A stretch of 64,000 nucleotides of DNA from Vulcanimicrobiota bacterium. Lineage in GTDB: Bacteria > Vulcanimicrobiota > Xenobia > Xenobiales > JADMJV01. Within the stretch, counting starts at the first letter, position 1. Every line of letters starts with the position of its first letter. Below are positions 1-64,000 of the stretch, in pieces. The stretch covers positions 302,934 through 366,933 of the forward strand of contig JBFWNU010000004.1 of the NCBI GenBank assembly GCA_050250895.1. The letters run 5' to 3'. The notes beneath the pieces were generated by a model. The model had not been told where the DNA came from, did not search any database, and saw only the letters and a list, made by a program, of their open reading frames with translations. The position numbers and the translations under genes are program-made.

Positions 1-62
1 TACCGACGTAACCTTCACGAATCCGCAACAAATCTCGCCCAGACGCATAGCATGCTGTGGCC

Positions 63-476
63 ATGAGCCTTCACATCGTGCCCAAGACTTTCGATCCCAA
101 GGCCCACACCGGGGTGCCGGCGGGGCAGACTTATGACGGGACTCGGCTGGCCCAGCGGGCGGCCGTGCGGGTGGAGCACAAGGTCGACACCACCACGCTC
201 ACCCTGAGAGAACTCGACAACGGGGAACTCGATCTAGATCCGTCCCCGGGCGTGGTCAAGGTGGACACGAGGCTCAATTTCCAACCCATCAAGGCCGAGT
301 TGCGCTACGACCCCGGGAGTGGTCAGGCCAACGCTATGGACGCCGAATGGGGCGGCGACCACCTGCGCTTTCGCGACAACCCGCGCTTTCGTATCTATCA
401 GTGGGATGACGCCGGCCAGCACCGCAAGATCACCGAAGAGAAGGCGACCGGGACCCTGACCGTCTTTCAGGGTTGA
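63..476 (+). CDS. hypothetical protein
   Basis: ORF with GC-rich codon usage. ATG at 63 chosen over GTG at 57. No family recognised. Confidence 0.6.
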   Translation: MSLHIVPKTFDPKAHTGVPAGQTYDGTRLAQRAAVRVEHKVDTTTLTLRELDNGELDLDPSPGVVKVDTRLNFQPIKAELRYDPGSGQANAMDAEWGGDHLRFRDNPRFRIYQWDDAGQHRKITEEKATGTLTVFQG

Positions 477-555
477 AACTGCGACTGAATCCGGCCGTGA
501 GCCGGAAATGCTCGAAACTCTTGTCGAACCCGCCTCGGCGCGGTAACATCCTTAT

Positions 556-2442
556 ATGCAGATTCGACCTGGCGTGGGGCTACCAGTTCAACGGGCCGCG
601 ATGCCCGCTCCCCCGCCCAGCCTGGGCAATCATCCGCTAGGGGTCGATTCCAACCGCGCCCGACTGTTTGACGGGGCTGGTCGCAGCAAGCCTTTTCCCA
701 CCGACGGCTCGGTCTTTGCCATCGGTCGCGAAGACAGCTGTGCCGTGGTCATCGAGCACGAAAGGGTCAGCCGCCAACACGCCTACGGATGCTGGCAAAA
801 CGGACAGCTTTGGATCCGTGATAACAGCACCAACGGCACCAGCATCGACGGCGAGCGCATTCCCAAGGGGGAATGGAAAGCCATGCCTGAAGGGGCCAGC
901 CTCGATTTCGCCGGCATGGCCCAGGTGCGACTCGGGGTGGCCGGGTCCCACACCGTTCAGGCTCGCCTCGACCAGCTTCTACCCTCGCTGCCCGACCAGC
1001 ACCTGCGCCTGGCCGATGGCCGGGTGCTCGAGTTGCCCCTCGACGGCTCGCCTATGTCCGTGGGGCGGGATCCCAGATCCGACGTCCACCTGCCCTCGTC
1101 GCGAACCAGTTCCAAACACGCTCAGTTGCGCTGGCACCAGGGCAGCCTCGAAGTGTTAGACTCGGGTTCGACCAACGGCACCACGATCAACGGCCAGCCT
1201 ATCCCCAGGGATATCTGGGTCAAAGTCGGCTCGGGCAGCCGGCTCGGTTTCGGGCCTTCCGAGCGCTCGGCGGTGACGGTCGAGTCCAAGAACGCTCCTC
1301 TGCTGGTTACCTTCTTTGGCGACGGCTCGGTGCCCGATATCGGGGGCCAGGTCAAAGCTCAGCCGCGTCGCTTCGAAAGGGCTTTTGCCAACCATCGCGC
1401 TCCGGCCATGTTGCGAGGAGCCATAGCCCAGGGCAATCTGCTCAAAGACCTGGGCATGACCAGCCTCCCGCTGATGTTTGGCGCCTCGGCCGTGGCCGGA
1501 TTGGCGGCCATCGGGGCGGCCGGGGCAGGTCTTTTGGCCGGCTCGGTAGCGCTCGCCCCGTTGGGAGTGTGCGGCCTGGCTCTGGCCGCCGCTGGCGGTT
1601 TCGGAGCAAAAATGACTCGCCACTTCCTGGGCGCCGGAGTTGCCGCTATCAAAGACAAGCTCAAGCCGCAGCCCCATGTCGGAACCTGGCAGAACGTGCA
1701 GCACCACCTGATTTCAGCCGGCCCGAGTTCGAGCCAGTTCAACCGCCTCTGGCAAGAGAACATCCAGGCCTATCCCCAGGCGCGCCATGTGGTCTTCATC
1801 TCGGGCCACGGCAATCAATCCGGCGCCGCCGGTCTGAAGTTTTCCGAAGTCGGGGCCACCGTCCGAGGCGCCGAAGCCATCTTCCTCGACAGCTGCAACG
1901 GGGCCCAACTCGAGTCCTTGACCAAACTGGCGGACTCGGCCAGAGTGGCGGTCGCCTCTGAGCATCCCGTGCGTGGCTATGGCTTTCCCCTCGACGCCAT
2001 GTTTGGCCGCTCTCAATTTCCCTCAAACCCCCGGGACCTGGGGGCGGCGCTGGTCCAGTCGGCCCATCAGAGCATGCCAGCCGAGTCGCTGGTGGCGGTC
2101 GATCTGCATGTCATGAAGGAGCAGCTGATGCCGGCTCTCGACGGCCTGGGTCAGAGCCTCCTGGCGCTGCGTAAAGCCGGCCACGGTAAAGCCATCCGCC
2201 AGGCCCTCAAAGAGAGCCTGATGCCCCAAAAGGGTTTCATGGGCAAAAGCATCGACCTGGGCAGTTTCCTTGCCAACTTGAGCAAGCATCCTCAGTTGCG
2301 ATCTCAGGAACTGGTGGCCTCGCTGACGGCCTTCGACCGCACCGTTCTGACCGCCGTCGGCCACGGAACCATCTCCTTTGATCCCAAGCCCGGCCACGAC
2401 ATGCCACCGAACTGGCGTAAGATGCTGGCCAAACTGGCCTAA
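556..2442 (+). CDS. tandem FHA domain protein with hydrophobic segment and C-terminal clostripain-like (C11) cysteine peptidase domain
   Basis: Two FHA motif sets (IGR...VSRQHA...STNGT; VGR...SSKHA...STNGT). C-terminal FISGHG, IFLDSC, VASEHPVRGYGFP and SLVAVDL follow the clostripain His/Cys pattern. Confidence 0.8.
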   Translation: MQIRPGVGLPVQRAAMPAPPPSLGNHPLGVDSNRARLFDGAGRSKPFPTDGSVFAIGREDSCAVVIEHERVSRQHAYGCWQNGQLWIRDNSTNGTSIDGERIPKGEWKAMPEGASLDFAGMAQVRLGVAGSHTVQARLDQLLPSLPDQHLRLADGRVLELPLDGSPMSVGRDPRSDVHLPSSRTSSKHAQLRWHQGSLEVLDSGSTNGTTINGQPIPRDIWVKVGSGSRLGFGPSERSAVTVESKNAPLLVTFFGDGSVPDIGGQVKAQPRRFERAFANHRAPAMLRGAIAQGNLLKDLGMTSLPLMFGASAVAGLAAIGAAGAGLLAGSVALAPLGVCGLALAAAGGFGAKMTRHFLGAGVAAIKDKLKPQPHVGTWQNVQHHLISAGPSSSQFNRLWQENIQAYPQARHVVFISGHGNQSGAAGLKFSEVGATVRGAEAIFLDSCNGAQLESLTKLADSARVAVASEHPVRGYGFPLDAMFGRSQFPSNPRDLGAALVQSAHQSMPAESLVAVDLHVMKEQLMPALDGLGQSLLALRKAGHGKAIRQALKESLMPQKGFMGKSIDLGSFLANLSKHPQLRSQELVASLTAFDRTVLTAVGHGTISFDPKPGHDMPPNWRKMLAKLA

Positions 2443-3092
2443 CTCACCTGCTGCAGGGCGCCCCGATCCACCAGGCGCTTGATTTCAAGATTGTGCAGAT
2501 GGACCACCAGGTCTTCCAGGCCGTCGGGCGGCACCCGGGCGGGCTGGACCCCGGCCTCCTTGAGATGTTTCTGGTGCTCGCCCACCAGTTGGGCCAGGGG
2601 CAGATTCGGGTGATAGCGCACGCGGAAGTCCTCGGGGGGGTCAAAGCGCGGCGTCTCGCTGGTGGTGATGACCACCGTCTTTCCGTCGTCGCTGGTGGCC
2701 ATGAACCTGAAGACCCGCTCGCGCTCGACCCGAGCTGGAGGCTTGCCGGTCACGGTTGCGCGAATCTCGAGAAAACCTTCACGCCGCCCTTTCACCGTGG
2801 CTACCGAGATCGACTTGCTGGGCCCCTGCTGGGGGATAGTGTAAAAGAACTCGGGCTCGTAGCCTTCGCGAAGAGCAGCCTTCAGGCTCCGCTGCAGTTG
2901 CATCTGGAATTCTACGGGCAACTCTTGCTCGGGAAACTTCTGAATGCGCTCCATGCTCCCCAGGCGATAGCCGGTGTCGACCCCCTGCTTTCGCAACTTG
3001 CCGAACAGGGCGCGAAAGAAAAGCCCGCCTGGATAGAGCCGCCAAAGTTCTAGAGGACTCAGATTGACCGTGTTGATCCGATAGTAAGGCAT
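2439..3092 (-). CDS. hypothetical protein
   Basis: 217-aa ORF, G-rich SD-like run upstream, converges on the previous gene with a 4-bp overlap. Confidence 0.7.
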   Translation of the reverse strand: MPYYRINTVNLSPLELWRLYPGGLFFRALFGKLRKQGVDTGYRLGSMERIQKFPEQELPVEFQMQLQRSLKAALREGYEPEFFYTIPQQGPSKSISVATVKGRREGFLEIRATVTGKPPARVERERVFRFMATSDDGKTVVITTSETPRFDPPEDFRVRYHPNLPLAQLVGEHQKHLKEAGVQPARVPPDGLEDLVVHLHNLEIKRLVDRGALQQVS

Positions 3093-3164
3093 AAAACCCC
3101 CGTGTGTGACAGGGTTTTAGGCGAGCAGAGGGGCCTTCCTTCCTGAAAACGAAGTAACCACACG

Positions 3165-3485
3165 GTGAAGAGTCGCCTGCGAAAGTGCCTGTCCGTCTTT
3201 CTGCTTAGCCTCGCCTTTCTAGGTTATTGCGTGGATGTTCAATGCCTGTTGGCTGGCGATCTCTGCCAGCAGACCTGCCCGGACGAGTCGACCGACGCCT
3301 GTTCTCAGCCACTGGTCAGGTTGGTCAGCTGCAAGCCGGCGCTGGCCGTGCTCGGCCCCCTCATCAGCCACCGCCCCTCGCAGCCGGCGGCTTTAGTAAC
3401 CTGGGCCGGTCCGGCCGAGCCGCCGACGGCAACCAGCCCAAATCCGCGGGCCCGCCAGAACTGCCATCGCGGTCCTCCCGCCTGA
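3165..3485 (+). CDS. small exported Cys-containing protein ending in RGPPA (DUF2946/CutF-like, possible ribosome arrest peptide)
   Basis: N-terminal hydrophobic segment, CQQTC motif, Pro-rich linker, C-terminal HRGPPA. Confidence 0.6.
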   Translation: MKSRLRKCLSVFLLSLAFLGYCVDVQCLLAGDLCQQTCPDESTDACSQPLVRLVSCKPALAVLGPLISHRPSQPAALVTWAGPAEPPTATSPNPRARQNCHRGPPA

Positions 3486-3535
3486 CGCGCTGCTTTATCC
3501 CCCGCTACGGCCGTTCACGAAAGGAGGCTCACTCC

Positions 3536-4060
3536 GTGAACTGGGATTGTGCGCGTCGTTTGGGAGAGCATCTGCTCGACTCTTGCCCGACGACCACCCG
3601 ACAATGGCTTGAGGAATTTCTTTGTGCCGATGATTTGCGAACGCTTGAACGGGCCAGATTGATTCGCCTGTTCTACGGCTGTGCCAACACCCGGTTGTTA
3701 CCAAATCTGCTCTGGCAGACCTGGTTGCTGGTTCAGGTGGGAGCCCTGTCGGCCCCGGCGGACCTCAACGACTTGTGGACGCGCCAGGTCCGGCCTTTCT
3801 ATGTTCGCAACGGCTTCGGATTTCGGCTCGACAACCTGCCCGATAGGGCGGCCAGTATTCTCGGCATCCCTGCCAACGAACTGTTTCCGACCGAGACGCA
3901 ACTGGCCACCCAGATGCTAGAGTGGCTGCTCGAATTCCGCCAGCAGGGACTGCTGAGTAGCTTCTGCCTGTTTCGTCCGCCGGGCCAACGACTGGTCGAC
4001 GAGGCTCGCCTGCTGGTGTTGCTGCATAGCCAGCAGATGGCCGACCATAACCGGGGCTGA
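3536..4060 (+). CDS. hypothetical protein
   Basis: GTG at 3536 preceded by a strong SD (AAAGGAGG). It is the 3' part of the 277-aa ORF. Confidence 0.55.
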   Translation: MNWDCARRLGEHLLDSCPTTTRQWLEEFLCADDLRTLERARLIRLFYGCANTRLLPNLLWQTWLLVQVGALSAPADLNDLWTRQVRPFYVRNGFGFRLDNLPDRAASILGIPANELFPTETQLATQMLEWLLEFRQQGLLSSFCLFRPPGQRLVDEARLLVLLHSQQMADHNRG

Positions 4061-4098
4061 GCGCAGGCCGGCAACCGTCGTAGCGAGAAAGTGGCCCG

Positions 4099-4992
4099 AT
4101 GGTTCTTGCGTTCGTGCACCCGCGAGCCGAAAACCGGCCAGGCTGGCTGGCGCTGCAGCAGTCACTGGCCGAGCACGGGGTCGAGGTGATCTGCCATCTC
4201 AGCCGCTGGGCCGGCCATACCCGCGAGTTGGCGCGAGAGCACCTGCCGCTGAAGGGCATCGCCCTGGCGGTGGGGGGCGACGGGACCTTTCACGAGCTGG
4301 TCAACGGCTGGCTCGATCAGGAAGCTCCCGGCCGGCCGCGCTTTCTGCCCATTCCCCATGGCACGGGCAACGATTTCATCCGGTCGGTCTGGCCCGGTCG
4401 CGAAGAGCAGTTGGTGAAAGCCATCGTCGAGCCCCGCGAGCGCGACTTCGACCTGGGAAAAATCACCTATCAAACTCCCCAGGGGCGGCGGTCCCGCTAC
4501 TTCCTGGTGGGTGCCACGGTGGGCTTCTCGGCCTCGGTGACCGAGTTCATGGGCAAGTTGCCCCGCATTCTGCCGGGCACCCCCCTCTATCTCTTCTCGC
4601 TGGTGGTCAGCTTGCTGACCTGGGTCAACCGCCGGGCTCGCTTCTCGGTGGACAGCCACGAGATCGAAAGCCACCGGTTCTTTAACCTGAACGTGGCCAA
4701 TGTGCGCCACTATGGCGGGGGTATGGTCTCGGCCCCGGCGGCGGTGGCCGACGACGGGCAACTCGACCCGGTCTTGATGGAACTCACGAAACTGGGCGTC
4801 ATCCGGGCCATGCCCGAGAATTATCGAGGTCGCTTCGAGCGCGTCTCGGGCGTGCGCCAGTTTCGCTGCAGCCGACTGGCTCTCGAGAGCCCTTTTCGCT
4901 TGCCGGTTCAAGCCGACGGCGAGTTTCTTGGCAGCACACCCATCGAGGTCGAGATTCTGCCCGGGGCTCTACCAGGACTCGAAGTGCCTTAG
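4099..4992 (+). CDS. diacylglycerol/lipid kinase family protein (YegS/BmrU-like)
   Basis: GGDGTFHE, GTGNDF, YGGG and QADGE motifs. Confidence 0.9.
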   Translation: MVLAFVHPRAENRPGWLALQQSLAEHGVEVICHLSRWAGHTRELAREHLPLKGIALAVGGDGTFHELVNGWLDQEAPGRPRFLPIPHGTGNDFIRSVWPGREEQLVKAIVEPRERDFDLGKITYQTPQGRRSRYFLVGATVGFSASVTEFMGKLPRILPGTPLYLFSLVVSLLTWVNRRARFSVDSHEIESHRFFNLNVANVRHYGGGMVSAPAAVADDGQLDPVLMELTKLGVIRAMPENYRGRFERVSGVRQFRCSRLALESPFRLPVQADGEFLGSTPIEVEILPGALPGLEVP

Positions 4993-6161
4993 CCGGGTCG
5001 AAAGCGCCAGGCCAGCCACCACAGGACAGCCAGCGGCACCAGCCAGAAAAGGTGAAAGCCCCAGCGCCAGTGGGGCCCGACCAGCTCGGGCCAATCCTCC
5101 GAGACAGGAGGATGGTCAGTCCATGACACGGCCGTGCGACTCCAAATCAAAAGGGCGTCGGCCACCGGCATGACGCCGAAGAGATAGCGCCCCCGCCCGG
5201 CCACTCCGAAGGTGTCGATGAGTTGCCCCAGGCAGCGTTCGGTTGGTCGATCCCCGTAGAGTCGGGCCGGCCCCGGTCCCACTCCGGTCGAGGAGAAGGA
5301 GAAGCCGAAGACCAGCGGGCCCGAATCGACATCCCCTGGCCCGTGCTGCCCGATGGGATATTCACGCACGCCGGGCAGGCCCAGGCGGGTGGTCAGGTAG
5401 CGCTGGCGAAAACGGCGGTAGTGCTCCCCGCCCGCCTCGGGGTCGATGTCGTGAAGAAAACGCAGGATCATCACCTGGGAAGTGCCTCGCGGCGGGGCCA
5501 CCGCGGGCTTGACCTGGTGCGGCAAGAGGCCTTCGATGGTCTGTTGGTGGATGGCCTCGAGCCAGGACGCGATGGTGGTCTGGTAGCGGGGAGGATAGAG
5601 ATGATCGTGGAGAGCCAGGCTGGCCACGGCCACGGTGCTGTCGCAGGGCCAGGCCTGGCCAGGATAGGCTTCGAGAAAGGGAGCGCCAGCGAAGGCCTCG
5701 GCCAGCGCCTGACAATCGGTATCGAATCTCGCTTTCTCGGGCCCGCCCCGGTCAAGCTTGAGAATGCCTCCCCGTAGCCAGTTGCTCCAGCCCACATAGA
5801 AAACCCCATAGGGAGGGTTCTGCTCGGGTGCAAAGGCCTGGCGGCCCTGGTCAGACTCGAGGCGCTCGAGCGCCCAGCGCGCTTCGGCCAGAGCCCGCGC
5901 CTCGAATTCGGGGTGGGCCACGGCCAAATCCACCCAGCTGGCCCCATAGAGGCAATAGCAGAAGAAATAGCCCTCGGGAAAGAGCTGCTGCATGCGCTCG
6001 CCAGCGCCAGCTTCGAGTTGCCCTCGGAGATGGTCGAGATAGGGCACGATGGCCTCAGGTGACGAGCTGGGGTCACGATAGAGCCTCGCGTTGAGCGCCA
6101 GCCCAGCCAGACTGGCCAGAGCCAGCGCCAGCACGGCTGTACCCCAGATTGCCCGCTTCAT
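4989..6161 (-). CDS. membrane-anchored alpha/alpha-barrel protein, linalool dehydratase/isomerase-like family
   Basis: Hydrophobic segments at both ends. LFPEGYFF, EAYPGQAWPCD and GVREYP..G.GDVDSGP motifs. Confidence 0.6.
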   Translation of the reverse strand: MKRAIWGTAVLALALASLAGLALNARLYRDPSSSPEAIVPYLDHLRGQLEAGAGERMQQLFPEGYFFCYCLYGASWVDLAVAHPEFEARALAEARWALERLESDQGRQAFAPEQNPPYGVFYVGWSNWLRGGILKLDRGGPEKARFDTDCQALAEAFAGAPFLEAYPGQAWPCDSTVAVASLALHDHLYPPRYQTTIASWLEAIHQQTIEGLLPHQVKPAVAPPRGTSQVMILRFLHDIDPEAGGEHYRRFRQRYLTTRLGLPGVREYPIGQHGPGDVDSGPLVFGFSFSSTGVGPGPARLYGDRPTERCLGQLIDTFGVAGRGRYLFGVMPVADALLIWSRTAVSWTDHPPVSEDWPELVGPHWRWGFHLFWLVPLAVLWWLAWRFRPG

Positions 6162-6218
6162 TGCAGAAGTTTACAACTTTCCAAACCTTGTTCCAATCTG
6201 GCCAGCTATGCTTAGGGC

Positions 6219-6587
6219 ATGCAGGTCACGTCATTCAAGCCACACGCCACCTTTACCCCTTCTACTCCTCGCCAGGCTCAGCCGCAGCCGCCCGAGGATG
6301 AACTGACCACCGCCAACCTGGTGGGCGGAGCGCTGGGCGCCACCGGCCTCGGACTGGGGCTCGGCTACGTCGGACTTGAACTCGGAATGCGCGCCGGAAT
6401 GGAGTACGGTATCTCCTTGTGGGGTCCTCACCCGCTGGCCCAGGTCTTCGGTATCTTCACCACGGGACTGGCCTACGGCGTGCTTTTCGCGTCGGCTGGA
6501 GCCGCCGCTGGCGTAGCCGTCGGCGGCACCGCCGGTGCCTGCCTTGGTTCGGCCATCGCCGACCACTTCAAGCCTTCCCAGCCTTAA
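6219..6587 (+). CDS. small glycine-zipper membrane protein
   Basis: Pro/Gln-rich N-terminus followed by GxxxG-rich hydrophobic helices. TATGCT lies 6 nt before the ATG. Confidence 0.7.
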   Translation: MQVTSFKPHATFTPSTPRQAQPQPPEDELTTANLVGGALGATGLGLGLGYVGLELGMRAGMEYGISLWGPHPLAQVFGIFTTGLAYGVLFASAGAAAGVAVGGTAGACLGSAIADHFKPSQP

Positions 6588-6681
6588 GCCCAGCTGACCC
6601 GGCCCACCCCGGCGGGCAGGAGTTTTCGGCCTTGAACAAAATTAGATCCTCTGTAGCATTTATTTCAAGGAGGATCCTATC

Positions 6682-6927
6682 TTGACACTCGTAGTTGACA
6701 CCCTCGGCGAACAGCTCAAGCGATATCTGCAGTCGATCGAATCGCTCGAGAACGAAAAGAGCGAGATCACGGGCGCCATCAAAGAGACCTTTGACGAAGC
6801 CAAGCGCGAGGGCATCGATGTCAAAGCTCTGCGCAGCCTGCTGAAAATGCGCAAGATGGACCGCCACGCCATCGAAGAGCAAGAGACCACCCTCTACAAT
6901 TACATGCAGGCGCTCGGCATGCGCTAG
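6682..6927 (+). CDS. gapR: GapR-like (DUF2312/UPF0335) DNA-binding protein
   Basis: QLKRYLQSIESLENEKSEI...EAKREGIDVKALRSLLKMRK...YMQALGM fits the family pattern. AAGGAGG SD. Confidence 0.85.
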   Translation: MTLVVDTLGEQLKRYLQSIESLENEKSEITGAIKETFDEAKREGIDVKALRSLLKMRKMDRHAIEEQETTLYNYMQALGMR

Positions 6928-8465
6928 CGCGATTGGAACATCGCTTCCATTTCGAGGATGGCTTCGGGACCGGTTGTCTGGCCGGCCACGTAGCCATCTT
7001 TGTCGATCAGCACCAGCACTGGCAGAGGCTGGTCCTCGATCCCGTAGAGAGTCTGAATCTTGGGCTCGCCCCAAAGCTGCCTGAAGTTCTTGGGTTTACT
7101 GAGTAGCAGCCGGTAGGCCGCCCGGGCCTGTTCGGGCTCGACGTGAATGGCCACTCCGGACACTTCTCCCAAACGGGTCAGCATGCCGCTGAACTCGTCG
7201 AGTTCGCTTGAGGCCTGGCTGTCGGAGGCGCTCCAGAACATCAGTAGGATGGGCTGGTCGTAGAGCAGGGTGCTGAGCCGAAAGATTTTGTTGTTGCGGT
7301 CTTTGAGCACGAAACCGGGGGCCGGTTGGCGGCCGTCGGCCTGGCCGACCCGGGCCTGCCGACTGGCAGTCAGTTGCCCGCCCACATTCTCGATGATGGT
7401 CACCTCGTCGGCGTCGAGTTCGGTTTCAAGTCGCGCTAGTCCGACTTCGACCCTGACTTTACCCGCTTTCACAAAGGCGGCGGCCGGGACCGGGCCGAGG
7501 GCTTCACCGTTACAAAACGCATTGTCGCCGGGCTGGCCGAAAGTCCCGATCAGGGCTCGGGGGTCCTTGCTCAGGGCCAGAGCCAACTCTTCTTCGGCCT
7601 CTTGAGACCGGCCCAGAGCCCGATAAGCGGCCCACAGCGAGGCGTGGATCGAGGCGTAGTCGGGTCGGGCGTTGCGCGCGGCCACCAGCGCTTCGACCGC
7701 CAGGTCCAGGTTGCCCAAACGCCGCAACACGCGAGACTCGTTTAAATAGAGGTCGACATAGGGCGACGAGCCACCGCTGAGCGCCTTGCGATACTGGGCC
7801 AGGGCCAGTTCGTCCTTGTCGAGTTCTTCGAGCAAGAGCCCGTAATAGTTGCGAAAGATCGGCTCGTCGGGAACCTTCTTCAGGGCTTCTTGATAGGCTA
7901 CCCCGGCCGCCTGGCTCTGACCTCGCTTCTGCTCGTCGAAGGCCTCGAGGAAGCGCCCGACCGCCGAGCCCGGAGTGCGGCGGGCCGCCTCGCGCCAGGC
8001 CTGCATGCCGCCCTTCTCATCACCCCGGAAGAAGAGGACTTTGCCCCGATAGTAGTAGATGGCGCCCAGCTGAGGGTGCCAATAGTAATTGCTGATGATC
8101 TCGTCGAGCATGTGGAGAGCCTCGGTGAACTCGAGTTTAGCGGTGCGTTCGGTGGCTCTCTTACCGGCCGCCAGGATCAAGTTGTGCTGAGCTTCACCGT
8201 TGTTTCGGTTATAGCGCAAAGCCTCTCGAAATTCGTACAGGGCTCGTTCGGTTCGATCGCTCTGAAAGCAAGCAAAGCCGAGCAGGTTGTGGGCTTCGGA
8301 CGAATCGGGATACTCGCGCGCTAGCCTTTCGAAGCCGGCGATGGCCGCCTTGTAGTCTTTGGCAGCCAGAGCCTTGTCGCCAGCCTGCTTGAGCGACGCG
8401 TAAGAGGGCTTGGCCAGCGCCGGGACGGTGGCTAACCAGAGAATGAATAGAAGTCTCCAGACCAT
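6924..8465 (-). CDS. exported tetratricopeptide repeat protein with C-terminal redoxin-like domain
   Basis: Signal peptide, several TPR-like repeats, then APGFVLKD...LLMFW...PVLVLIDKDG (thioredoxin fold without CxxC). Confidence 0.8.
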   Translation of the reverse strand: MVWRLLFILWLATVPALAKPSYASLKQAGDKALAAKDYKAAIAGFERLAREYPDSSEAHNLLGFACFQSDRTERALYEFREALRYNRNNGEAQHNLILAAGKRATERTAKLEFTEALHMLDEIISNYYWHPQLGAIYYYRGKVLFFRGDEKGGMQAWREAARRTPGSAVGRFLEAFDEQKRGQSQAAGVAYQEALKKVPDEPIFRNYYGLLLEELDKDELALAQYRKALSGGSSPYVDLYLNESRVLRRLGNLDLAVEALVAARNARPDYASIHASLWAAYRALGRSQEAEEELALALSKDPRALIGTFGQPGDNAFCNGEALGPVPAAAFVKAGKVRVEVGLARLETELDADEVTIIENVGGQLTASRQARVGQADGRQPAPGFVLKDRNNKIFRLSTLLYDQPILLMFWSASDSQASSELDEFSGMLTRLGEVSGVAIHVEPEQARAAYRLLLSKPKNFRQLWGEPKIQTLYGIEDQPLPVLVLIDKDGYVAGQTTGPEAILEMEAMFQSR

Positions 8466-8556
8466 GGTATGCAGGCATTCAAGAGGAGAAAAAAGGAACC
8501 TCCCGAGATGCCTCTCGGCACAAGGAGGTAAGGCTCGAGGCCAGAAGGTTCCTCAA

Positions 8557-9288
8557 GTGAAGGTCCTGCTCTTTCAGATTCGCGACGAGGGCGACCCGAT
8601 GCGCGCCCACGAAGAGCTCTGCTTCGAACGCAAGCTAGCTCAAGCTCCTCCGTTCGAGTTGGGTGTTTTCTGCCTCCTCAGCGACCCCTACCCTCCTCCC
8701 CTCGACGACTACGATGTCTTCATGGTAGGGGGTAGCGGCAGCTACGGTTGCGTGAACAACGTTCGTCCCTGGTTTGGGCGGACCGTCGAACTTTTTCGCC
8801 AGCTTGTCGAGCAAAAACGTCCGCTCTTTTGCTCTTGTTTCGGCCACCAGGCGCTGGCGGCTGCCCTCGGTGGCGAAGTCGTGACCGACCGCCAACGGTC
8901 CGAGTTAGGCACCTTCGAGATCGCCCTGACCGAGCAGGGCCAGAAGGACCCCCTCTTCGGCCAGTTGCCGCCGACCTTCACCGCACAGCTAGGTCACAAC
9001 GACCACGTGCAGCGCTTGCCTCGAGGGGCGGTGCTGCTGGCCAGCAGCGAGCGCAGTCCCATCCAGGCCTATCGACTGGACGGCTTGCCTGTCTACGCTA
9101 CCCAGTTCCATCCCGAAATGGACCATCTCGAGAACACCGAGCGGGCCGGCGGATATCTGCATGTATACGATGACGTACAGAAGACCCCAGAACGCATCGC
9201 TCAGGCCTTTCGCGAGAGCCCCGAGGCGATCAAGCTTATTCCTCGCTTTGTGCAGCTTGTGCGCGACAGAGCTCTTCCAGGTGTATGA
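8557..9288 (+). CDS. type 1 glutamine amidotransferase
   Basis: SCFGHQ nucleophile motif and TQFHPE. Start placed at GTG 8557. Confidence 0.9.
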   Translation: MKVLLFQIRDEGDPMRAHEELCFERKLAQAPPFELGVFCLLSDPYPPPLDDYDVFMVGGSGSYGCVNNVRPWFGRTVELFRQLVEQKRPLFCSCFGHQALAAALGGEVVTDRQRSELGTFEIALTEQGQKDPLFGQLPPTFTAQLGHNDHVQRLPRGAVLLASSERSPIQAYRLDGLPVYATQFHPEMDHLENTERAGGYLHVYDDVQKTPERIAQAFRESPEAIKLIPRFVQLVRDRALPGV

Positions 9289-9586
9289 GTAGCTGACCCA
9301 GGTTGCTTTCGAGGCCCGACAGGACCTCGCCAGCCCGGGATAGGTCACCCTGCTCGCCCATCGACTCGAGCTCGAGGGCGGCGGCGTTGGTGGTGGGAGA
9401 CTCGAAGTTGGCGATTGCCCCCTTCAACTTGTGGGCCTCGGACTTCAGGCGATGGGCATCGGCCTCGTCGATGGCCGAGGACAGGTCGGCCAGGTATTCA
9501 GGCAGGCGAGCTTTGAGACGGTCGACCAGGAGCATCAAGAGGCTGTAGTCACCCATCCGCTCCATCAATTTCTCTTCATCGACCAT
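9236..9586 (-). CDS. stand-alone Hpt (histidine phosphotransfer) domain protein
   Basis: AHKLKGAIANF...AALELE motif. Confidence 0.85.
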   Translation of the reverse strand: MVDEEKLMERMGDYSLLMLLVDRLKARLPEYLADLSSAIDEADAHRLKSEAHKLKGAIANFESPTTNAAALELESMGEQGDLSRAGEVLSGLESNLGQLLIHLEELCRAQAAQSEE

Positions 9587-9676
9587 GCAGGATGGTTCTT
9601 CCTGGGGCTGGCTGCAGCCTTTAAAGGATCGGGTCTATCTGGAGGTGCTCGGGCTGGCCGCCAGGAAGCGGAAGGA

Positions 9677-10507
9677 ATGGCTATTCGAATCGGAGTTCAA
9701 CTTCATCCCCAACATTGCACCTACGACGAACTCGCCAAAGCCGCTCAAGAAGTCGATCAACTCGGCTGCGATACTCTTTGGACCTGGGACCACTTCTATC
9801 CGCTCTACGGCTCTCCCGACGCTCCCATGGGGCCCCAACTGCCCCCGGCCGCCGGAGACCCCCCCAATCGCCACGGACACTTCGAAGGGTGGACTTTGTT
9901 AGCCGCCTTCGCCTGTGTCACCAAGAAGGTTGAAATCGGGATGCTGGTGACTTGCAACACCTATCGCAACCCGCAACTGCTGGCCGACATGGCCCGCACC
10001 CTCGACCACATCAGCCACGGTCGGGCCATCCTCGGCGTTGGCTCGGGCTGGTATGAAAAAGACTACCAGGAATACGACTACGAGTTTGGCACCGCGGTAA
10101 GCCGGCTCAAGGACCTGGCCCGTGACCTGCCCATCATGAAAGAGCGCCTCGGCAAGCTGCATCCGGCTCCCGTTCGCAATCCGCTACCGATCATGATCGG
10201 AGGTGGAGGCGAGAAGATGACCCTGCGCATCGTGGCCGAGCACGCCCACATTTGGAACGGCTTCGGCACGCCTGACGTGCTGGCTCACAAGAACAAAGTG
10301 CTCGACGACTGGTGCGCCAAAGTCGGGCGTGACCCCAAAGAGATCGAACGTTCGGTGCTGATGACCCAGCCCGACGCCCTCGACGTGCTCGACGGGATGT
10401 ATGAGGCTGGTATCCGCCACTTCATCTATGGCACCGGTATCCCGTTTGACCTCGACCCGGCCAAGCGGCTGCTCGAATGGCGCGAGAGCAAGCTCGCTCA
10501 CGCTTAA
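9677..10507 (+). CDS. LLM class (putative F420-dependent) oxidoreductase
   Basis: WTWDHFYP, YRNPQLLADMARTLDHISHGR and IMIGGGGEK motifs. SD GGAAGGA before ATG 9677. Confidence 0.9.
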   Translation: MAIRIGVQLHPQHCTYDELAKAAQEVDQLGCDTLWTWDHFYPLYGSPDAPMGPQLPPAAGDPPNRHGHFEGWTLLAAFACVTKKVEIGMLVTCNTYRNPQLLADMARTLDHISHGRAILGVGSGWYEKDYQEYDYEFGTAVSRLKDLARDLPIMKERLGKLHPAPVRNPLPIMIGGGGEKMTLRIVAEHAHIWNGFGTPDVLAHKNKVLDDWCAKVGRDPKEIERSVLMTQPDALDVLDGMYEAGIRHFIYGTGIPFDLDPAKRLLEWRESKLAHA

Positions 10508-11469
10508 CCCGCCTGTTGGCGGCGGCCGGGCTGGCGATGCTCTTCGCCTGCCCGGCCAGGCCGTCAGCGCCTGCGCCCAGCCCGGTGACCAGCATGACCT
10601 CTGCAGCCCCTTTGGCTCCCGACCCCGAGATGGTGACCCGCCTGAAAGCCGATGTGGAGCATCTGGCCGCTGGCGAACGCAACCTGGACCACCCTCCCAG
10701 TCTGCCTCAGGTCGAAAAGTGGCTCACTCAAAGACTCGAGTCGATGGACTACCAGGTGAAGCGTGAAGAGTATCAGGTCGAGGGCAGTCAGGTCGCCAAT
10801 CTGGTGGTGGAAATCGCTGGCGCCAAGCCTGAGGTGGTAGTTATCGGTGCCCACTACGACTCGGCTCCCGGCACGCGGGGGGCCGATGACAACGCCAGCG
10901 GGGTGGCCTCTCTGCTCGAACTGGCCCGCCAACTGCGCCAGGACAAGCCCGAGCACACCTTGCGCCTGGTGCTTTTCGTCAATGAAGAACCTCCCTGGTT
11001 CATGACCGAAGACATGGGCAGCCTGCGCCACGCCCGCGGCTGCAAGAAGCGCGGCGAGGACATCCGGGCCATGGTGGCCCTCGAGAGCATCGGCTACTTT
11101 TCAGACGAGCCCGACAGCCAGCACTTCCCCCCCGGCATCGAGGGCTATCCCACCACCGGCAACTTCGTGGGGTTCGTGGGCAACCTCAGTTCGGCCGCCC
11201 TGGTATCGCGCTGCAAGACGCTGTTTGCCCCGTCAGGGGTGGCGGTCGAGTCGCTGGCCGCCCCCTCGATGATCGAAGGAGTGGGTTGGTCCGACCATTG
11301 GTCCTTCTGGCAAGAGGGTTATCCCGCCGTGATGCTGACCGACACGGCCCCTTTTCGCAACCCCAACTATCACCGCCCCAGCGACCTTCCCGACACCCTC
11401 GACTACCATCGCCTGGCCCAGGTGACCACCGCCATGCTAGCTGTGGTGCGCGGACTAACGGGCCCTTAA
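10477..11469 (+). CDS. M28 family peptidase
   Basis: GAHYDS, GADDNASG, NEEPP, SDH and YHRPSD motifs. Start codon uncertain. Confidence 0.9.
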   Translation: MAREQARSRLTRLLAAAGLAMLFACPARPSAPAPSPVTSMTSAAPLAPDPEMVTRLKADVEHLAAGERNLDHPPSLPQVEKWLTQRLESMDYQVKREEYQVEGSQVANLVVEIAGAKPEVVVIGAHYDSAPGTRGADDNASGVASLLELARQLRQDKPEHTLRLVLFVNEEPPWFMTEDMGSLRHARGCKKRGEDIRAMVALESIGYFSDEPDSQHFPPGIEGYPTTGNFVGFVGNLSSAALVSRCKTLFAPSGVAVESLAAPSMIEGVGWSDHWSFWQEGYPAVMLTDTAPFRNPNYHRPSDLPDTLDYHRLAQVTTAMLAVVRGLTGP

Positions 11470-13755
11470 CGCGAAGTCAGCTACCAGTTGCTCTTGAATG
11501 CGGGTCTCGACGGCCCGGGGCGAGCGGGTCTGGCGCACCGCGGCGATGGCCTCCTCGGGCGAGAGCCCGCGGCTGGTCAATAGACTGGCCGCCAACATTC
11601 CCGATCTTCCCAGGCCGGCCACGCAATGAACCACGACCGCCAGGCCCTGGGCCAGCCGCTCATCTACCCAGTCCACGGCGGCCCGCATTTCGTCCACCGT
11701 CGTCACTCGCTGGTCCACGATGGGCAGATGGTAGGCCTGCCAGCCCCGACTGCGATACTCAGCCAGTAATTGGCCCACCCCATAGCTCTCGAGTTCGGCC
11801 AGGGGAATCAGACAAACCACGGCGCCTACCCCTTGCTCGCTCAGACTTTCGAGGTCTTCGGCCAACTGCCGGCCCCGATCACGCCGTCCGGGCAGCAGCG
11901 TCAGGCCCAGCCGTCCCGGCCCAACCAGCCCATCGGGAAGCCAGTCCACCCGCAGCCGGCTGCTGGCGGCCAGCCGCTGGGCTACCTGCTCGGCCAACCG
12001 GCTGGCGGTGTAAAGGGCCCATTGCCGTTGAAGCTGGCTCGACTCGTCGAAGCCCAGCGTATGGGCCGCATAGCGCAGGGCGGCCACCCAGTATTGATAA
12101 GGGTCGCGGTCCGAGTGAATCAGTCGAGGGTAGTGAGAGCGCAACATGGCCACTACCTGCCAGGCCCGCTCGAGACCGTCCAGAGCGAACTTGCACTCGG
12201 GCAAAGGCGCCCCCAAATCGGCGACCTCGAGCAAGTGGTCGCTCAAGTCGCAAGCCTGGGCCAGCTCGGCCTCGTCGGCCAGTGGGGTGAAGATATAGAG
12301 CAGGTCGTTTTCGAGCTTGATGAGGTCCATCAAGACGTGGGCTCGCCTGGTGTGGAAGAAGTCGATCATCCAGACGTTCTGATTCCCGTCGACGATGATG
12401 TTGGCCCCGTTGAGATCACCGTGCACAAAGGCTTGATAGCATTGACCCTGAGGGCTTTGGGGCAGCTCGGCCAGGACGTTTTCGTAGAAGTGGCACAGGT
12501 TATAGACCGGTCGCTCGGGACAAGGCTCGAGGGTCGGGCCCGCCTGACCCACCAGAGCCTCCACTTTGCGTCGCACGCCGGGTGCCCAGCGGGCCGAGAA
12601 TCCGTAGTGTTCGAGCAGGTCGCAATCTTCGCGTGAGGCTGCTTTGTAGAGCCTCCCCAGCTGCTCGCCGAAGACGGTGTCAAGGATGCGCTGGCACTCG
12701 GTCAATCCGAGGCCCTGCTGATAGAGCTTCTGGAAGGTGGTCGAAAAGGCCCCGCCCATCGAGGCATAGCGATACTTGATGGCACCCCGATCGTTAAAGT
12801 CGGCAAAGTCCGAGATTTGAGGGGCGTTGTTGCCCAGCACCTGCTGCACTCGCTCGAACGAAGCGCGTTCCTGCCCCATCAGGCTCTGGGGACCCACCTT
12901 GACCACGTGAGGGACCTGCTCGTGGCCGTGCAGGTCGAGCCCTTCGGCCCCCAGCACGACGTTGCCTGAGAAGCCCCCGTCCAGAACCTTCAGTTCCACC
13001 CTCTGGCAGTCTCGAAAAAGATAGCGCACCAGGGTGTCGTCGGTGGGCTCGAGTTGGACCCCAGTCAGGGATGGGTTGGTCTGGCTGGCTCCCAGCAAAG
13101 GCGCATCCCATTCTTTGCCACCGAGAAAATCGACGAACTCGCCTACCGAGTCGATGACCCGCAGCCCCAGCAGGCGCCGCATCTGATCGAGGGCTTGAAA
13201 GTGATGGTGGCGAGAGGATGAAGCGGTCAGAGCCGAGCACACGGCCACCTCGAAGAGCGGATAGCGGGTGCGCAACTCGTAGGCCAGATAATAGACCTTG
13301 GCCTCGGTCCACACTCCCATGATGCCGACTCGACGAGGCCGACCGTCAAAGGGCAGGAGCTGTTGGGCCAGGTCGGTGTGATGAAAATCGTTGAGACTCA
13401 AGGAATCGATGACCGACACCCCGGCTTTAGGTTGGCTCGGCCGGGCAAAGGCGAACTCGGCTCCTCTGGTGCCCTGGAGACAGTGGGGCCCAAACCGCTC
13501 GAGATGGCCCTTTTGCTCTGGATCGCCCGGATCGTGCCAATCGCGCAGGTGAAAGACCCGCAATAGCTCGTCAGGGGTTTGATAGGCCCAGCTCATCACT
13601 CGCGACACGGGCCCTTCCTCGGGCAGTTCGCCCATCAGGCGCAGGCTTTCAGAATAGCCCACGTGCAGGCGGTTTGGCAGGGCCTCGAAGCGAGCCAGGG
13701 GCGCAACGAAGTCGTTCTGGAGACATTGCGAGAATAGCAGGGCGGTGGCGAACAT
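11455..13755 (-). CDS. isochorismatase/nicotinamidase-like + phosphotransferase (APH/kinase-like) + protein tyrosine/dual-specificity phosphatase fusion
   Basis: LQNDF, RDWH and HCLQGTRGAEF; then GGFSG, VVKVG, HGDLNGANI and IDF; then HCVAGLGRSG. True start taken as ATG 13755 (TAACAT 7 nt upstream). Confidence 0.85.
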   Translation of the reverse strand: MFATALLFSQCLQNDFVAPLARFEALPNRLHVGYSESLRLMGELPEEGPVSRVMSWAYQTPDELLRVFHLRDWHDPGDPEQKGHLERFGPHCLQGTRGAEFAFARPSQPKAGVSVIDSLSLNDFHHTDLAQQLLPFDGRPRRVGIMGVWTEAKVYYLAYELRTRYPLFEVAVCSALTASSSRHHHFQALDQMRRLLGLRVIDSVGEFVDFLGGKEWDAPLLGASQTNPSLTGVQLEPTDDTLVRYLFRDCQRVELKVLDGGFSGNVVLGAEGLDLHGHEQVPHVVKVGPQSLMGQERASFERVQQVLGNNAPQISDFADFNDRGAIKYRYASMGGAFSTTFQKLYQQGLGLTECQRILDTVFGEQLGRLYKAASREDCDLLEHYGFSARWAPGVRRKVEALVGQAGPTLEPCPERPVYNLCHFYENVLAELPQSPQGQCYQAFVHGDLNGANIIVDGNQNVWMIDFFHTRRAHVLMDLIKLENDLLYIFTPLADEAELAQACDLSDHLLEVADLGAPLPECKFALDGLERAWQVVAMLRSHYPRLIHSDRDPYQYWVAALRYAAHTLGFDESSQLQRQWALYTASRLAEQVAQRLAASSRLRVDWLPDGLVGPGRLGLTLLPGRRDRGRQLAEDLESLSEQGVGAVVCLIPLAELESYGVGQLLAEYRSRGWQAYHLPIVDQRVTTVDEMRAAVDWVDERLAQGLAVVVHCVAGLGRSGMLAASLLTSRGLSPEEAIAAVRQTRSPRAVETRIQEQLVADFALRAR

Positions 13756-13836
13756 GCCACGTATGTTACCCTCCGGGGTGGCGCCAATCCTCTCGTTGAT
13801 TAACTGTTGAAAATCAACGGGTAGAATACCGGTTCG

Positions 13837-15336
13837 ATGATGAAATCTCGAGATGCAGCCGCCTCCGCCCAAGAAACCGACCTCCTTTTTCAGCTTCTGG
13901 TCGATGCCATGGACGAAATCTTTTGGGTCGCCACGCCGGGGCGAAGCAAGTTTCTCTACGTTTCTCCCGCCGCTGAGCGCGTATTCGGCTTTAGTCCGAA
14001 TCGCTTTCTGACCCACCCCGGCCTCTGGCTCAACAACGTCTTTCCGGCCGACCGCGATGAACTCGCCGAGCTTCTCGGGCGAACGGGCGACTGTTATCAG
14101 CACGCCTATCGGGTGATGCATAAAGACGGCGGCATTCGCTGGCTGCGCGAACGGGCCTATCGGGTCGAACCGGCCGGGCCCAGCCGACCGGTGATCGTGG
14201 GGCTGAGCGAAGACATCACGCAGGAGAAAGAACTCGAGGCTCAGTTTCTGCATTCTCAAAGGATGGAGGTGGTGGGCCGGGTGGCCGGAGGTATCGCCCA
14301 CGACTTCAACAATTTGCTCACTTGCATCATGGGGTTGGCCGAACTGGCCCTTGACGGAGTGCCCGAGGGCGAGTTGCGCGAAGACCTCGAACAGATCTTG
14401 CGAGCCAGCAAACGGGGTGAGGGGTTGGTGGCTGGCCTGCTGGCCTTTAGCCGCAAAGAGCGTTTGCACCACGTGCTCACCGAACTCAATCAAGTGGTGG
14501 GCGAGGTGTGCAAGATGTTCGAACGGGTGCTCGGCGAGGACATCCGCCTCACCTTCAGGGTCCCCGACGAGCCGCTGATGGTAAAAATCGAGCGCGCTCA
14601 GGCCGAACAGATTCTCGCCAATCTGATGGTCAACGCCCGCGACGCCATGCCGACGGGCGGCGTGCTCGAGGTCTCGCTCGAGGCCGAGGAGGCTGGCGGC
14701 AAGGTCTTTGCCAAGTTGACCGTCCGTGACACCGGAGTGGGAATTCCGGCCGACGTTTGTGCCCGCATCTTCGAGCCTTTCTATACTACCAAGAAAAACC
14801 ACGGCACCGGTCTGGGCCTGTCGACCGTGCACACTTTGATCACGCAGGTGGGCGGCCACATTCATCTCGACACGGTGCCGGGCGAGGGGACCGCCTTCGA
14901 GCTCTTCATGCCCACCGTTCAATCTCGCCGCCAGCTGGCTCCCTCCCTCCGCAGCACCAGCCAGGGACCCTACCAGAAAGGAACGATCCTGCTGGTGGAG
15001 GACGAGACGCTGGTGCGAAATCTGCTGCGGCGCGTCCTCGAGAGCGCCGGCTATGAGGTGGTGACGGCCGCCAACGGCGACGAAGCGAAGACCGCCTACA
15101 GCCGGCTCGAGGGCAGCTTGCAAATGATCGTCACCGACGTGGTCATGCCGGGCATGGGAGGCTTTGAACTCATTCGGGCCCTCAAGCCAGCGATTCCGGT
15201 CCTTTACATTTCGGGCTATCTCGGAGACAAGCATGCCGAAGCCGAACTGGCCTCAGACCAGGAGTTGCTGTTGAAACCGTTCTCTCCCGAAGAGCTGGTC
15301 AACCGGGTGAACGTCTTGGCCGAACAGGGCTCTTAA
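13837..15336 (+). CDS. PAS-domain hybrid sensor histidine kinase/response regulator
   Basis: PAS region, H-box AHDFNNLL, NARDAM, GTGLGL, and a receiver domain (LLVEDE, TDVVMP, KPF). Confidence 0.95.
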   Translation: MMKSRDAAASAQETDLLFQLLVDAMDEIFWVATPGRSKFLYVSPAAERVFGFSPNRFLTHPGLWLNNVFPADRDELAELLGRTGDCYQHAYRVMHKDGGIRWLRERAYRVEPAGPSRPVIVGLSEDITQEKELEAQFLHSQRMEVVGRVAGGIAHDFNNLLTCIMGLAELALDGVPEGELREDLEQILRASKRGEGLVAGLLAFSRKERLHHVLTELNQVVGEVCKMFERVLGEDIRLTFRVPDEPLMVKIERAQAEQILANLMVNARDAMPTGGVLEVSLEAEEAGGKVFAKLTVRDTGVGIPADVCARIFEPFYTTKKNHGTGLGLSTVHTLITQVGGHIHLDTVPGEGTAFELFMPTVQSRRQLAPSLRSTSQGPYQKGTILLVEDETLVRNLLRRVLESAGYEVVTAANGDEAKTAYSRLEGSLQMIVTDVVMPGMGGFELIRALKPAIPVLYISGYLGDKHAEAELASDQELLLKPFSPEELVNRVNVLAEQGS

Positions 15337-15411
15337 CACTTCTGTTACGAAAGCAAGCTACCCTGAGGATGTTCATCTCAGCTCCACACCTCGAAGAGAG
15401 AGATCGATACA

Positions 15412-17334
15412 TTGCAGACCAGTTTCCCCACCCAGTTTCCAATCGTCCGCACGAGCAGCCTGAAATTTTCCGCCCCTCCCGGCTCGACCACCCCACAGAC
15501 CCCGGATGGCTATTCCGGCTCGGTCAACCTACCCGAACCCGCCCCTGAGTCATCCCCCGCCAAGGGGTCTTCGTGGTCGGCCATTCTCGGAGGGGGCCTG
15601 GCCCTGATGGGTGCAGCCACGGCTGCGGCCGTGGCCATGCCCAGTAGCGCCGTGGCCCAGGAGGTTGAGCCGCAAGTGGTTACCAACGCCGAAGCGGCCC
15701 CGACCACCATCGCTGCCGATCCGGCCGCCGCTTCCACCGAAGTGGCCCAGACCCCCCCCGGCCTGCCTCAAGAGATCGTGATCCAGGCCCCCGAGGGCAC
15801 CAAGATCATCGTGCAAGACAGCAATCAGGCCGCGCCTGCGAACCAGAGTTCGGGCATGAGCCCGCTCCAGATCGGCCTCTCGGTGGCCGGCCTGGGACTG
15901 ATGGGATTCATGATCTACCAGGCCTGGAAAGCCAGTTCTCAGATGAACGGCGGAGCTGGAGTAGGCGCCGCCGGAGACGGCAAGAGCCCCTTCCGCATCG
16001 GCAAGAGCAATAAGTCTTTCAAAGACGTGGCCGGCATTCCCGAAGCCAAAGAAGAGTTGATGGAAGTGGTCGACTTCTTGAAGAATCCCGGTCGCTATCA
16101 GCAACTGGGCGGTAAGGTTCCCGGCGGCGTTTTGCTCGAGGGTCCTCCGGGCACCGGCAAGACCCTGCTGGCCAAAGCCGTGGCCGGCGAGGCCGGGGTC
16201 AACTTCCTCGAGATCAACGGCTCGGGCTTTGTCGAGAAATACGTCGGCGTGGGTGCGGCCCGCGTGCGTGAGTTGTTCGCCGAAGCGCGCCGCATGAAGC
16301 CTTGCGTGATCTTCATCGACGAAATCGACGCGGTGGGTGGCCAGCGCGGCGGCGGCAACGAAGCCGGCAACTCGGAGCGAGAAAACACTCTCAACGCCCT
16401 CCTATCCGAGATGGACGGATTCGCCGACAGCGAAGGCGTGATCGTGCTGGCCGCCACCAATCGGCGCGACCTGCTCGACACGGCCCTCACCCGCAACGGA
16501 CGGTTCGACCGCAAGGTGACCGTCGACGCCCCCAACAAGGATGGCCGCGAAAAGATCCTGCAGGTTCACGCCAAAGGCAAGAAGCTAGCCAAAGATGTCG
16601 ACCTTTCGGCCGTGGCCGAGCGCACGCCGGGAATGGTGGGGGCCGACCTGGAGGCAGTGATGAACGAATCGGCTCTGATGGCCGCCCGGTCCAAAGCCGA
16701 CGAGATCTCGCCCAAGCATATCAGCGAAGCCATCGATCGAGTGGCCATGGGCCCGCAGCGCAAGAGCCGCATCCTGACGCCGAAAGAGCGCGAAGTCACG
16801 GCCTGGCACGAGTCCGGCCACGCTATCCTGACCATGGCTTTGCAGAAAAACAAGAGCCTGCAGAAGGTCAGCATCCTGCCCCGAGGCCCGGCCGCGGGCG
16901 TGACCTGGGCGGTCGATCTGCAGGACCGCAGCATGTATGACCGCCAGGAGCTCTACGACGACATCTGCATGCTGCTAGGTGGACGTGCCGCCGAAGAACT
17001 ACACTTTGGCGAAATCACCACCGGTGCTTCCAACGACCTCGAGCGGGCCACCGCCCTGGCCGAGGCGATCGTTTGCGACTATGGCATGACCGAATTGGGC
17101 CAGGTCAAGTTCAGCAAAGGTGGCCGCGACAAAGGCCACCACGCCTCGGGCGAGACATCGTCGGCCATTACCGACAAGATCAAGGCGATCATCGACGAGC
17201 AGTATAACCGGGCCAAGGCCATCTTGACCAAGCAGACCAAAGCCTTCGAGTGTTTGTCGACCTCGCTCTTGGACAAAGAAGAGCTAGACCGCGACGAACT
17301 CGAGACGATGCTGCGACCGCAACTGGTCGCCTAG
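15412..17334 (+). CDS. ftsH: ATP-dependent zinc metalloprotease FtsH (probable paralog)
   Basis: Walker A GPPGTGKT, IFIDEID, GRFDR, HESGH and GASNDL. Two hydrophobic segments in a low-complexity N-terminus. Confidence 0.93.
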   Translation: MQTSFPTQFPIVRTSSLKFSAPPGSTTPQTPDGYSGSVNLPEPAPESSPAKGSSWSAILGGGLALMGAATAAAVAMPSSAVAQEVEPQVVTNAEAAPTTIAADPAAASTEVAQTPPGLPQEIVIQAPEGTKIIVQDSNQAAPANQSSGMSPLQIGLSVAGLGLMGFMIYQAWKASSQMNGGAGVGAAGDGKSPFRIGKSNKSFKDVAGIPEAKEELMEVVDFLKNPGRYQQLGGKVPGGVLLEGPPGTGKTLLAKAVAGEAGVNFLEINGSGFVEKYVGVGAARVRELFAEARRMKPCVIFIDEIDAVGGQRGGGNEAGNSERENTLNALLSEMDGFADSEGVIVLAATNRRDLLDTALTRNGRFDRKVTVDAPNKDGREKILQVHAKGKKLAKDVDLSAVAERTPGMVGADLEAVMNESALMAARSKADEISPKHISEAIDRVAMGPQRKSRILTPKEREVTAWHESGHAILTMALQKNKSLQKVSILPRGPAAGVTWAVDLQDRSMYDRQELYDDICMLLGGRAAEELHFGEITTGASNDLERATALAEAIVCDYGMTELGQVKFSKGGRDKGHHASGETSSAITDKIKAIIDEQYNRAKAILTKQTKAFECLSTSLLDKEELDRDELETMLRPQLVA

Positions 17335-17966
17335 CGCTTCTCGACCACGTTGTTCAGGCCAGTGTTGGTGACAGCCGGCTGGCCTTTTTTATAGTACACG
17401 ACGTTTCCAACACCGGTGAGCACGATCGTGCGGGGAGACTCGACGTGCACGGTGTTGGAGGCGCCGCTGATGGTCAGGGCGCCGGCCTCGCCGCGAATGG
17501 TGATGGTGTTGCTGGCGCCGCTGATCAAGAAATCACGCCCCTGCCCGTCAAACTGCAGATCTTGGGCCGCATCGGTGATGCTGACGGCCGCTCCCGAGTT
17601 GCTCTGCCCGCCCGAGCTGCCGCCAGAGGATACAACCTCGCGGCCGTCGGTGGCCACGATGGTATTATGGTCGCCGCCCCTGACCACCTTAGGGTTGCCG
17701 CGTTTGAAAACGATATCGTTGTGGTGCCCCTGGACCTCGAGATAGGCCGGCTCTTCGATGACTACATCGTTATGGTGCCCGCCGATGGTAACCCGACCGG
17801 CCCGTCCGGTGATGACCACATCGTTATGGTGACCTTCGATGATGAAATCGCGCCCCTGGCCTTGAATGAAACGGTCCTCGTGATCGCCTCCGATCACCAC
17901 CGGTTCACACCAGGCCGTTGTCCATAGCAAGGCGGCCAGCATCGCCACCAGTCCAATCCGCTTCAT
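17331..17966 (-). CDS. secreted DUF3060-like beta-repeat protein
   Basis: Signal peptide, repeated IxGxxNxV units, internal duplication. Confidence 0.75.
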   Translation of the reverse strand: MKRIGLVAMLAALLWTTAWCEPVVIGGDHEDRFIQGQGRDFIIEGHHNDVVITGRAGRVTIGGHHNDVVIEEPAYLEVQGHHNDIVFKRGNPKVVRGGDHNTIVATDGREVVSSGGSSGGQSNSGAAVSITDAAQDLQFDGQGRDFLISGASNTITIRGEAGALTISGASNTVHVESPRTIVLTGVGNVVYYKKGQPAVTNTGLNNVVEKR

Positions 17967-18143
17967 GACTTGAATCCTCTCGCGTTTGCCTGGCCCATTT
18001 CACACCGACTCGACGAAACCTCTCGGCTGCGCGAGGGGCTCTTTTCGAAAGAATTTTGAGCCCCCTGGCCTTTTTTCTAAATTCGTTAAGGGCACCGGAG
18101 TATTCTTAACCCACAAGCTCACAGATAAAGGAAGGTCAGACAA

Positions 18144-19196
18144 ATGAATGTCTCCACGCTAAGACCGACCACTCCCTCACTCACCAACCATATCGCCTCG
18201 GCCAAAGAGAACAAAGAGAGCCAGGGCGCTGACGAAGCCGAGATGCACCCCGGTCCTGCGACCGAGGACACCGCCGACCTCAAGCCTGGTGACAAAGGCT
18301 ATGACGGTGAAAAAGTCAACGTAAAATTCGGCGCTCCCCTGTCCCACAAACTGGTGGCCGCAGCCGGAGCCCTCGGAACCGCCGCTTGCGTAGGCCGCAT
18401 GCTCTGGCAGGTCGCCGAGCAACCCACCCTGGGTGCCAAGATCGCCTGGGGCGCTGGAGCCCTCGCCGCCGGTGTAGCTGGTTACGCAGCCGCCGACTTC
18501 GGCAGCGGTGTCTTCCATCACTTCATCGACAATTATCCCAAGAAGCCTGACATCGCCAAACCCGGCGAACTCAGCTGGAACACCCCCGTCATCGGCGACA
18601 TGGCTGCCGAGTTCCAGGTGCACCACCACTTCACTCGCGACCTCGAAAAAGTTCCCTTCATTTCGAACCTTTACCCTTCCGGCAAGTTCATGTGGGCGGG
18701 TCTGGCGGCCCTGGCGGCTTTCAGCCCCAACGCCGCCGTCACCGCCGCCGGCACTGCCTTCCTGGGCGGAGCCTTCCTGGCCCAGGGTTCACACCGCTGG
18801 ACCCACGAGCCTAACCCCCCGGCCATCGGCAAGTTCCTGCAAAAAGTCGGTCTGGCTCAGTCCAAAGAAGACCACTACACCCATCACAAAATGCCCTGGG
18901 CGGACCACTACTGCATCGTGAACGGCATGTGGAACCCGGTGCTCACCCGCAACGACTTCTGGCGCAAGTGGGAAGGCCTCATCTATCGTACCACCGGTGC
19001 CGAGCCCAACTCGTGGCGTGACCCCGGTGTCAAAGAACTGGCCCTGGGCGAGATCACCAAAGAAGAGTTCCTCAATCGTCGTCCCGAGGACAAGAAAATC
19101 TTCCAAAGCCTGGTTCGCGCCAGTGGCGAACGCGAAGCTCTGATGCCGTGGCTGCACGGTCGCGAAGAGCTGACCGAGAATCACGCTCCCAAATAG
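18144..19196 (+). CDS. CarF/TMEM189/FAD4-family lipid desaturase
   Basis: ADFGSGVFHHFIDNY, FQVHHH, SHRWTH and HYTHH...YCIVNGMWNPVL histidine motifs. SD AAGGAAGG. Confidence 0.9.
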   Translation: MNVSTLRPTTPSLTNHIASAKENKESQGADEAEMHPGPATEDTADLKPGDKGYDGEKVNVKFGAPLSHKLVAAAGALGTAACVGRMLWQVAEQPTLGAKIAWGAGALAAGVAGYAAADFGSGVFHHFIDNYPKKPDIAKPGELSWNTPVIGDMAAEFQVHHHFTRDLEKVPFISNLYPSGKFMWAGLAALAAFSPNAAVTAAGTAFLGGAFLAQGSHRWTHEPNPPAIGKFLQKVGLAQSKEDHYTHHKMPWADHYCIVNGMWNPVLTRNDFWRKWEGLIYRTTGAEPNSWRDPGVKELALGEITKEEFLNRRPEDKKIFQSLVRASGEREALMPWLHGREELTENHAPK

Positions 19197-19227
19197 AAAA
19201 AAGACCTGCTGACGCAGGTCTTTTTTT
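19197..19227. terminator. bidirectional intrinsic terminator
   Basis: AAAAAAGACCTGC-TGAC-GCAGGTCTTTTTT between convergent genes. Confidence 0.9.
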
Positions 19228-19241
19228 ATGTACGGCCGAGC

Positions 19242-19529
19242 TCAGGGCAAGAACTCGAGGCCGACCAGCGACTTGCCTCCGGCCAGCGACTCGCTCCAGG
19301 CCACCCGGGCCGGGCACTTGTAGTAGGAGAGACCGTCGGCCTCGAGGGAAATCTCGAGCGACTCGCCGACCTTGACGTCGGTGGCCAGCACGGCTCGGGC
19401 TCCGCGCACGGTGACTTCGATGGCGGCCACGGCCGAGCGCCAATTGTTGCGCTGGTGGCGGTAGCTGAGGTTGGCTTCGAGACGGGTTCGGCGGGTGTTG
19501 CGGCGATTACGAACGAGAGTGGCTTGCAT
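19242..19529 (-). CDS. PilZ domain protein
   Basis: NRRNTRR (RxxxR), a variant second motif EVTVRGA, and the ending ARVAW...VGLEF. AGGAGG SD. Confidence 0.75.
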   Translation of the reverse strand: MQATLVRNRRNTRRTRLEANLSYRHQRNNWRSAVAAIEVTVRGARAVLATDVKVGESLEISLEADGLSYYKCPARVAWSESLAGGKSLVGLEFLP

Positions 19530-19791
19530 TGGGTTGTCCTCCTGCTTTTTGTTGGGCTAGTTGCAAGAGACAATGGCCCCACCCCGGCAAAAGTTTATGC
19601 CAGGATGTAAATTTTGTTAACAGTTTGCGTTGCTCGGCTTTGGCGGCCGCGGAGCGGCGAAGCCGAGGTGCTTGTTGCCATTTCCAGCATCGTCTTGCCA
19701 GAGCGTTGAATCGAGGTAACCTTCGCAGCCCCGCGTCGGATGTTTACAACTCGCGGACGAGGTCTGGCTCGCGATCGGCGAGCATGGAAGT

Positions 19792-20562
19792 ATGCTCATC
19801 TCCCCAGGCCAACCGAACGGAGCCGTTCGCTCCGGTCGCGATCTGGCTGATAAGATAAAACAGCGGTCGACGCTCGTGGGTCTGGTCGAACCGGCCGGCA
19901 TGGTGCTCGGCGCGGCTACCCAACCCCTCGAGACCCTGGCCACCTTTGGCGATATCGCCAGCTCGGTCATCCACGGCGACTTTGGCGAGGCCGGCTCTCA
20001 TCTCACCGGATTTGTCGACGACGTGCTGCGCCCCGAGGGCATCGGTGGCATCGTCTATAAGAGCGGACTGGGCCTGACGGCAGCGGTCAACACGGCCGTG
20101 GGCGGGCTGGAGCTGTATGAGGGGCTCAAGAACCAGGATAAGTATCTGGCCTTGATGGGTGGAGCCGATCTACTGGGTGCGGTCTCGAACGTCGCTCTCA
20201 TGGCCGGAGCCCCGGTTCCGGCCATGGGCATCAACATCGTCTCTCAGGCCGGCAAGGTTTTCCTGGTCTTGAAGAACCAGAGTGAATTCAGCCGCATTCA
20301 AAAGGCCAAGACACTCTTTGACGCGGCCGGCACCGTCTCGAGTTCGCTGCTGCGCACGGGCCTGGCCACCGGGCCCGCGCTGGTGGGCAACGCCGTCTTT
20401 GGCGTGGGGCAAATCCTGTATATGAACCACGAGGGATTCCGCACCAGGGTCGACCATCTCCTCGACAAGATCCTGCACAAAGACGGCAACACCCAGTTAA
20501 CCAAAAAGCAACATCCCCTCGCCGAGAAAGACCCCTCTGCCTCCTTCCAGGCCCTAGACTAA
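19792..20562 (+). CDS. hypothetical membrane-associated protein
   Basis: 256-aa ORF with Gly/Ala-rich hydrophobic helices. Confidence 0.7.
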   Translation: MLISPGQPNGAVRSGRDLADKIKQRSTLVGLVEPAGMVLGAATQPLETLATFGDIASSVIHGDFGEAGSHLTGFVDDVLRPEGIGGIVYKSGLGLTAAVNTAVGGLELYEGLKNQDKYLALMGGADLLGAVSNVALMAGAPVPAMGINIVSQAGKVFLVLKNQSEFSRIQKAKTLFDAAGTVSSSLLRTGLATGPALVGNAVFGVGQILYMNHEGFRTRVDHLLDKILHKDGNTQLTKKQHPLAEKDPSASFQALD

Positions 20563-20607
20563 CACTATCGACTTTCGCCAAGGTCGGTAGTAAGCAGGAG
20601 GTTCGCC

Positions 20608-20811
20608 ATGGCTTTTCACTTCCGTGGGGCTCGGGACATGTTCACGCCACGCAACCAGACCACCACCTTCGAGGTGGCAGCACACTCGGTCTGCCGAGGG
20701 AAATCCCAACCCGATGACCCGGACAACATCGCCCGCGCCTGCCGCCGCGCCGCCAAGGCGCTGTGCAAGCTGATCACACTGGTGGAAGAGCCGAGCAAGC
20801 TAGCCAGCTAA
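20608..20811 (+). CDS. small hypothetical protein
   Basis: AGGAGG SD, 67 aa, typical codon usage. Confidence 0.55.
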   Translation: MAFHFRGARDMFTPRNQTTTFEVAAHSVCRGKSQPDDPDNIARACRRAAKALCKLITLVEEPSKLAS

Positions 20812-20829
20812 TTACGCGCGCGCTCTCGG

Positions 20830-21558
20830 TGAAAACCGCCGAGACGCCAAGACGCCGAGTGGGGTGGTGCGTCTTGAAGGGTGCCGCTCGAAAATGGGAC
20901 ACCGCGGGGCTCCGCGGGGGGCGCGGGGGGCGCGGGGAGGGCCGTGCATCTGGAAGGGTTGGCTCTCGACGGGATTTTTTTGGGATTGGCCGCCCGAACC
21001 TCGGAGGTCAGCCCCCCATCGAACGAGCGCTCACCTGGTCGCCTCTGGCTCCTCCACCCCAGTCTCTTAACCCTTCCAAAACGGGCCACTGACCTCCAGA
21101 GACACCGCCCCTGAAGCCTCGGCCACACCTTCGCGAACTCTGCGTCCTCCGCGGTTTTTACATCGAGCGAGCGCCGACGTTGAAACCGCCGAGATACGCC
21201 CAGACGCCGAGGGGGGTGGTGCGTCTCGAAGGGTGGCCGCTCGAAATGGGAAACCGCGGGGCTCCGCGGGGGGCGCGGGGAGGGCCGTGCATCTGGAAGG
21301 GTTGGCTCTCGACCGGATTTTTTTTGGGATTGGCCGCCCGAACCTCGGAGGTCAGCCCCCCATCGAACGAGCGCTCACCTGGTCGCCTCTGGCTCCTCCA
21401 CCCCAGTCTCTTAACCCTTCCAAAACGGGCCACTGACCTCCAGAGACACCGCCCCTGAAGCCTCGGCCACACCTTCGCGAACTCTGCGTCCTCCGCGGTT
21501 TTTACATCGAGCGAGCGCCGACGTTGAAACCGCCGAGATACGCCAAGACGCCGAGGGG
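20830..21558. repeat. ~344-350-bp tandem direct repeat (2 full copies plus a partial third)
   Basis: 20830-21180 and 21181-21524 are near-identical. A third copy begins TGAAACCGCCGAGATACGCC at 21525. Confidence 0.95.
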
Positions 21559-21598
21559 TATCGAGCCAGCCTCAGCCACCTCAAACCCCTTTCGCTGC

Positions 21599-21960
21599 CT
21601 CGCCGCCGGTCTTCCGCACGGAAGTAGCGTCTTCCAGCTGGAAGTGACTGGCCCGGCGAGTACGGCACCACCAGGTGCCGAATTCGGCGCTACCCAGCGC
21701 CGTACGCCGAATTCAACCCGCCAAACCTGGCCAACGCCGCTGCACCGCGCCACTAGTTGCCGAATCGCCGCCCTCGCTGGGGCGGTGAGGCCTGTGACCC
21801 GTCTCGACCCGGCTCGCCGCCGGTCTTCCGCACGGAAGTAGCGTCTTCCAACTGGAGGTGACTGGCCCGGCGAGTACGGCACCACCAGGTGCCGAATGCG
21901 GCGCTACCCAGCGCCGTACTCCGGGCCCAACCCGCCAAACCTGGCCAAGCCGCTACCCGG
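21599..21960. repeat. ~145-bp palindrome-rich direct repeat, two copies 214 bp apart
   Basis: CTCGCCGCCGGTCTTCCGCACGGAAGTAGCGTCTTCCA...GTACGGCACCACCAGGTGCCGAAT at 21599 and 21813. Confidence 0.9.
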
Positions 21961-22097
21961 CGCCACGTGCGAAAACGCGGCAAGAAAGCCACTGGCTATC
22001 AGCCGCAGCCACTACCCCCTCGGCGGCCTCCGCGTAAACTCCGCAGATCTCTGCGTTAAAAATTCAGCTAGCGCCAACGCCACGAGAGCGGGCCCGC

Positions 22098-22859
22098 CTA
22101 GTAGTCGATGCTGATTTCGCCCTCGTCGCCGAAGACGCCACGGAAGACGATCTTGACTTCGTCATCGCGCAGGGCCCAGTCCATGAAGCGAACACGGCCG
22201 TAGCTTTCTTCGCCGGGCTGGAGCGGTCGCTCGAGGGTGGAAGTGACGGAGCTGGCCGCGACCGGATAGTTTTCGTCAGACATCAAGAAGATGTAAGAGC
22301 GGGCGTTGCTGACGTTGATGGGCTGCCAGCCGATGTTGCGCAGGCGCAGCTCGATGGCTCCCTCGTCGATATTGCGCTGGCGATAGCGGGCCAGCAGGGT
22401 CTCGAAATCTTGACCGTCGCGCAGCGATTGCCAGCGAGCGTAGGACTCGGTGAGCTTGTCGTCCCAGAGAGTGGCCTGAACGGCCAGTTTGGGAAACTGC
22501 TGCTTCTGCTTCTGGCGCGCTTCATACTGCATGTACTGGCCGGCGGCCATCTGACCAAGCCCGAGGGCGAACTGGGTGTTGTAGTAGCCGCTGGGATAGC
22601 CGGTGAATTGGGCGAAATCGCTGTAGGCGTTGTGCCACTGCACCATGTTGTAGACGTTGGCAGCGGTCTGGGTGCCCTGAACCAGGGGGTTGCTGTAGGG
22701 ATTGGCGGATTGAGCGGCCGAAAAACCGTCGAACTCGCATGAGCCGGTGCGGTTCTTGAGCAAACGCTCATAATCGCGACGAGCCGTCTCGAGACTCTGG
22801 TCGGCGACGGCTCCCCCCGTGAGAACACAGAACAAAACAAAAATACTTAGATATCGCAC
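22098..22859 (-). CDS. secreted hypothetical protein
   Basis: Signal peptide (AVA-DQ). TAAAAT lies 6 nt before the GTG. Confidence 0.75.
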   Translation of the reverse strand: MRYLSIFVLFCVLTGGAVADQSLETARRDYERLLKNRTGSCEFDGFSAAQSANPYSNPLVQGTQTAANVYNMVQWHNAYSDFAQFTGYPSGYYNTQFALGLGQMAAGQYMQYEARQKQKQQFPKLAVQATLWDDKLTESYARWQSLRDGQDFETLLARYRQRNIDEGAIELRLRNIGWQPINVSNARSYIFLMSDENYPVAASSVTSTLERPLQPGEESYGRVRFMDWALRDDEVKIVFRGVFGDEGEISIDY

Positions 22860-22946
22860 GTCTCTATTTTAGCCGCAAGAGGGGGTAGAGTGCGACTAAA
22901 GAGTTGTTAAAAGAAGCCCGGTTCTTTAAAGGTTCGTTAAAGATTG

Positions 22947-23867
22947 TCAGGGATCCAGGCGCAGGATGGTGTCGAACTCGCCGCCGGCGAAGAGGCGCCC
23001 GTCGAAGCTGGTGAAGCTAGTGATCCCCGCGGCCGGGATGGCTTCCCCCGCGCGAATGAGCCGGACCTCCGTCCAGTTCTGGCCACCATCGAGGCTGCGA
23101 TAGGCGGCCGTGGGGGTAGCCGCCACCAGCGTCGACCCTTCGGCCCAGATGGCATTGACTCGAGCATAGCCGTTCCAGGCAGGCAGCATCTGCCATTTCC
23201 CGTCGCGACAGTCGACCCGCCCGACCCCGTGACTGAAAGTGGCCACATAGGCGAACCCGTCGGGAGTCACCCACAGGTCGTTGAGTTGCTCGGGCGCCGG
23301 CGCCGTGGTCTCGAGCCACTGCTCGCCGCCGTTCGCCGAACAAAACAGGCGCCCGCCCCGAACCACCGCGGCCAGAAAAGCACCGCTACCCGAGACCACA
23401 TCGATGCGGGGTGCCTGAGGACTATCGCCCAGGCGCAGCTGTCCAATCTCGTCGAGGCTGCCATCCTTGAGGTGAAAAAGTCCCTCGCGGGTGGCTACCA
23501 GCAGTCCGTCTCCTCGACTCTCGACATCGCGCACCCAGCGACGCTCGAGACGATCGATATGGCGCCACTCGAGCCCCCTTTCGGATTCGAAGAGCCCTTT
23601 GCGACCGAAAGCTCCATAGAGCTTGTCGCCCTGGGCGGCCAGGCCAAAGACGCGGTCGTAAGGCAGGCGGCCGAGGGTTTGAAAGTGCTGGCCGTCTTGC
23701 GAGGCCAGCAGCGATTGCCCCGAGGTCACCAGCAGGCGTCCCTGACAGGTTCGAACCAGGCTGGTCGGTCCCTGGATGTCGACCACTTCACGAAAATAGG
23801 GTTGGGCTGTCGCCGGTAGCACCAACCACAGCATCAACGCAAGCCCCCACAGCCAATTCGTTCGCAT
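22947..23867 (-). CDS. secreted BNR/Asp-box beta-propeller protein
   Basis: Signal peptide from ATG 23867. SxDGGxxW-like repeats (SQDGQHF, SANGGEQW, SLDGGQNW). Confidence 0.8.
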   Translation of the reverse strand: MRTNWLWGLALMLWLVLPATAQPYFREVVDIQGPTSLVRTCQGRLLVTSGQSLLASQDGQHFQTLGRLPYDRVFGLAAQGDKLYGAFGRKGLFESERGLEWRHIDRLERRWVRDVESRGDGLLVATREGLFHLKDGSLDEIGQLRLGDSPQAPRIDVVSGSGAFLAAVVRGGRLFCSANGGEQWLETTAPAPEQLNDLWVTPDGFAYVATFSHGVGRVDCRDGKWQMLPAWNGYARVNAIWAEGSTLVAATPTAAYRSLDGGQNWTEVRLIRAGEAIPAAGITSFTSFDGRLFAGGEFDTILRLDP

Positions 23868-23943
23868 GCCCCAAAGGTTAGTGGTCGGGCCGGCAGGTCC
23901 TTTAGTCCCAAACCAGAACATCATTCTAGAAAGGAATTCTAAA

Positions 23944-24396
23944 ATGGATATTCTTACGACCTGGCAACGCTTTCAACCGCTACCTGGAGGACGCTGGTTG
24001 TTCAGCCGTGCTCTGGGAATAGTGGTCCCTTATGCCGGCACTATCCGCCCTCAGGTGCAGAGCATCCAGCCCGGCAAAGTGCGAGTTTCCATCAGCGACC
24101 GGTGGTCAGTCCGCAACCATCTCAAGTCGATCCACGCCCTGGCCCTGGTCACTCTGGGCGAGCTGGCCGTCAATCTGGCTCTGATGACGGTGATGCCCAA
24201 GAACGGTCGCTTCATCGTGACCGGCCTCGAGGCCGAGTATCTCAAGAAGGCCCGTGGCAACATCTCGGTCGAAGCCGAGCTCGACTCGCCCGACTGGACC
24301 GTCGATGGGCCTTTCCAGGCCGAGTGCCTGCTGCGCGACCAGTCGCAAGACCCGGTGGCCCGCGTGCTGGTGCGCTGGAAGGTCGGCCCCCGATGA
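23944..24396 (+). CDS. hotdog-fold protein (DUF4442/PaaI thioesterase-like)
   Basis: RNHLKSIHALAL..LGE and EYLKKARG motifs. SD AAAGGA. Confidence 0.85.
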   Translation: MDILTTWQRFQPLPGGRWLFSRALGIVVPYAGTIRPQVQSIQPGKVRVSISDRWSVRNHLKSIHALALVTLGELAVNLALMTVMPKNGRFIVTGLEAEYLKKARGNISVEAELDSPDWTVDGPFQAECLLRDQSQDPVARVLVRWKVGPR

Positions 24397-24992
24397 CCCC
24401 GAGAGAGTGGCGTTCGAGCGGGCGCCGCCGCCGCGAGATCCTCGAGGCGGCGGCCCGGCTCTACCTTCGAGAGGGCGAAGAGCAGCTGACCATCGGCCGG
24501 CTGGCTCAAGAGTCCGAGGCCAGTGTGGGCAGTATCTATCACCACTTCAAGAACAAGGAGCACTTGCTGGGCGGGCTGGTGCGAGAGATTCTCAAGGGCT
24601 ACCGAGATCAGCTGGTCCAGCAGTTGGAGCAGGTGCATGGCGCCGAGGCGATGGTCAAGACGGTGGTTCGCCACCACCTGCTCTGGGTCGATGCCAATCG
24701 CAATCTGGCTCGACTCCTCCACCAGGCCCGCAAGACTCCCCCGGTGACGGCGGGCGATTCTGACCTGCGCCGCTCGACGGGGCAATTTCTGAAAGGCCTT
24801 AAGGAGCGCTTCCTGCCCTACATTCAGGCTGGCCAGGTGATGCGGGCTCCCCTGCCTGTCTTTCAGGCCATCCTGATCGGTCCGGCTCATGAGTTGGCCC
24901 GCAATGTCCTGAGCGGACGATGCCCCGACGTGGATCTGGTTGGGGCTGCCGACATTCTGGCCGAAGCTGCCTGGAAGGCGGTCAAGTTGTGA
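24393..24992 (+). CDS. TetR/AcrR family transcriptional regulator
   Basis: ILEAAARL...SVGSIYHHFKNKEHL HTH. ATGA overlap with the upstream gene. Confidence 0.9.
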   Translation: MTPREWRSSGRRRREILEAAARLYLREGEEQLTIGRLAQESEASVGSIYHHFKNKEHLLGGLVREILKGYRDQLVQQLEQVHGAEAMVKTVVRHHLLWVDANRNLARLLHQARKTPPVTAGDSDLRRSTGQFLKGLKERFLPYIQAGQVMRAPLPVFQAILIGPAHELARNVLSGRCPDVDLVGAADILAEAAWKAVKL

Positions 24993-25003
24993 ACTGGGTC
25001 ACA
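24988..25003. promoter_or_regulatory. CRP/FNR-family-like operator
   Basis: Perfect TGTGA-N6-TCACA upstream of TAGACT (25042-25047) and the gene at 25069. Confidence 0.55.
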
Positions 25004-25068
25004 TTGTGATCTATTACCTAACAGTATAGATGTCACGCTGCTAGACTAGTTCCATTGGAGGAAGCACC

Positions 25069-25485
25069 ATGGACTACGCAGGAATGAGACTAGCTGCCAG
25101 CGCCGACATTCAATCCGCCCAGGCCGTGACTGGCGAGCGCAAGATGACTCTACTCGACTCCGACTTGCCCAGGACCGTCCCCAGCGGCGCCCAGGTCCGC
25201 GTAACTCCCACCAGCTTCATGAAACTCCGACCTGGCGAGTATGTCCTGGTCCGCGGTGGCTCTGGCATCGCCGTCCGCCGCTACGTCCACGCTTGCGTCA
25301 CCAAAGAGAGCACCCGCCTGATGATGGCAACCGAGAGCGCCACCGAGATGGTCGGAGTCGGGTCGCTACTGGGCCGGGTCGCCGAGGTCTCGCACCAGGG
25401 CCAAAGCTACGATCCCAACCCCAATTCCTGGCTGAGCGCGATGGCCAACCGCCTGACCCACTGCGGCACCCGCCGGTTTTTCTAA
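25069..25485 (+). CDS. S24/S26 peptidase-like fold protein, catalytic residues apparently absent
   Basis: GGAGG SD. DSDLPRTVPSGAQVRV...LRPGEYVL...AVRRYV...LLGRV parallels GxSMxP...GDIV...VHR. Confidence 0.5.
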   Translation: MDYAGMRLAASADIQSAQAVTGERKMTLLDSDLPRTVPSGAQVRVTPTSFMKLRPGEYVLVRGGSGIAVRRYVHACVTKESTRLMMATESATEMVGVGSLLGRVAEVSHQGQSYDPNPNSWLSAMANRLTHCGTRRFF

Positions 25486-25644
25486 GGGTGCCTGACCTGA
25501 CCCGCGCCGGCTACCGCGCCGGGTCAAGGCCTCGGCGGCGCGGGTTGGCTGGTGGGCGGCGCACAACCTGACCCGCGGTCGCTGCCCGCTGCCCGCCGGC
25601 CTGGACCAAGGCCTCGGCGGCGCGGCTTGGCGGCGAATTCCTGA

Positions 25645-25666
25645 GCGACTTCCGCACGGAAGTCGC
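25645..25666. repeat. REP-like palindrome CTTCCGCACGGAAG
   Basis: GCGACTTCCGCACGGAAGTCGC. The same core occurs at 21611, 21825 and 42070. Confidence 0.75.
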
Positions 25667-25700
25667 GGCTTCGGCGGGTTTGGTCACTTCCCGACAGGCC

Positions 25701-26849
25701 CTAGCGTCCGGTGACGATATGAGGGCCCGCCTGGTCCCAACGGACGGGGTAGGGCTCTGACAAGGTATAGGCCTTCTCGAGCACGTCCACCACGGGACCC
25801 GTCAGGCCACCAACGGCCGCGCCGCCCACCCGGGCCGCCATCAGCTGAGCCTGGTCCACCTTCACCCGCCGGTCCGACATAAACCAGCCGATGGCCTGAT
25901 ACTCCCCCGGGTTGGCCTGATCGGGCACGAAGCGGACGGCGAACATGTTCGAGTCGTTGCCGGCCACCACCGCGTCGCCCTTGAGGGGTTCGAACGGTCC
26001 GGTGGGACAGTCCGAGACAAATCCGTGGAGTCCAGTCTGTTGGCTGCCCACGTGGGCCTCCCACTCGGGCGAATAGTTCTCGCCTTTGGTAGTGAAAAAT
26101 AGATACCACTTGCCATCGCGCTCGAGCACCTGGGGGCACTCCATCTCGGCGAAATTGCCGGGAGCCAGCACGGGAGCCTGTTGCTCGTAAGGGCCCTCGA
26201 GACGGTCGGCGGTGGCCACACCGATACAGCCGCGATAGCGAGGGTGTCCGTCTTTGGTCTTGGCGGTGAAATACATCAGATACTTGCCGCTGTTAGGATC
26301 CTTCACCACGTATGGGTCACGGAAGGCGCGAAAAACCGGACTGGGTTCGTCGGTCTCATACCAACGCGAGTCGGCTTCGAGCAACGGCTTTTCGGCCCGA
26401 GTCCAGTTGTGGCCGTCTGCTGATGTGGCCAGCCCGATGCGCTGGGTCTGACCGTCGCGCTGGTTGCGCCCGGTGTAGAATGTGTAGTAGCGGTCGCCTT
26501 CACGATAGCTGCTGCCTGTCCAGATGGGGCCGTCATCCCAGGCGCCGGCCGGGCCGCTCTCGATGGCGTAGCCAGTATCGACCCAGCTCTTGAGATCATC
26601 CGAGACAGCGGTGCGAATCTGGGCCCTTCCGTGGCGAGTTTCGGGGTCGGCGTCAAGCGGCGCATCGAGGTGGAACAGGCGATACTTGCCCTGGTCGGCC
26701 AGCACCCAGCTGTCCCAGAGAAAGCGTTCGGGGGGCGCGTACCCTTCGGTACTCGAGGGCACGAATTCGTCGCGCGGCAAATCAGAATTGGCTGACGAAG
26801 CTGCAGACCTCGTCGCGATTGGCGTGTGAGAGAGCGGACCGATGATCAT
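25701..26849 (-). CDS. glycoside hydrolase clan GH-J (GH32/GH68) beta-fructosidase-like
   Basis: WDSW, WTGS, FRDP and EMECP catalytic motifs. Confidence 0.88.
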   Translation of the reverse strand: MIIGPLSHTPIATRSAASSANSDLPRDEFVPSSTEGYAPPERFLWDSWVLADQGKYRLFHLDAPLDADPETRHGRAQIRTAVSDDLKSWVDTGYAIESGPAGAWDDGPIWTGSSYREGDRYYTFYTGRNQRDGQTQRIGLATSADGHNWTRAEKPLLEADSRWYETDEPSPVFRAFRDPYVVKDPNSGKYLMYFTAKTKDGHPRYRGCIGVATADRLEGPYEQQAPVLAPGNFAEMECPQVLERDGKWYLFFTTKGENYSPEWEAHVGSQQTGLHGFVSDCPTGPFEPLKGDAVVAGNDSNMFAVRFVPDQANPGEYQAIGWFMSDRRVKVDQAQLMAARVGGAAVGGLTGPVVDVLEKAYTLSEPYPVRWDQAGPHIVTGR

Positions 26850-27103
26850 AGCCCCTCTAGCCTAATGGAAGACACTCAACATTTTCTGAAACGCCCGCGA
26901 TTTTCACGGTGTGAAGGGTTCACCCCGAGAATTGGCCAGTCCAATATGAAAACACAAGACGGTGTCCAGAAAACTGATATCCAGACCACCGAGAAGGAAG
27001 AGATAGAGTATTTAACATTACAGAAACAATCCAGAAACAAACAATTTCTAAAATCGAGATAGAAGCTCTGCACGCACACACCAGACGGAGGTAGACAAAT
27101 AAC

Positions 27104-27730
27104 ATGTGTTACGCACCCAACCCCACTTGCTTTCCTCGACCCTGGAATCCCGGGCCCTGGAACCCGGGCCCGTGGCGCCCCCCTCACCCCGGCGGACGTC
27201 CCACTCAAAACCTGCCCGACACCAACGTCGGCTGGCGACCACACGGCTGCTGGGGCGGCCACAACGTCAAAGGCTACGGCCTCGACCTCGACGGTGATGG
27301 CCGCTTCACCCGCGGCAAAGACGGCGTCCTGGCCTTCGACTTCAACCACGACGGCAAGCTCAGCGACGCTGAACTCGAGCGCTCCAACAACATGCTCAAA
27401 GCCTACGGTGGAGACTATGACACCAATGGCGACGGCAAGGTCAGCTGGGTCGAGCGCCTGGTCGGCCAGCGCAACGCCGCCGATGTGCGCCGGATGGACA
27501 AAGACGGCGACGGCCGCCTGAGCAGTGGTGAGCTCCATCAGGCCGGCGGTCAGGTCTGGGTCGACCGGGACCGCGACGGCCGAGTCGACCGCGGCGAGAA
27601 TCACAGCGTCTATGACCTGCCCGGCGGTTGGGGCGGCCGACGACTGAACTTCGTCGACCCCCACTGCAACACGTCCCAAACCAGCCCCAATTGGTTCCGG
27701 CCGCCCTTCTTAAGAGGCCGCTTCTGGTAA
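27104..27730 (+). CDS. EF-hand-like calcium-binding repeat protein
   Basis: Five DxDxDG-type loops (DLDGDG, DFNHDG, DTNGDG, DKDGDG, DRDRDG). GGAGG SD. Pro/Trp-rich N-terminus. Confidence 0.8.
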   Translation: MCYAPNPTCFPRPWNPGPWNPGPWRPPHPGGRPTQNLPDTNVGWRPHGCWGGHNVKGYGLDLDGDGRFTRGKDGVLAFDFNHDGKLSDAELERSNNMLKAYGGDYDTNGDGKVSWVERLVGQRNAADVRRMDKDGDGRLSSGELHQAGGQVWVDRDRDGRVDRGENHSVYDLPGGWGGRRLNFVDPHCNTSQTSPNWFRPPFLRGRFW

Positions 27731-27736
27731 GCCGCC

Positions 27737-27761
27737 AGGCCCCTCCCCGGAGGGGCCTTTT
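27737..27761 (+). terminator. intrinsic terminator
   Basis: AGGCCCCTCC-CC-GGAGGGGCCT-TTT directly after the stop codon. Confidence 0.7.
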
Positions 27762-27763
27762 CG

Positions 27764-28996
27764 GTGGCTGCGAAGAAACCGCTGATGATCGCCCTTCACC
27801 CCGTCCTGGTAGCCATGGCCGACGCCCTTCTGACCGAAGAAGAGCTAGACGAGGCCTCGGAGGCGCTGGGCGCGTTCGTGACCGACAGCCGGCGCGCCCT
27901 GGAAGAACAGACCGACTTCTTCGTGAGCGACGAGGAACGAGGATTGGCCGAGAACCTCGACTATCTTCTCGCTCAATTCGAGCGACAATGGCCGGGCGGC
28001 TTCGACGGAGCCCTTCAGTTCACGAGCCTGGCCATGGAACTGAGCAGGGCGCTGCACCAGTTTCGCCTGGGCCGCTTGCGCACTTACTTCGTCGAGATTC
28101 CGGCCCTCGACTTGCTGTTGGTGGCGCTGGTGGCCCATCTGCAAGGGCGGGGTCAGCTGCAGGCCGCTACCCGCCGCTTGAGCGGAGCCGCGCAAGCCGT
28201 GGGAAATCTGGCTCGCGACTACACCGGCCTGCGCTCAGGGCTGCCTGACGAATTGGTCGAGGCGCTCGACGGGGCTTTCGCCATGGTCTACCAGGGTCTG
28301 GAAGCCATCGAGCAGGACCGCCTGCGCGAAGCGGCGCGGTTGGTGCGCGACGGGGGCACGCTGCTGTCGAACCTGGTTCAGTGGCGGCGCCAGGCCCTGG
28401 CCGAATTTCGCTCGGCGGTTCCCATCCTGGGGGTGGAATTGGCTCGTCTGCGGCGGCGCTTCGACCCCGACCTGGCCGAAGAAGTGTTGGAGCGCAGCCA
28501 CGAACTGCTGGACTGGTGGAACGACGCCAGCCAGGCCCTGCTGGTGCCCCTCGAGAGCCACGACGATTGCGTGGAGGCGGTGGAGCAAGCCCTGACCGCC
28601 CTGCTCGAAGCCGAGGAAGAGGACCAATTGCTCGAGGCGGCCGAACAGCTCGAAGCGGCCTTCGGCTGGCTCGAGCGAGAGGCCCTGGACCTGCACCCTC
28701 TGGTGGGCACCTCCAGGGAAGACTCGGCCCGATTGTTGAGCCTGGCCTATCGCGGCGAAACCAGCCGGGCCCTGTTGATGGCGGCGGGAGAAGGCGACCC
28801 CTACATGACCGCCTTTCTCGATAGCGGCGATCGGGGACACTTGCTGATGGGGCTGCAGGACCTGCTCAAGCAAGTTGCCCAGGCCAGTGAGCGGGGACCG
28901 TCCTATTGCACTGTCTGCGGTCTGATCAACGAGGCCGAGAACACCCTCTGCGCCCACTGCCAGCACCCGTTGAGCGCGCTCGAGGTCAACGCCTGA
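27764..28996 (+). CDS. helical hypothetical protein with C-terminal zinc ribbon
   Basis: Long acidic helical ORF ending CTVC-x10-CAHC. Start uncertain. Confidence 0.7.
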   Translation: MAAKKPLMIALHPVLVAMADALLTEEELDEASEALGAFVTDSRRALEEQTDFFVSDEERGLAENLDYLLAQFERQWPGGFDGALQFTSLAMELSRALHQFRLGRLRTYFVEIPALDLLLVALVAHLQGRGQLQAATRRLSGAAQAVGNLARDYTGLRSGLPDELVEALDGAFAMVYQGLEAIEQDRLREAARLVRDGGTLLSNLVQWRRQALAEFRSAVPILGVELARLRRRFDPDLAEEVLERSHELLDWWNDASQALLVPLESHDDCVEAVEQALTALLEAEEEDQLLEAAEQLEAAFGWLEREALDLHPLVGTSREDSARLLSLAYRGETSRALLMAAGEGDPYMTAFLDSGDRGHLLMGLQDLLKQVAQASERGPSYCTVCGLINEAENTLCAHCQHPLSALEVNA

Positions 28997-29645
28997 GACG
29001 AGCCAGGAAGATGGTGTGGGTGATTTGGCGCGCCCGCCCCCAGACCTTGGCGGCTACCGTCTGGCATTGAAACCCGGCCAGTCGCAAGCGCAGCTCGAAG
29101 GCCCGATCGGGCCCCAGCGACCACACTGCCAAGCAACCCTCGCGTCGCAGGGCCCGCCCGATGGCAGCCAGCCCGTTGGGGCCGTAGAGATAGCCGTTGG
29201 CCTCGCGCACGAAGGGCTCGGGACCGTTGTCGACATCGAGAATCACAGCGTCCCAGGGTCCCTGAGCCAGGTGACGGCCCACATCGCCGACCCGCACCTC
29301 GACCCGAGGATCGTCGAGCGGTCGACCGGCCAGCTCAGCCAGTTGGCGGCGGTTCCACCGCACCACTTCAGGCACCAACTCGGATACTACCACTTTGGCG
29401 CGGGCTCCCAGGCGGTCGAGGGCGGCCCGTAACGTAAATCCCATGCCCAACCCCCCCACCAGCACCCGGGCCTGTTCTGGCAGCTGGGCGCAAGCCACCC
29501 GTGCGAGTTCTTCTTCCGACCCGGGTCGGCGGCTCGACATCAACTCGAGCCCATCGGCCCGGATGGCGAACTCCTGACCGCGCCGATAGAGCACCAGCGT
29601 GCTGCCCGCAGGAACCTCGGCGCGGTCTATTTCTCGCCAGTCCAT
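28986..29645 (-). CDS. spermidine synthase-like SAM-dependent methyltransferase
   Basis: VLVGGLGMGFTL and ILDVDNGP motifs. Confidence 0.88.
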   Translation of the reverse strand: MDWREIDRAEVPAGSTLVLYRRGQEFAIRADGLELMSSRRPGSEEELARVACAQLPEQARVLVGGLGMGFTLRAALDRLGARAKVVVSELVPEVVRWNRRQLAELAGRPLDDPRVEVRVGDVGRHLAQGPWDAVILDVDNGPEPFVREANGYLYGPNGLAAIGRALRREGCLAVWSLGPDRAFELRLRLAGFQCQTVAAKVWGRARQITHTIFLARLRR

Positions 29646-29700
29646 CTGATAGGCTTAGGGACCCACTCCGAGCCCCTGCCATTTGTGCTATAATCGTCGG

Positions 29701-29940
29701 GTGCGAAGCCATCATCGTTGGATCGAACTGCTCTTTCTCGTGATGCTGATTGCCGGGGCCGCCTATCTGGCCCGCCCCGCTCCCCCGCCTCCCCCTCCTC
29801 CGGCGCCGCCGGTGGCCGTGGCCACACCGAAAGGGAATTCCGGGGATGGCCTGCAACAGGTGGTAGTAGTCCTGGAAAGAGCCAGCCGCCCACCCCGCCA
29901 GGCGGCTGAAACGGTGATCGAATGTCTGTGGCAAAGGTAA
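29701..29940 (+). CDS. small single-pass membrane protein
   Basis: TATAAT 6 nt before GTG 29701. TM segment then a poly-Pro tract. Confidence 0.55.
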   Translation: MRSHHRWIELLFLVMLIAGAAYLARPAPPPPPPPAPPVAVATPKGNSGDGLQQVVVVLERASRPPRQAAETVIECLWQR

Positions 29941-30737
29941 AACATCCCCACGTCCTGCGAGCCGCGCTGGCGGCCGACTCGTTGGCGATGACACCCCACT
30001 GGATCTACGACCCCGCCAAAATCCTGGAGCGCTTCGGCGTGGTCGACCATCTGATGGTCCCACCGGAAGGCACCTACCATTACGGCCAACCGCTGGGCGG
30101 ACAAACCCACCTGGGTCACCAGACCATCGTGCTAGCCCGAACCCTCGAGGACGGCTGGGATCGGCAGCGCTTCGAACAGAATTGGCGGGCCTTCTGGGCT
30201 GACTCGACCTCTTACCAGGATAAGGCCACCAAGAACGCTCTCGAGGGCAATCTGGGCGCCTCCGACGAACTGGGCGGGGCCTCTCGGATCGGCGCGGTCA
30301 TCGCGGCCGTCGACGAGCCGAGCGAGGCTCGGCGCATCGCCAGAGAACAAGCGGCTTTGACGCACACCGCCGAAGTGGCCGAAACGGCCGCCCAACTTAC
30401 CGGTCTGGCCTACCAGCTTCTCGATGGCCAATCGTTATCAGCCGCGGTCCGCCAGGCCTTCGCCGACCACGACGCCCTCCAGCGAGCCGAGAGGGTCCTC
30501 AAAGAGCGACCCAACGAGGCGGTGGGCGAACTGGGCCGGGATTGTAGCCTGCGCTCGGCCCTGCCCTCGGTGCTCTATTTTCTGCTGAACTCGACCTCGC
30601 TGCGACAGACGCTGATCGACAACGTCATGGCCGGCGGCGACTCGGCTGCCCGAGGCCTGGTGTTGGGCAGCCTGCTGGCCGCCTCGATGGGACCTGAAGC
30701 CATCCCTCGCAGCTGGCTGGACGAGCTGCGATGGTAG
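29922..30737 (+). CDS. ADP-ribosylglycohydrolase family protein
   Basis: ADSLAM.PHWIYD, ALTH and NVMAGGDSAARG...IPRSW motifs. Confidence 0.85.
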   Translation: MSVAKVKHPHVLRAALAADSLAMTPHWIYDPAKILERFGVVDHLMVPPEGTYHYGQPLGGQTHLGHQTIVLARTLEDGWDRQRFEQNWRAFWADSTSYQDKATKNALEGNLGASDELGGASRIGAVIAAVDEPSEARRIAREQAALTHTAEVAETAAQLTGLAYQLLDGQSLSAAVRQAFADHDALQRAERVLKERPNEAVGELGRDCSLRSALPSVLYFLLNSTSLRQTLIDNVMAGGDSAARGLVLGSLLAASMGPEAIPRSWLDELRW

Positions 30738-32068
30738 CCACCTATCTGCTGGAGCGCCGGCGCGCCATCCTCAACGGCAAACTGCCCGAGAACCTGGCCA
30801 CCGTCGTGAGCATCCTGGCTCCTCTGTTGGCGATGGGTTCCGAGGCTGGCGAGCCCCTGCTGCTCCTGCTCTTCCCTTTCGGCTACGCTTGCTGGCAGAT
30901 CTGGCGATTTTCCTCGATTTGGGCCGAACTTCGTGACGGAGGCGGCCTGGAGGAACTCGCCGGCACGGGCGTTTCCCTGGCGAGAATGGCCGATGAAACT
31001 GCGGTCTATACTCTGGGGCGAGTGATCAAGACCGGTTCGGCCCCCTGGCTGATTCTGGCCGTGTATGCCGGTGCGGAAGAGTGGTATCTTCCCCTTTTGC
31101 TGCTCGGCGGGCTGACCGCCATGGTACTTTCCCTGTCTTACACCGTGCAAGCCTGGTCGAGCTGGAGCGGTCTAGCCTGGTATTGGGCCCTCTTCGGCGT
31201 CCCCTTCTGCTTTGAAGCTCTGGTGTTCGCAGTGGGCCTTCTCAGCCGAATGCTGACCGGCGGCCAAACCGCCCTGATGCTGCTGGTGGGGCTGGCGGGA
31301 CTGATCCTGCTACCGCGCGCCCTGACCCTGAAAGGCCTCACCAGCGATCGTCCGAGCCTGGCTGCCATGGTCCGCAAGAACGAAGGAAGACGAACCGCCG
31401 TCCCGGCCGGCTGGTGGACCGGCAATCCGGTCTTCCGGCGCCGTCTGGTGCGCTTCTCGTCGCGCACGGCCCGCACCCTCATGCTGTTTGCCAGTCTGCC
31501 GCTGGCCCTGCTGAGCCTGGTGTTGGCCGACAACGCCCTGACCAATCCCTATAACGGTGCCGATCAAGGCCTGTTTAAGCTGCTGCTGGGCATCGCCGTG
31601 CTGTTCTTCGCGGCCACCTTCATCGCCTATAGCGACGTGCGCAAAGAACGCACCACCGGCAGCCTCGACCTGATGCAAACGAGCGCTCTCGAGCCACGCG
31701 AACTGGTCGACGGGTGGGCCATGGCGGCAGCTCTGCTGCCTGGCCTGGTGCTCATGACCAGTCTACCGGGAGTGGTGCTCGGCTCGCTGAGCACCGGTTG
31801 CGCCAACCGCGCCGCCCTGGCTTTCGTGACCGGTCTGGTGCTGCTACCGGCCGGAGCCTACTTCGGCGTGGCCGTCACCGAATGGGACACCGAGCGGCCC
31901 TGGTTGCCGATCCTGTTGGTGGGCTCGGGGGCGGTGGCGTTTCTGATGCTGGTCGACCTGAACCATCCGAGCCGCGCCAATCCGGCCGTGCTGGGCGCGC
32001 TGTTCGTGTTCGCCGGCGGCTGCCTGTTCTGGCTCCGCCGGATGGCCCTGGCCGCCTATCAGGGCTGA
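30731..32068 (+). CDS. multi-pass membrane protein (ABC-2 permease-like)
   Basis: Many TM helices. NPVFRR and KERTTGSLDLMQTS motifs typical of ABC-2-type permeases. Confidence 0.7.
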   Translation: MVATYLLERRRAILNGKLPENLATVVSILAPLLAMGSEAGEPLLLLLFPFGYACWQIWRFSSIWAELRDGGGLEELAGTGVSLARMADETAVYTLGRVIKTGSAPWLILAVYAGAEEWYLPLLLLGGLTAMVLSLSYTVQAWSSWSGLAWYWALFGVPFCFEALVFAVGLLSRMLTGGQTALMLLVGLAGLILLPRALTLKGLTSDRPSLAAMVRKNEGRRTAVPAGWWTGNPVFRRRLVRFSSRTARTLMLFASLPLALLSLVLADNALTNPYNGADQGLFKLLLGIAVLFFAATFIAYSDVRKERTTGSLDLMQTSALEPRELVDGWAMAAALLPGLVLMTSLPGVVLGSLSTGCANRAALAFVTGLVLLPAGAYFGVAVTEWDTERPWLPILLVGSGAVAFLMLVDLNHPSRANPAVLGALFVFAGGCLFWLRRMALAAYQG

Positions 32069-33507
32069 GGCCCGCGGTCGAGCCAGTTGCTGATGCAGCG
32101 CAACGCTCCCCAGCGGGTCGAGAGCACACCCAGCGGCATGGGATGCACCTCGAAGCCCTGCTCTTGCCAGGTCTTGATGGCATAGTCGTCGAGCTTGTCG
32201 ATACCGTAGACGGGCAAGAAGACCCGTCGCACCTCGTGGCCGTCCTTTTCAAACCGCTCCATCAGGCAGTTGTTGTAAGAGACATAGGGTGAGCCCACCC
32301 GCCCGGCCTCGGCGTGGGGCAGGCGCACCACCTTGTAGCCCTTCTTCTCGACGATGCGCACATAGTTATCGAAGTCTTCCGGGTTGTCGCGATTCTCGAC
32401 GCTGTCCTGAGCCAGACTGACCGGATAGCCCAGCTGCTGCTCGAGTTTGGCCTCGGCCTGCTGGCGCTCGGCCGGAGTCATCTCGGCCAGCAGGCGAGTG
32501 GCCAGCCCCGGGTCGCCCACGAAGAAGGTGTGATCGTCGATGGGCGTCAGGCCCATATCGAGATGGTCGGTGGCCGGCTCTTCCACATGGCGGGTGTTAG
32601 GATCGTCTTTACCCATGACCGTCACCGGCTTCCCAAATTGGGTCTGGAACAGGCTCACCGCCTCGTCTTCGTACATCTGGGCCAGACTGACGCCACCCTC
32701 CAGGCGAGGCACTTCGAGATTCTTCAGTTGGTAAGGCAACCGATGGCCCAGCTCGGCCTGGGGCACGAACTCGAAGGGAAAGATAGCTTTGCCCTGAGGG
32801 TCCAGCACGTGATTGCCCGTGCGCTCTTCATATTCGGCCGCCAGCCGGGCCTGGAGTCCAGCCACGCTGGTGACCGCCTTCTCGAGTTGCTTGGCGGTGG
32901 CCGCTACCGAATAATAGCCGACGAAGCTCTCACGCGTGTTGGCCATCACCTCGCCGCCATCGGTGACCAGTTGAGGGGCCACATCCAGCAGAACGCGGGG
33001 ATTTGCCTCGGCGATGGCCGGGGGCACAGCCGAGTCGTTGTCGTGCCAGTTGTGCAGCGGGGTTTGCTGGACCAGCATGGTGTGGGCGGCATCGCCGGGA
33101 ATGAACTCGGGCACCATCATGTCGCGGGCCCACACGGTCAGTCGACCCACATCCGGCTTGAGGATCTGGATGCGCTCGGGATTGCTGGCCTGACTGGCCA
33201 GGGCCTCCACGTCGGCCTTATCACGATTGGACTCGACCACCACGGTGAAACGCGTGTCCGGCTCCATCTCGGTAAAGAGGGTCTTGTAGGCGTCGAGGAT
33301 CTGGCGGCGCATGCCTCGGGTGGCATAGCTGTCGCTGAGCATCAGAGCCAGGTGGGTCACCCGTCCGTGACTATCGGCAAACTGTTTGCCCTGCAAAACC
33401 GAGCCGGGCGCAGAAGCCTGGTAATCGTCGGCAGGTTCGCTGGCAGCGGCCGGGCGAGGCCGGGCGATGGCGGTGGGGGCGTGGTGGCGAACGGGCGAAA
33501 TCTTCAT
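32059..33507 (-). CDS. pentein-superfamily (agmatine/peptidyl-arginine deiminase-like) enzyme
   Basis: VWARD, DGGE, HLDM, SYNN and C-terminal GALRCI with the catalytic Cys. Confidence 0.8.
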   Translation of the reverse strand: MKISPVRHHAPTAIARPRPAAASEPADDYQASAPGSVLQGKQFADSHGRVTHLALMLSDSYATRGMRRQILDAYKTLFTEMEPDTRFTVVVESNRDKADVEALASQASNPERIQILKPDVGRLTVWARDMMVPEFIPGDAAHTMLVQQTPLHNWHDNDSAVPPAIAEANPRVLLDVAPQLVTDGGEVMANTRESFVGYYSVAATAKQLEKAVTSVAGLQARLAAEYEERTGNHVLDPQGKAIFPFEFVPQAELGHRLPYQLKNLEVPRLEGGVSLAQMYEDEAVSLFQTQFGKPVTVMGKDDPNTRHVEEPATDHLDMGLTPIDDHTFFVGDPGLATRLLAEMTPAERQQAEAKLEQQLGYPVSLAQDSVENRDNPEDFDNYVRIVEKKGYKVVRLPHAEAGRVGSPYVSYNNCLMERFEKDGHEVRRVFLPVYGIDKLDDYAIKTWQEQGFEVHPMPLGVLSTRWGALRCISNWLDRGPQP

Positions 33508-33746
33508 CGCCGCCAGCCTACTGCCGGGCCTACTGCCCGGAGGTTACCTCCGGGTAAACTTCCGGCTCGCAAAAGACGATGTCGAGGACCTCGGTCCCCA
33601 GGCTTTCGCACAACTCGCGCACGCTGGCCCCTCGGGTCAACCGGGCGAGATGGCTGAGCATGCCGTCACTTGTCTGGTGGTGTTGCAGTTCGAGCTTGGT
33701 GGTGGTCATAGAAGGTTCAATCCAACCGACCGATGAAAGTTTCTCA

Positions 33747-34436
33747 ATGCGACTCTCGACCTTGTTACTCTGCTTGCTATTGGTCACTCCCGGATTCTGC
33801 GACCTGCAGCTCGACACCAACGTCCTCTCCAAAAACGAGGACCACCTCACCGTCGAGATCAAGTATCCCAGTTTCGCCGGGCTGGGGCCAGCCAGTGGCG
33901 TGGCCAGCAAGACGGTGAAGGGATGGGTCAACGCCACCCTGGCCGAATTCGAAGGCGAGTTCGCCAAAGCCAGAGCCGAGGGCCTGGGGGGACCGCCCTG
34001 GTCGCTCGCGATCGACTATCCCAGCCTCTATCAGACGCCGCGCCTGGTGGCCCTCTTCTTTCGCGGCTACGACTATCGAGGGGGGGCGCATGGAATGCCA
34101 GTCATGGTTCCCCTGATCATCGATGTCGCGACTGGCAAGCGGGTCGAGCCCCAGGGCTTGTTCCAACCCGGCAGCGCCTATCTGCAACGGCTTTCCAAGC
34201 TCTGCTATCAAGACCTCAACGGCCGCAAAGACGCCAATTGGGACCAGGACTGGCTGCGCAAAGGCAGCGCTCCCGAGGCCGGCAACTACCAGGTCCTCTA
34301 CCCCCAGTCCAACGGCCTGCTGGTGGTCTTTCCCCCCTATCAGGTCGATTCTTACGCGGCTGGCCCCCAGGAGGTGGTCATTCCCTACGCCAAACTGGCC
34401 GACATTCTCAATCCCAGGCTCTTCTCAGTGAAGTAG
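33747..34436 (+). CDS. secreted DUF3298/DUF4163 (RsiV/PdaC-like) protein
   Basis: Signal peptide. YRGGAHG and FPPYQVDSYAAGPQEVVIPY motifs. Confidence 0.85.
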   Translation: MRLSTLLLCLLLVTPGFCDLQLDTNVLSKNEDHLTVEIKYPSFAGLGPASGVASKTVKGWVNATLAEFEGEFAKARAEGLGGPPWSLAIDYPSLYQTPRLVALFFRGYDYRGGAHGMPVMVPLIIDVATGKRVEPQGLFQPGSAYLQRLSKLCYQDLNGRKDANWDQDWLRKGSAPEAGNYQVLYPQSNGLLVVFPPYQVDSYAAGPQEVVIPYAKLADILNPRLFSVK

Positions 34437-34494
34437 ACAAACGGTAACATGGGTCTTCTGGCACATCGGCTCGGTGCATGGTTGCATGAGGCCG

Positions 34495-35094
34495 ATGCGT
34501 ATCCCGACCATCCGCGCCCATACGCCTCGCTCTACGTTGCCCACGCGCCAACCGGCGCGGCGGATTGAACTCGACCGTTTCGTCCCCGCCCCGGTCCAAG
34601 ATACGCGACTGGCCTGGTGGGGCGGCGGTGCCCTGGCCGGGGCTGCCGTGGGAGCCGCCACCGCGATGCTGGTGGGAACTTCGATGCCGCTGACCTCGGG
34701 CGTCGGGGCGGCCGCCGGAATGGCCGTCGGAGCGGTGGCCCGCTGGTATGAGATCCCAGACGAGGTCTATCATTTCACGAGCCGCGAACTGGGCGACCAG
34801 ATCGTGGCCGAGGGCAAACTCGAGGCTCGTTCGGGTAATCACGGAGTAGGAGTCTACGCCACCCGCTTTGATCTGGCCGAGGCCGCCGCTCTCCAGCGAG
34901 CCGCTTCGACCGAAGTGGCTTTCGCGATTCCGACCGAGGGACTCGAGGTCCGACGAACGTGGATCCCCGGCACGTTCCGCATCGTGGGCGACGTCGATGT
35001 GGCCGGGCAGCAGCCGGCGGCCTACGCCCCCTCGGTGGTGGTGGAATTCCTCGACGACATCGGCTGGCGCGACCTTAGCAACGTCGCGAAATAG
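34495..35094 (+). CDS. membrane-anchored HYD1-type ADP-ribosyltransferase-like protein
   Basis: Gly-zipper hairpin then VYHFTS...I..EGKL...G.GVYAT, the H-Y signature of Tox-ART-HYD1. Confidence 0.55.
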   Translation: MRIPTIRAHTPRSTLPTRQPARRIELDRFVPAPVQDTRLAWWGGGALAGAAVGAATAMLVGTSMPLTSGVGAAAGMAVGAVARWYEIPDEVYHFTSRELGDQIVAEGKLEARSGNHGVGVYATRFDLAEAAALQRAASTEVAFAIPTEGLEVRRTWIPGTFRIVGDVDVAGQQPAAYAPSVVVEFLDDIGWRDLSNVAK

Positions 35095-35563
35095 GGGCTC
35101 CACAACAGTGGCAGTCGACCGGGGCCCGGTCCTGGCGGTAACGATGCCCGCAGTATTCGCAATCGAGCGGCTCGGGAAGCAGCGCTTCGAACAGATACAA
35201 CCGCTCCGGCTCTTCCTCATTAAGCACTCTGCAGTAGCCAAGCTCGGTGAAGTTGGTCAGACGCCTGGCCGCCGCCCGCCGGCTCAACCCCACATGGACC
35301 ATCAGATCAGGCGCCGACAGCACGCCGCCCATCAACTTGGCCAGACCCAGGATGTCGAGGTTCAACTCCTGGTCCCAGCGCCTCGACTGCTCGCGCTGCC
35401 GCAAGAAGAACCCCACCGCGCCGACCAGGCTCCCCAGGTCGACGCGGATGGTGGTCGCTGAACTCGACGACCGGGCCGCCGGGGCGGGGGTGTGATCAGG
35501 CTCCTGGCGCTGGCAGCTAGCGGGGCGAAGGCCCTCTTTAGAGAGAGTGAAACCGGGAAGCAT
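35075..35563 (-). CDS. hypothetical protein with winged-helix-like region and C-terminal zinc ribbon
   Basis: TAGACT 6 nt before the ATG. CEYC...CHCC at the C-terminus. Confidence 0.6.
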   Translation of the reverse strand: MLPGFTLSKEGLRPASCQRQEPDHTPAPAARSSSSATTIRVDLGSLVGAVGFFLRQREQSRRWDQELNLDILGLAKLMGGVLSAPDLMVHVGLSRRAAARRLTNFTELGYCRVLNEEEPERLYLFEALLPEPLDCEYCGHRYRQDRAPVDCHCCGAPISRRC

Positions 35564-35699
35564 AGACTGAGTCTAGCCGTCCAACAGCGCGCGGTCTGTG
35601 AAACTGTTTACAGAGATTACAGAAACTTCACATTCTGGCCGGCCGCCCCCGGCCGCGGGGTGTTAGTCTCTGAGGGCGGAGAAGCGAAAGGACTCGACC

Positions 35700-35960
35700 A
35701 TGCCCGCTCCGCTCCATCGCCCCCACGACGCCCGTCCGGCGCCCAACGCCAAACCCAAGACCAAACCCAAACCCCAGGCTAAGTCCCGGTTTGTCGGGCC
35801 TAACGACCTCGATCCTAGCAAGTGCTATCGGCGGGTCAACAATCCCAACCATCGCGATCTCTACGAGCAAATTCCTTGCCCGCAAAAGAAAGAGCGCCCG
35901 TCCATCGAGAACATGAACCAGTTCTTCCAGGCCTGGGGCGACCCTCGCTTCATCGCCTGA
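35700..35960 (+). CDS. small basic hypothetical protein
   Basis: AAAGGA SD, 86 aa, KP-rich N-terminus. Confidence 0.55.
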   Translation: MPAPLHRPHDARPAPNAKPKTKPKPQAKSRFVGPNDLDPSKCYRRVNNPNHRDLYEQIPCPQKKERPSIENMNQFFQAWGDPRFIA

Positions 35961-35999
35961 AGAGAAGGGTCGTGACCGGCCTTTCACCAACAAGCCGGC

Positions 36000-37436
36000 A
36001 TGAAACTTCGCTGCCTACTCTTGCTGGTGCTGTTGGCCACCCTGCCGGCCGCCGCCGAACGGGTCTTCATTCTGCACACCAACGATCTCCACGGCTATCT
36101 CGAGCCAGCCGAAGAGGGCGGCGAGGCGCGCATCGCCACCCTGGTGCGGGCCATGCGAGCAGCCTTTCCCGGCCAGGTCATCCTCTTGGATGCTGGCGAT
36201 CTGGCCCAGGGAACCCCTCTCTCTGGCCTGTTCTTTGGCGAACCCGTGGCCAAGACCCTGGACCTGCTCGACTACGACGCCATCTGTATCGGCAATCACG
36301 AGTTCGACTGGGGCAGCGAAAGGATGACGGCCATGCTCGAAGGCGCCCACCAACCGGTGGTGTGCGCGAATCTGGTCAAGACCGACGGCACCCGTCCCTA
36401 TCCTCCTTACGAAATCGTCACTCGGACAGGCGTGCGTGTGGCAGTGGTCGGCCTGATTACGCCTGACACACCCAACGTGTCCTCCCCCGGCGGCACTACG
36501 GGCTACAAGTTTCTCGATCCCTCCATCAGCCTGCGGGCTTTGCTTCCCGAGCTAGAAGACAAGGCCGACCTCATCGTGGCCCTCACTCACCTGGGTGTCG
36601 AGGCCGATAAGCAGTTGGCCAAAGATGTACCCGAGGTCGATCTCATCGTGGGCGGTCACTCCCACACTCCCCTTTTTCACCCGGTTTACGAGGGACAGGT
36701 GCCCATCGTGCAGGCCGGCAGCTACGCCAGGTATCTGGGAGTGTTGGAGCTCGAGGTCGACGTGCCGGCGCGCAAAATCAGCCAGTTCGACTATCATCTG
36801 CTCCAACTCGATGATTCGGTGGCTCCCGACCCGGCCGTGATGGCCTTGCTCCAGCCCTACAAAGTCGATGTCGAGCAGAGGATGGCCGAAGAGGTGGGCA
36901 AGCTCACTCAAACGGTCACCAAGGAAGCTGACGAGAACAATTACGACAGCCGGCTGGGCAATCTGATTTGCGATGTCTTTCTGGCCTCGACTGGTGCCGA
37001 TCTTGCTCTCTACAACCGGGGCGGCATTCGAGCCAACTCGCTCGAGGCCGGTCCCATCACCCTGGGCGACCTCTATAAGCTTTTGCCCTTCAACGATCCC
37101 ATCGTGGTCCTCGAGGTGCCCGGCCGAGAACTGGCCGCCATCTTGTTGCAGGGCGCCGAACAGGCCAAGCTCTCGGGAGCCGGTGTGAACGCCGTGATTG
37201 CCGTGAACAGCGGAGAGGTGCGCTCGCTCACCGTGGGTGGTCAACCCGTCTTGCCTGAAAAAACCTACAAGTTGGCGGTCACAGGCTTTCTGGCGGCCGG
37301 AGGAGACGGCATGGGCGGCCTGCCCAACTTTCCAGTGGTCGAGCGCTTCGACTATGGGAGAGACCTCTTCGCCAAGCATTTCAAAAAGGTCAAGACCATC
37401 GTCCCTCCCCAGGCCGGCCGGCTACGGCGGCTGTAA
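36000..37436 (+). CDS. bifunctional metallophosphatase/5'-nucleotidase
   Basis: Signal peptide. HTNDLHG, LDAGD, GNHEFD, GGHSH, GGIR and GGDG motifs. Confidence 0.93.
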   Translation: MKLRCLLLLVLLATLPAAAERVFILHTNDLHGYLEPAEEGGEARIATLVRAMRAAFPGQVILLDAGDLAQGTPLSGLFFGEPVAKTLDLLDYDAICIGNHEFDWGSERMTAMLEGAHQPVVCANLVKTDGTRPYPPYEIVTRTGVRVAVVGLITPDTPNVSSPGGTTGYKFLDPSISLRALLPELEDKADLIVALTHLGVEADKQLAKDVPEVDLIVGGHSHTPLFHPVYEGQVPIVQAGSYARYLGVLELEVDVPARKISQFDYHLLQLDDSVAPDPAVMALLQPYKVDVEQRMAEEVGKLTQTVTKEADENNYDSRLGNLICDVFLASTGADLALYNRGGIRANSLEAGPITLGDLYKLLPFNDPIVVLEVPGRELAAILLQGAEQAKLSGAGVNAVIAVNSGEVRSLTVGGQPVLPEKTYKLAVTGFLAAGGDGMGGLPNFPVVERFDYGRDLFAKHFKKVKTIVPPQAGRLRRL

Positions 37437-37495
37437 TCGCGCACTGGTAACCTGGCGGCAAACCCTGCGGTCACCGTAGTGATTAGCCTGGGGGT

Positions 37496-38728
37496 ATGCA
37501 CGCGACCCGAACCCTGAGCCAGGCCGCCGACACCACCGAGCGCATTCGCCGACTGATGAAAGGTCATACCGACCGCCAGGCCGAGGCAGAGATCCTGGCT
37601 TTGCTAGACGAGCAGTCCGCGCCCGACCTCAACTACGTGTTGGAGCACCTTGACCTGGAAGCGCTCTTCAACGATGTCGACGATCACCTCTGGGGGCCTC
37701 AAAACAAGACCCGATTGCTCGAAATGCTGGGCCGCGAACGGCTGGGCGACCTGGATTCGCCGGCCCGGGCCGCCATCATCGATGGTCTGCAGCGGGGTTG
37801 GACGGCCCTGACCGAGGAAGAACGCCGAAGTCGCGTCGAGGGCGGCGGAGGCAGCGAAGAGCGGGCCATTCGAGATGTCTTCGTCGGCACCCACGGCCAC
37901 CAACTCACCGAGGTCAAAAACCTGGTCAACGCTGGCGCCGACCACTACGACATGCACAATCTGTTGGGGCACGATGTGGACGACCCCAACCTGGTCGGCC
38001 AGATGCTCGATCACTTTGCCGCCACCCCGAGGCGAGGCGAAATCAAGCCGCTGAGCGACATCGACGACACTTTCTATGCCAACTGGAAAGACCAGCGCTT
38101 TCCCTCGAAGACCGTCTATCCGGGCGTGCTCGCCTTCTATCAAGAACTCGACCGCGGCCCCGACGAGGCTCATCCCCAGCCCCTGGGCGACCTGACCTTC
38201 CTCACGGCCCGCCCCGAGGACCCATGGGGCATCGTCAAAGACCGGGCCCACCGCGATCTTCGTCAACGCGGCATCCCCCACGCGGCGGTGCTGGCCGGCT
38301 CGGTCACGACCCTGGCCGACAACGAGAAGATCGCCCGCAAGAAGTTCGAGAACTTCGAGGAATACGCCCGCATCTATCCCGAGTACGACTTCGCCTGGAT
38401 TGGCGACAGCGGTCAAGGCGACGCCATGCTGGCCGAGCGCCTGCTAAGTAGCCACCCCGAGCGGGTCAAGGGAGCCTTCATTCACGACGTGGTCGGCCTT
38501 GACGACCAGGCTCGCCAGCAATTACGCGAGCGGGGAGTGCGCGTCTTCGACACCTACGTGGGAGCGGCCCTCGAGGCCCATCAGGCCGGCCTCATCTCGT
38601 CCGAGGGCGTGCAACGGGTTGCCCAGGCCGCCCAGCAAGACTTCTCTCGTCTCGAATTCAGCGATGACCGGCAGCGCCAGGCCCGCCTCGTCGAACTACA
38701 AGCCGACCTGTCTCGAGTCCAGCAATAG
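37496..38728 (+). CDS. App1-type phosphatidate phosphatase (HAD-like) domain protein
   Basis: SDIDDT, FLTARP and WIGDSGQGD motifs. Confidence 0.8.
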   Translation: MHATRTLSQAADTTERIRRLMKGHTDRQAEAEILALLDEQSAPDLNYVLEHLDLEALFNDVDDHLWGPQNKTRLLEMLGRERLGDLDSPARAAIIDGLQRGWTALTEEERRSRVEGGGGSEERAIRDVFVGTHGHQLTEVKNLVNAGADHYDMHNLLGHDVDDPNLVGQMLDHFAATPRRGEIKPLSDIDDTFYANWKDQRFPSKTVYPGVLAFYQELDRGPDEAHPQPLGDLTFLTARPEDPWGIVKDRAHRDLRQRGIPHAAVLAGSVTTLADNEKIARKKFENFEEYARIYPEYDFAWIGDSGQGDAMLAERLLSSHPERVKGAFIHDVVGLDDQARQQLRERGVRVFDTYVGAALEAHQAGLISSEGVQRVAQAAQQDFSRLEFSDDRQRQARLVELQADLSRVQQ

Positions 38729-38756
38729 CCAGGGATGTATCCATTAGAATCCCCCG

Positions 38757-38940
38757 GTTGGCTTCGCTAGAAGACTATTCTGAGAGACTGATTCACGCTA
38801 TTCTTTCTGTAGAGGCCACGACACGAACGGCCTACCAAGAACAAAATTCAGGAAGTCACGACTTCCGCAGGTTTCGGCCCCAGGCAGGGGCCGTCAAGAA
38901 AGAGGCCCCGGGCCAGAACCCCGGGACCTCTTTCGCATTT
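38757..38940 (+). ncRNA. candidate ~185-nt structured RNA
   Basis: TAGAAT at 38745-38750, nested complementary segments, terminal hairpin GAAAGAGGCCCCGGG...CCCGGGACCTCTTTC. Confidence 0.35.
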
Positions 38941-38959
38941 GGCGAGATCCCCAAAAATG

Positions 38960-39074
38960 TTAAGCAAACTTAACAAATTGCCCCCTAGACGAACCGGTTC
39001 GAGGTGGGATACCACTAGTGCACACTACTCCAAAAAGTCGCCTCGGGACTGCCATCCCGGGGCTTTTCTCTTTT
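38960..39074 (+). ncRNA. sibling sRNA-like unit, copy 1 (upstream boxes + conserved core + terminator)
   Basis: TTAAG-N5-TTAAC, CCCCTAGACGA, GTGGGATACC, GTGCACACTACTCCAA, GCCTCGGGA-N6-TCCCGGGGC, then a U-rich tail. Confidence 0.6.
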
Positions 39075-39119
39075 AAGGCCCCACGGAATAGGCGGGTCGT
39101 CTCTGCCGACCGTGGGAAG

Positions 39120-39527
39120 ATGAAACGACTGCTCCTTTTCTTGCTCCTACTCAGCCCCGCTTTCGCCCAGGTCGAGACCCTCTCGGTGGACGGCATCTAT
39201 CTCGACACCCCTGCTTCCCAGCAGGCCTGGCTGCCCAACCCCTGCCCGGATGGCAGCTACACCGCCGGGGAGACCACCGTCGAAGTCCGCTCGGGCAAGA
39301 TCATCAACGTGACCGGCACCTTCCTGAGCATGGGCCACCACCAAATGGCCGCGGTGGGCCAGGCGACCGACGAACTCGCGCTAACGCTCGGCCAGCCCAG
39401 CGACACGCTCTATGGTTGCGGCCCCCAGCGAGGCGACCACGTGCGATTCTATCACCATCTGGGCGTCATCGTTTGCGGAGGCGAGAAGGTCACCCAGGTG
39501 CGCCTAGAACACGTTAAGAAACCTTAA
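39120..39527 (+). CDS. secreted hypothetical protein (paralog of 42165..42686)
   Basis: Signal peptide MKRLLLFLLLLSPAFA. Shares VDG..LDTP and V.GT.L..G...VG...G.P with the paralog. Confidence 0.7.
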   Translation: MKRLLLFLLLLSPAFAQVETLSVDGIYLDTPASQQAWLPNPCPDGSYTAGETTVEVRSGKIINVTGTFLSMGHHQMAAVGQATDELALTLGQPSDTLYGCGPQRGDHVRFYHHLGVIVCGGEKVTQVRLEHVKKP

Positions 39528-39628
39528 CAATCCAACCCCTAGACGACCGGCGGAGGAGTGGGATACCCATGGTGCACACTACTCCAATAGCTGCCTCGGG
39601 ACCGCCATCCCGGGGCGTTTCTCTTTTT
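39514..39628 (+). ncRNA. sibling sRNA-like unit, copy 2
   Basis: Same blocks and spacing as copies 1 and 3. Confidence 0.6.
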
Positions 39629-39724
39629 GAGCATCTTCAAGAACTCGCTCCGTGTGGCCGTCCGGCAGAAAAGTGTAATGAACTGGACGCAGGAATCTGC
39701 CTGATCATTGGGAACGACGGTCAT

Positions 39725-40420
39725 ATGTCCAACACCTACAGAATCATGCCGTCCCACTCGGAGTATCTTGCCATAGAAGTTGTCGGCGAAGAGATGCTCG
39801 TCTTCGACCCGATGTCTGGGCGGGCGCACTGCCTGGACAAAATCACCGCAACGGTATTCCAGGCGTGCGACGGAAGAACCCAGATGCACGAAGTCGCCCA
39901 TCGACTAGGCGACGGCGGCGGCGACCTATTGATTCTCACCCTCGAAAAACTACGCCAGGCGAATTTGATAGATGGGGCCCCGGCCAAGACCACCACCCGC
40001 CGAGAGTTGTTGGCAGGGCTAGGACGAATTGGTGTCGCCTTGCCACTGATCACCTCGTTGGCGGTCCCCCGTCCCGCCGCGGCGGCGTCGTGTGTTGCAA
40101 ACTGCATTGGGGAGGGCCTACCGGTCGTAGATGCTAACGGAAATCCGACGGGGTGCGCGGCCTGTCTACCTTCCATAGGAGCTACAACTTGTCCAACCAC
40201 TTTCTGCATGTCCTTCTACGAGTGTTTTGATACTGGGAACAACATCGTCCCCTGTAACAGCGCTGCGGCCGGCCCTTCTCTTTGCGACGACCCCATCAAC
40301 AGCCGCGATACACCAACCGGTTTCACCGGATGCCAATCCACGTCCAGCAACGCCAACCCTTCCTGCGCTACGGCTCGAAATACATCCGCTAGCCTCTACA
40401 TTTGCTGTTCGTGTTCTTAG
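39725..40420 (+). CDS. PqqD/RRE-domain protein fused to twin-arginine-like leader and Cys-rich C-terminus
   Basis: EVVGEEMLVFD...AHCLDKITATVFQACDG (RRE), then TRRELLAGLGRIGVALPLITSLAVPRPAAAA, then 14 Cys. Confidence 0.8.
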   Translation: MSNTYRIMPSHSEYLAIEVVGEEMLVFDPMSGRAHCLDKITATVFQACDGRTQMHEVAHRLGDGGGDLLILTLEKLRQANLIDGAPAKTTTRRELLAGLGRIGVALPLITSLAVPRPAAAASCVANCIGEGLPVVDANGNPTGCAACLPSIGATTCPTTFCMSFYECFDTGNNIVPCNSAAAGPSLCDDPINSRDTPTGFTGCQSTSSNANPSCATARNTSASLYICCSCS

Positions 40421-40445
40421 GGCTCCGGGAGGCGACCACAACACA

Positions 40446-40560
40446 TTAAGAAGCCTTAACAATTTAACCCCTAGACGAACGGCCCAGGAGTGGGATACCC
40501 ATAGTGCACACTACTCCAATAGCTGCCTCGGGACCGCCATCCCGGGGCGTTTCTCTTTTT
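40446..40560 (+). ncRNA. sibling sRNA-like unit, copy 3
   Basis: Core and terminator almost identical to copy 2. Overlaps the 3' end of the S41 gene in antisense. Confidence 0.6.
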
Positions 40561-41689
40561 GGAGCACCTTCAACAACTCTCGAAATCCGGCCTCGGGCAG
40601 CGGGTCGGGACCCTCGTTCCACCCCACTTCGACATCCGGGGCAACCCCCACGCCCTCGAGCCGCTCGCCGTCGACCCTGACATCGGCCTGAGCGAGATAA
40701 AGGGCGTGACCGTCCGGCAGCAGGTGCAAGCCGCCACCCAGCACCGCGCCGCGCGTCTTCTCGCCCACCAGCAGCCCCCGCCGCGAGCGCTTGAAGGCGT
40801 GAGCCAGCAGCTCTTTACCACTGCTGACGCTGCCGTCGATCAGGACCACGACTGGGCGATTCCAGGTCGAGCCCGGCAGGTCGAACTTCTCGCCCTCGGG
40901 CGAAGTCATCGTCAACGACGGAGTGGCCGCGAAAAGCTCCATGTACTTGGGCTGGGCCCCACCCCAACTGCCCCTCAAGTCCAGCACCAGCCCCTCGGCG
41001 CCGGCCAGGGGACCTTCGAGCACGGCCCGGAGTTCTTCTTGATAAGCCTCACCAGCGTAGGACCACATCCTGACATAGGCGAGGCGACGGCCCTCGTGCT
41101 CTTGCATCCTGGCCGAGGCGCGGATGGCCTGCAGAAAGAACCGCCGCGGCTGGATATCCTGGGGCACGACCTCGAGTTCAAGCGCATCCCCTCGCTTCTC
41201 GATGGTCAGCCGGCACGCTTTACCGGCCCTGCCCCGGAACGAGTCGATGGGATGAAAGGGCTGCCCATCCACGCTCACGATTCGATCGCCACGCTGCAAC
41301 TGATGGCCCGGCCCACCCGGAACGACATCCCAAACCACCCCCTCGCGCGTGACCACACCGATGCCCTCGTAGTGCGGCAACTCCCCGCCAAAGAGCGCCG
41401 TGATGGCCTCTGCCTGGGGACCGTAGGCGAACACGTCCAGCAACTCATAGTAGGCTGGCTCGCGAGCGCTGTAGAGGTGGGTGTGCGAGGCCTCGAGCCG
41501 GGCCAGATAGTCATTCACCACTTTCACCCGCTGCTCGCCATCGAGCCCCTCGACCGCCTCGGACGCCTCCTGCCGAAAGCGCTCGAAGTCGTTGGCTCGA
41601 TAAAACCCGCTGGCCACCAGCGACCAGACCCTTTCGACCAAAGTGTCCTGGACGGGATGGAGCAGCAGAAGCAGCAGCAGAAATCTCAT
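40511..41689 (-). CDS. S41 family peptidase with PDZ domain
   Basis: LEASHT, PDZ GDRIVSVDG, LDLRGSWGG, SVSSGKELLA and LEGVGVAPD motifs. Confidence 0.9.
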   Translation of the reverse strand: MRFLLLLLLLHPVQDTLVERVWSLVASGFYRANDFERFRQEASEAVEGLDGEQRVKVVNDYLARLEASHTHLYSAREPAYYELLDVFAYGPQAEAITALFGGELPHYEGIGVVTREGVVWDVVPGGPGHQLQRGDRIVSVDGQPFHPIDSFRGRAGKACRLTIEKRGDALELEVVPQDIQPRRFFLQAIRASARMQEHEGRRLAYVRMWSYAGEAYQEELRAVLEGPLAGAEGLVLDLRGSWGGAQPKYMELFAATPSLTMTSPEGEKFDLPGSTWNRPVVVLIDGSVSSGKELLAHAFKRSRRGLLVGEKTRGAVLGGGLHLLPDGHALYLAQADVRVDGERLEGVGVAPDVEVGWNEGPDPLPEAGFRELLKVLQKEKRPGMAVPRQLLE

Positions 41690-41740
41690 CGCTCCAACTT
41701 GGAGTTTTTCTTGGAGACCCCTTCGCCCAGTTCACATCTT

Positions 41741-41780
41741 GCCACAACCTGTTAACAATCGTCACAAACTGTCAACAGAC
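41741..41780. promoter_or_regulatory. four 10-bp-phased direct repeats (OmpR/PhoB-type operator-like)
   Basis: GCCACAACCT GTTAACAATC GTCACAAACT GTCAACAGAC. Confidence 0.45.
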
Positions 41781-41820
41781 AAATCGATACAGAATCGGCC
41801 TGGTTGGCTAAGATAATGAC

Positions 41821-41893
41821 ACAACCGAATAACCTAAGTCACCAGGTCCAACCTCTCTCCGCGTGCTAACCAAACCTGGTGGCTTTTTTTTTT
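41821..41893 (+). ncRNA. candidate ~70-nt sRNA with CU-rich loop
   Basis: TAAGAT at 41809-41814. 12-bp stem AAGTCACCAGGT/ACCTGGTGGCTT, loop containing CCTCTCTCC, T10 tail. Confidence 0.6.
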
Positions 41894-41943
41894 GCCCTGA
41901 AAAGGTCAAGGAATCTCCAAGGCGGCCAGGCTAGAATGAGGTC

Positions 41944-42001
41944 AGTGAGATGAGCAAACGGTTGGAACACCCGGGGGCCCGATAGGGCCCCCATTTTTTT
42001 T
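41944..42001 (+). ncRNA. candidate ~58-nt sRNA
   Basis: TAGAAT at 41932-41937. Terminator GGGGGCCC-GATA-GGGCCCCC-A-T8. Confidence 0.55.
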
Positions 42002-42164
42002 GCCCCGCGGGCCCGCCTGGCCCACGTTCAGAGTGGGGGATCGCCAGCCAGGCCGGCGGCGGCCCGGTTCTTCCGCACGGAAGTCCAACCTGCCCCGGTC
42101 GACCCGCCCGGATATGGTCGGCGACTCCAGCGGGATGGTGGGGCTTCGTCGCGAATTCTAACCC

Positions 42165-42686
42165 ATGGCCATCTCGGACGCCGCGCTCTTTCGCCTGCGA
42201 ATGCTGGCTCTGCTAGGCGTGGCCCTGGTGCTGGGGGCCGTCACGCTCATACTCGACGCCGCCCCCTGGCAAGGCAAAGTGCGGGGACTTGATTGGCGAG
42301 CCTTCACCGTCGACGGGGTGGCTCTGGGCGACACGCCCACCCAGGTCGAGGCCTTCTGGCCCGGCGGGTTTCACAAGGCAGCCTGGCCTGGTACAGAGCA
42401 CTGGTCGAGCGACATCTCGAACTTGTATGTCGAGTTCCACAACGGGACCGTCGACTGGGTTTCGGGCACCCAACTGCGAGCCGGGGACTACCTCCTCGAG
42501 GTCGGGGATTCGGTCGCCCAAGCCAAACAGGTTATGGGACGACCCCGGCGTTACCGAGACTCTATCGGCAGCCTCTACTATGGCTACCGCAAACGCGACA
42601 TCCTGGTCGAGCTTCAGGTGGACGACCGACTCGAGCGCGTCCTGCGCGTGGACCTCAAGCGAGTCGAATCCGAGCCCGACCACTGA
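42165..42686 (+). CDS. membrane-anchored hypothetical protein (paralog of 39120..39527)
   Basis: N-terminal TM. FTVDGVALGDTP and VSGTQLRAG...VGDS...MGRP. Confidence 0.7.
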   Translation: MAISDAALFRLRMLALLGVALVLGAVTLILDAAPWQGKVRGLDWRAFTVDGVALGDTPTQVEAFWPGGFHKAAWPGTEHWSSDISNLYVEFHNGTVDWVSGTQLRAGDYLLEVGDSVAQAKQVMGRPRRYRDSIGSLYYGYRKRDILVELQVDDRLERVLRVDLKRVESEPDH

Positions 42687-42698
42687 CTCGACTCGCCC

Positions 42699-42800
42699 AC
42701 TACCGTCTACCGTCTACCGTCTGACGACTACCGTCTACCGTCTGACGACTACCGTCTACCGTCTGACGACGACCGTCTACCGTCTGACGACTACCGTCTG
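42699..42800. repeat. tandem 21-bp repeat built from heptamers (ACTACCGTCTACCGTCTGACG, ~4.5 copies)
   Basis: Directly visible. Fills the gap between convergent genes. Confidence 0.95.
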
Positions 42801-42802
42801 TC

Positions 42803-43840
42803 TCAGGCGTCCCAGCCCAGGTTCTGGCAATAGGCGTGCATGTCGGGGTCGACCTTGAGCAGATGAGCCCGCTTTTCGGGCGAGTGGAGATAGTCGGCCA
42901 TGGCCTCGGCCAGATACTCTTCGGGGCGGCGCTCGGTGGCCGCATAGGCCGAGATCATCGAATCAGGATTCTGGTCGGGGATAGTGGCCTCGATGAAGCC
43001 CGGCCGGCTGATGATCTGATCGTCAGCGAAGGTGGCCAGGTCGTTCTCGCGCCTCCAGGCTTTGACCACCTCGGCTGTGTACTTCGCGCCCAAAGCCAGC
43101 ACCGGCACACCGATCAGGGGTGCACCGGCCAGCGAGAGGGTCACCCCGACGGCGTTGATGGCGGCCGCGATCGGCAGTGAGGGTCCGGCATTGACGTAGA
43201 AACGCTGAATGCGGCTGGAGGCGGTCTCGGTCATCAGCAGGCGACCGTCCTTCTCCTCCACCTGACACGCCCGGTAGGGAAAGGGAAGGTCGGTAAAATC
43301 GGTCTTGCCTTTCAAGCGGGCCTGCTGGACATCGTAGGCCAGCTGGCGATGAGCGCGCCGGACAGAGTTCTTATGCAACTCCGCCAGGTTAGGATCGCGG
43401 CGCGAGAAATACTGAGCGCTAAACGGCGTGGCTACTCGCCCGGCCAGCCCCAGGTCGGCGCGCCCCTCGAGATAGTCGACGGCGTGGGTGAGTTCATGCA
43501 ACAGGTAGGTGCGCATGTTCTTGCGGTCGTCGGCCAGCACCGTGATCTCTTTGGTGAGCGGGTTGAAGGTGCCGCCCTGGTTAGGGTCTTTGGTAAAGGT
43601 GATCCGCACCCCGGCCTCGCGCAGGCGGGCCTGCAGGTCGGGGCGGAACGACTCGAGGGCCTTCTTGGCATCGGCTTTGATCCAGTCGGGCAGCTTCTTC
43701 TGGGTGAGGAACTCGCGAAAGTCGAGCGGCCTGGCCTCGACGCTATCGGTGATGAGGGCTGGCTGGGCCTGGGGTCGGGAAGCAGCGGGCCGCGCCGGAA
43801 GAGGCGTAGCCGTAGTCAGAGGACCGATCTTTCCCAACAT
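42803..43840 (-). CDS. zinc metallopeptidase, anthrax-lethal-factor-like (HEXXH)
   Basis: GGTFNP, LLHELTHAVD and SAYAA...EEYLAEAMADYLHSP...L..VDP motifs. Confidence 0.7.
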   Translation of the reverse strand: MLGKIGPLTTATPLPARPAASRPQAQPALITDSVEARPLDFREFLTQKKLPDWIKADAKKALESFRPDLQARLREAGVRITFTKDPNQGGTFNPLTKEITVLADDRKNMRTYLLHELTHAVDYLEGRADLGLAGRVATPFSAQYFSRRDPNLAELHKNSVRRAHRQLAYDVQQARLKGKTDFTDLPFPYRACQVEEKDGRLLMTETASSRIQRFYVNAGPSLPIAAAINAVGVTLSLAGAPLIGVPVLALGAKYTAEVVKAWRRENDLATFADDQIISRPGFIEATIPDQNPDSMISAYAATERRPEEYLAEAMADYLHSPEKRAHLLKVDPDMHAYCQNLGWDA

Positions 43841-43868
43841 GGGGACAGTTTACCACAAATGCCGAGTC

Positions 43869-44297
43869 CTAGAAACCGTAGTTGGCGTTGAGTCCGGCGA
43901 GTAGCGGATTGAGCAGGCTGGCATCGGCCAACAACTGCTGCTGCTGGGCCCCGGCCTTCATTCCGCCGGCCAGGGTGCTGGTGCCGATGGTGCCGGCGAT
44001 GTTGGCGTCGCTGGCGCCCAACTGGGCCATGGCCGCCTGGTTGGCCAGCGAGCCGCCGCCCGAAAGGTCAGGGGGAAGACTGGCGTCGGCGGGCGGGATA
44101 CCGGCCATGGCTAGCTCAGGAGAGGCAGAAAACCCATCCGTCAACCCGCCACCGCCGCCGCAGAGAGGACATCCGCCCCCACCCATGGTCGGGTCGAGAG
44201 GCAGCGCGGCCGCGCCAGCAGTAGGGTCGAGCATCGAAGCACCGAGGGAGGGCATTCCGAGACCTCCACCCATTCCTAGACCACCGATGTTGAACAT
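43869..44297 (-). CDS. Gly/Ala-rich low-complexity hypothetical protein
   Basis: AGGAG SD. GGGGCPLCGGGG motif. Confidence 0.6.
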   Translation of the reverse strand: MFNIGGLGMGGGLGMPSLGASMLDPTAGAAALPLDPTMGGGGCPLCGGGGGLTDGFSASPELAMAGIPPADASLPPDLSGGGSLANQAAMAQLGASDANIAGTIGTSTLAGGMKAGAQQQQLLADASLLNPLLAGLNANYGF

Positions 44298-44498
44298 AGC
44301 CTGACTCCTCTCTAGTCTCAGTTTAGAGGAGCGGCTGCCGGCCCGATAGCGGCAAAGGTTACCGAAAAGTAAACCGTGTTACCCGATTATTGCCGTTGCT
44401 GGCAGACTTGTGTCCAACCGAGCTGCCATACCCTCGATGACGAAGTCATCGCTCCCCTCTCGGCCAGCCGAAGCGACAGCGACGGCTGGCCGCTCCCC

Positions 44499-46505
44499 TT
44501 AGGGCTTCTGGGTGCCGATCTCGTAGCCCGTCACGGCCGCCCGGCTCAGCTCGAAGCCCTGGGACTCTCCCGGTCCGTCGCCTTCATAGGTCAGGCGAAT
44601 CTGGACCTCCTTCTGGTCGAAGTCGTGCATGGGCAGCTTGTGCACCCGCCAGCCGTGCGAGTCGCCGTTGAACTCGGCCACTCGACGCCAGCGGTCGCTG
44701 CCGACCTCGGACACTTCGACTTTGACGAACTCATAGTGGGGCTCGAGGTCATACTTGGCCTCGAGATAGAGGCAGCTGTCGCCGAAGTCGTCCAGGCGGA
44801 AGGCCTGCGAGACCAGGCTGCCCGGCCCGTCGACCCGCCACGCTTGGCCGCGCTCGGCGGTTTCGGTGCGGTTCCAGCCGCCTTCGGCCGACCAGGCCGC
44901 TTCGGTGGCGTGGTCTTCAAAAGCAACGCGGGCAGCCGGCACGTTGACGGTGGCTTCGCTCAGGGCCGAGCGGTTGCCAACCTTGTCGATGATCTTCATG
45001 CCGACGTGCACAGTCTGGGCCGTGCCCGACGGCATCAGGTCAAACATCGGAGCCTCGGTCTTGCCGGTCTCGGCGGCCCGGCTCCAGGCTACGGTTTCGG
45101 CCGCCTGGAAAGCTTCTTCGCTAGCCAGCGAGTTGGGGCTGAGCTTGACCTCATAGGCCGAGGCCTGACCGCACCAGCCGTCGTCGCCGGTCGAAGTCCA
45201 GGCCATGCGCATCTTATCGGGCAGGGCCCGGGCTCTAAAGTCGGTCGGAGCGGCCGGAGGCAGGTTGTCGTTGGCAATGGCCCGGGCTACGTTGAGACGA
45301 CCCTCGGTGCGGGTCTTGCCTTTGAAAGCGACTTTGGGTTCGGTGCTGTAGAGCAGGCGGTCTTTGAGTTGCTGATTGCTGATATCGGGATAAGCTGTGG
45401 CCACCAGTCCGGCCGCGCCGGCCACATGGGGCGTGGCCATCGAGGTGCCGTTCCAGGCCTCGTAGCCGCCGCCGGGCACCGTCGAGAGGATGGCTACGCC
45501 GGGGGCGGCCAGATCGACCGTCTCTTTGCCGTAGGACGAGAACGAACCCAGCTCGTCGTTGCGGTCAGAGGCGGCCACCACGATGGCGTTGTCGAGACCG
45601 AAATTGGCCGGATAGTCGGGGGTGAAGTCGTTATCGCGGGCGTCGTTGCCGGCCGCGAAGATGTGCAGGGCTGGCGAGTGGGCGAACACGTCGCGGACGA
45701 TGGGATTATAGCCGGCCCCGGTCCACGAGTTCGAGGTCACGCGGGCGCCCATCTTGTCGGCGTAGCGCACGGCCCGGATGATCGTGGCCGCGGTGGTGGC
45801 GTCGCCGTCATCGGGGAAAATCTTGATCGGCATGATCTGGGCGCGCCAGTTGACGCCGACCACGCCCTGGTCGTTGTTGCCTTCGGCGCCGATGGTGCCG
45901 GCGCAGTGGGTGCCGTGGCCGTGACCGGCCCGGGCGTCGCCGTTGTCGAGCACGGCGTTGTACCCGTGCAGATCGTCGATGACGCCGTTGCCGTCGCTGT
46001 CGTTGCCGTCGGCCGTCTCGCCGGGATTGGTCCAGAGATTGTTCTTGAGGTCGGGGTGGTCATAGTCCTGACCGGTATCGAGCACCGCGATGATGGGCCC
46101 GTTCTCGCGAGTACCGATGCAGGTCGCCCAGGCTTCGGGGGCATCGATGTCGGCGTCGGGGGTGCCGCCGTCCTGACCGGTGTTGTTCATCCCCCACAGT
46201 GAGGGGCTGAGATCGCTGGGTTTGAGGGGCTCGCCGGCCAGATGGTAGATGGTATTGGGAGCCGTCTCGGCCACGCGCGGGTCCTGGCTCATCTTTTCCA
46301 TGGCCTGCTCGGTCGAGGTGCCCTGGGGCAACTTCAGGTGAAGAATTTCCTCCCCCTGGGTCTGGAAGAGGCCGTTGCTCTCGAAGCGGTCGAGCACTTC
46401 GGCGCCATAGTCCTTGGCCAGATCCGAGGTGGACTGGAAGAGGTTGGGCTTGGTCTTGACCAGGACCTCGCCGGGAACATACTGTTGGGCGTGGGAGACT
46501 TTCAT
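44499..46505 (-). CDS. S8 family serine peptidase with prodomain and C-terminal beta domains
   Basis: AVLDTG, HGTHCAG and GTSMATPHV motifs. Start ATG 46505 (TATCTT 7 nt upstream). Confidence 0.93.
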   Translation of the reverse strand: MKVSHAQQYVPGEVLVKTKPNLFQSTSDLAKDYGAEVLDRFESNGLFQTQGEEILHLKLPQGTSTEQAMEKMSQDPRVAETAPNTIYHLAGEPLKPSDLSPSLWGMNNTGQDGGTPDADIDAPEAWATCIGTRENGPIIAVLDTGQDYDHPDLKNNLWTNPGETADGNDSDGNGVIDDLHGYNAVLDNGDARAGHGHGTHCAGTIGAEGNNDQGVVGVNWRAQIMPIKIFPDDGDATTAATIIRAVRYADKMGARVTSNSWTGAGYNPIVRDVFAHSPALHIFAAGNDARDNDFTPDYPANFGLDNAIVVAASDRNDELGSFSSYGKETVDLAAPGVAILSTVPGGGYEAWNGTSMATPHVAGAAGLVATAYPDISNQQLKDRLLYSTEPKVAFKGKTRTEGRLNVARAIANDNLPPAAPTDFRARALPDKMRMAWTSTGDDGWCGQASAYEVKLSPNSLASEEAFQAAETVAWSRAAETGKTEAPMFDLMPSGTAQTVHVGMKIIDKVGNRSALSEATVNVPAARVAFEDHATEAAWSAEGGWNRTETAERGQAWRVDGPGSLVSQAFRLDDFGDSCLYLEAKYDLEPHYEFVKVEVSEVGSDRWRRVAEFNGDSHGWRVHKLPMHDFDQKEVQIRLTYEGDGPGESQGFELSRAAVTGYEIGTQKP

Positions 46506-46569
46506 AGGCTCCAAGATAGGCCGGGCGACCGCCCCGAGAAGTAACCAATTTATTACAGGACAGACACCG

Positions 46570-47031
46570 ATGAGAAAGCTAGTCCCGATAGCCCTGCTGG
46601 CCCTCTGGCTGGGGGGATGCCAGCACGCCCAACACCCCGACGATACGGCCAACACTCCCAGGGCAGTGGCCCAACAGTCGCTGGTGGTGGACCAAAAAGA
46701 CTTCTCCCGCGATCTTCCCGAGGGGCTCGGCCAGGCCTCGACCGAGCGCAAGACAGCCGAAGTAGCCATCGACGATCAGGCCCGGTTCAAACTGCTCGTT
46801 CACTACGACCAGCTCACCGACAAGCCCGACCTCTTTCGCCAGGTCGAGGTCGCGTTGGCTGAACCGGCCGAGGTCGAGGTCAAGGCCGACATCGGCCTGC
46901 CCACCAACCTGGGAACTCCCGAGGCGCCCAAGATGACCGTCCCGATCAAGGTCGAGTGGAGCGGCTCTGGCTGGAGTCGGGCCAGGATGTTCACCTTGCA
47001 CCCCGACGGGAAACTCGTCTCGGACGAGTAG
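46570..47031 (+). CDS. lipoprotein, unknown function
   Basis: MRKLVPIALLALWLGGC lipobox. Confidence 0.75.
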   Translation: MRKLVPIALLALWLGGCQHAQHPDDTANTPRAVAQQSLVVDQKDFSRDLPEGLGQASTERKTAEVAIDDQARFKLLVHYDQLTDKPDLFRQVEVALAEPAEVEVKADIGLPTNLGTPEAPKMTVPIKVEWSGSGWSRARMFTLHPDGKLVSDE

Positions 47032-47087
47032 TGTGTAAAAAGCCCCGGATCTCTCCGGAGCTTTCGACCGACTTGAGCAACACGCGG

Positions 47088-47282
47088 CTAGGCGATGACG
47101 TCAATGAGACTCTCGCTGCGAATGGGGCCTTGAACGGGGGGCTCTAGCTTGGCGGGGTTGTCGCCCTGACGCTCCTTGAGGCCTCCGATCTTTTCTGAGG
47201 CTTTGGGTCCCGTCTCGGCCGCGGCGGCCCGAACATTGAGAGCAGGCCGGGGGTTGCTGTTGCGGATGCTGGAGTTGACCAT
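47088..47282 (-). CDS. small hypothetical protein (64 aa)
   Basis: AAAGGA SD. TTGACT-N16-TAGAAA upstream. Hairpin downstream at ~47040-47063. Confidence 0.55.
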   Translation of the reverse strand: MVNSSIRNSNPRPALNVRAAAAETGPKASEKIGGLKERQGDNPAKLEPPVQGPIRSESLIDVIA

Positions 47283-47389
47283 GCTGGTTGTTCCTTTCGA
47301 TGACTGATTTCTAGACCCAGAATAGGCTAAGTCAAGACGCTCAAACGACGATCGCCTGGCCGAGCTGTTTAGTGCATGTAAACAAAGGT

Positions 47390-47421
47390 AAAAAAAGGGC
47401 CGCGCGGTGGCGCGGCCCTTC
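47390..47421 (-). terminator. intrinsic terminator
   Basis: On the minus strand: AAGGGCCGCGC-CACC-GCGCGGCCC-TTTTTTT. Confidence 0.85.
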
Positions 47422-47440
47422 TGACTGGCTCGTCTGACCC

Positions 47441-49297
47441 CTACGGCACTCGGATGATCCCGAACTGGTATGGTTGAGAGTTCATCGAGTTGAGGTCGTC
47501 CTGGTCGGTGGCCAAAATCGGCGACCCCGCTACCAGCGTCATGGCCTGCGACTCGAAGACGGCGATACCGCCCCCGTTGAAGTGGGTCACGAACAACCGG
47601 TTGGTGGTCGGGTCGTGGGCCAGCCCGCACGGGCTGCCGCTGCCGGTAGCAAAGGGCGAGCCCGCGATGATGGCATCCTGGACGTTGTTGTCTCCACCGT
47701 TAGGAATGGCGGCGGCATCGAGCACATCGACGTTGTTGTCCTGGAAGTTGGCCAGATAGAGGCGGTTCTGACTGGGAACATACAGCAGACCGGCCCCCAC
47801 GCTGGTATCGCGCCCACCGGGACGGTTGTACGGAGAGCCGGCGACCGGGGTCAAGTTGACCAGGTCAAAAGCGCTGAAATCCGTGTCGCCCCCGGCGTAG
47901 AGCCGATCGTTGGTGAGGTCGACCACCATCTGGCCCTTGTTGTTGAAGTGGCCAGAGTTAAACGGCGAGCCCGCGATCGGAGTGAGCGTCTGGGCGTCGA
48001 AGATGGCGTAGAGGGCGTTGATGCTGATGTTGTTGTCGCCGGTGCGCATGATGATACGGTCGCGCTCGGCGTCATAGGCAACCGAGCCGACTCCGGCATT
48101 CATGTTGGCCGGCAGAGGCTTGAAGGGCGAGCCGGCCACAATGTTCATGTTGGCTGCGTCAAAGACCCAGAGGCCATCCCCCGAAGATAGGTAAACGCGG
48201 TCGTGGTTGGCGTCATAGGCAACGCTTCTAGCAAAGACGTTGACCCCCGCTCCGAACGGAGTCGTCCCTTGATTGGTGGCATTGGCCGCGAAGGCGTCCT
48301 TGAGGGGCGAGCCGGCCACGTGGGCACCGGTCGAGGCGCTCAAGACGTTGAGACCGTCCGTGGGCAGCAGCACCCGGTCATGAACAGAGTCATAAGCCAT
48401 GAAGCCACTGGGAAAAAGAACGTCGAGAGGACCGGCGATGCGGGTCAAAGTGGCCGGGTTGATAGCGATCAGATCCATCTGGAAGAGGGAGCCACCATCG
48501 CGCTCGCAGGTGATGATCGAGCCGGGGGGGATGTTCACGATGGTCGAAGAGTTGATATCGAGCGTGAGCTGGGTCGGATTGAGCCCGTTGGCATCGGCCT
48601 GAATCACGAAGCCGGTGCCAGCCCGGCTAATCTGCAGACCGCTGAAGGTGGCCACCCCGTCGATGGCCGCCACCATCGTGGTTCCGGTGAACTGTGCCAC
48701 GCCGGTAGGGTCGTTGACCAACGAGAGAGTGACGGTCCGGGTGTCGCCCGTCAGAGCATTGCCGAACGCATCGGTGATGCTCACGGTGAGGTCGAAGTCG
48801 GTAGCCGACGTCACCGGGGCGGGCAAGTTGAAGGTCAGCATCGACGCGGGACCAGGAGTGACCGTAAAGGTCTGACTGGTTGCCGCCACGTTGCCCGCCG
48901 AAGCCCGCAACACCAGGTTGGGGAAGGCCGTGATGACCTGAAGGTCATTGAAGGTGGCCACCCCGGCCACGGCGTTGACGGTGGTGGTTCCACGCAGGTC
49001 GATGGGCGGGGCGTTGGCCGGTTGCACCACCTCGATGGTGACCGGTCCGTTGAAGCCGGTAGCGCGGGTTCCGTCACCCAGGCGCACCTCGACCACGGGC
49101 GCGGGCGTGATGACCGTGCCAGCTTCGCGGGCCACGGCTCCGCGGGTGGTTGGTTGGGTGATGAAAGCCAGGCTGGCGATCTCGGTTGCGTTGTTGGTGC
49201 CGGACGCGGTCGTGCCGCGACCAGCGGGACCGCTATTACACCCCAAGAATAGCGACACCAGCAGCAACACGGCGGAAAATCGAAGAGTAATCTTCAT
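47441..49297 (-). CDS. lipoprotein with Ig-like repeats and a YncE-like beta-propeller
   Basis: FLGC lipobox. Two GTT.V.A..GVATF..LQ repeats. Repeated AYD...DR.Y and VAGSPF blades. Confidence 0.8.
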   Translation of the reverse strand: MKITLRFSAVLLLVSLFLGCNSGPAGRGTTASGTNNATEIASLAFITQPTTRGAVAREAGTVITPAPVVEVRLGDGTRATGFNGPVTIEVVQPANAPPIDLRGTTTVNAVAGVATFNDLQVITAFPNLVLRASAGNVAATSQTFTVTPGPASMLTFNLPAPVTSATDFDLTVSITDAFGNALTGDTRTVTLSLVNDPTGVAQFTGTTMVAAIDGVATFSGLQISRAGTGFVIQADANGLNPTQLTLDINSSTIVNIPPGSIITCERDGGSLFQMDLIAINPATLTRIAGPLDVLFPSGFMAYDSVHDRVLLPTDGLNVLSASTGAHVAGSPLKDAFAANATNQGTTPFGAGVNVFARSVAYDANHDRVYLSSGDGLWVFDAANMNIVAGSPFKPLPANMNAGVGSVAYDAERDRIIMRTGDNNISINALYAIFDAQTLTPIAGSPFNSGHFNNKGQMVVDLTNDRLYAGGDTDFSAFDLVNLTPVAGSPYNRPGGRDTSVGAGLLYVPSQNRLYLANFQDNNVDVLDAAAIPNGGDNNVQDAIIAGSPFATGSGSPCGLAHDPTTNRLFVTHFNGGGIAVFESQAMTLVAGSPILATDQDDLNSMNSQPYQFGIIRVP

Positions 49298-49456
49298 TCA
49301 GGAACATCCCCCTAGACAAAATGTCGAAAAGCATTCTGACATTTAAGGCAAACTCCTTTCCTTCGACCCGACTCAACCAGGAGATTTAACAACCGGACAA
49401 CAATCGAGGCCAGGGTTCCAAGAGGCTGGACACAAAGCGCGGTATAGACTCGCAGC

Positions 49457-49906
49457 ATGAGAATTCAGCCTCTATTCCATCACCAGGCCGGGGCAGCCCG
49501 TCCGCCTCAGCCTCACCAATCGCTCCCACCCGACCCTCGCAGCGAAGTGTACGAACGTGCCAGCGACCTGATTGACCGAGCCTCGAGCCTGATTGGAACC
49601 GCCTTCTTTGGCACGGTAGGAGGAACCCTGGGCGGACTGGCCGGAGCCCTGGCCGTGGGTAGCCTCACCGGGGGCCCCGGAGCGATCGTAGGGTTGGTCG
49701 CGGGCGCCGCCGCGGGCGGAGCCGGAGCCGCCTACGCCCATCGCCGGGGCCATGGTGAGCTGATGGGCAAATCTCTCATGGCACTAGCCGCTGTTGGCTT
49801 GGGAGCCGGCCTGGGAGCAGCCGTGGGAGGCGCCACCGGGGCGGCTGTGGGCGGCACCGTCGGGACTCTGTACGCAGCGGCCGGAATCTACTTCTCACGA
49901 GACTAG
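49457..49906 (+). CDS. small glycine-zipper membrane protein
   Basis: GxxxG-rich helices. TAGACT lies 6 nt before the ATG. Confidence 0.7.
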   Translation: MRIQPLFHHQAGAARPPQPHQSLPPDPRSEVYERASDLIDRASSLIGTAFFGTVGGTLGGLAGALAVGSLTGGPGAIVGLVAGAAAGGAGAAYAHRRGHGELMGKSLMALAAVGLGAGLGAAVGGATGAAVGGTVGTLYAAAGIYFSRD

Positions 49907-50096
49907 AGCGCGATCCTGGCAGGTAATGTCGAAGTTGCGGGCGAGGTTGGGGCCCGCAGTTTGCAGACCCTCAGCAGGGCCGGTGAGACCGGGTCGTAAA
50001 CGGGGGGGGAAATTAGAGACGGGTCTGGAACTTGAAAAACTTGCCCGCCGGTTCAACTTGCGGCATTGGCTTATTTCGATAGGATTGGAGTGAACG

Positions 50097-50711
50097 ATGA
50101 AGGTTGTCAAACGTTCGTTGGACTTGCTGCTTCTGCTTTTGTTCGGTCCGTTCGCTCTGCTTTTGATCCTGATGGGTGCCGCTCTTATCAAGCTCCTGAG
50201 TCCCGGCCCGGTCTTCTATAGCCAGAGACGGGTGGGGCTGGGTGGCAAACTGATCGACGTCTGGAAGCTGCGAACCATGCGCGTCGACGCCGAGCAGGCG
50301 CTGGCCAAGCACCTCGAGAGCGAGCCAGCGGCCGCCGACGAGTGGCGCCGCCACTTCAAGCTCAAGGACGACCCGCGGGTCATTCCCTACATCGGCAACT
50401 TCCTGCGCAAGTCCAGCATGGACGAATTGCCGCAATTTTTCAACATTTTGCTCGGAGAGATGTCTTTCGTCGGCCCCCGTCCGTTTCCCGAGTACCACCT
50501 TCGGGTTTTCGACAAACCGTTCCGTCGCCGTCGTCAGAGCGTCTTGCCCGGACTCACCGGCCTGTGGCAAATCCGCGTGCGTAGTGGCGGAGACATCAGG
50601 GCTCAGCGTTATTGGGACCTCAAATACCTGGTGGGGCGCTGCCTGATGCTCGACCTGCGCATCTTGTGCGAGACTCCCCTGGTCGTGATCCGGGCCAAAG
50701 GCGCCGTCTAG
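50097..50711 (+). CDS. priming sugar transferase (polyprenyl glycosylphosphotransferase)
   Basis: KRSLD, KLRTM, DDPRV, DELPQ, GEMSFVGPRP and PGLTGLWQ motifs. Confidence 0.93.
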   Translation: MKVVKRSLDLLLLLLFGPFALLLILMGAALIKLLSPGPVFYSQRRVGLGGKLIDVWKLRTMRVDAEQALAKHLESEPAAADEWRRHFKLKDDPRVIPYIGNFLRKSSMDELPQFFNILLGEMSFVGPRPFPEYHLRVFDKPFRRRRQSVLPGLTGLWQIRVRSGGDIRAQRYWDLKYLVGRCLMLDLRILCETPLVVIRAKGAV

Positions 50712-50797
50712 GCTCCGGCAGCGAACCCCGTATCAGCGGGCTTTGCGGCCGGCAGGCTGGGAGGAGATCGTTATTCAACCAGTAATAGTTAGCCCCC

Positions 50798-53314
50798 ATG
50801 CGCAGAGCACGATGCCGTCCCAGCGAAAACTCTAGCTTCCGGACTCTGGCTGGATTGTTGGTATGCTTGGTCCTGCTGGCCCTGGTGGCTCCAGTCTGGG
50901 CTCAACCGACTCCCGTGCCTCCCGCACAGGATGGCCAGCCGCAGCCGTCCCAACAGCAACTGGAGGAAGACTCCGCCGACCTTGGCCAGACGGGCGAAAT
51001 CCAGGTCCCCCCTCCCCCGGTCACCCCCACCCAGACGGTGCGAGAACTCAATGCGCATCCTGGCCCGACGATCGGCTCGCCGGACACCTTTCGCAACTCG
51101 AGGGTGCTCGACGCCCTCGAGCAATCGCGAGTTCAGCGCCAGCAGCGCCAGACCCAAGAGCTCGAGCGCTTCGGCTCTTCGTTCTTCGAGCGTTCCCAAG
51201 AAGAGTTGACCCGGGCCGATGAGGCGACCGTGCCGGATGACTACAAACTAAGGTCAGGCGACGAACTCAATGTCACCACCTACAACATCAGAGGCGGAGA
51301 ATCGGTCGACATTTCCCGGGTGGACGAGTCTGGGGTTGTCCAGCTGACGGGAGTTGGCCCGGTGCCTGTGGCGGGCCTCACCCGGCCTCAGGCAGAGACA
51401 CGCTTCAACAGCCTCATCTCTCGCCAGTTTCCCAACATGCGGGTGAGGCTTACCTTTACCCGCGTCCCAAAAATTCGCGTTTTCGTGCTCGGAGAAGCCA
51501 ATCGCCCCGGCGGGTACCTGATGAATCCCACGGCCACGGTGCTCGACGCCTTGCTCCACGCCCGCGGGCCTTCGCGAGCGGGCAGCTACCGCCGCATCGA
51601 ATTGCAGCGAGCCGGCCGCACCGTGGCCACCTTCGACCTCTACGACCTGTTGATTTTCGGGCGTACGGCCTCGCCCCGATTGCAAAACGGCGACCGAATC
51701 TTCGTGCCCCTGGTGGGCAACGAAGTCTCGATTACCGGCGAGGTGTTGCGCCCTGCCGTTTATGAACTGCGACAAGAGAAGACGCTGGCTCAGCTGATCT
51801 CGCTCGCCGGAGGCTTGCGTCCCGAAGCCTACTCTCCGCGGGTCCAGATCGAGCGAATCGATGACCACAACCTGAGAAAGCTCATCGATATTCCCTTCGA
51901 CAAGGCAGCCACGACCGCTCTTCGGCCCGGTGACTTCATCATCATCGAGCCGGTGCTAGAGAACCTGACCAATGGCGTGTTCGTGTCGGGGGCTGTCGAG
52001 CGGCCCGGATTCTATGAGATCAAAACCGGTGCCTCGACGGTGGCCGGGGTTATTCGTCAGGCCCAGGGTTTGACCAACGGCGCCTACGCCCAACACGCTG
52101 AGATTTTTCGCTACGTAAGGACGTTTGGTCCCCACGGAGAAACGCTGATCGACCGCTCGGCCCCCCAGGAGGTCATCGGCTTTGATCTGGCCGCCGCTCT
52201 CAGCGGCGATTCGACCAACGACCTGGCCCTGCTTCCAGAAGACGTGATTGTCGTCTCGACCCGCGAAGAGGCCCTGGTCGACCGCGAGCGAGTCCGTATT
52301 CAGGGCGAGGTCAAAAACCCCGGCGAATACCCGCGCTTTGGCAAGATGCGGGTGCGCGATCTGGTCAACCTGGCCGGTGGCATCACCCCTGAGGCCTCGG
52401 TCCAGGCCGAGATCGCTCGCCCTGGTCCCATGGGTAAGATCGAGTTCATCCCGGTCGATCTGGGGGGCGCCATGGAGGGGGGGACCCTCGCCAACAACCC
52501 GGTCCTGCAAGACCTGGATGTGCTGATCGTCAGGCCGCAGCTGCGAGCCAAGCGATGGCCGGCCTCGATCACCTTGCTGGGAGAGTTCAAGCATCCCGGC
52601 GTCTATGTCGTCGATCCTGACCGCGAGACGCTAGCCGACGTGATCGCACGGGCCGGTGGCCTCACCGCTGAGGCTTACCCGAAGGCAGCGGTGCTCACCC
52701 GCCGACGACCCGAGATTCTCTCCACCGACCAGAGCGGCCTGGCGGCCATCGTCTTCAAAAACCTGCAAGAGGTAGCGCGCCAGATCGCTCTGGTCGAAAA
52801 TGCCCGCCTCTCCCGGCAGCCGACCGCCGCCGGCGCGGCCCGGGTGGACTTTAGAGCCTTGACCGAGGCAGCTACGGCCCCGCCCCGAGAACTGGACTTC
52901 GTGCTCACCTCGGGCCGGATCCCCATCTCGCTGGGCGAGATTCTGGCCTCGGGCCAGGGAGATCCGCGGGTCAAAGAAGGCGACGTGCTCTTTGTTCCGC
53001 AAGAGCCTGAAATGGTCATCGTCTCCGGGGCGGTCGTCATGCCCACCCCGCTGGTCTGGCGCCCAGGCCGCCACGCCGAGGAATACATTGACCAGGCGGG
53101 TGGATTTGCCGAGGACGCGGCCACGGATCGCGTGCTCATCCTGAGGGTCAGCGGGCAACTGGTCAAAGAGGGGGACGCCGGGGTCTTAGAACCCGGAGAC
53201 CTCATTCTCGTCCCGCCTCGAGCGCTGATCTCCGAGCCCGACGCCTTCGAGCGTTTCTTGAGCGTGCTCCAGGTCATCGCCAACGGAGCCTTTGTCTGGC
53301 GGGCCTTCCGATGA
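50798..53314 (+). CDS. polysaccharide export protein with multiple SLBB domains (Wza/KpsD-like)
   Basis: Signal peptide. PDDYKLRSGD poly_export motif. Repeated GEV..PG.Y...LAGG units. Confidence 0.9.
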   Translation: MRRARCRPSENSSFRTLAGLLVCLVLLALVAPVWAQPTPVPPAQDGQPQPSQQQLEEDSADLGQTGEIQVPPPPVTPTQTVRELNAHPGPTIGSPDTFRNSRVLDALEQSRVQRQQRQTQELERFGSSFFERSQEELTRADEATVPDDYKLRSGDELNVTTYNIRGGESVDISRVDESGVVQLTGVGPVPVAGLTRPQAETRFNSLISRQFPNMRVRLTFTRVPKIRVFVLGEANRPGGYLMNPTATVLDALLHARGPSRAGSYRRIELQRAGRTVATFDLYDLLIFGRTASPRLQNGDRIFVPLVGNEVSITGEVLRPAVYELRQEKTLAQLISLAGGLRPEAYSPRVQIERIDDHNLRKLIDIPFDKAATTALRPGDFIIIEPVLENLTNGVFVSGAVERPGFYEIKTGASTVAGVIRQAQGLTNGAYAQHAEIFRYVRTFGPHGETLIDRSAPQEVIGFDLAAALSGDSTNDLALLPEDVIVVSTREEALVDRERVRIQGEVKNPGEYPRFGKMRVRDLVNLAGGITPEASVQAEIARPGPMGKIEFIPVDLGGAMEGGTLANNPVLQDLDVLIVRPQLRAKRWPASITLLGEFKHPGVYVVDPDRETLADVIARAGGLTAEAYPKAAVLTRRRPEILSTDQSGLAAIVFKNLQEVARQIALVENARLSRQPTAAGAARVDFRALTEAATAPPRELDFVLTSGRIPISLGEILASGQGDPRVKEGDVLFVPQEPEMVIVSGAVVMPTPLVWRPGRHAEEYIDQAGGFAEDAATDRVLILRVSGQLVKEGDAGVLEPGDLILVPPRALISEPDAFERFLSVLQVIANGAFVWRAFR

Positions 53315-53331
53315 TTGCCATAGAGGGCTAG

Positions 53332-54606
53332 ATGGACCGCCCGCTGCGCCGGATTCATGGCATCGTGTGTATCATGTACATCGCCGATGCCTTCTTCTCG
53401 CTTTATGACGAGCCCGGCGTCAGTCTCACCGAGAACAATCCGGCCAGCCGAGTTCTCTGGATTTTCTTGATCGTTTCGTCTTTGTTGCTGGCCCTGCCGC
53501 GACCCGGCCGCACGAGCCGCATGTTCTTCAACAACCTGGCGTTGACCGGCTTCGTCCTGCTCACCGTGGCCTCCAGTGCCTGGTCTATTCTGCCGGGCAC
53601 GACCTTCAGAAGAGCCGTCCTGGCAGTCTTCACGCTCCAGTTTGCCAGCCACCTTCGGGCCAACTTCAAGCAAGCCGAAGTGTGGGAGTTGCTTCGCACC
53701 GCCTTGCGATGGTCACTGCTTTTGTCGGTGGCGGTTTGCCTGGTCAGACCCGACATCGGCGTGGACTCGCAGTACCACGTGGGGCAGTGGCGAGGTCTAT
53801 TTCCGCACAAGAATAGTCTGGGCCGGGCGGCGGCGCTGCTGGGTAGTCTGGCCCTCGGGCACTGGCTGAGTGGGGGCAAAGGTCGCTTCAAGATCGGGCT
53901 CGATATGGTATTGTGCCTGGGCTTGATGGTACTGGCCTTTTCCAGGACCGGTCTGGCCTCGTTTTTGGGAGTCGCAGCCGTGCTGGTAGTACTGCGCATG
54001 CTGCAGAACACCAAAGGTCACGACCGCTGGTTGGCCGCCAGCGCCATTCCGATAGCCACCGGCGTGATCCTGATCGTCTCCGGGCTGATGCTGTCCCTGC
54101 TGCCGAGCAACCTGTATGAGGACAAGCTCCTCACGGGCCGAATCCCCCTCTGGTACACCCTCACCCTGATGGCCCTGGAGAGGCCGCTGCAAGGCTACGG
54201 CTATGGCCAGACGATTTTGAGTCCGGCCGGGCACGGTCTAGAGATCTGGGCCCGGGTGGGGTGGGAAATGGGTAGCGCCCACAACGCCATGCTCCAGGTT
54301 CAGCTCGACCTGGGCGTGGTGGGATTGGCTTGCTATCTGATGGTCTGGCTCACCATCTTCGCTCGGGTGGGTCGCAACCTCACCAGGCCGCGCAGTCTGG
54401 TCGAAGTAGGAGTTTGCCTGATGGTGTTCGTCAACGGCTTGACCGAGATCGGCTCGGCCGCCCTCTCGACCCTTTGGGGTCTTGCCTTCATCCTGCTGGC
54501 GTTATCCGACAGGCAAGTCACTCATGATAGCGGTCCCGGCCCGGCTCTGCCGGTCGCGTCGCCGCCCTCCGCCTCCCCAGCAGATCTCGAACGGCGTGAG
54601 GAATGA
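53332..54606 (+). CDS. O-antigen ligase/Wzy-like polymerase (ExoQ-like)
   Basis: Multi-TM. WRGLFPHKNSLG, LTGRIPLW, GYGYG and AHNAMLQ motifs. Confidence 0.88.
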   Translation: MDRPLRRIHGIVCIMYIADAFFSLYDEPGVSLTENNPASRVLWIFLIVSSLLLALPRPGRTSRMFFNNLALTGFVLLTVASSAWSILPGTTFRRAVLAVFTLQFASHLRANFKQAEVWELLRTALRWSLLLSVAVCLVRPDIGVDSQYHVGQWRGLFPHKNSLGRAAALLGSLALGHWLSGGKGRFKIGLDMVLCLGLMVLAFSRTGLASFLGVAAVLVVLRMLQNTKGHDRWLAASAIPIATGVILIVSGLMLSLLPSNLYEDKLLTGRIPLWYTLTLMALERPLQGYGYGQTILSPAGHGLEIWARVGWEMGSAHNAMLQVQLDLGVVGLACYLMVWLTIFARVGRNLTRPRSLVEVGVCLMVFVNGLTEIGSAALSTLWGLAFILLALSDRQVTHDSGPGPALPVASPPSASPADLERREE

Positions 54607-55315
54607 GACTCCACGGTTCGAGAAGGTAACGCTGCCAGACCCGACCCGGTGTCATCAACAGACGGGCCAGCCATTCGAGGCCCAACCGTCCGGTCCAGCG
54701 CGGTGGGGTGGGAATCTCGCCCGTGAGGTAGTCAAAGATGGCGCCGACCGTGATCGAGACGCAAGGCTCCAGGCGATCGAGATTGTGGCCCAGCCAGGTT
54801 TCCTGGCGCGGCATGCCCATTCCCACCAGCAGCACATGGGGCTGGAAAGCGTTGATATCGCTGACCACCCGCTCGTTGACCCGGGGGTCCTGGGGGTCGA
54901 AATAGCCGCTGGCGGCCCGAAATTCCAGGCCGGGGTAGCGGCTGGCTACATAGTCCTGGCTGCGTTCCACGACCTCCGGGCGTCCGCCCAGAGCGTAAAC
55001 CCTCCACGATCGGTTCAGAGCCCGCTCGAGCAACGGGCCGATCCAGTCCAGCACGGTGATTCGATGCTCGGCGCGCAGCGGTTCTCCTAACCAGCGCCCC
55101 CAGAAGATCAGCGGCATGCCGTCAATGAAGCAGGAGTCGGCGCGGGCATAGACCGAGCGCATCGGTTCACAACGATGAAAATGGTAGATGCTGTGGAGAT
55201 TGTGGTTCACGATGAGGTGGGGCGACGCACCGACCCCCCGTGAGACATCCTCCAAGAACTCGTCGAGGTTCATCGGGGTCACCTTCACGCCCAGCAACTG
55301 GCAGTCTCTAGGCAT
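54518..55315 (-). CDS. WecB/TagA/CpsF family glycosyltransferase
   Basis: IDGMPL, VGMGMPRQE, VGAIFD and GLEWLARL motifs. Start ATG 55315. Confidence 0.92.
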   Translation of the reverse strand: MPRDCQLLGVKVTPMNLDEFLEDVSRGVGASPHLIVNHNLHSIYHFHRCEPMRSVYARADSCFIDGMPLIFWGRWLGEPLRAEHRITVLDWIGPLLERALNRSWRVYALGGRPEVVERSQDYVASRYPGLEFRAASGYFDPQDPRVNERVVSDINAFQPHVLLVGMGMPRQETWLGHNLDRLEPCVSITVGAIFDYLTGEIPTPPRWTGRLGLEWLARLLMTPGRVWQRYLLEPWSLIPHAVRDLLGRRRAATRPAEPGRDRYHE

Positions 55316-56498
55316 GGCCCCGCCTCGGCCCAAGAAGGCCTCGCTCCTCGAGAGCGTCGAGGACCTGTTGGACGCGGGAGCGCCAGCTGTGCTCAGACTC
55401 CACCAGTTGCTGGCCCCGGCGCCCCATCTCGCTCCAGCGCTCCTGGCCGGCGCAGGCCTCTCGAAGGGCGTTCTCGAGGCTGCCGGCGGTGTGGGCCTCG
55501 AAGACGAATCCGCATTCAGCCCTGGCCACCAGGGCTCGGGCATCACGAAAGTCCGAGACGATCACGGGCAGCCCGGCGGCTAAATACTCATATAACTTCA
55601 GAGGCGAATGATACATCCCGCCCCAGGCCAGATCTCGTTGCCCCGAGAAGCCAAGATCGCAACCGGCCAGGATCGCTCCAACCTGGCTGGGCGGCACCGG
55701 CCCCAAAAACTTGACCTGCTCAGCCAGCCCCAGCTTGACACTCAACTGCTGGCACTCGCGCAAGCCTACGCCACCTCCGGCCACGACCAACCCATAAGCA
55801 ATTCCGTCCTGACGAAGCCGGTCCATGGCTTCGAGTAGAGCACACAGATTCTGCCATCGCTGCACCTGCCCCACGAAACAGATGGTGGGCCCGGCAAAGA
55901 AACGACTCGCCTCGGACCCGACTTGCAGGCGCGAGGCGTTCACCCCATTGGGCACCACCAGAATCTTCTGGTCGGGGATATCGAAGGTGTCGGCCACCAG
56001 CGCTTTGAGCTGCTCGCTGACACAGATGACCAGATCGGCGGCCGCCAGGGATGTTCTCTGAATCCGGTGAGCCAGGTCGACCAGTTCGAGGGTTCGATAC
56101 TCGTCACGCGACTCGAGGTGATGAATGCCGTTGACCTCGACCACCAGGCAGCCGCGGCGACCCAGCCCTTTCAAGAGACAACCGATGGCCTGGAAACTGC
56201 CACTTCGTTCGTAAAACACGTCGGCCTCGCCTAGCATGAAATAGGAGCAGAGGGCGTTGACAGGCCACAAGGCCAATCTGACGAAGTCTGAGGCAAGTCG
56301 CGCCGCTCTCGACTTCTGCAGATACTCCTGGGGATTTCCGCGATTGGGCAAGAAATCGCCGGCGATGTATCGCCGCGTCTCCCAGGCTAGCTCCTCAAAG
56401 CCAGCCAGGACTCCCAGGATATGGGTGCGAGCCCCGTATTGGGGACAATTCTCTCGCAGGGAGACACTCGGGGCTCCGGAAAGATAGGCCAAACGCAA
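55308..56498 (-). CDS. glycosyltransferase family 4
   Basis: VVPNGV and SPLKLYEYLAAGLPVI motifs. Confidence 0.9.
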   Translation of the reverse strand: MRLAYLSGAPSVSLRENCPQYGARTHILGVLAGFEELAWETRRYIAGDFLPNRGNPQEYLQKSRAARLASDFVRLALWPVNALCSYFMLGEADVFYERSGSFQAIGCLLKGLGRRGCLVVEVNGIHHLESRDEYRTLELVDLAHRIQRTSLAAADLVICVSEQLKALVADTFDIPDQKILVVPNGVNASRLQVGSEASRFFAGPTICFVGQVQRWQNLCALLEAMDRLRQDGIAYGLVVAGGGVGLRECQQLSVKLGLAEQVKFLGPVPPSQVGAILAGCDLGFSGQRDLAWGGMYHSPLKLYEYLAAGLPVIVSDFRDARALVARAECGFVFEAHTAGSLENALREACAGQERWSEMGRRGQQLVESEHSWRSRVQQVLDALEERGLLGPRRGHA

Positions 56499-56501
56499 GG
56501 C

Positions 56502-57890
56502 TTAGCGCTCCTCGTCGAGTCGAAGAGTGACTTCAGCCCCGCCGGCCTTCAGGGTGGTCTTGAGACGCTGGCTGCGGCCGCCGGCCTCGACGACGATCTC
56601 ATATTCGCCGAGAAACCCAGGAACGGTGAACTCACCCTGGCTATCGGTGACCCCGTCAGCCCTGGTCCACCAATCGTTATAGACGAGCTGCTTCCAGGTC
56701 GCCAGACCCGGCTTTTCGGTGCCATCCTCACGATAGAAGGGTGAATTGTGGAGCCAGTGCGAGGGCCCGTCGAACCCCCAGACGACGAAGCCGGTCGTGG
56801 CCGGGCTGCTGAAGCAGGCGGTCATGTAGTCGCGCAGGTAATCGGCTTCGAGCTGCTCCAGCTCGGGACCGGGACGGGTCGTTGGAGCCGTCCGCCAGCG
56901 TTGCTCGAAGGTGCCCGTCGCTTGCGAGGCTTGCAGGCGCACGTCGTATTCGGTGACCTCGAGGGCCACGCCCAGGCTCCCGAGTCGCTCGAGCCGGTCG
57001 AGGACCTGGGGAATCCCGGCCAAGGAGCCGATATGGTGAGACTGCAGGCCCAGTCCGTCCACCGGCGCCTGGCGCTTCTGCAACTCTTTCATCAGCTGGG
57101 TTACGGCCACCAGCCGGGACTCTTTCAGGTCACCGCTACAAAGCTTATGCTCGTTGACGAATAGGCGAGCCTCGGGCGCGAATTGGTGGGCCGCCACCAA
57201 CCACTCGGCCGCCCCCGCCGCGCCCAGGCGGGCGAACAGGTCACTGTTATCCGAGGGTTCGTTCAAGACGTCCCAATCATCGATGGCTGCAAACGCCGGA
57301 TCGCCGATGGTCTGCTCGAGATGGTGCCGCACTTGCTGCCGGATCTGCTCATCGGACGTCCCCGCCAACTCCTGGGGAGTCGCCTTCTTGCGGCCCCGGT
57401 TCCAGACCAGCACATGACCCCGCACCCGAAAATCGTTGTCCTTGAGCCATTTGAGGGCTGAAAGCGAGGAGACCTTTCTCTTCTGGACCTTCTCGGGAGT
57501 GTCCCAGGTCCAGTTGTAGAAGACATTCAGGGTCGCATAATTGAAGAGTTCTTTGAGACGCTCACGGTAGACCTCACTCGGCTGGCCGTCGGCCATCAAC
57601 AGTTCGGCGTTGACCTGAGTCCCGAAACGATACGCGTGCCCGGTCATGCGCACCCGGACCCTGGCCCCGCTCAGCGGTCCCGCCTCGTCCTCGACCTTGA
57701 GCTTCAGGTCGGCTTTGCGATACTTCTCGATTCTAGCCTGGGCGGGCCCACGCCAGTCGGCCCGCGGATCGTGCCCCTCGTAGTCGTGGGGAGGATCAGA
57801 ACGAAGCCCCAGCACCAGACCGGTTAGCGACAGACCGGCCAATAAAACCAGGGCTCCCAGGCTCAAAGCACGCCGCGGCCCAAAGCTCAC
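56502..57890 (-). CDS. glycoside hydrolase family 10 protein, membrane-anchored
   Basis: RGHVLVW, WDVLNEP, GLGLQSH, VTEYD and VWGF motifs. Confidence 0.9.
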   Translation of the reverse strand: MSFGPRRALSLGALVLLAGLSLTGLVLGLRSDPPHDYEGHDPRADWRGPAQARIEKYRKADLKLKVEDEAGPLSGARVRVRMTGHAYRFGTQVNAELLMADGQPSEVYRERLKELFNYATLNVFYNWTWDTPEKVQKRKVSSLSALKWLKDNDFRVRGHVLVWNRGRKKATPQELAGTSDEQIRQQVRHHLEQTIGDPAFAAIDDWDVLNEPSDNSDLFARLGAAGAAEWLVAAHQFAPEARLFVNEHKLCSGDLKESRLVAVTQLMKELQKRQAPVDGLGLQSHHIGSLAGIPQVLDRLERLGSLGVALEVTEYDVRLQASQATGTFEQRWRTAPTTRPGPELEQLEADYLRDYMTACFSSPATTGFVVWGFDGPSHWLHNSPFYREDGTEKPGLATWKQLVYNDWWTRADGVTDSQGEFTVPGFLGEYEIVVEAGGRSQRLKTTLKAGGAEVTLRLDEER

Positions 57891-59113
57891 AGGTCGGGCT
57901 CTTTCGCATCGAGCTCGAGGCGCGCTCGGTCCAACCCCTCTCGAAAGAGGGCCCAGGCCAGCGCGAGCATGAAGCCAAAGAGAAAGCCGGCCACGGTCTT
58001 CAAAGCCCCATAGCGCCTGACCGGCTCGACGGGAACAATCGGTTCGTCGATGATACGGTAGGGCGAGGTCACGCTCTTTCCCTGCTCGATCATCTGGGCC
58101 ACCTGCAATTGCTGAACATACTGCTGGAAAATGTGCTCGCGAATGTTGACCTCGCGGGTGAGTTCCCGGTAGCGTTCGGCCTGACGAGGCGTTTGCTTGA
58201 GCAGTGAGGCCTGGGCGGCCGATTCGGCCTGCAACTCGAGCACTTTGGCCTCGAGCCCTGCCTCGCGTGATTTGAGGGCCATCTGCACTTCAAGATTACC
58301 GGACGAGGCGAGTTGACTCCTCACCGCTCGAAGCTCGGCTTCGGCCAGGATGCGCTCGGTGTTGAGCGTGGTCAGGGCGGAGAACTCGCTCTGGCTTTGC
58401 GTCTCGAGGGGAACCACGATCTCTTCGCTCTCGGCAAACTCGCGTAGCTCTCGGATGGCGGCCTCGAGCTCTTGCTTGCTCTGGCGCGTCTCGTCTTCGA
58501 GAAAGGAAGAGCGCGACTGGGTCTCTGTCTGCAGGCGGGCCTCGAGCAGTTGAAAGAACTCGTCGGCGATGGCCTGGGAGAGTTCTGCTGAATCGGTTTC
58601 GACGGTGAAACGGACGGGGGCCAGCAGGGGGGGATGAGGGCCTTCGACTTCGATGGAATCGCGCAAGATCTCCAGGACTTCATCCCGGTTCAAACCGGCG
58701 TCGATCTGCCTTCCTAAGAACCTCTCGTCGGTGGCCAGAGAGAGTTTCTCCATCACGGTCAGGTGCAGGGTCTCGCTTTCGAGGATTGCCGAGACATATT
58801 CACTACCGCCGGTGCTCAGACCGAACATGGCCGCAAACTGCTGAGCCTCGGGCGACATGGTCATGCTCACGGGGCCGGTCACGAAAACGGAGAAACCGCT
58901 GGCGTAATGGCGGGGCGCCAATAAGACGATGGCCGCCACCAGACCCGCGCACAGAAAAGAAGCGAGGAACGTAAAACGCCACCACCGCCTGACAAAGGCA
59001 AGGACCATCGAGGGTGTGATCTCGTCACGGGTCTCGACTGGAGGTGGGGTTCTTTTGGCAGTATCGGTCAATCTCGTCCTTTGGCCGGGTTTGGCGCCAG
59101 CGACGAGTATCAT
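57887..59113 (-). CDS. polysaccharide chain-length determinant (Wzz/GumC-like)
   Basis: Two TM segments flanking a coiled coil. IIDEPIVPVEP before the second TM. Confidence 0.85.
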   Translation of the reverse strand: MILVAGAKPGQRTRLTDTAKRTPPPVETRDEITPSMVLAFVRRWWRFTFLASFLCAGLVAAIVLLAPRHYASGFSVFVTGPVSMTMSPEAQQFAAMFGLSTGGSEYVSAILESETLHLTVMEKLSLATDERFLGRQIDAGLNRDEVLEILRDSIEVEGPHPPLLAPVRFTVETDSAELSQAIADEFFQLLEARLQTETQSRSSFLEDETRQSKQELEAAIRELREFAESEEIVVPLETQSQSEFSALTTLNTERILAEAELRAVRSQLASSGNLEVQMALKSREAGLEAKVLELQAESAAQASLLKQTPRQAERYRELTREVNIREHIFQQYVQQLQVAQMIEQGKSVTSPYRIIDEPIVPVEPVRRYGALKTVAGFLFGFMLALAWALFREGLDRARLELDAKEPDL

Positions 59114-59198
59114 TGTTCATAAGCTTTAGCCGCTCCTGCCATCGAAAGCCGAGCAGAGCGAGAGGACCTGGTCGCGCCAGGAGGAAGCGGGAGCGACC

Positions 59199-60095
59199 AT
59201 GAGGCCGCCTAACTTCTTCGTGATCGGTGCCCCCAAGTGCGGAACGACTTCCCTGGTGGCCTGGCTATCGGACCACGAGCAGGCGTATCTGTCGCCTTCC
59301 AAGGAGCCACGCTACTTCGATCGCGACCTGAAGACCCGGTTTCGCCTCAACAAAAGCCAGTACGCGGCTCTCTTCCAGCAGGTGCGTGAAGAGCACCGAG
59401 CCATCGGAGAGGCGACGGTCCTCTACCTGTATTCAGAAGAGGCCGTGGACAACATCGAACGCGAACTGCCGGGGTCTCGCTATATCGTGATGCTGCGTAA
59501 CCCCATCGACCTCGCCTACTCTCACCATGAGCAGATGACGCTGCATCTGGGCGAGAATCTGCTGGATTTCGAAAGCGCCTGGCGAGCGAGCCCGAGAAGA
59601 CGGCAGGGAAAGGGCGTCAATCCTTTCTTTCTGGCCGAGCCCCGGCTGTTGGACTATCAACGTCTGGGTCAATTGGGAAGTCAACTTGAGGCGGTCTTGC
59701 GCAAAGTCGAGCCAGAGCGCGTGCTGGTCCTGTTCCTCGAGGACCTGGTGAGAAATCCGAGAGCCGAGTATGTCAAAGTCCTCGGCTTTCTAGGCTTGGA
59801 GGACGATGGCAGAACGAGCTTTCCCAAGGAAAATCCGGCCAAGCGCGTCCGTTCACGCTATCTGCAACGCCTGATCACGATGCTCATGAAACTCGAGGTG
59901 GTGGTCCGGGCCCGACTCGGATTTGCCCCCGCCAGCTCAAGACCGCTCAGGGCTCTTAACCTTTGGAACAAGACTCCCCATCCCCGAGAGCCGATGCCTG
60001 CCCGGCTCAGGTCGGAACTCGCTCTGCATTTTCGGGACGAGGTCGCAAAACTCGAGCAGTTGACCGGTCGCGACTTGAGCCACTGGCACCGCTAA
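59199..60095 (+). CDS. sulfotransferase family protein
   Basis: IGAPKCGTTSL (5'-PSB), KEPRYF and LRNPIDLAYS (3'-PB) motifs. Confidence 0.92.
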   Translation: MRPPNFFVIGAPKCGTTSLVAWLSDHEQAYLSPSKEPRYFDRDLKTRFRLNKSQYAALFQQVREEHRAIGEATVLYLYSEEAVDNIERELPGSRYIVMLRNPIDLAYSHHEQMTLHLGENLLDFESAWRASPRRRQGKGVNPFFLAEPRLLDYQRLGQLGSQLEAVLRKVEPERVLVLFLEDLVRNPRAEYVKVLGFLGLEDDGRTSFPKENPAKRVRSRYLQRLITMLMKLEVVVRARLGFAPASSRPLRALNLWNKTPHPREPMPARLRSELALHFRDEVAKLEQLTGRDLSHWHR

Positions 60096-61324
60096 GCTGC
60101 TTCTGAGCGGTACCTCGCCCAGACCGCCACGGCCAGATAAGCGGCCAGGAACGCCTCGCAGGCAAGCGTGGCCGACACGGCCCCCTTCCACGAGTAGAGC
60201 GGGATCAAGTAAGCATTGAGGCCGACGTTGAGGACGGCCGTGAGCAGCATGGCTTTGCCACGGCCACGTTGCAGGTCTGCGCCGGTGAGAACAGAGCCGG
60301 CCAGCTCCTGGGCGATTTTCAGGCCGGGCAACAGGCAGAGCAGGTGGACCACCGGGATGGTATCCGAGAACTTCGGCCCTAAAAGGATGGGAATTACCGG
60401 AGCGAGCAGCCACAGAAGCGCCGCCGTTCCGCCAGCGTAGGCCAGGGCCGCTGGAACCAGCCCCCGAGTCAACTTGAGTGCTCCCGCCACTCCCTCGGCC
60501 CCGGCCTGAAAGTATCTTCGATACATGGTACGATTCAAGGCCAACAGGGGGGTCAGGCTGACCTGAACGATCCGATAGGCCGCCCCATACAGTCCCGCCG
60601 CATCGGCCGTGGCCAGCCGCAGCAACATCGCTTTATCGGCATCATTGTTGATCTGTTGGCACGCCTGGGTCATCGAGAAATCGAACCCATCCGACCGGAT
60701 CACCGCAAAGCTAGACCACTCGATGGCGGGGGCGTTGAAATGAAAGCGAATCAGTCCATAGGCCAACAAAGCGGACAACAGTCCGGCCGTGACGTAGAAG
60801 TTCAGGTAAAACGCCGGGGTGGGCGATTCGGCCAGGCAGACGAAGACGATCACGGCCACCAGGCGAAAGGCGAAGGGCAGGTGATTGACCAGAGCGGCCA
60901 TCTTCATGTTGCCGACCGCGTTAAAGGCCAGCGAAAACCCCTCCGCGATCTTGGTAAAGAACAACTCGCTAAACCCGGTGGCCAGCACGATGGCCAGCCC
61001 GAGTTCAGCCGGAAAGAGCCAACGACTGGCGCAGCCGAGCCCCAGACACAGCGCCAGGGCAGCCACGAAATTCAGCAAGACCATGCGCCCGAGGCAAACC
61101 TCTACGCTAGTTTGAGTTCGGGAGACTTCCCTGACCATGAGCTGAGGCGTGCCCAGACTGGAAAAGGGAGCAAGAATCCCAAAGATTGCGATGACCCCGA
61201 TTAAGACACCGTAGTCTGACGGCCCAAAGGTTCGCGCCAGCAACAGGAAGTAAATGGATCGTCCCACCACGTTCGCCACCTGCCCTAAAAGGTTCCAGGT
61301 CATCTCGCGCCGACGACTGGTCAT
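60092..61324 (-). CDS. Wzx-type oligosaccharide flippase
   Basis: About 12 TMs. LARTFGPSDYG, AGLYGAAYRI and LNAYLIPLY motifs. Confidence 0.9.
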   Translation of the reverse strand: MTSRRREMTWNLLGQVANVVGRSIYFLLLARTFGPSDYGVLIGVIAIFGILAPFSSLGTPQLMVREVSRTQTSVEVCLGRMVLLNFVAALALCLGLGCASRWLFPAELGLAIVLATGFSELFFTKIAEGFSLAFNAVGNMKMAALVNHLPFAFRLVAVIVFVCLAESPTPAFYLNFYVTAGLLSALLAYGLIRFHFNAPAIEWSSFAVIRSDGFDFSMTQACQQINNDADKAMLLRLATADAAGLYGAAYRIVQVSLTPLLALNRTMYRRYFQAGAEGVAGALKLTRGLVPAALAYAGGTAALLWLLAPVIPILLGPKFSDTIPVVHLLCLLPGLKIAQELAGSVLTGADLQRGRGKAMLLTAVLNVGLNAYLIPLYSWKGAVSATLACEAFLAAYLAVAVWARYRSEAA

Positions 61325-62466
61325 GGGACGCGGGGGCCACTCCTTCTAACCTCGTCGTAGATTCTTTCCAGCTTACGAGTCTGGGCCTCGAGGTCAAAGT
61401 TGGCCACGGCATGGTCGCGGGCCGCTCGACTCATGGTTTGCCAGAGCCTGTCGTCGGCGAGCAGTCGCCGACCGAACTCGACGGCCCGCGGGACCGCGTC
61501 TTGAGGGAACAGAAAGCCAGTGCGCTCCTCGGACACCCCTTCGGGGATACCTCCGAGTCGGGTGGCCAAGACCGGCGTGCCGCAGCTTTGGGCCTCGATA
61601 AAGACCAGGCCGAAAGCCTCGACCGCTCCCGAGGGCATCGCCCGACTGGGACCGATCAGGGCTTTGGAGCGCGCCAGCATGGCCCGGATCTCGTCATCGG
61701 GCAGGACGCCCATGAAGTCGGCGTTGCATCCCAGCGACTCGGCTAGCAGCGTCAGGGCGGGTCGTTCGGGACCATCGCCCACAATCTTCAACCGTAGATC
61801 GGCAAAGGTTTGCTGCAGCCGGGCCGCGACCCTGATGGCCACATCGCACCCCTTATCGGGCACCAGCCGCCCCACAAAGGCCAGCCAGTTCTGTCTGGGC
61901 TCGCTCTCGGGCAGGGGCGCAAAGACGTCGGTGTCCACACCGATGTAGTGCGTCTCGAGCAAGGCCGGGGAGAAGCCCTTGCGGATGAGTTCGGTTCGCA
62001 GCGCCTCGGACACGCACAAAATCCGACAAATGGAGCCCGGAAGTCGCCATTTGTTGAGGGCATAGTAGCGACCGAGCCACCCCACTTCTTGGAGCAGAGA
62101 ATGGCGAAAAGCGTCATAACCGTGATAGGTCACGACCAGGGGCAGGCCGAGAGCCCTGGCCAGGGGCAAGGCCAAAAGGCCATTGGGACCGAAGTGGGCG
62201 TGGATGATGGCCGGGTTGCGTCCTCTCAACTCGGCCAGCAGGCGGTGGCTGGGTAGTCCCAACCCGAAGGCCAGAATCCCCAGCCACGATTCGTGCTCGC
62301 ACAGCAACACTGATTCGGCCGTGAGCCAGTCTCTTTGCCCGCCCGGTCGCAGCCCCAGGAAAAGAGGCCGGTAGTCACGCAGCGCCTCTCCCTGTCTCTT
62401 GATAAACGCCTGGGAAAAGGGCAACAGTCTATCGGTGAAGATTATGGCGGTGGGTCGGGCGCTCAA
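61321..62466 (-). CDS. glycosyltransferase family 4
   Basis: IHAHFG, FVGRLVPDKG and EAFGLVFIEAQSCGTPV motifs. TTG start overlapping the upstream stop. Confidence 0.9.
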   Translation of the reverse strand: MSARPTAIIFTDRLLPFSQAFIKRQGEALRDYRPLFLGLRPGGQRDWLTAESVLLCEHESWLGILAFGLGLPSHRLLAELRGRNPAIIHAHFGPNGLLALPLARALGLPLVVTYHGYDAFRHSLLQEVGWLGRYYALNKWRLPGSICRILCVSEALRTELIRKGFSPALLETHYIGVDTDVFAPLPESEPRQNWLAFVGRLVPDKGCDVAIRVAARLQQTFADLRLKIVGDGPERPALTLLAESLGCNADFMGVLPDDEIRAMLARSKALIGPSRAMPSGAVEAFGLVFIEAQSCGTPVLATRLGGIPEGVSEERTGFLFPQDAVPRAVEFGRRLLADDRLWQTMSRAARDHAVANFDLEAQTRKLERIYDEVRRSGPRVP

Positions 62467-63698
62467 GGTTGCTCGAGTTGTACACCGGAGACCCCAGCTC
62501 CTGGATTCTGGTCGAGCAGGACCTGGCAGGTCAGGTCGGTGGCATTGGCCGCAACGGCGCCAGGACGGTCCTGGGCCAGGAGGCGGGCCAGCCTGGTTCG
62601 CATGCCCGACAGGCCGGTCGAACCCAAATTCAATCCGGCGCCGAGAGCCTCGAGCCGGGCCGCGTTGTCGGGCTGGTCGTGGGCCATCGGGACCAGCAAC
62701 TGTGGGATCCCGGCCGCCAGCGCCTGAGCCGCGGTGCCGACTCCGCCGTGGTGAATCACCACTCTGGCCCGAGCAAACAAGGCGCCAAAGGGGGCCGTGG
62801 CCACATGGAAAACATCGTCCTCGGGCGCCGTGGGAGGCAGGTGAGGCGATACCAACACCACTCGCAGGTTCAGACTGCGGCAAGTGGCCACCGCCTGCCG
62901 AAAGCTCTCTTGACCGTGCCTTTGCCCGGTGCCAAAGGTGACGACGGCCGGAGCGGGACCGGCCGCCAGAAATGCTTCGAGTTCGGACTGCAGCGATTCG
63001 TCGTCGCCCAACAGAAAGCCGGTCTGAAACCCGGGCCTGGGCCAATCGGCGGCGGGGGCGGCGAACCACCGAGGAAACAACCACAGGTGAATGGCGCCGG
63101 CCTGCATCCAGGCGAGCACCTTGGGGGCCGGGGCCAGGCCTGCGCTCATCCGCACTTCACGGAGGGCGGGCTCTACCAGGCGGTCTATGTTGACTTCGTT
63201 GAGCCGGTAGAAGAGCCAGCGAATCCAACGAGGCATGGGGGTCACCCACTCCCAACCGCAGATCAGGGGCGTGGCCTCGAGGCTGACGATGCCGGCCGGC
63301 GCAAACCAGAGGCAGAAACGGGGCCAATCCAGCAACTCTTGCAGGATGCGTGTGGCCGGAAGGGCCAGATAGGTCGAGACCAACCTCCACTCCTGGGCCC
63401 GGGGCAGCGAAAGTCCCAGCTCTACGATCGGCCGGGTCGCTGGCACCATCAAGCCTTGCAAGACCACTCCGAAAAACCGGCGCGGATGCCAAAAATCGGG
63501 GTTGGATAGGGCGGCATCGTAGAGTTCTCTGGAGAGCACCGAGGTAAAGTCCAGTCCGGCGGCTTCGGCCAGGTCCTGGTAGGGCTCGGGCCCGGCTAGA
63601 ATCACCGTGTGCCCCCGACGGCATAGCTCGCCGCCCAGCCGAATGCACGGCCTGATGTCTCCGCCGGTTCCCAGGGCGACCAACAGAAAATTCACCAA
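62463..63698 (-). CDS. glycosyltransferase family 1 (RhlB/GT28-N-like)
   Basis: GTGGDIRP, IHHGGVGT and PMAHDQPDNA motifs. Confidence 0.9.
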   Translation of the reverse strand: MVNFLLVALGTGGDIRPCIRLGGELCRRGHTVILAGPEPYQDLAEAAGLDFTSVLSRELYDAALSNPDFWHPRRFFGVVLQGLMVPATRPIVELGLSLPRAQEWRLVSTYLALPATRILQELLDWPRFCLWFAPAGIVSLEATPLICGWEWVTPMPRWIRWLFYRLNEVNIDRLVEPALREVRMSAGLAPAPKVLAWMQAGAIHLWLFPRWFAAPAADWPRPGFQTGFLLGDDESLQSELEAFLAAGPAPAVVTFGTGQRHGQESFRQAVATCRSLNLRVVLVSPHLPPTAPEDDVFHVATAPFGALFARARVVIHHGGVGTAAQALAAGIPQLLVPMAHDQPDNAARLEALGAGLNLGSTGLSGMRTRLARLLAQDRPGAVAANATDLTCQVLLDQNPGAGVSGVQLEQP

Positions 63699-63794
63699 CC
63701 CAGGGCTGCCTGTTCGTTAGCGGTCTCATTCGCAGGCCTGGCTCGGTGGGGGTCGAAGGTCGCCCCCAGTCCACAGGTAGGCCGGCGATCCCAG

Positions 63795-64000
63795 GTGTTA
63801 GCAGTCACGCCTTTTGAAAAACTCTTCCTCTATTGCGACGAGGTCGCGGGCCCGACGGCCTTCGAGATCGGGCTCGAATTTACCGCTGACTTCGACCACC
63901 AGAAACTGACCGCGGCTCTCGACCGGGCCGTGACGCGCCACCCGATGCTCTCGGCCCGCATCGAAGAGCATCGCGGGCGGTTGGTCTGGGTGCCTCAGCC
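63795..64000 (+). CDS. condensation-domain/acyltransferase-like protein, 5' part (runs off the window)
   Basis: Manual translation gives MLAVTPFEKLFLY...FDHQKLTAALDRAVTRHPMLSARI, matching the LD...L..A...RHP.L pattern. Not in the ORF track because it is truncated. Confidence 0.6.
   Translation, partial: MLAVTPFEKLFLYCDEVAGPTAFEIGLEFTADFDHQKLTAALDRAVTRHPMLSARIEEHRGRLVWVPQ

Follow-up and report, generated by a model that had tools for sequence, protein, structure and literature searches.

A multicopy family of candidate ~55-nt regulatory RNA genes in Eremiobacterota/Vulcanimicrobiota

The window analysed here, a stretch of 64,000 nucleotides from a Vulcanimicrobiota bacterium, contains three co-oriented units of ~120 bp on the + strand (copies 1 to 3: 38957-39077, 39511-39630 and 40443-40562). 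We consider it somewhat probable that the units are independent genes, each encoding a trans-acting regulatory RNA of very small size (~52-57 nt) that is composed of a 5' seed and a terminator hairpin. Transcription would be driven by a sigma-70-family promoter with a -35-like TAGAC(G/A), a 16-nt spacer and an extended -10 element (TGnGATAmn), would start at or next to the G of a near-invariant GCACAC and would end at an intrinsic terminator formed by a 9-10 bp GC-rich hairpin and a U-run. With such a start and such a terminator, the RNA would consist of an unstructured 15-20 nt 5' seed and then the terminator hairpin. The seed, GCACAC plus a pyrimidine-rich stretch, would be complementary to a Shine-Dalgarno-like purine run (GGAG in the bacterium's own genus) followed by GUGUGC. 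Its likely action would be to pair across mRNA translation initiation regions and block ribosome access, possibly with the help of Hfq, which is encoded in the genome, and the near-identical copies may provide added dosage or respond to separate inputs.

The sequence blocks named in the original prediction were all found, in their order and places, by reading the three copies. Copy 1 (129.1 bits, E 7.5e-35 with model R1) begins with the upstream boxes TTAAG-N5-TTAAC (38960-38974), a putative regulator site at about -61 to -46 from the predicted start; the two boxes form the palindrome GTTAAG-N4-CTTAAC (from 38959), as they do in copy 2. The putative core promoter follows at 38986-39013, with the -35-like TAGACG (38986-38991), a 16-nt spacer ending in TGG and the -10-like GATACC (39008-39013). 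The predicted RNA of ~55 nt (39020-39074), with a presumed 5' end, is supported by fold, terminator prediction and covariation and comprises the unpaired 5' seed GCACACUACUCCAA (39020-39033), the hairpin (39040-39063) and a U-rich tail (39064-39074). Copies 2 and 3 (127.5 and 128.5 bits with R1, respectively, together with fold and terminator prediction) have the same parts: boxes at 39514-39528 and 40446-40460, TAGACG at 39540-39545 and 40472-40477, GATACC at 39562-39567 and 40494-40499, predicted RNAs at 39574-39628 and 40506-40560, and hairpins at 39592-39617 and 40524-40549. The TAGACG-to-GATACC spacing is 16 nt in all three, as had been claimed. The core 16-mer GTGCACACTACTCCAA lies at 39018-39033, 39572-39587 and 40504-40519 on the + strand; with up to 3 mismatches allowed, the window contains these three occurrences, a number reached in none of 100 shuffles (mean 0.19). 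In each copy the hairpin has the form GCCTCGGGA-CYGCCA-TCCCGGGGC and is followed by a T-rich tail. The flanks of the units do not align and the likeness ends at the unit borders, except for ~25 nt downstream of copies 2 and 3. Since these two copies are also 93% identical and share the ~25 nt beyond the terminator, at least one recent duplication is indicated.

The genes adjoining the units differ from copy to copy and include those for APP1-like, S41 peptidase, zinc-ribbon, TauE, MAPEG and GAF proteins. Between copies 1 and 2 lies gene A (39120-39527, +), whose product of 135 aa matches no family and has a signal-peptide-like N-terminus. Gene B (39725-40420, +), between copies 2 and 3, encodes 231 aa with a weak PqqD-family match, a TAT-like signal in mid-protein and a Cys-rich tail. 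Copy 3 was expected to have no sense gene downstream, and its sole downstream gene is indeed a convergent S41 peptidase ORF. Co-oriented genes are found 45, 95 and 25 nt past the U-run of copy 1, copy 2 and a further copy on contig C6, that is, in three of the five copies of the genome, and read-through roles are therefore possible.

The units belong to a family that extends beyond the window. The genome carries five copies, the three described above and two at C2:846433-846553(-) and C6:495122-495236(-). A covariance model (R2) located the unit in both genomes of the own genus (g1) and in 7 of the 8 genomes of a sister genus (g3), at 1-7 copies per carrier, which bears out the expectation of conservation in related genomes. 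In these genomes the unit is kept independently of the neighbouring genes, which differ. All carriers fall within one family of Eremiobacterota/Vulcanimicrobiota, and in 20 further families of the phylum, represented by 135 genomes, the model returned no unit. One sister-genus contig (G013:C112) holds three units in tandem, 266 and 400 nt apart, with no space for sizeable genes between them. The 48 matches collapse to 31 distinct sequences, 29 of which contain GCACAC; the bases directly upstream of it vary (GT, TT, AA, AT, AC). The pyrimidine-rich stretch that follows is CUACUCC in the own genus and UUCUUGG, UCCUCG or UUCUCG in the sister genus. Rfam 15 gave no match at the gathering threshold over the whole window or over the loci of five relatives, and a search of 38800-40700 with E up to 10 gave eight chance-level matches (13-19 bits), with the units as such unmatched. 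A full-text literature search returned no described regulatory RNA from Eremiobacterota/Vulcanimicrobiota. Small shares of the stretch occur in twelve public sequencing runs, all of them DNA runs, with no RNA run among them.

The 3' half of the predicted RNA is the part with a conserved structure. A simple scan predicted terminator hairpins on the + strand in all three window copies. Across the family, 97.8% of the cells of the terminator helix are paired and 7 of its 9 pairs change on both sides, in an alignment that was fitted to the model and contains related genomes that are not independent; the covariation score was reached by none of 500 shuffles, and slid controls were 25-65% paired. 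Covariation thus supports a Rho-independent terminator in sense orientation. The predicted RNAs of 50-57 nt fold into an unpaired 5' end and one hairpin (z -2.7 to -4.1); that of copy 1 has 20 unpaired 5' nucleotides and a 9-bp hairpin (z -3.24). The whole 117-nt unit showed no unusual stability when folded (z -1.1 to -1.6), and whole-length alifold gave no conserved structure besides the terminator. The original prediction therefore stands in part: the comparative evidence supports independent promoter-RNA-terminator genes of a multicopy family outside Rfam, and predicted folds and family sequences fit best with an RNA of ~55 nt whose 5' end contains CUACUCC and is unpaired, but the proposed alternative fold pairing GGAGUGG with CUACUCC was not borne out (65.6% of cells paired versus 64.8% in shuffles, with no covariation).

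It had also been suggested that CUACUCC pairs with Shine-Dalgarno regions. This is plausible from the sequence, but the target scans did not rise above their controls. The complement of the 14-nt seed occurred at 31 sites with up to 2 mismatches, five of them the genes' own antisense, and 20 shuffled seeds gave 6-95. With RNAduplex on 7232 start regions from crude gene calls, the best non-self energy was -23.0 kcal/mol (shuffled minima -18.6 to -23.2), and 128 regions scored at or below -16, compared with 20-264 in shuffled controls. The complement of the sister-genus seed gave nothing above controls in five genomes, and the near-matches inspected lay mostly inside coding frames. Candidate sites over Shine-Dalgarno sequences and start codons do exist, with counts and energies within those of the shuffled controls. 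The best one overlapping a start codon belongs to a gene of the isocitrate/isopropylmalate dehydrogenase family (C7:151171); the site is not kept in the 81%-identical orthologue of the genome G001. The start regions at C6:586665, C8:238342 and C14:41338 also rank among the top candidates. Among the candidates checked for orthologues, L174 had no orthologue in the five genomes searched and L172 had one weak partial match, in G001.

The placement of the promoter is suggested by the comparison of family members. TAGAC and GGGATA are separated by 15 nt in 25 of the 31 distinct sequences, and the distance from GGGATA to GCACAC varies between 7 and 10 nt; this combination of a fixed and a variable spacing fits a promoter with a -35 and an extended -10 element. 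Two G001 copies (L049 and L054) lack TAGAC and carry TGTGnCATACT exactly at the place of GTGGGATACC in the others, where a further sequence (L044) has TATAAA, which points to a -10 hexamer 6 nt upstream of GCACAC. A canonical tRNA-Ser promoter of the own genome has TAGACA as its -35, and an A-tract lies at the place of an UP element in the sister-genus copies. In most copies the last position of the -10-like hexamer is not the usual T, and a consensus scan of the region predicted no sigma-70 promoter. The window copies carry the TTAAG/TTAAC boxes; in the C2 and G001 copies these are degenerate, and the C6 copy and all sister-genus copies have none. In the own genus the boxes probably bind a regulator upstream of the -35 element. 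Another sRNA candidate with three copies, unrelated to this family and 1.2 kb further downstream, has upstream boxes of the GTTAAC type as well.

Two other sigma factors were considered and rejected. Sigma-54 promoters have GG and GC elements at a strict spacing of 10 nt; this distance is 11 nt in all own-genus copies, and the C6 copy has no GG. Sigma-28 (FliA) promoters are of the type TAAA-N15-GCCGATAA; the flagellin gene of the own genome is preceded by GCCGATAA, but in the corresponding position the units read TGGGATAC. A scan of the own genome for TAGA[CT]-N14-NGGGA[TA]A gave 19 matches, compared with 9 in a reversed control; four were sRNA copies, one of the others preceded a PilZ-domain gene and most of the rest looked intragenic in context. 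In five relatives there were 20 matches (13 in controls), 12 of them sRNA copies, and three of the remaining eight were judged plausible protein-gene promoters. The PilZ gene was dropped as a co-regulated target, since its G001 orthologue (73% identity) has no promoter blocks and only weak complementarity.

The main rival to this account concerns the 5' end. In the same gene family, own-genus transcription could start ~7 nt after TAGAC(G/T), which would then be the -10 of an activator-dependent promoter with the TTAAG/TTAAC boxes in place of a -35, and GUGGGAUACC and the seed would lie within an RNA of ~85 nt. We regard this as rather unlikely, yet the boxes and TAGACG do stand nearly in the geometry of a genome-wide class in which TAGACG would be the -10: of the 59 TYAAG-N6-TYAAG pairs in the genome, 13 are followed by TAnnnT at exactly 10 nt from box 2, compared with 0-1 for any one of 15 other offsets; TAGACT, which is also the form in the C2 and G001 copies, makes up three of the 13; and the class has the same 26 nt from the start of box 1 as the window copies have to TAGAC. 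The arrangement is also like that of the CiaR promoters of streptococcal csRNAs, which read NTTAAG-N5-TTTAAG, 10 nt and the -10 (PMC3091779). However, the window copies have TAGACG and most family copies have G or A where such a -10 needs T, and box 2 reads TTAAC and stands 1 nt off its position in the genome-wide class. The C6 copy and all sister-genus copies keep TAGAC-N15-GGGATA without the boxes, the two G001 copies without TAGAC have a consensus-like -10 next to the core instead, and the extra 5' part contains no conserved helix.

The remaining explanations concern what the units are for. It is distinctly unlikely that the short RNA binds or titrates a protein (e.g. Hfq or another RNA-binding regulator) or acts as a sponge: many copies per genome, the presence of Hfq and a target signal no higher than controls would agree with such a role, but conservation is highest in an unpaired 5' stretch of the kind typical for pairing seeds, this stretch changes between genera while staying pyrimidine-rich, and the sister-genus copies have no repeated protein-binding motif (e.g. 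GGA in loops). A role as cis-acting leaders or attenuators, with regulated termination before the adjoining gene, could be read from the co-oriented genes downstream of copies 1, 2 and C6; we think it very unlikely, since those genes (one for a TauE exporter and two of unknown kind) are mutually unrelated, the gene after copy 3 is convergent, the G013 copies follow one another in tandem, and neither a conserved anti-terminator pairing nor a match to a riboswitch or leader family was found. It is highly improbable that the units form a passive dispersed repeat without a function of its own, be it MITE-like or a duplicated stretch of intergenic DNA; the similarity of copies 2 and 3 speaks for it, whereas across two genera the blocks are kept and the spacers diverged, the hairpin changes are compensatory, the G001 copies keep the RNA part under a different promoter, and a reading of the units revealed neither terminal inverted repeats nor target duplications. 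Finally, a leaderless small ORF from the GTG of GTGCACAC (MHTTP...) is extremely improbable. The frame is open in copies 1-3 and the C2 copy, and in copy 1 it continues into gene A, but most family members have AAG or ACG at the start codon position, the frame crosses a terminator hairpin whose changes keep pairing and not amino acids, and the family units share no conserved start codon or open frame.

Returning to the ~55-nt RNA with a 5' seed, one may conjecture further, though we hold it to be unlikely, that these ultra-short siblings carry an anti-Shine-Dalgarno fused to an anti-GUG at the 5' end and so mimic the ribosome's view of a start site. They would then be a general brake, tuned by their copy number, for one class of GUG-initiated mRNAs of Eremiobacterota, with the anti-Shine-Dalgarno half retuned between genera (CUACUCC, UUCUUGG, UCCUCG) and GCACAC fixed, and with the second three-copy candidate would make up an sRNA island under one box-binding regulator.

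The family offers a first, well-supported candidate for post-transcriptional control in Eremiobacterota/Vulcanimicrobiota, a phylum known mostly from metagenomes, and it offers comparative data on promoter architecture there. Each unit is a compact arrangement of promoter, seed and terminator suited to testing in a heterologous host. No new principle is involved, since sibling sRNAs with anti-Shine-Dalgarno seeds are already well known; what is new is the family itself.

Several known systems resemble the units in part. The enterobacterial OmrA and OmrB (~85 nt, two copies, Proteobacteria) are adjacent siblings under activation by a response regulator; their 5' terminal seeds are conserved, their middles vary and they have terminator hairpins. 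The units likewise are adjacent siblings with a predicted 5' terminal seed and a terminator hairpin, but Rfam models detected no similarity. The Qrr RNAs of Vibrio are several near-identical siblings, additive or redundant, with sigma-54 promoters and four stem-loops, whereas the unit RNA has one hairpin, no Rfam match and a GG-to-GC distance of 11 nt, which departs from sigma-54 spacing. LhrC RNAs include several copies in tandem, have several UCCC motifs in loops and linkers, and pair through pyrimidine-rich motifs with purine-rich ribosome binding sites. The units share with LhrC1-5 of Listeria monocytogenes the organisation as a multicopy sibling family, which in Listeria is induced via a two-component system (PMC4132741); there is no sequence relation, and the units have a single predicted 5' terminal seed.

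A further parallel is with the CiaR-dependent csRNAs of Streptococcus. There are two to six similar csRNA genes per genome, each with its own promoter and terminator, for RNAs from 51 nt in size with an unpaired stretch complementary to the Shine-Dalgarno sequence and start codon, and their promoters contain TTAAG-like boxes as a direct repeat phased at 11 bp (PMC3091779). The phyla are unrelated, and the units gave no Rfam match even with E up to 10. The csRNAs have two stem-loops flanking the seed and mimic AUG, whereas the predicted unit RNAs have a single terminator hairpin, a seed at the 5' end and a mimicked GUG. The csRNA pattern of NTTAAG-N5-TTTAAG 10 nt before a TATAAT-like -10 also differs from the TTAAG-N5-TTAAC, 11 nt and TAGACG of the window copies, and in the units the boxes, which most family members lack, lie upstream of the -35-like element. 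What the units do have in common with csRNAs is their occurrence as sibling genes with their own putative promoters and terminators, the short predicted size, a candidate seed against the Shine-Dalgarno sequence and start codon, and TTAAG-like boxes.

The three units in the window lie on the forward strand at 38957-39077, 39511-39630 and 40443-40562, and reading positions 38700-40800 together with an alignment of the three stretches confirmed that they share one block order. Each copy consists of TTAAG-N5-TTAAC, CCCCTAGACG, a diverged 12-nt stretch, GTGGGATACC, 6 nt and GCACACTACTCCAA, followed by a 9-10 bp hairpin (GCCTCGGGA / TCCCGGGGC) and a T-rich tail; a consensus scan called all three hairpins as forward-strand terminators. 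Three occurrences of the 16-mer GTGCACACTACTCCAA in the window compare with a shuffle mean of 0.19, and 0 of 100 shuffles had as many. The edges of the unit mark the limit of similarity among the copies, apart from ~25 nt downstream that copies 2 and 3 have in common. Since these two copies are 93% identical, they are recent duplicates. The comparative evidence presented below supports well the original prediction that the units are sRNA genes.

When the entire 9.5-Mb assembly was searched with a profile, it showed two additional copies, at C2:846433-846553(-) and C6:495122-495236(-), and no convincing match beyond these and the window copies. A first covariance model, made from six sequences with the terminator as its sole structure, matched 8 of the 16 genomes of the family. 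Among 151 genomes sampled from the phylum it matched seven, every one from this same family, and none of the 135 genomes in 20 other families. A second model, with 48 matches as input, was applied to the order's 40 genomes and matched 2/2 genomes of g1 (the genus of our genome), 7/8 of the sister genus g3, 1/6 of genus g2, where the match was confined to the terminator, 0/5 of family f2 and 2/19 of family f3, where both matches were weak and partial. Units number one to seven per genome; the family genome G013 carries a tandem of three, 266 and 400 nt apart, and the ORFs between them, on either strand, are all short and overlapping. Public collections scanned for the exact pattern yielded 9 genome-contig and 12 metagenome-contig stretches, all of which the models match except one metagenome stretch (L089). 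Titles of the genome records read Vulcanimicrobiota bacterium or just "bacterium", and one reads Selenomonadaceae bacterium. The NCBI taxonomy lists Vulcanimicrobiota as a phylum; this is the NCBI name of Eremiobacterota. The record titled Selenomonadaceae (JBBCJA010000014.1, stretch L074) is a public MAG contig equivalent to G005:C14 with a score equal to that of the G005 copy, G005 being placed in g3; its organism label may be wrong.

Among 31 distinct family sequences, the core GCACAC is found in 29, the other two having GCACGC and ACACAC, one each, and the two bases 5' of it vary (GT, TT, AA, AT or AC). The stretch 3' of the core is pyrimidine-rich and lineage-specific: CTACTCC in g1, and in g3 TTCTTGG in most copies, with TCCTCG or TTCTCG in a few genomes. 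The terminator is wholly different in sequence between genera but its pairing is kept. Standard pairs make up 97.8% of the cells of its helix and seven of the nine pairs have two-sided changes, counted on an alignment fitted to the model and on related, non-independent genomes; the covariation score was reached by 0 of 500 shuffles, and slid controls were 25-65% paired. A leaderless small ORF at the core is unlikely because there is no conserved start codon before it, the position being AAG or ACG in most members.

The spacing of the upstream blocks bears on where the RNA begins. In 25 of the 31 sequences 15 nt separate TAGAC from GGGATA, while the distance from GGGATA to GCACAC ranges from 7 to 10 nt; two DNA blocks with a fixed mutual spacing and a less rigid distance to the RNA core look like a -35/-10 pair. 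The congener G001 has two extra copies that lack TAGAC and have TGTGCCATACT or TGTGGCATACT at the exact position of GTGGGATACC, a position at which one g3 copy has TATAAA. GATACC can therefore be aligned with CATACT as the -10 hexamer, with TGn in front of it. Transcription would then start ~7 nt downstream of the hexamer; in g1 this is the G of GCACAC, and most g3 copies would start two bases before it. To the U-run, this gives a predicted RNA of 50-57 nt. It is predicted to fold as an unpaired 5' end of 15-20 nt and a single hairpin (z -2.7 to -4.1); the stability of the complete 117-nt unit is unremarkable. TAGACA is also the -35 of a canonical tRNA-Ser promoter in our genome, whose other tRNA promoters are of the ordinary TTGACA-N17-TATAAT form. 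Upstream of TAGAC the g3 and C6 copies have an A/T tract at the UP-element position; the window copies have the TTAAG/TTAAC boxes in its place, and in g1 these boxes probably bind a regulator. A sigma-54 promoter was rejected since the spacing does not fit and the GG is missing in the C6 copy, as was a sigma-28 promoter, the canonical GCCGATAA being found instead upstream of the flagellin gene (C1:571150-571330(+); -10 at ~1320-1350 of stretch L063). Our genome has two FliA/WhiG-type sigma genes with scores higher than the family cut-off, and only 4.5 kb separate one of these from the flagellin gene.

The main rival for the 5' end takes TAGACG as the -10 of a box-type promoter, which would give an RNA of ~85 nt. 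Our genome does contain such a promoter class: two TYAAG boxes are spaced at 11 bp, and TAnnnT comes exactly 10 nt past the second. Of 59 box pairs, 13 have TAnnnT at this offset, whereas each of 15 other offsets yields 0-1; 3 of the 13 read TAGACT, and the 26 nt from box 1 to TAGAC in the window copies equal those of the class. Streptococcal csRNAs have CiaR promoters with this geometry (PMC3091779). However, the final base of TAGACG is G, with G or A in most family copies, and box 2 is TTAAC, displaced by one base. Furthermore, the g3 and C6 copies lack the boxes yet retain TAGAC-N15-GGGATA, and the two extra G001 copies have the downstream -10 only. The helix GGAGUGG:CUACUCC that had been suggested for a longer RNA did not hold up: it is present only in copies 2 and 3, and across the family it is 65.6% paired against 64.8% in shuffles, without covariation, the sole gain of the longer form in alifold being a 4-bp helix of invariant bases. 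We consider the shorter RNA clearly the more probable of the two, and both promoters may be in use. Examples of the TYAAG class lie at C4:17274(-), C4:100953(+), C8:206158(-) and C8:277164(-); the box spacing of 11 occurs 171 times against ~85, about twice the baseline for spacings not divisible by three. At C4:17274 an ATG follows TAGACT by 7 nt, which suggests a leaderless start.

The TAGAC-N15-GGGATA pair has no large regulon. Strict matches number 19 in our genome against 9 in the control, including four sRNA copies and a PilZ-domain gene with TTAACA upstream, and 20 in five relatives against 13 in controls, where 12 of the 20 are sRNA copies and three of the remaining eight are plausible protein-gene promoters. 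The PilZ-domain gene (C2:650617-651025(+); 1618-2029 of stretch L037) has the sRNA-like upstream architecture TTAACA, CCTAGATG, 14 nt, GGGATACT, and two seed-complementary blocks in its SD-start region; both features are poorly kept in the G001 orthologue.

The suggested pairing of the seed with Shine-Dalgarno regions is plausible from the sequence. In g1 the seed could pair with GGAG(U)AGUGUGC and in g3, with G-U pairs allowed, with sequences like AGGAGGUGUGC or GAGGAGUGUG, so that the predicted seed complement reads as a Shine-Dalgarno run and then GUG. Complementary sites do lie over real-looking start regions: one covers the start of a gene of the isocitrate/isopropylmalate dehydrogenase family, and another is AGGAGUAGUGU, immediately 5' of an AUG at C6:586665. 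The target scans nevertheless stayed within shuffled controls. The 14-mer seed complement gave 31 matches at up to 2 mismatches, of which 5 are antisense to the sRNA genes themselves; 20 shuffled seeds gave 6-95. In the duplex scan of start regions, which used crude gene calls and in which GUG-containing sites bias the choice of "first start", the best non-self value was -23.0 kcal/mol (shuffled minima -18.6 to -23.2), and 128 regions were at or below -16 (shuffles 20-264). The dehydrogenase-family site is absent from the 81%-identical G001 orthologue. The genome encodes Hfq.

No synteny links the RNA to one particular gene. In the window, an APP1-like phosphatase gene, which has a separate hairpin, lies upstream of the units, and gene A (39120-39527(+)), between copies 1 and 2, encodes a secreted-looking protein of 135 aa that matches no family. 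Gene B (39725-40420(+), 231 aa), between copies 2 and 3, has no Pfam match and a weak PqqD-family hit (TIGR04353, residues 21-66; 23.3 bits, below the cut-off of 35), a twin-arginine-like signal mid-protein (residues 90-120) and a Cys-rich C-terminal third. Copy 3 indeed has no sense gene downstream but a convergent S41 peptidase ORF (40511-41689), whose last ~16 codons are antisense to the terminator and seed of that copy (40511-40562(-)). Since similar sequence follows copy 2, the duplication may have replaced the original 3' end of the peptidase gene. Other copies neighbour genes for zinc-ribbon, TauE, MAPEG and GAF proteins. At 1.2 kb downstream of copy 3 there is a second, unrelated candidate for a multicopy sRNA (41745-41895(+)), with further copies at C2:646226-646299(+) and C1:809330-809407(-). 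It has GTTAACA/GTCAACA boxes, a -10 of TAAGAT/TATGAT/TATTAT and a predicted RNA of ~75 nt (about 41818-41893), in which a 12-bp stem closes a 26-nt loop with CCUCUCUCC, followed by a U10 tail. The RNA part is 94-95% identical among the three copies and the promoters have diverged. It has no Rfam match and no blastn match in 14 of 15 other family genomes, G013 giving one 22-nt match (E 0.0098).

Full-text literature searches brought up no paper on small RNAs of Eremiobacterota or Vulcanimicrobiota among the results listed, which were in part the 10 best-ranked of 5,185, just one of these naming the phylum. In working principle the units resemble the sibling sRNAs, among them LhrC1-5, Qrr and OmrA/B, the last of which likewise have their seed at the 5' end. 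Because they have no Rfam match, a single hairpin, differing promoter details and a host in another phylum, they belong to none of these, nor to the csRNAs, which they also resemble. They are a new family of a known kind, closest to the csRNAs in size range, copy number, anti-SD/anti-start logic and TTAAG-type boxes.
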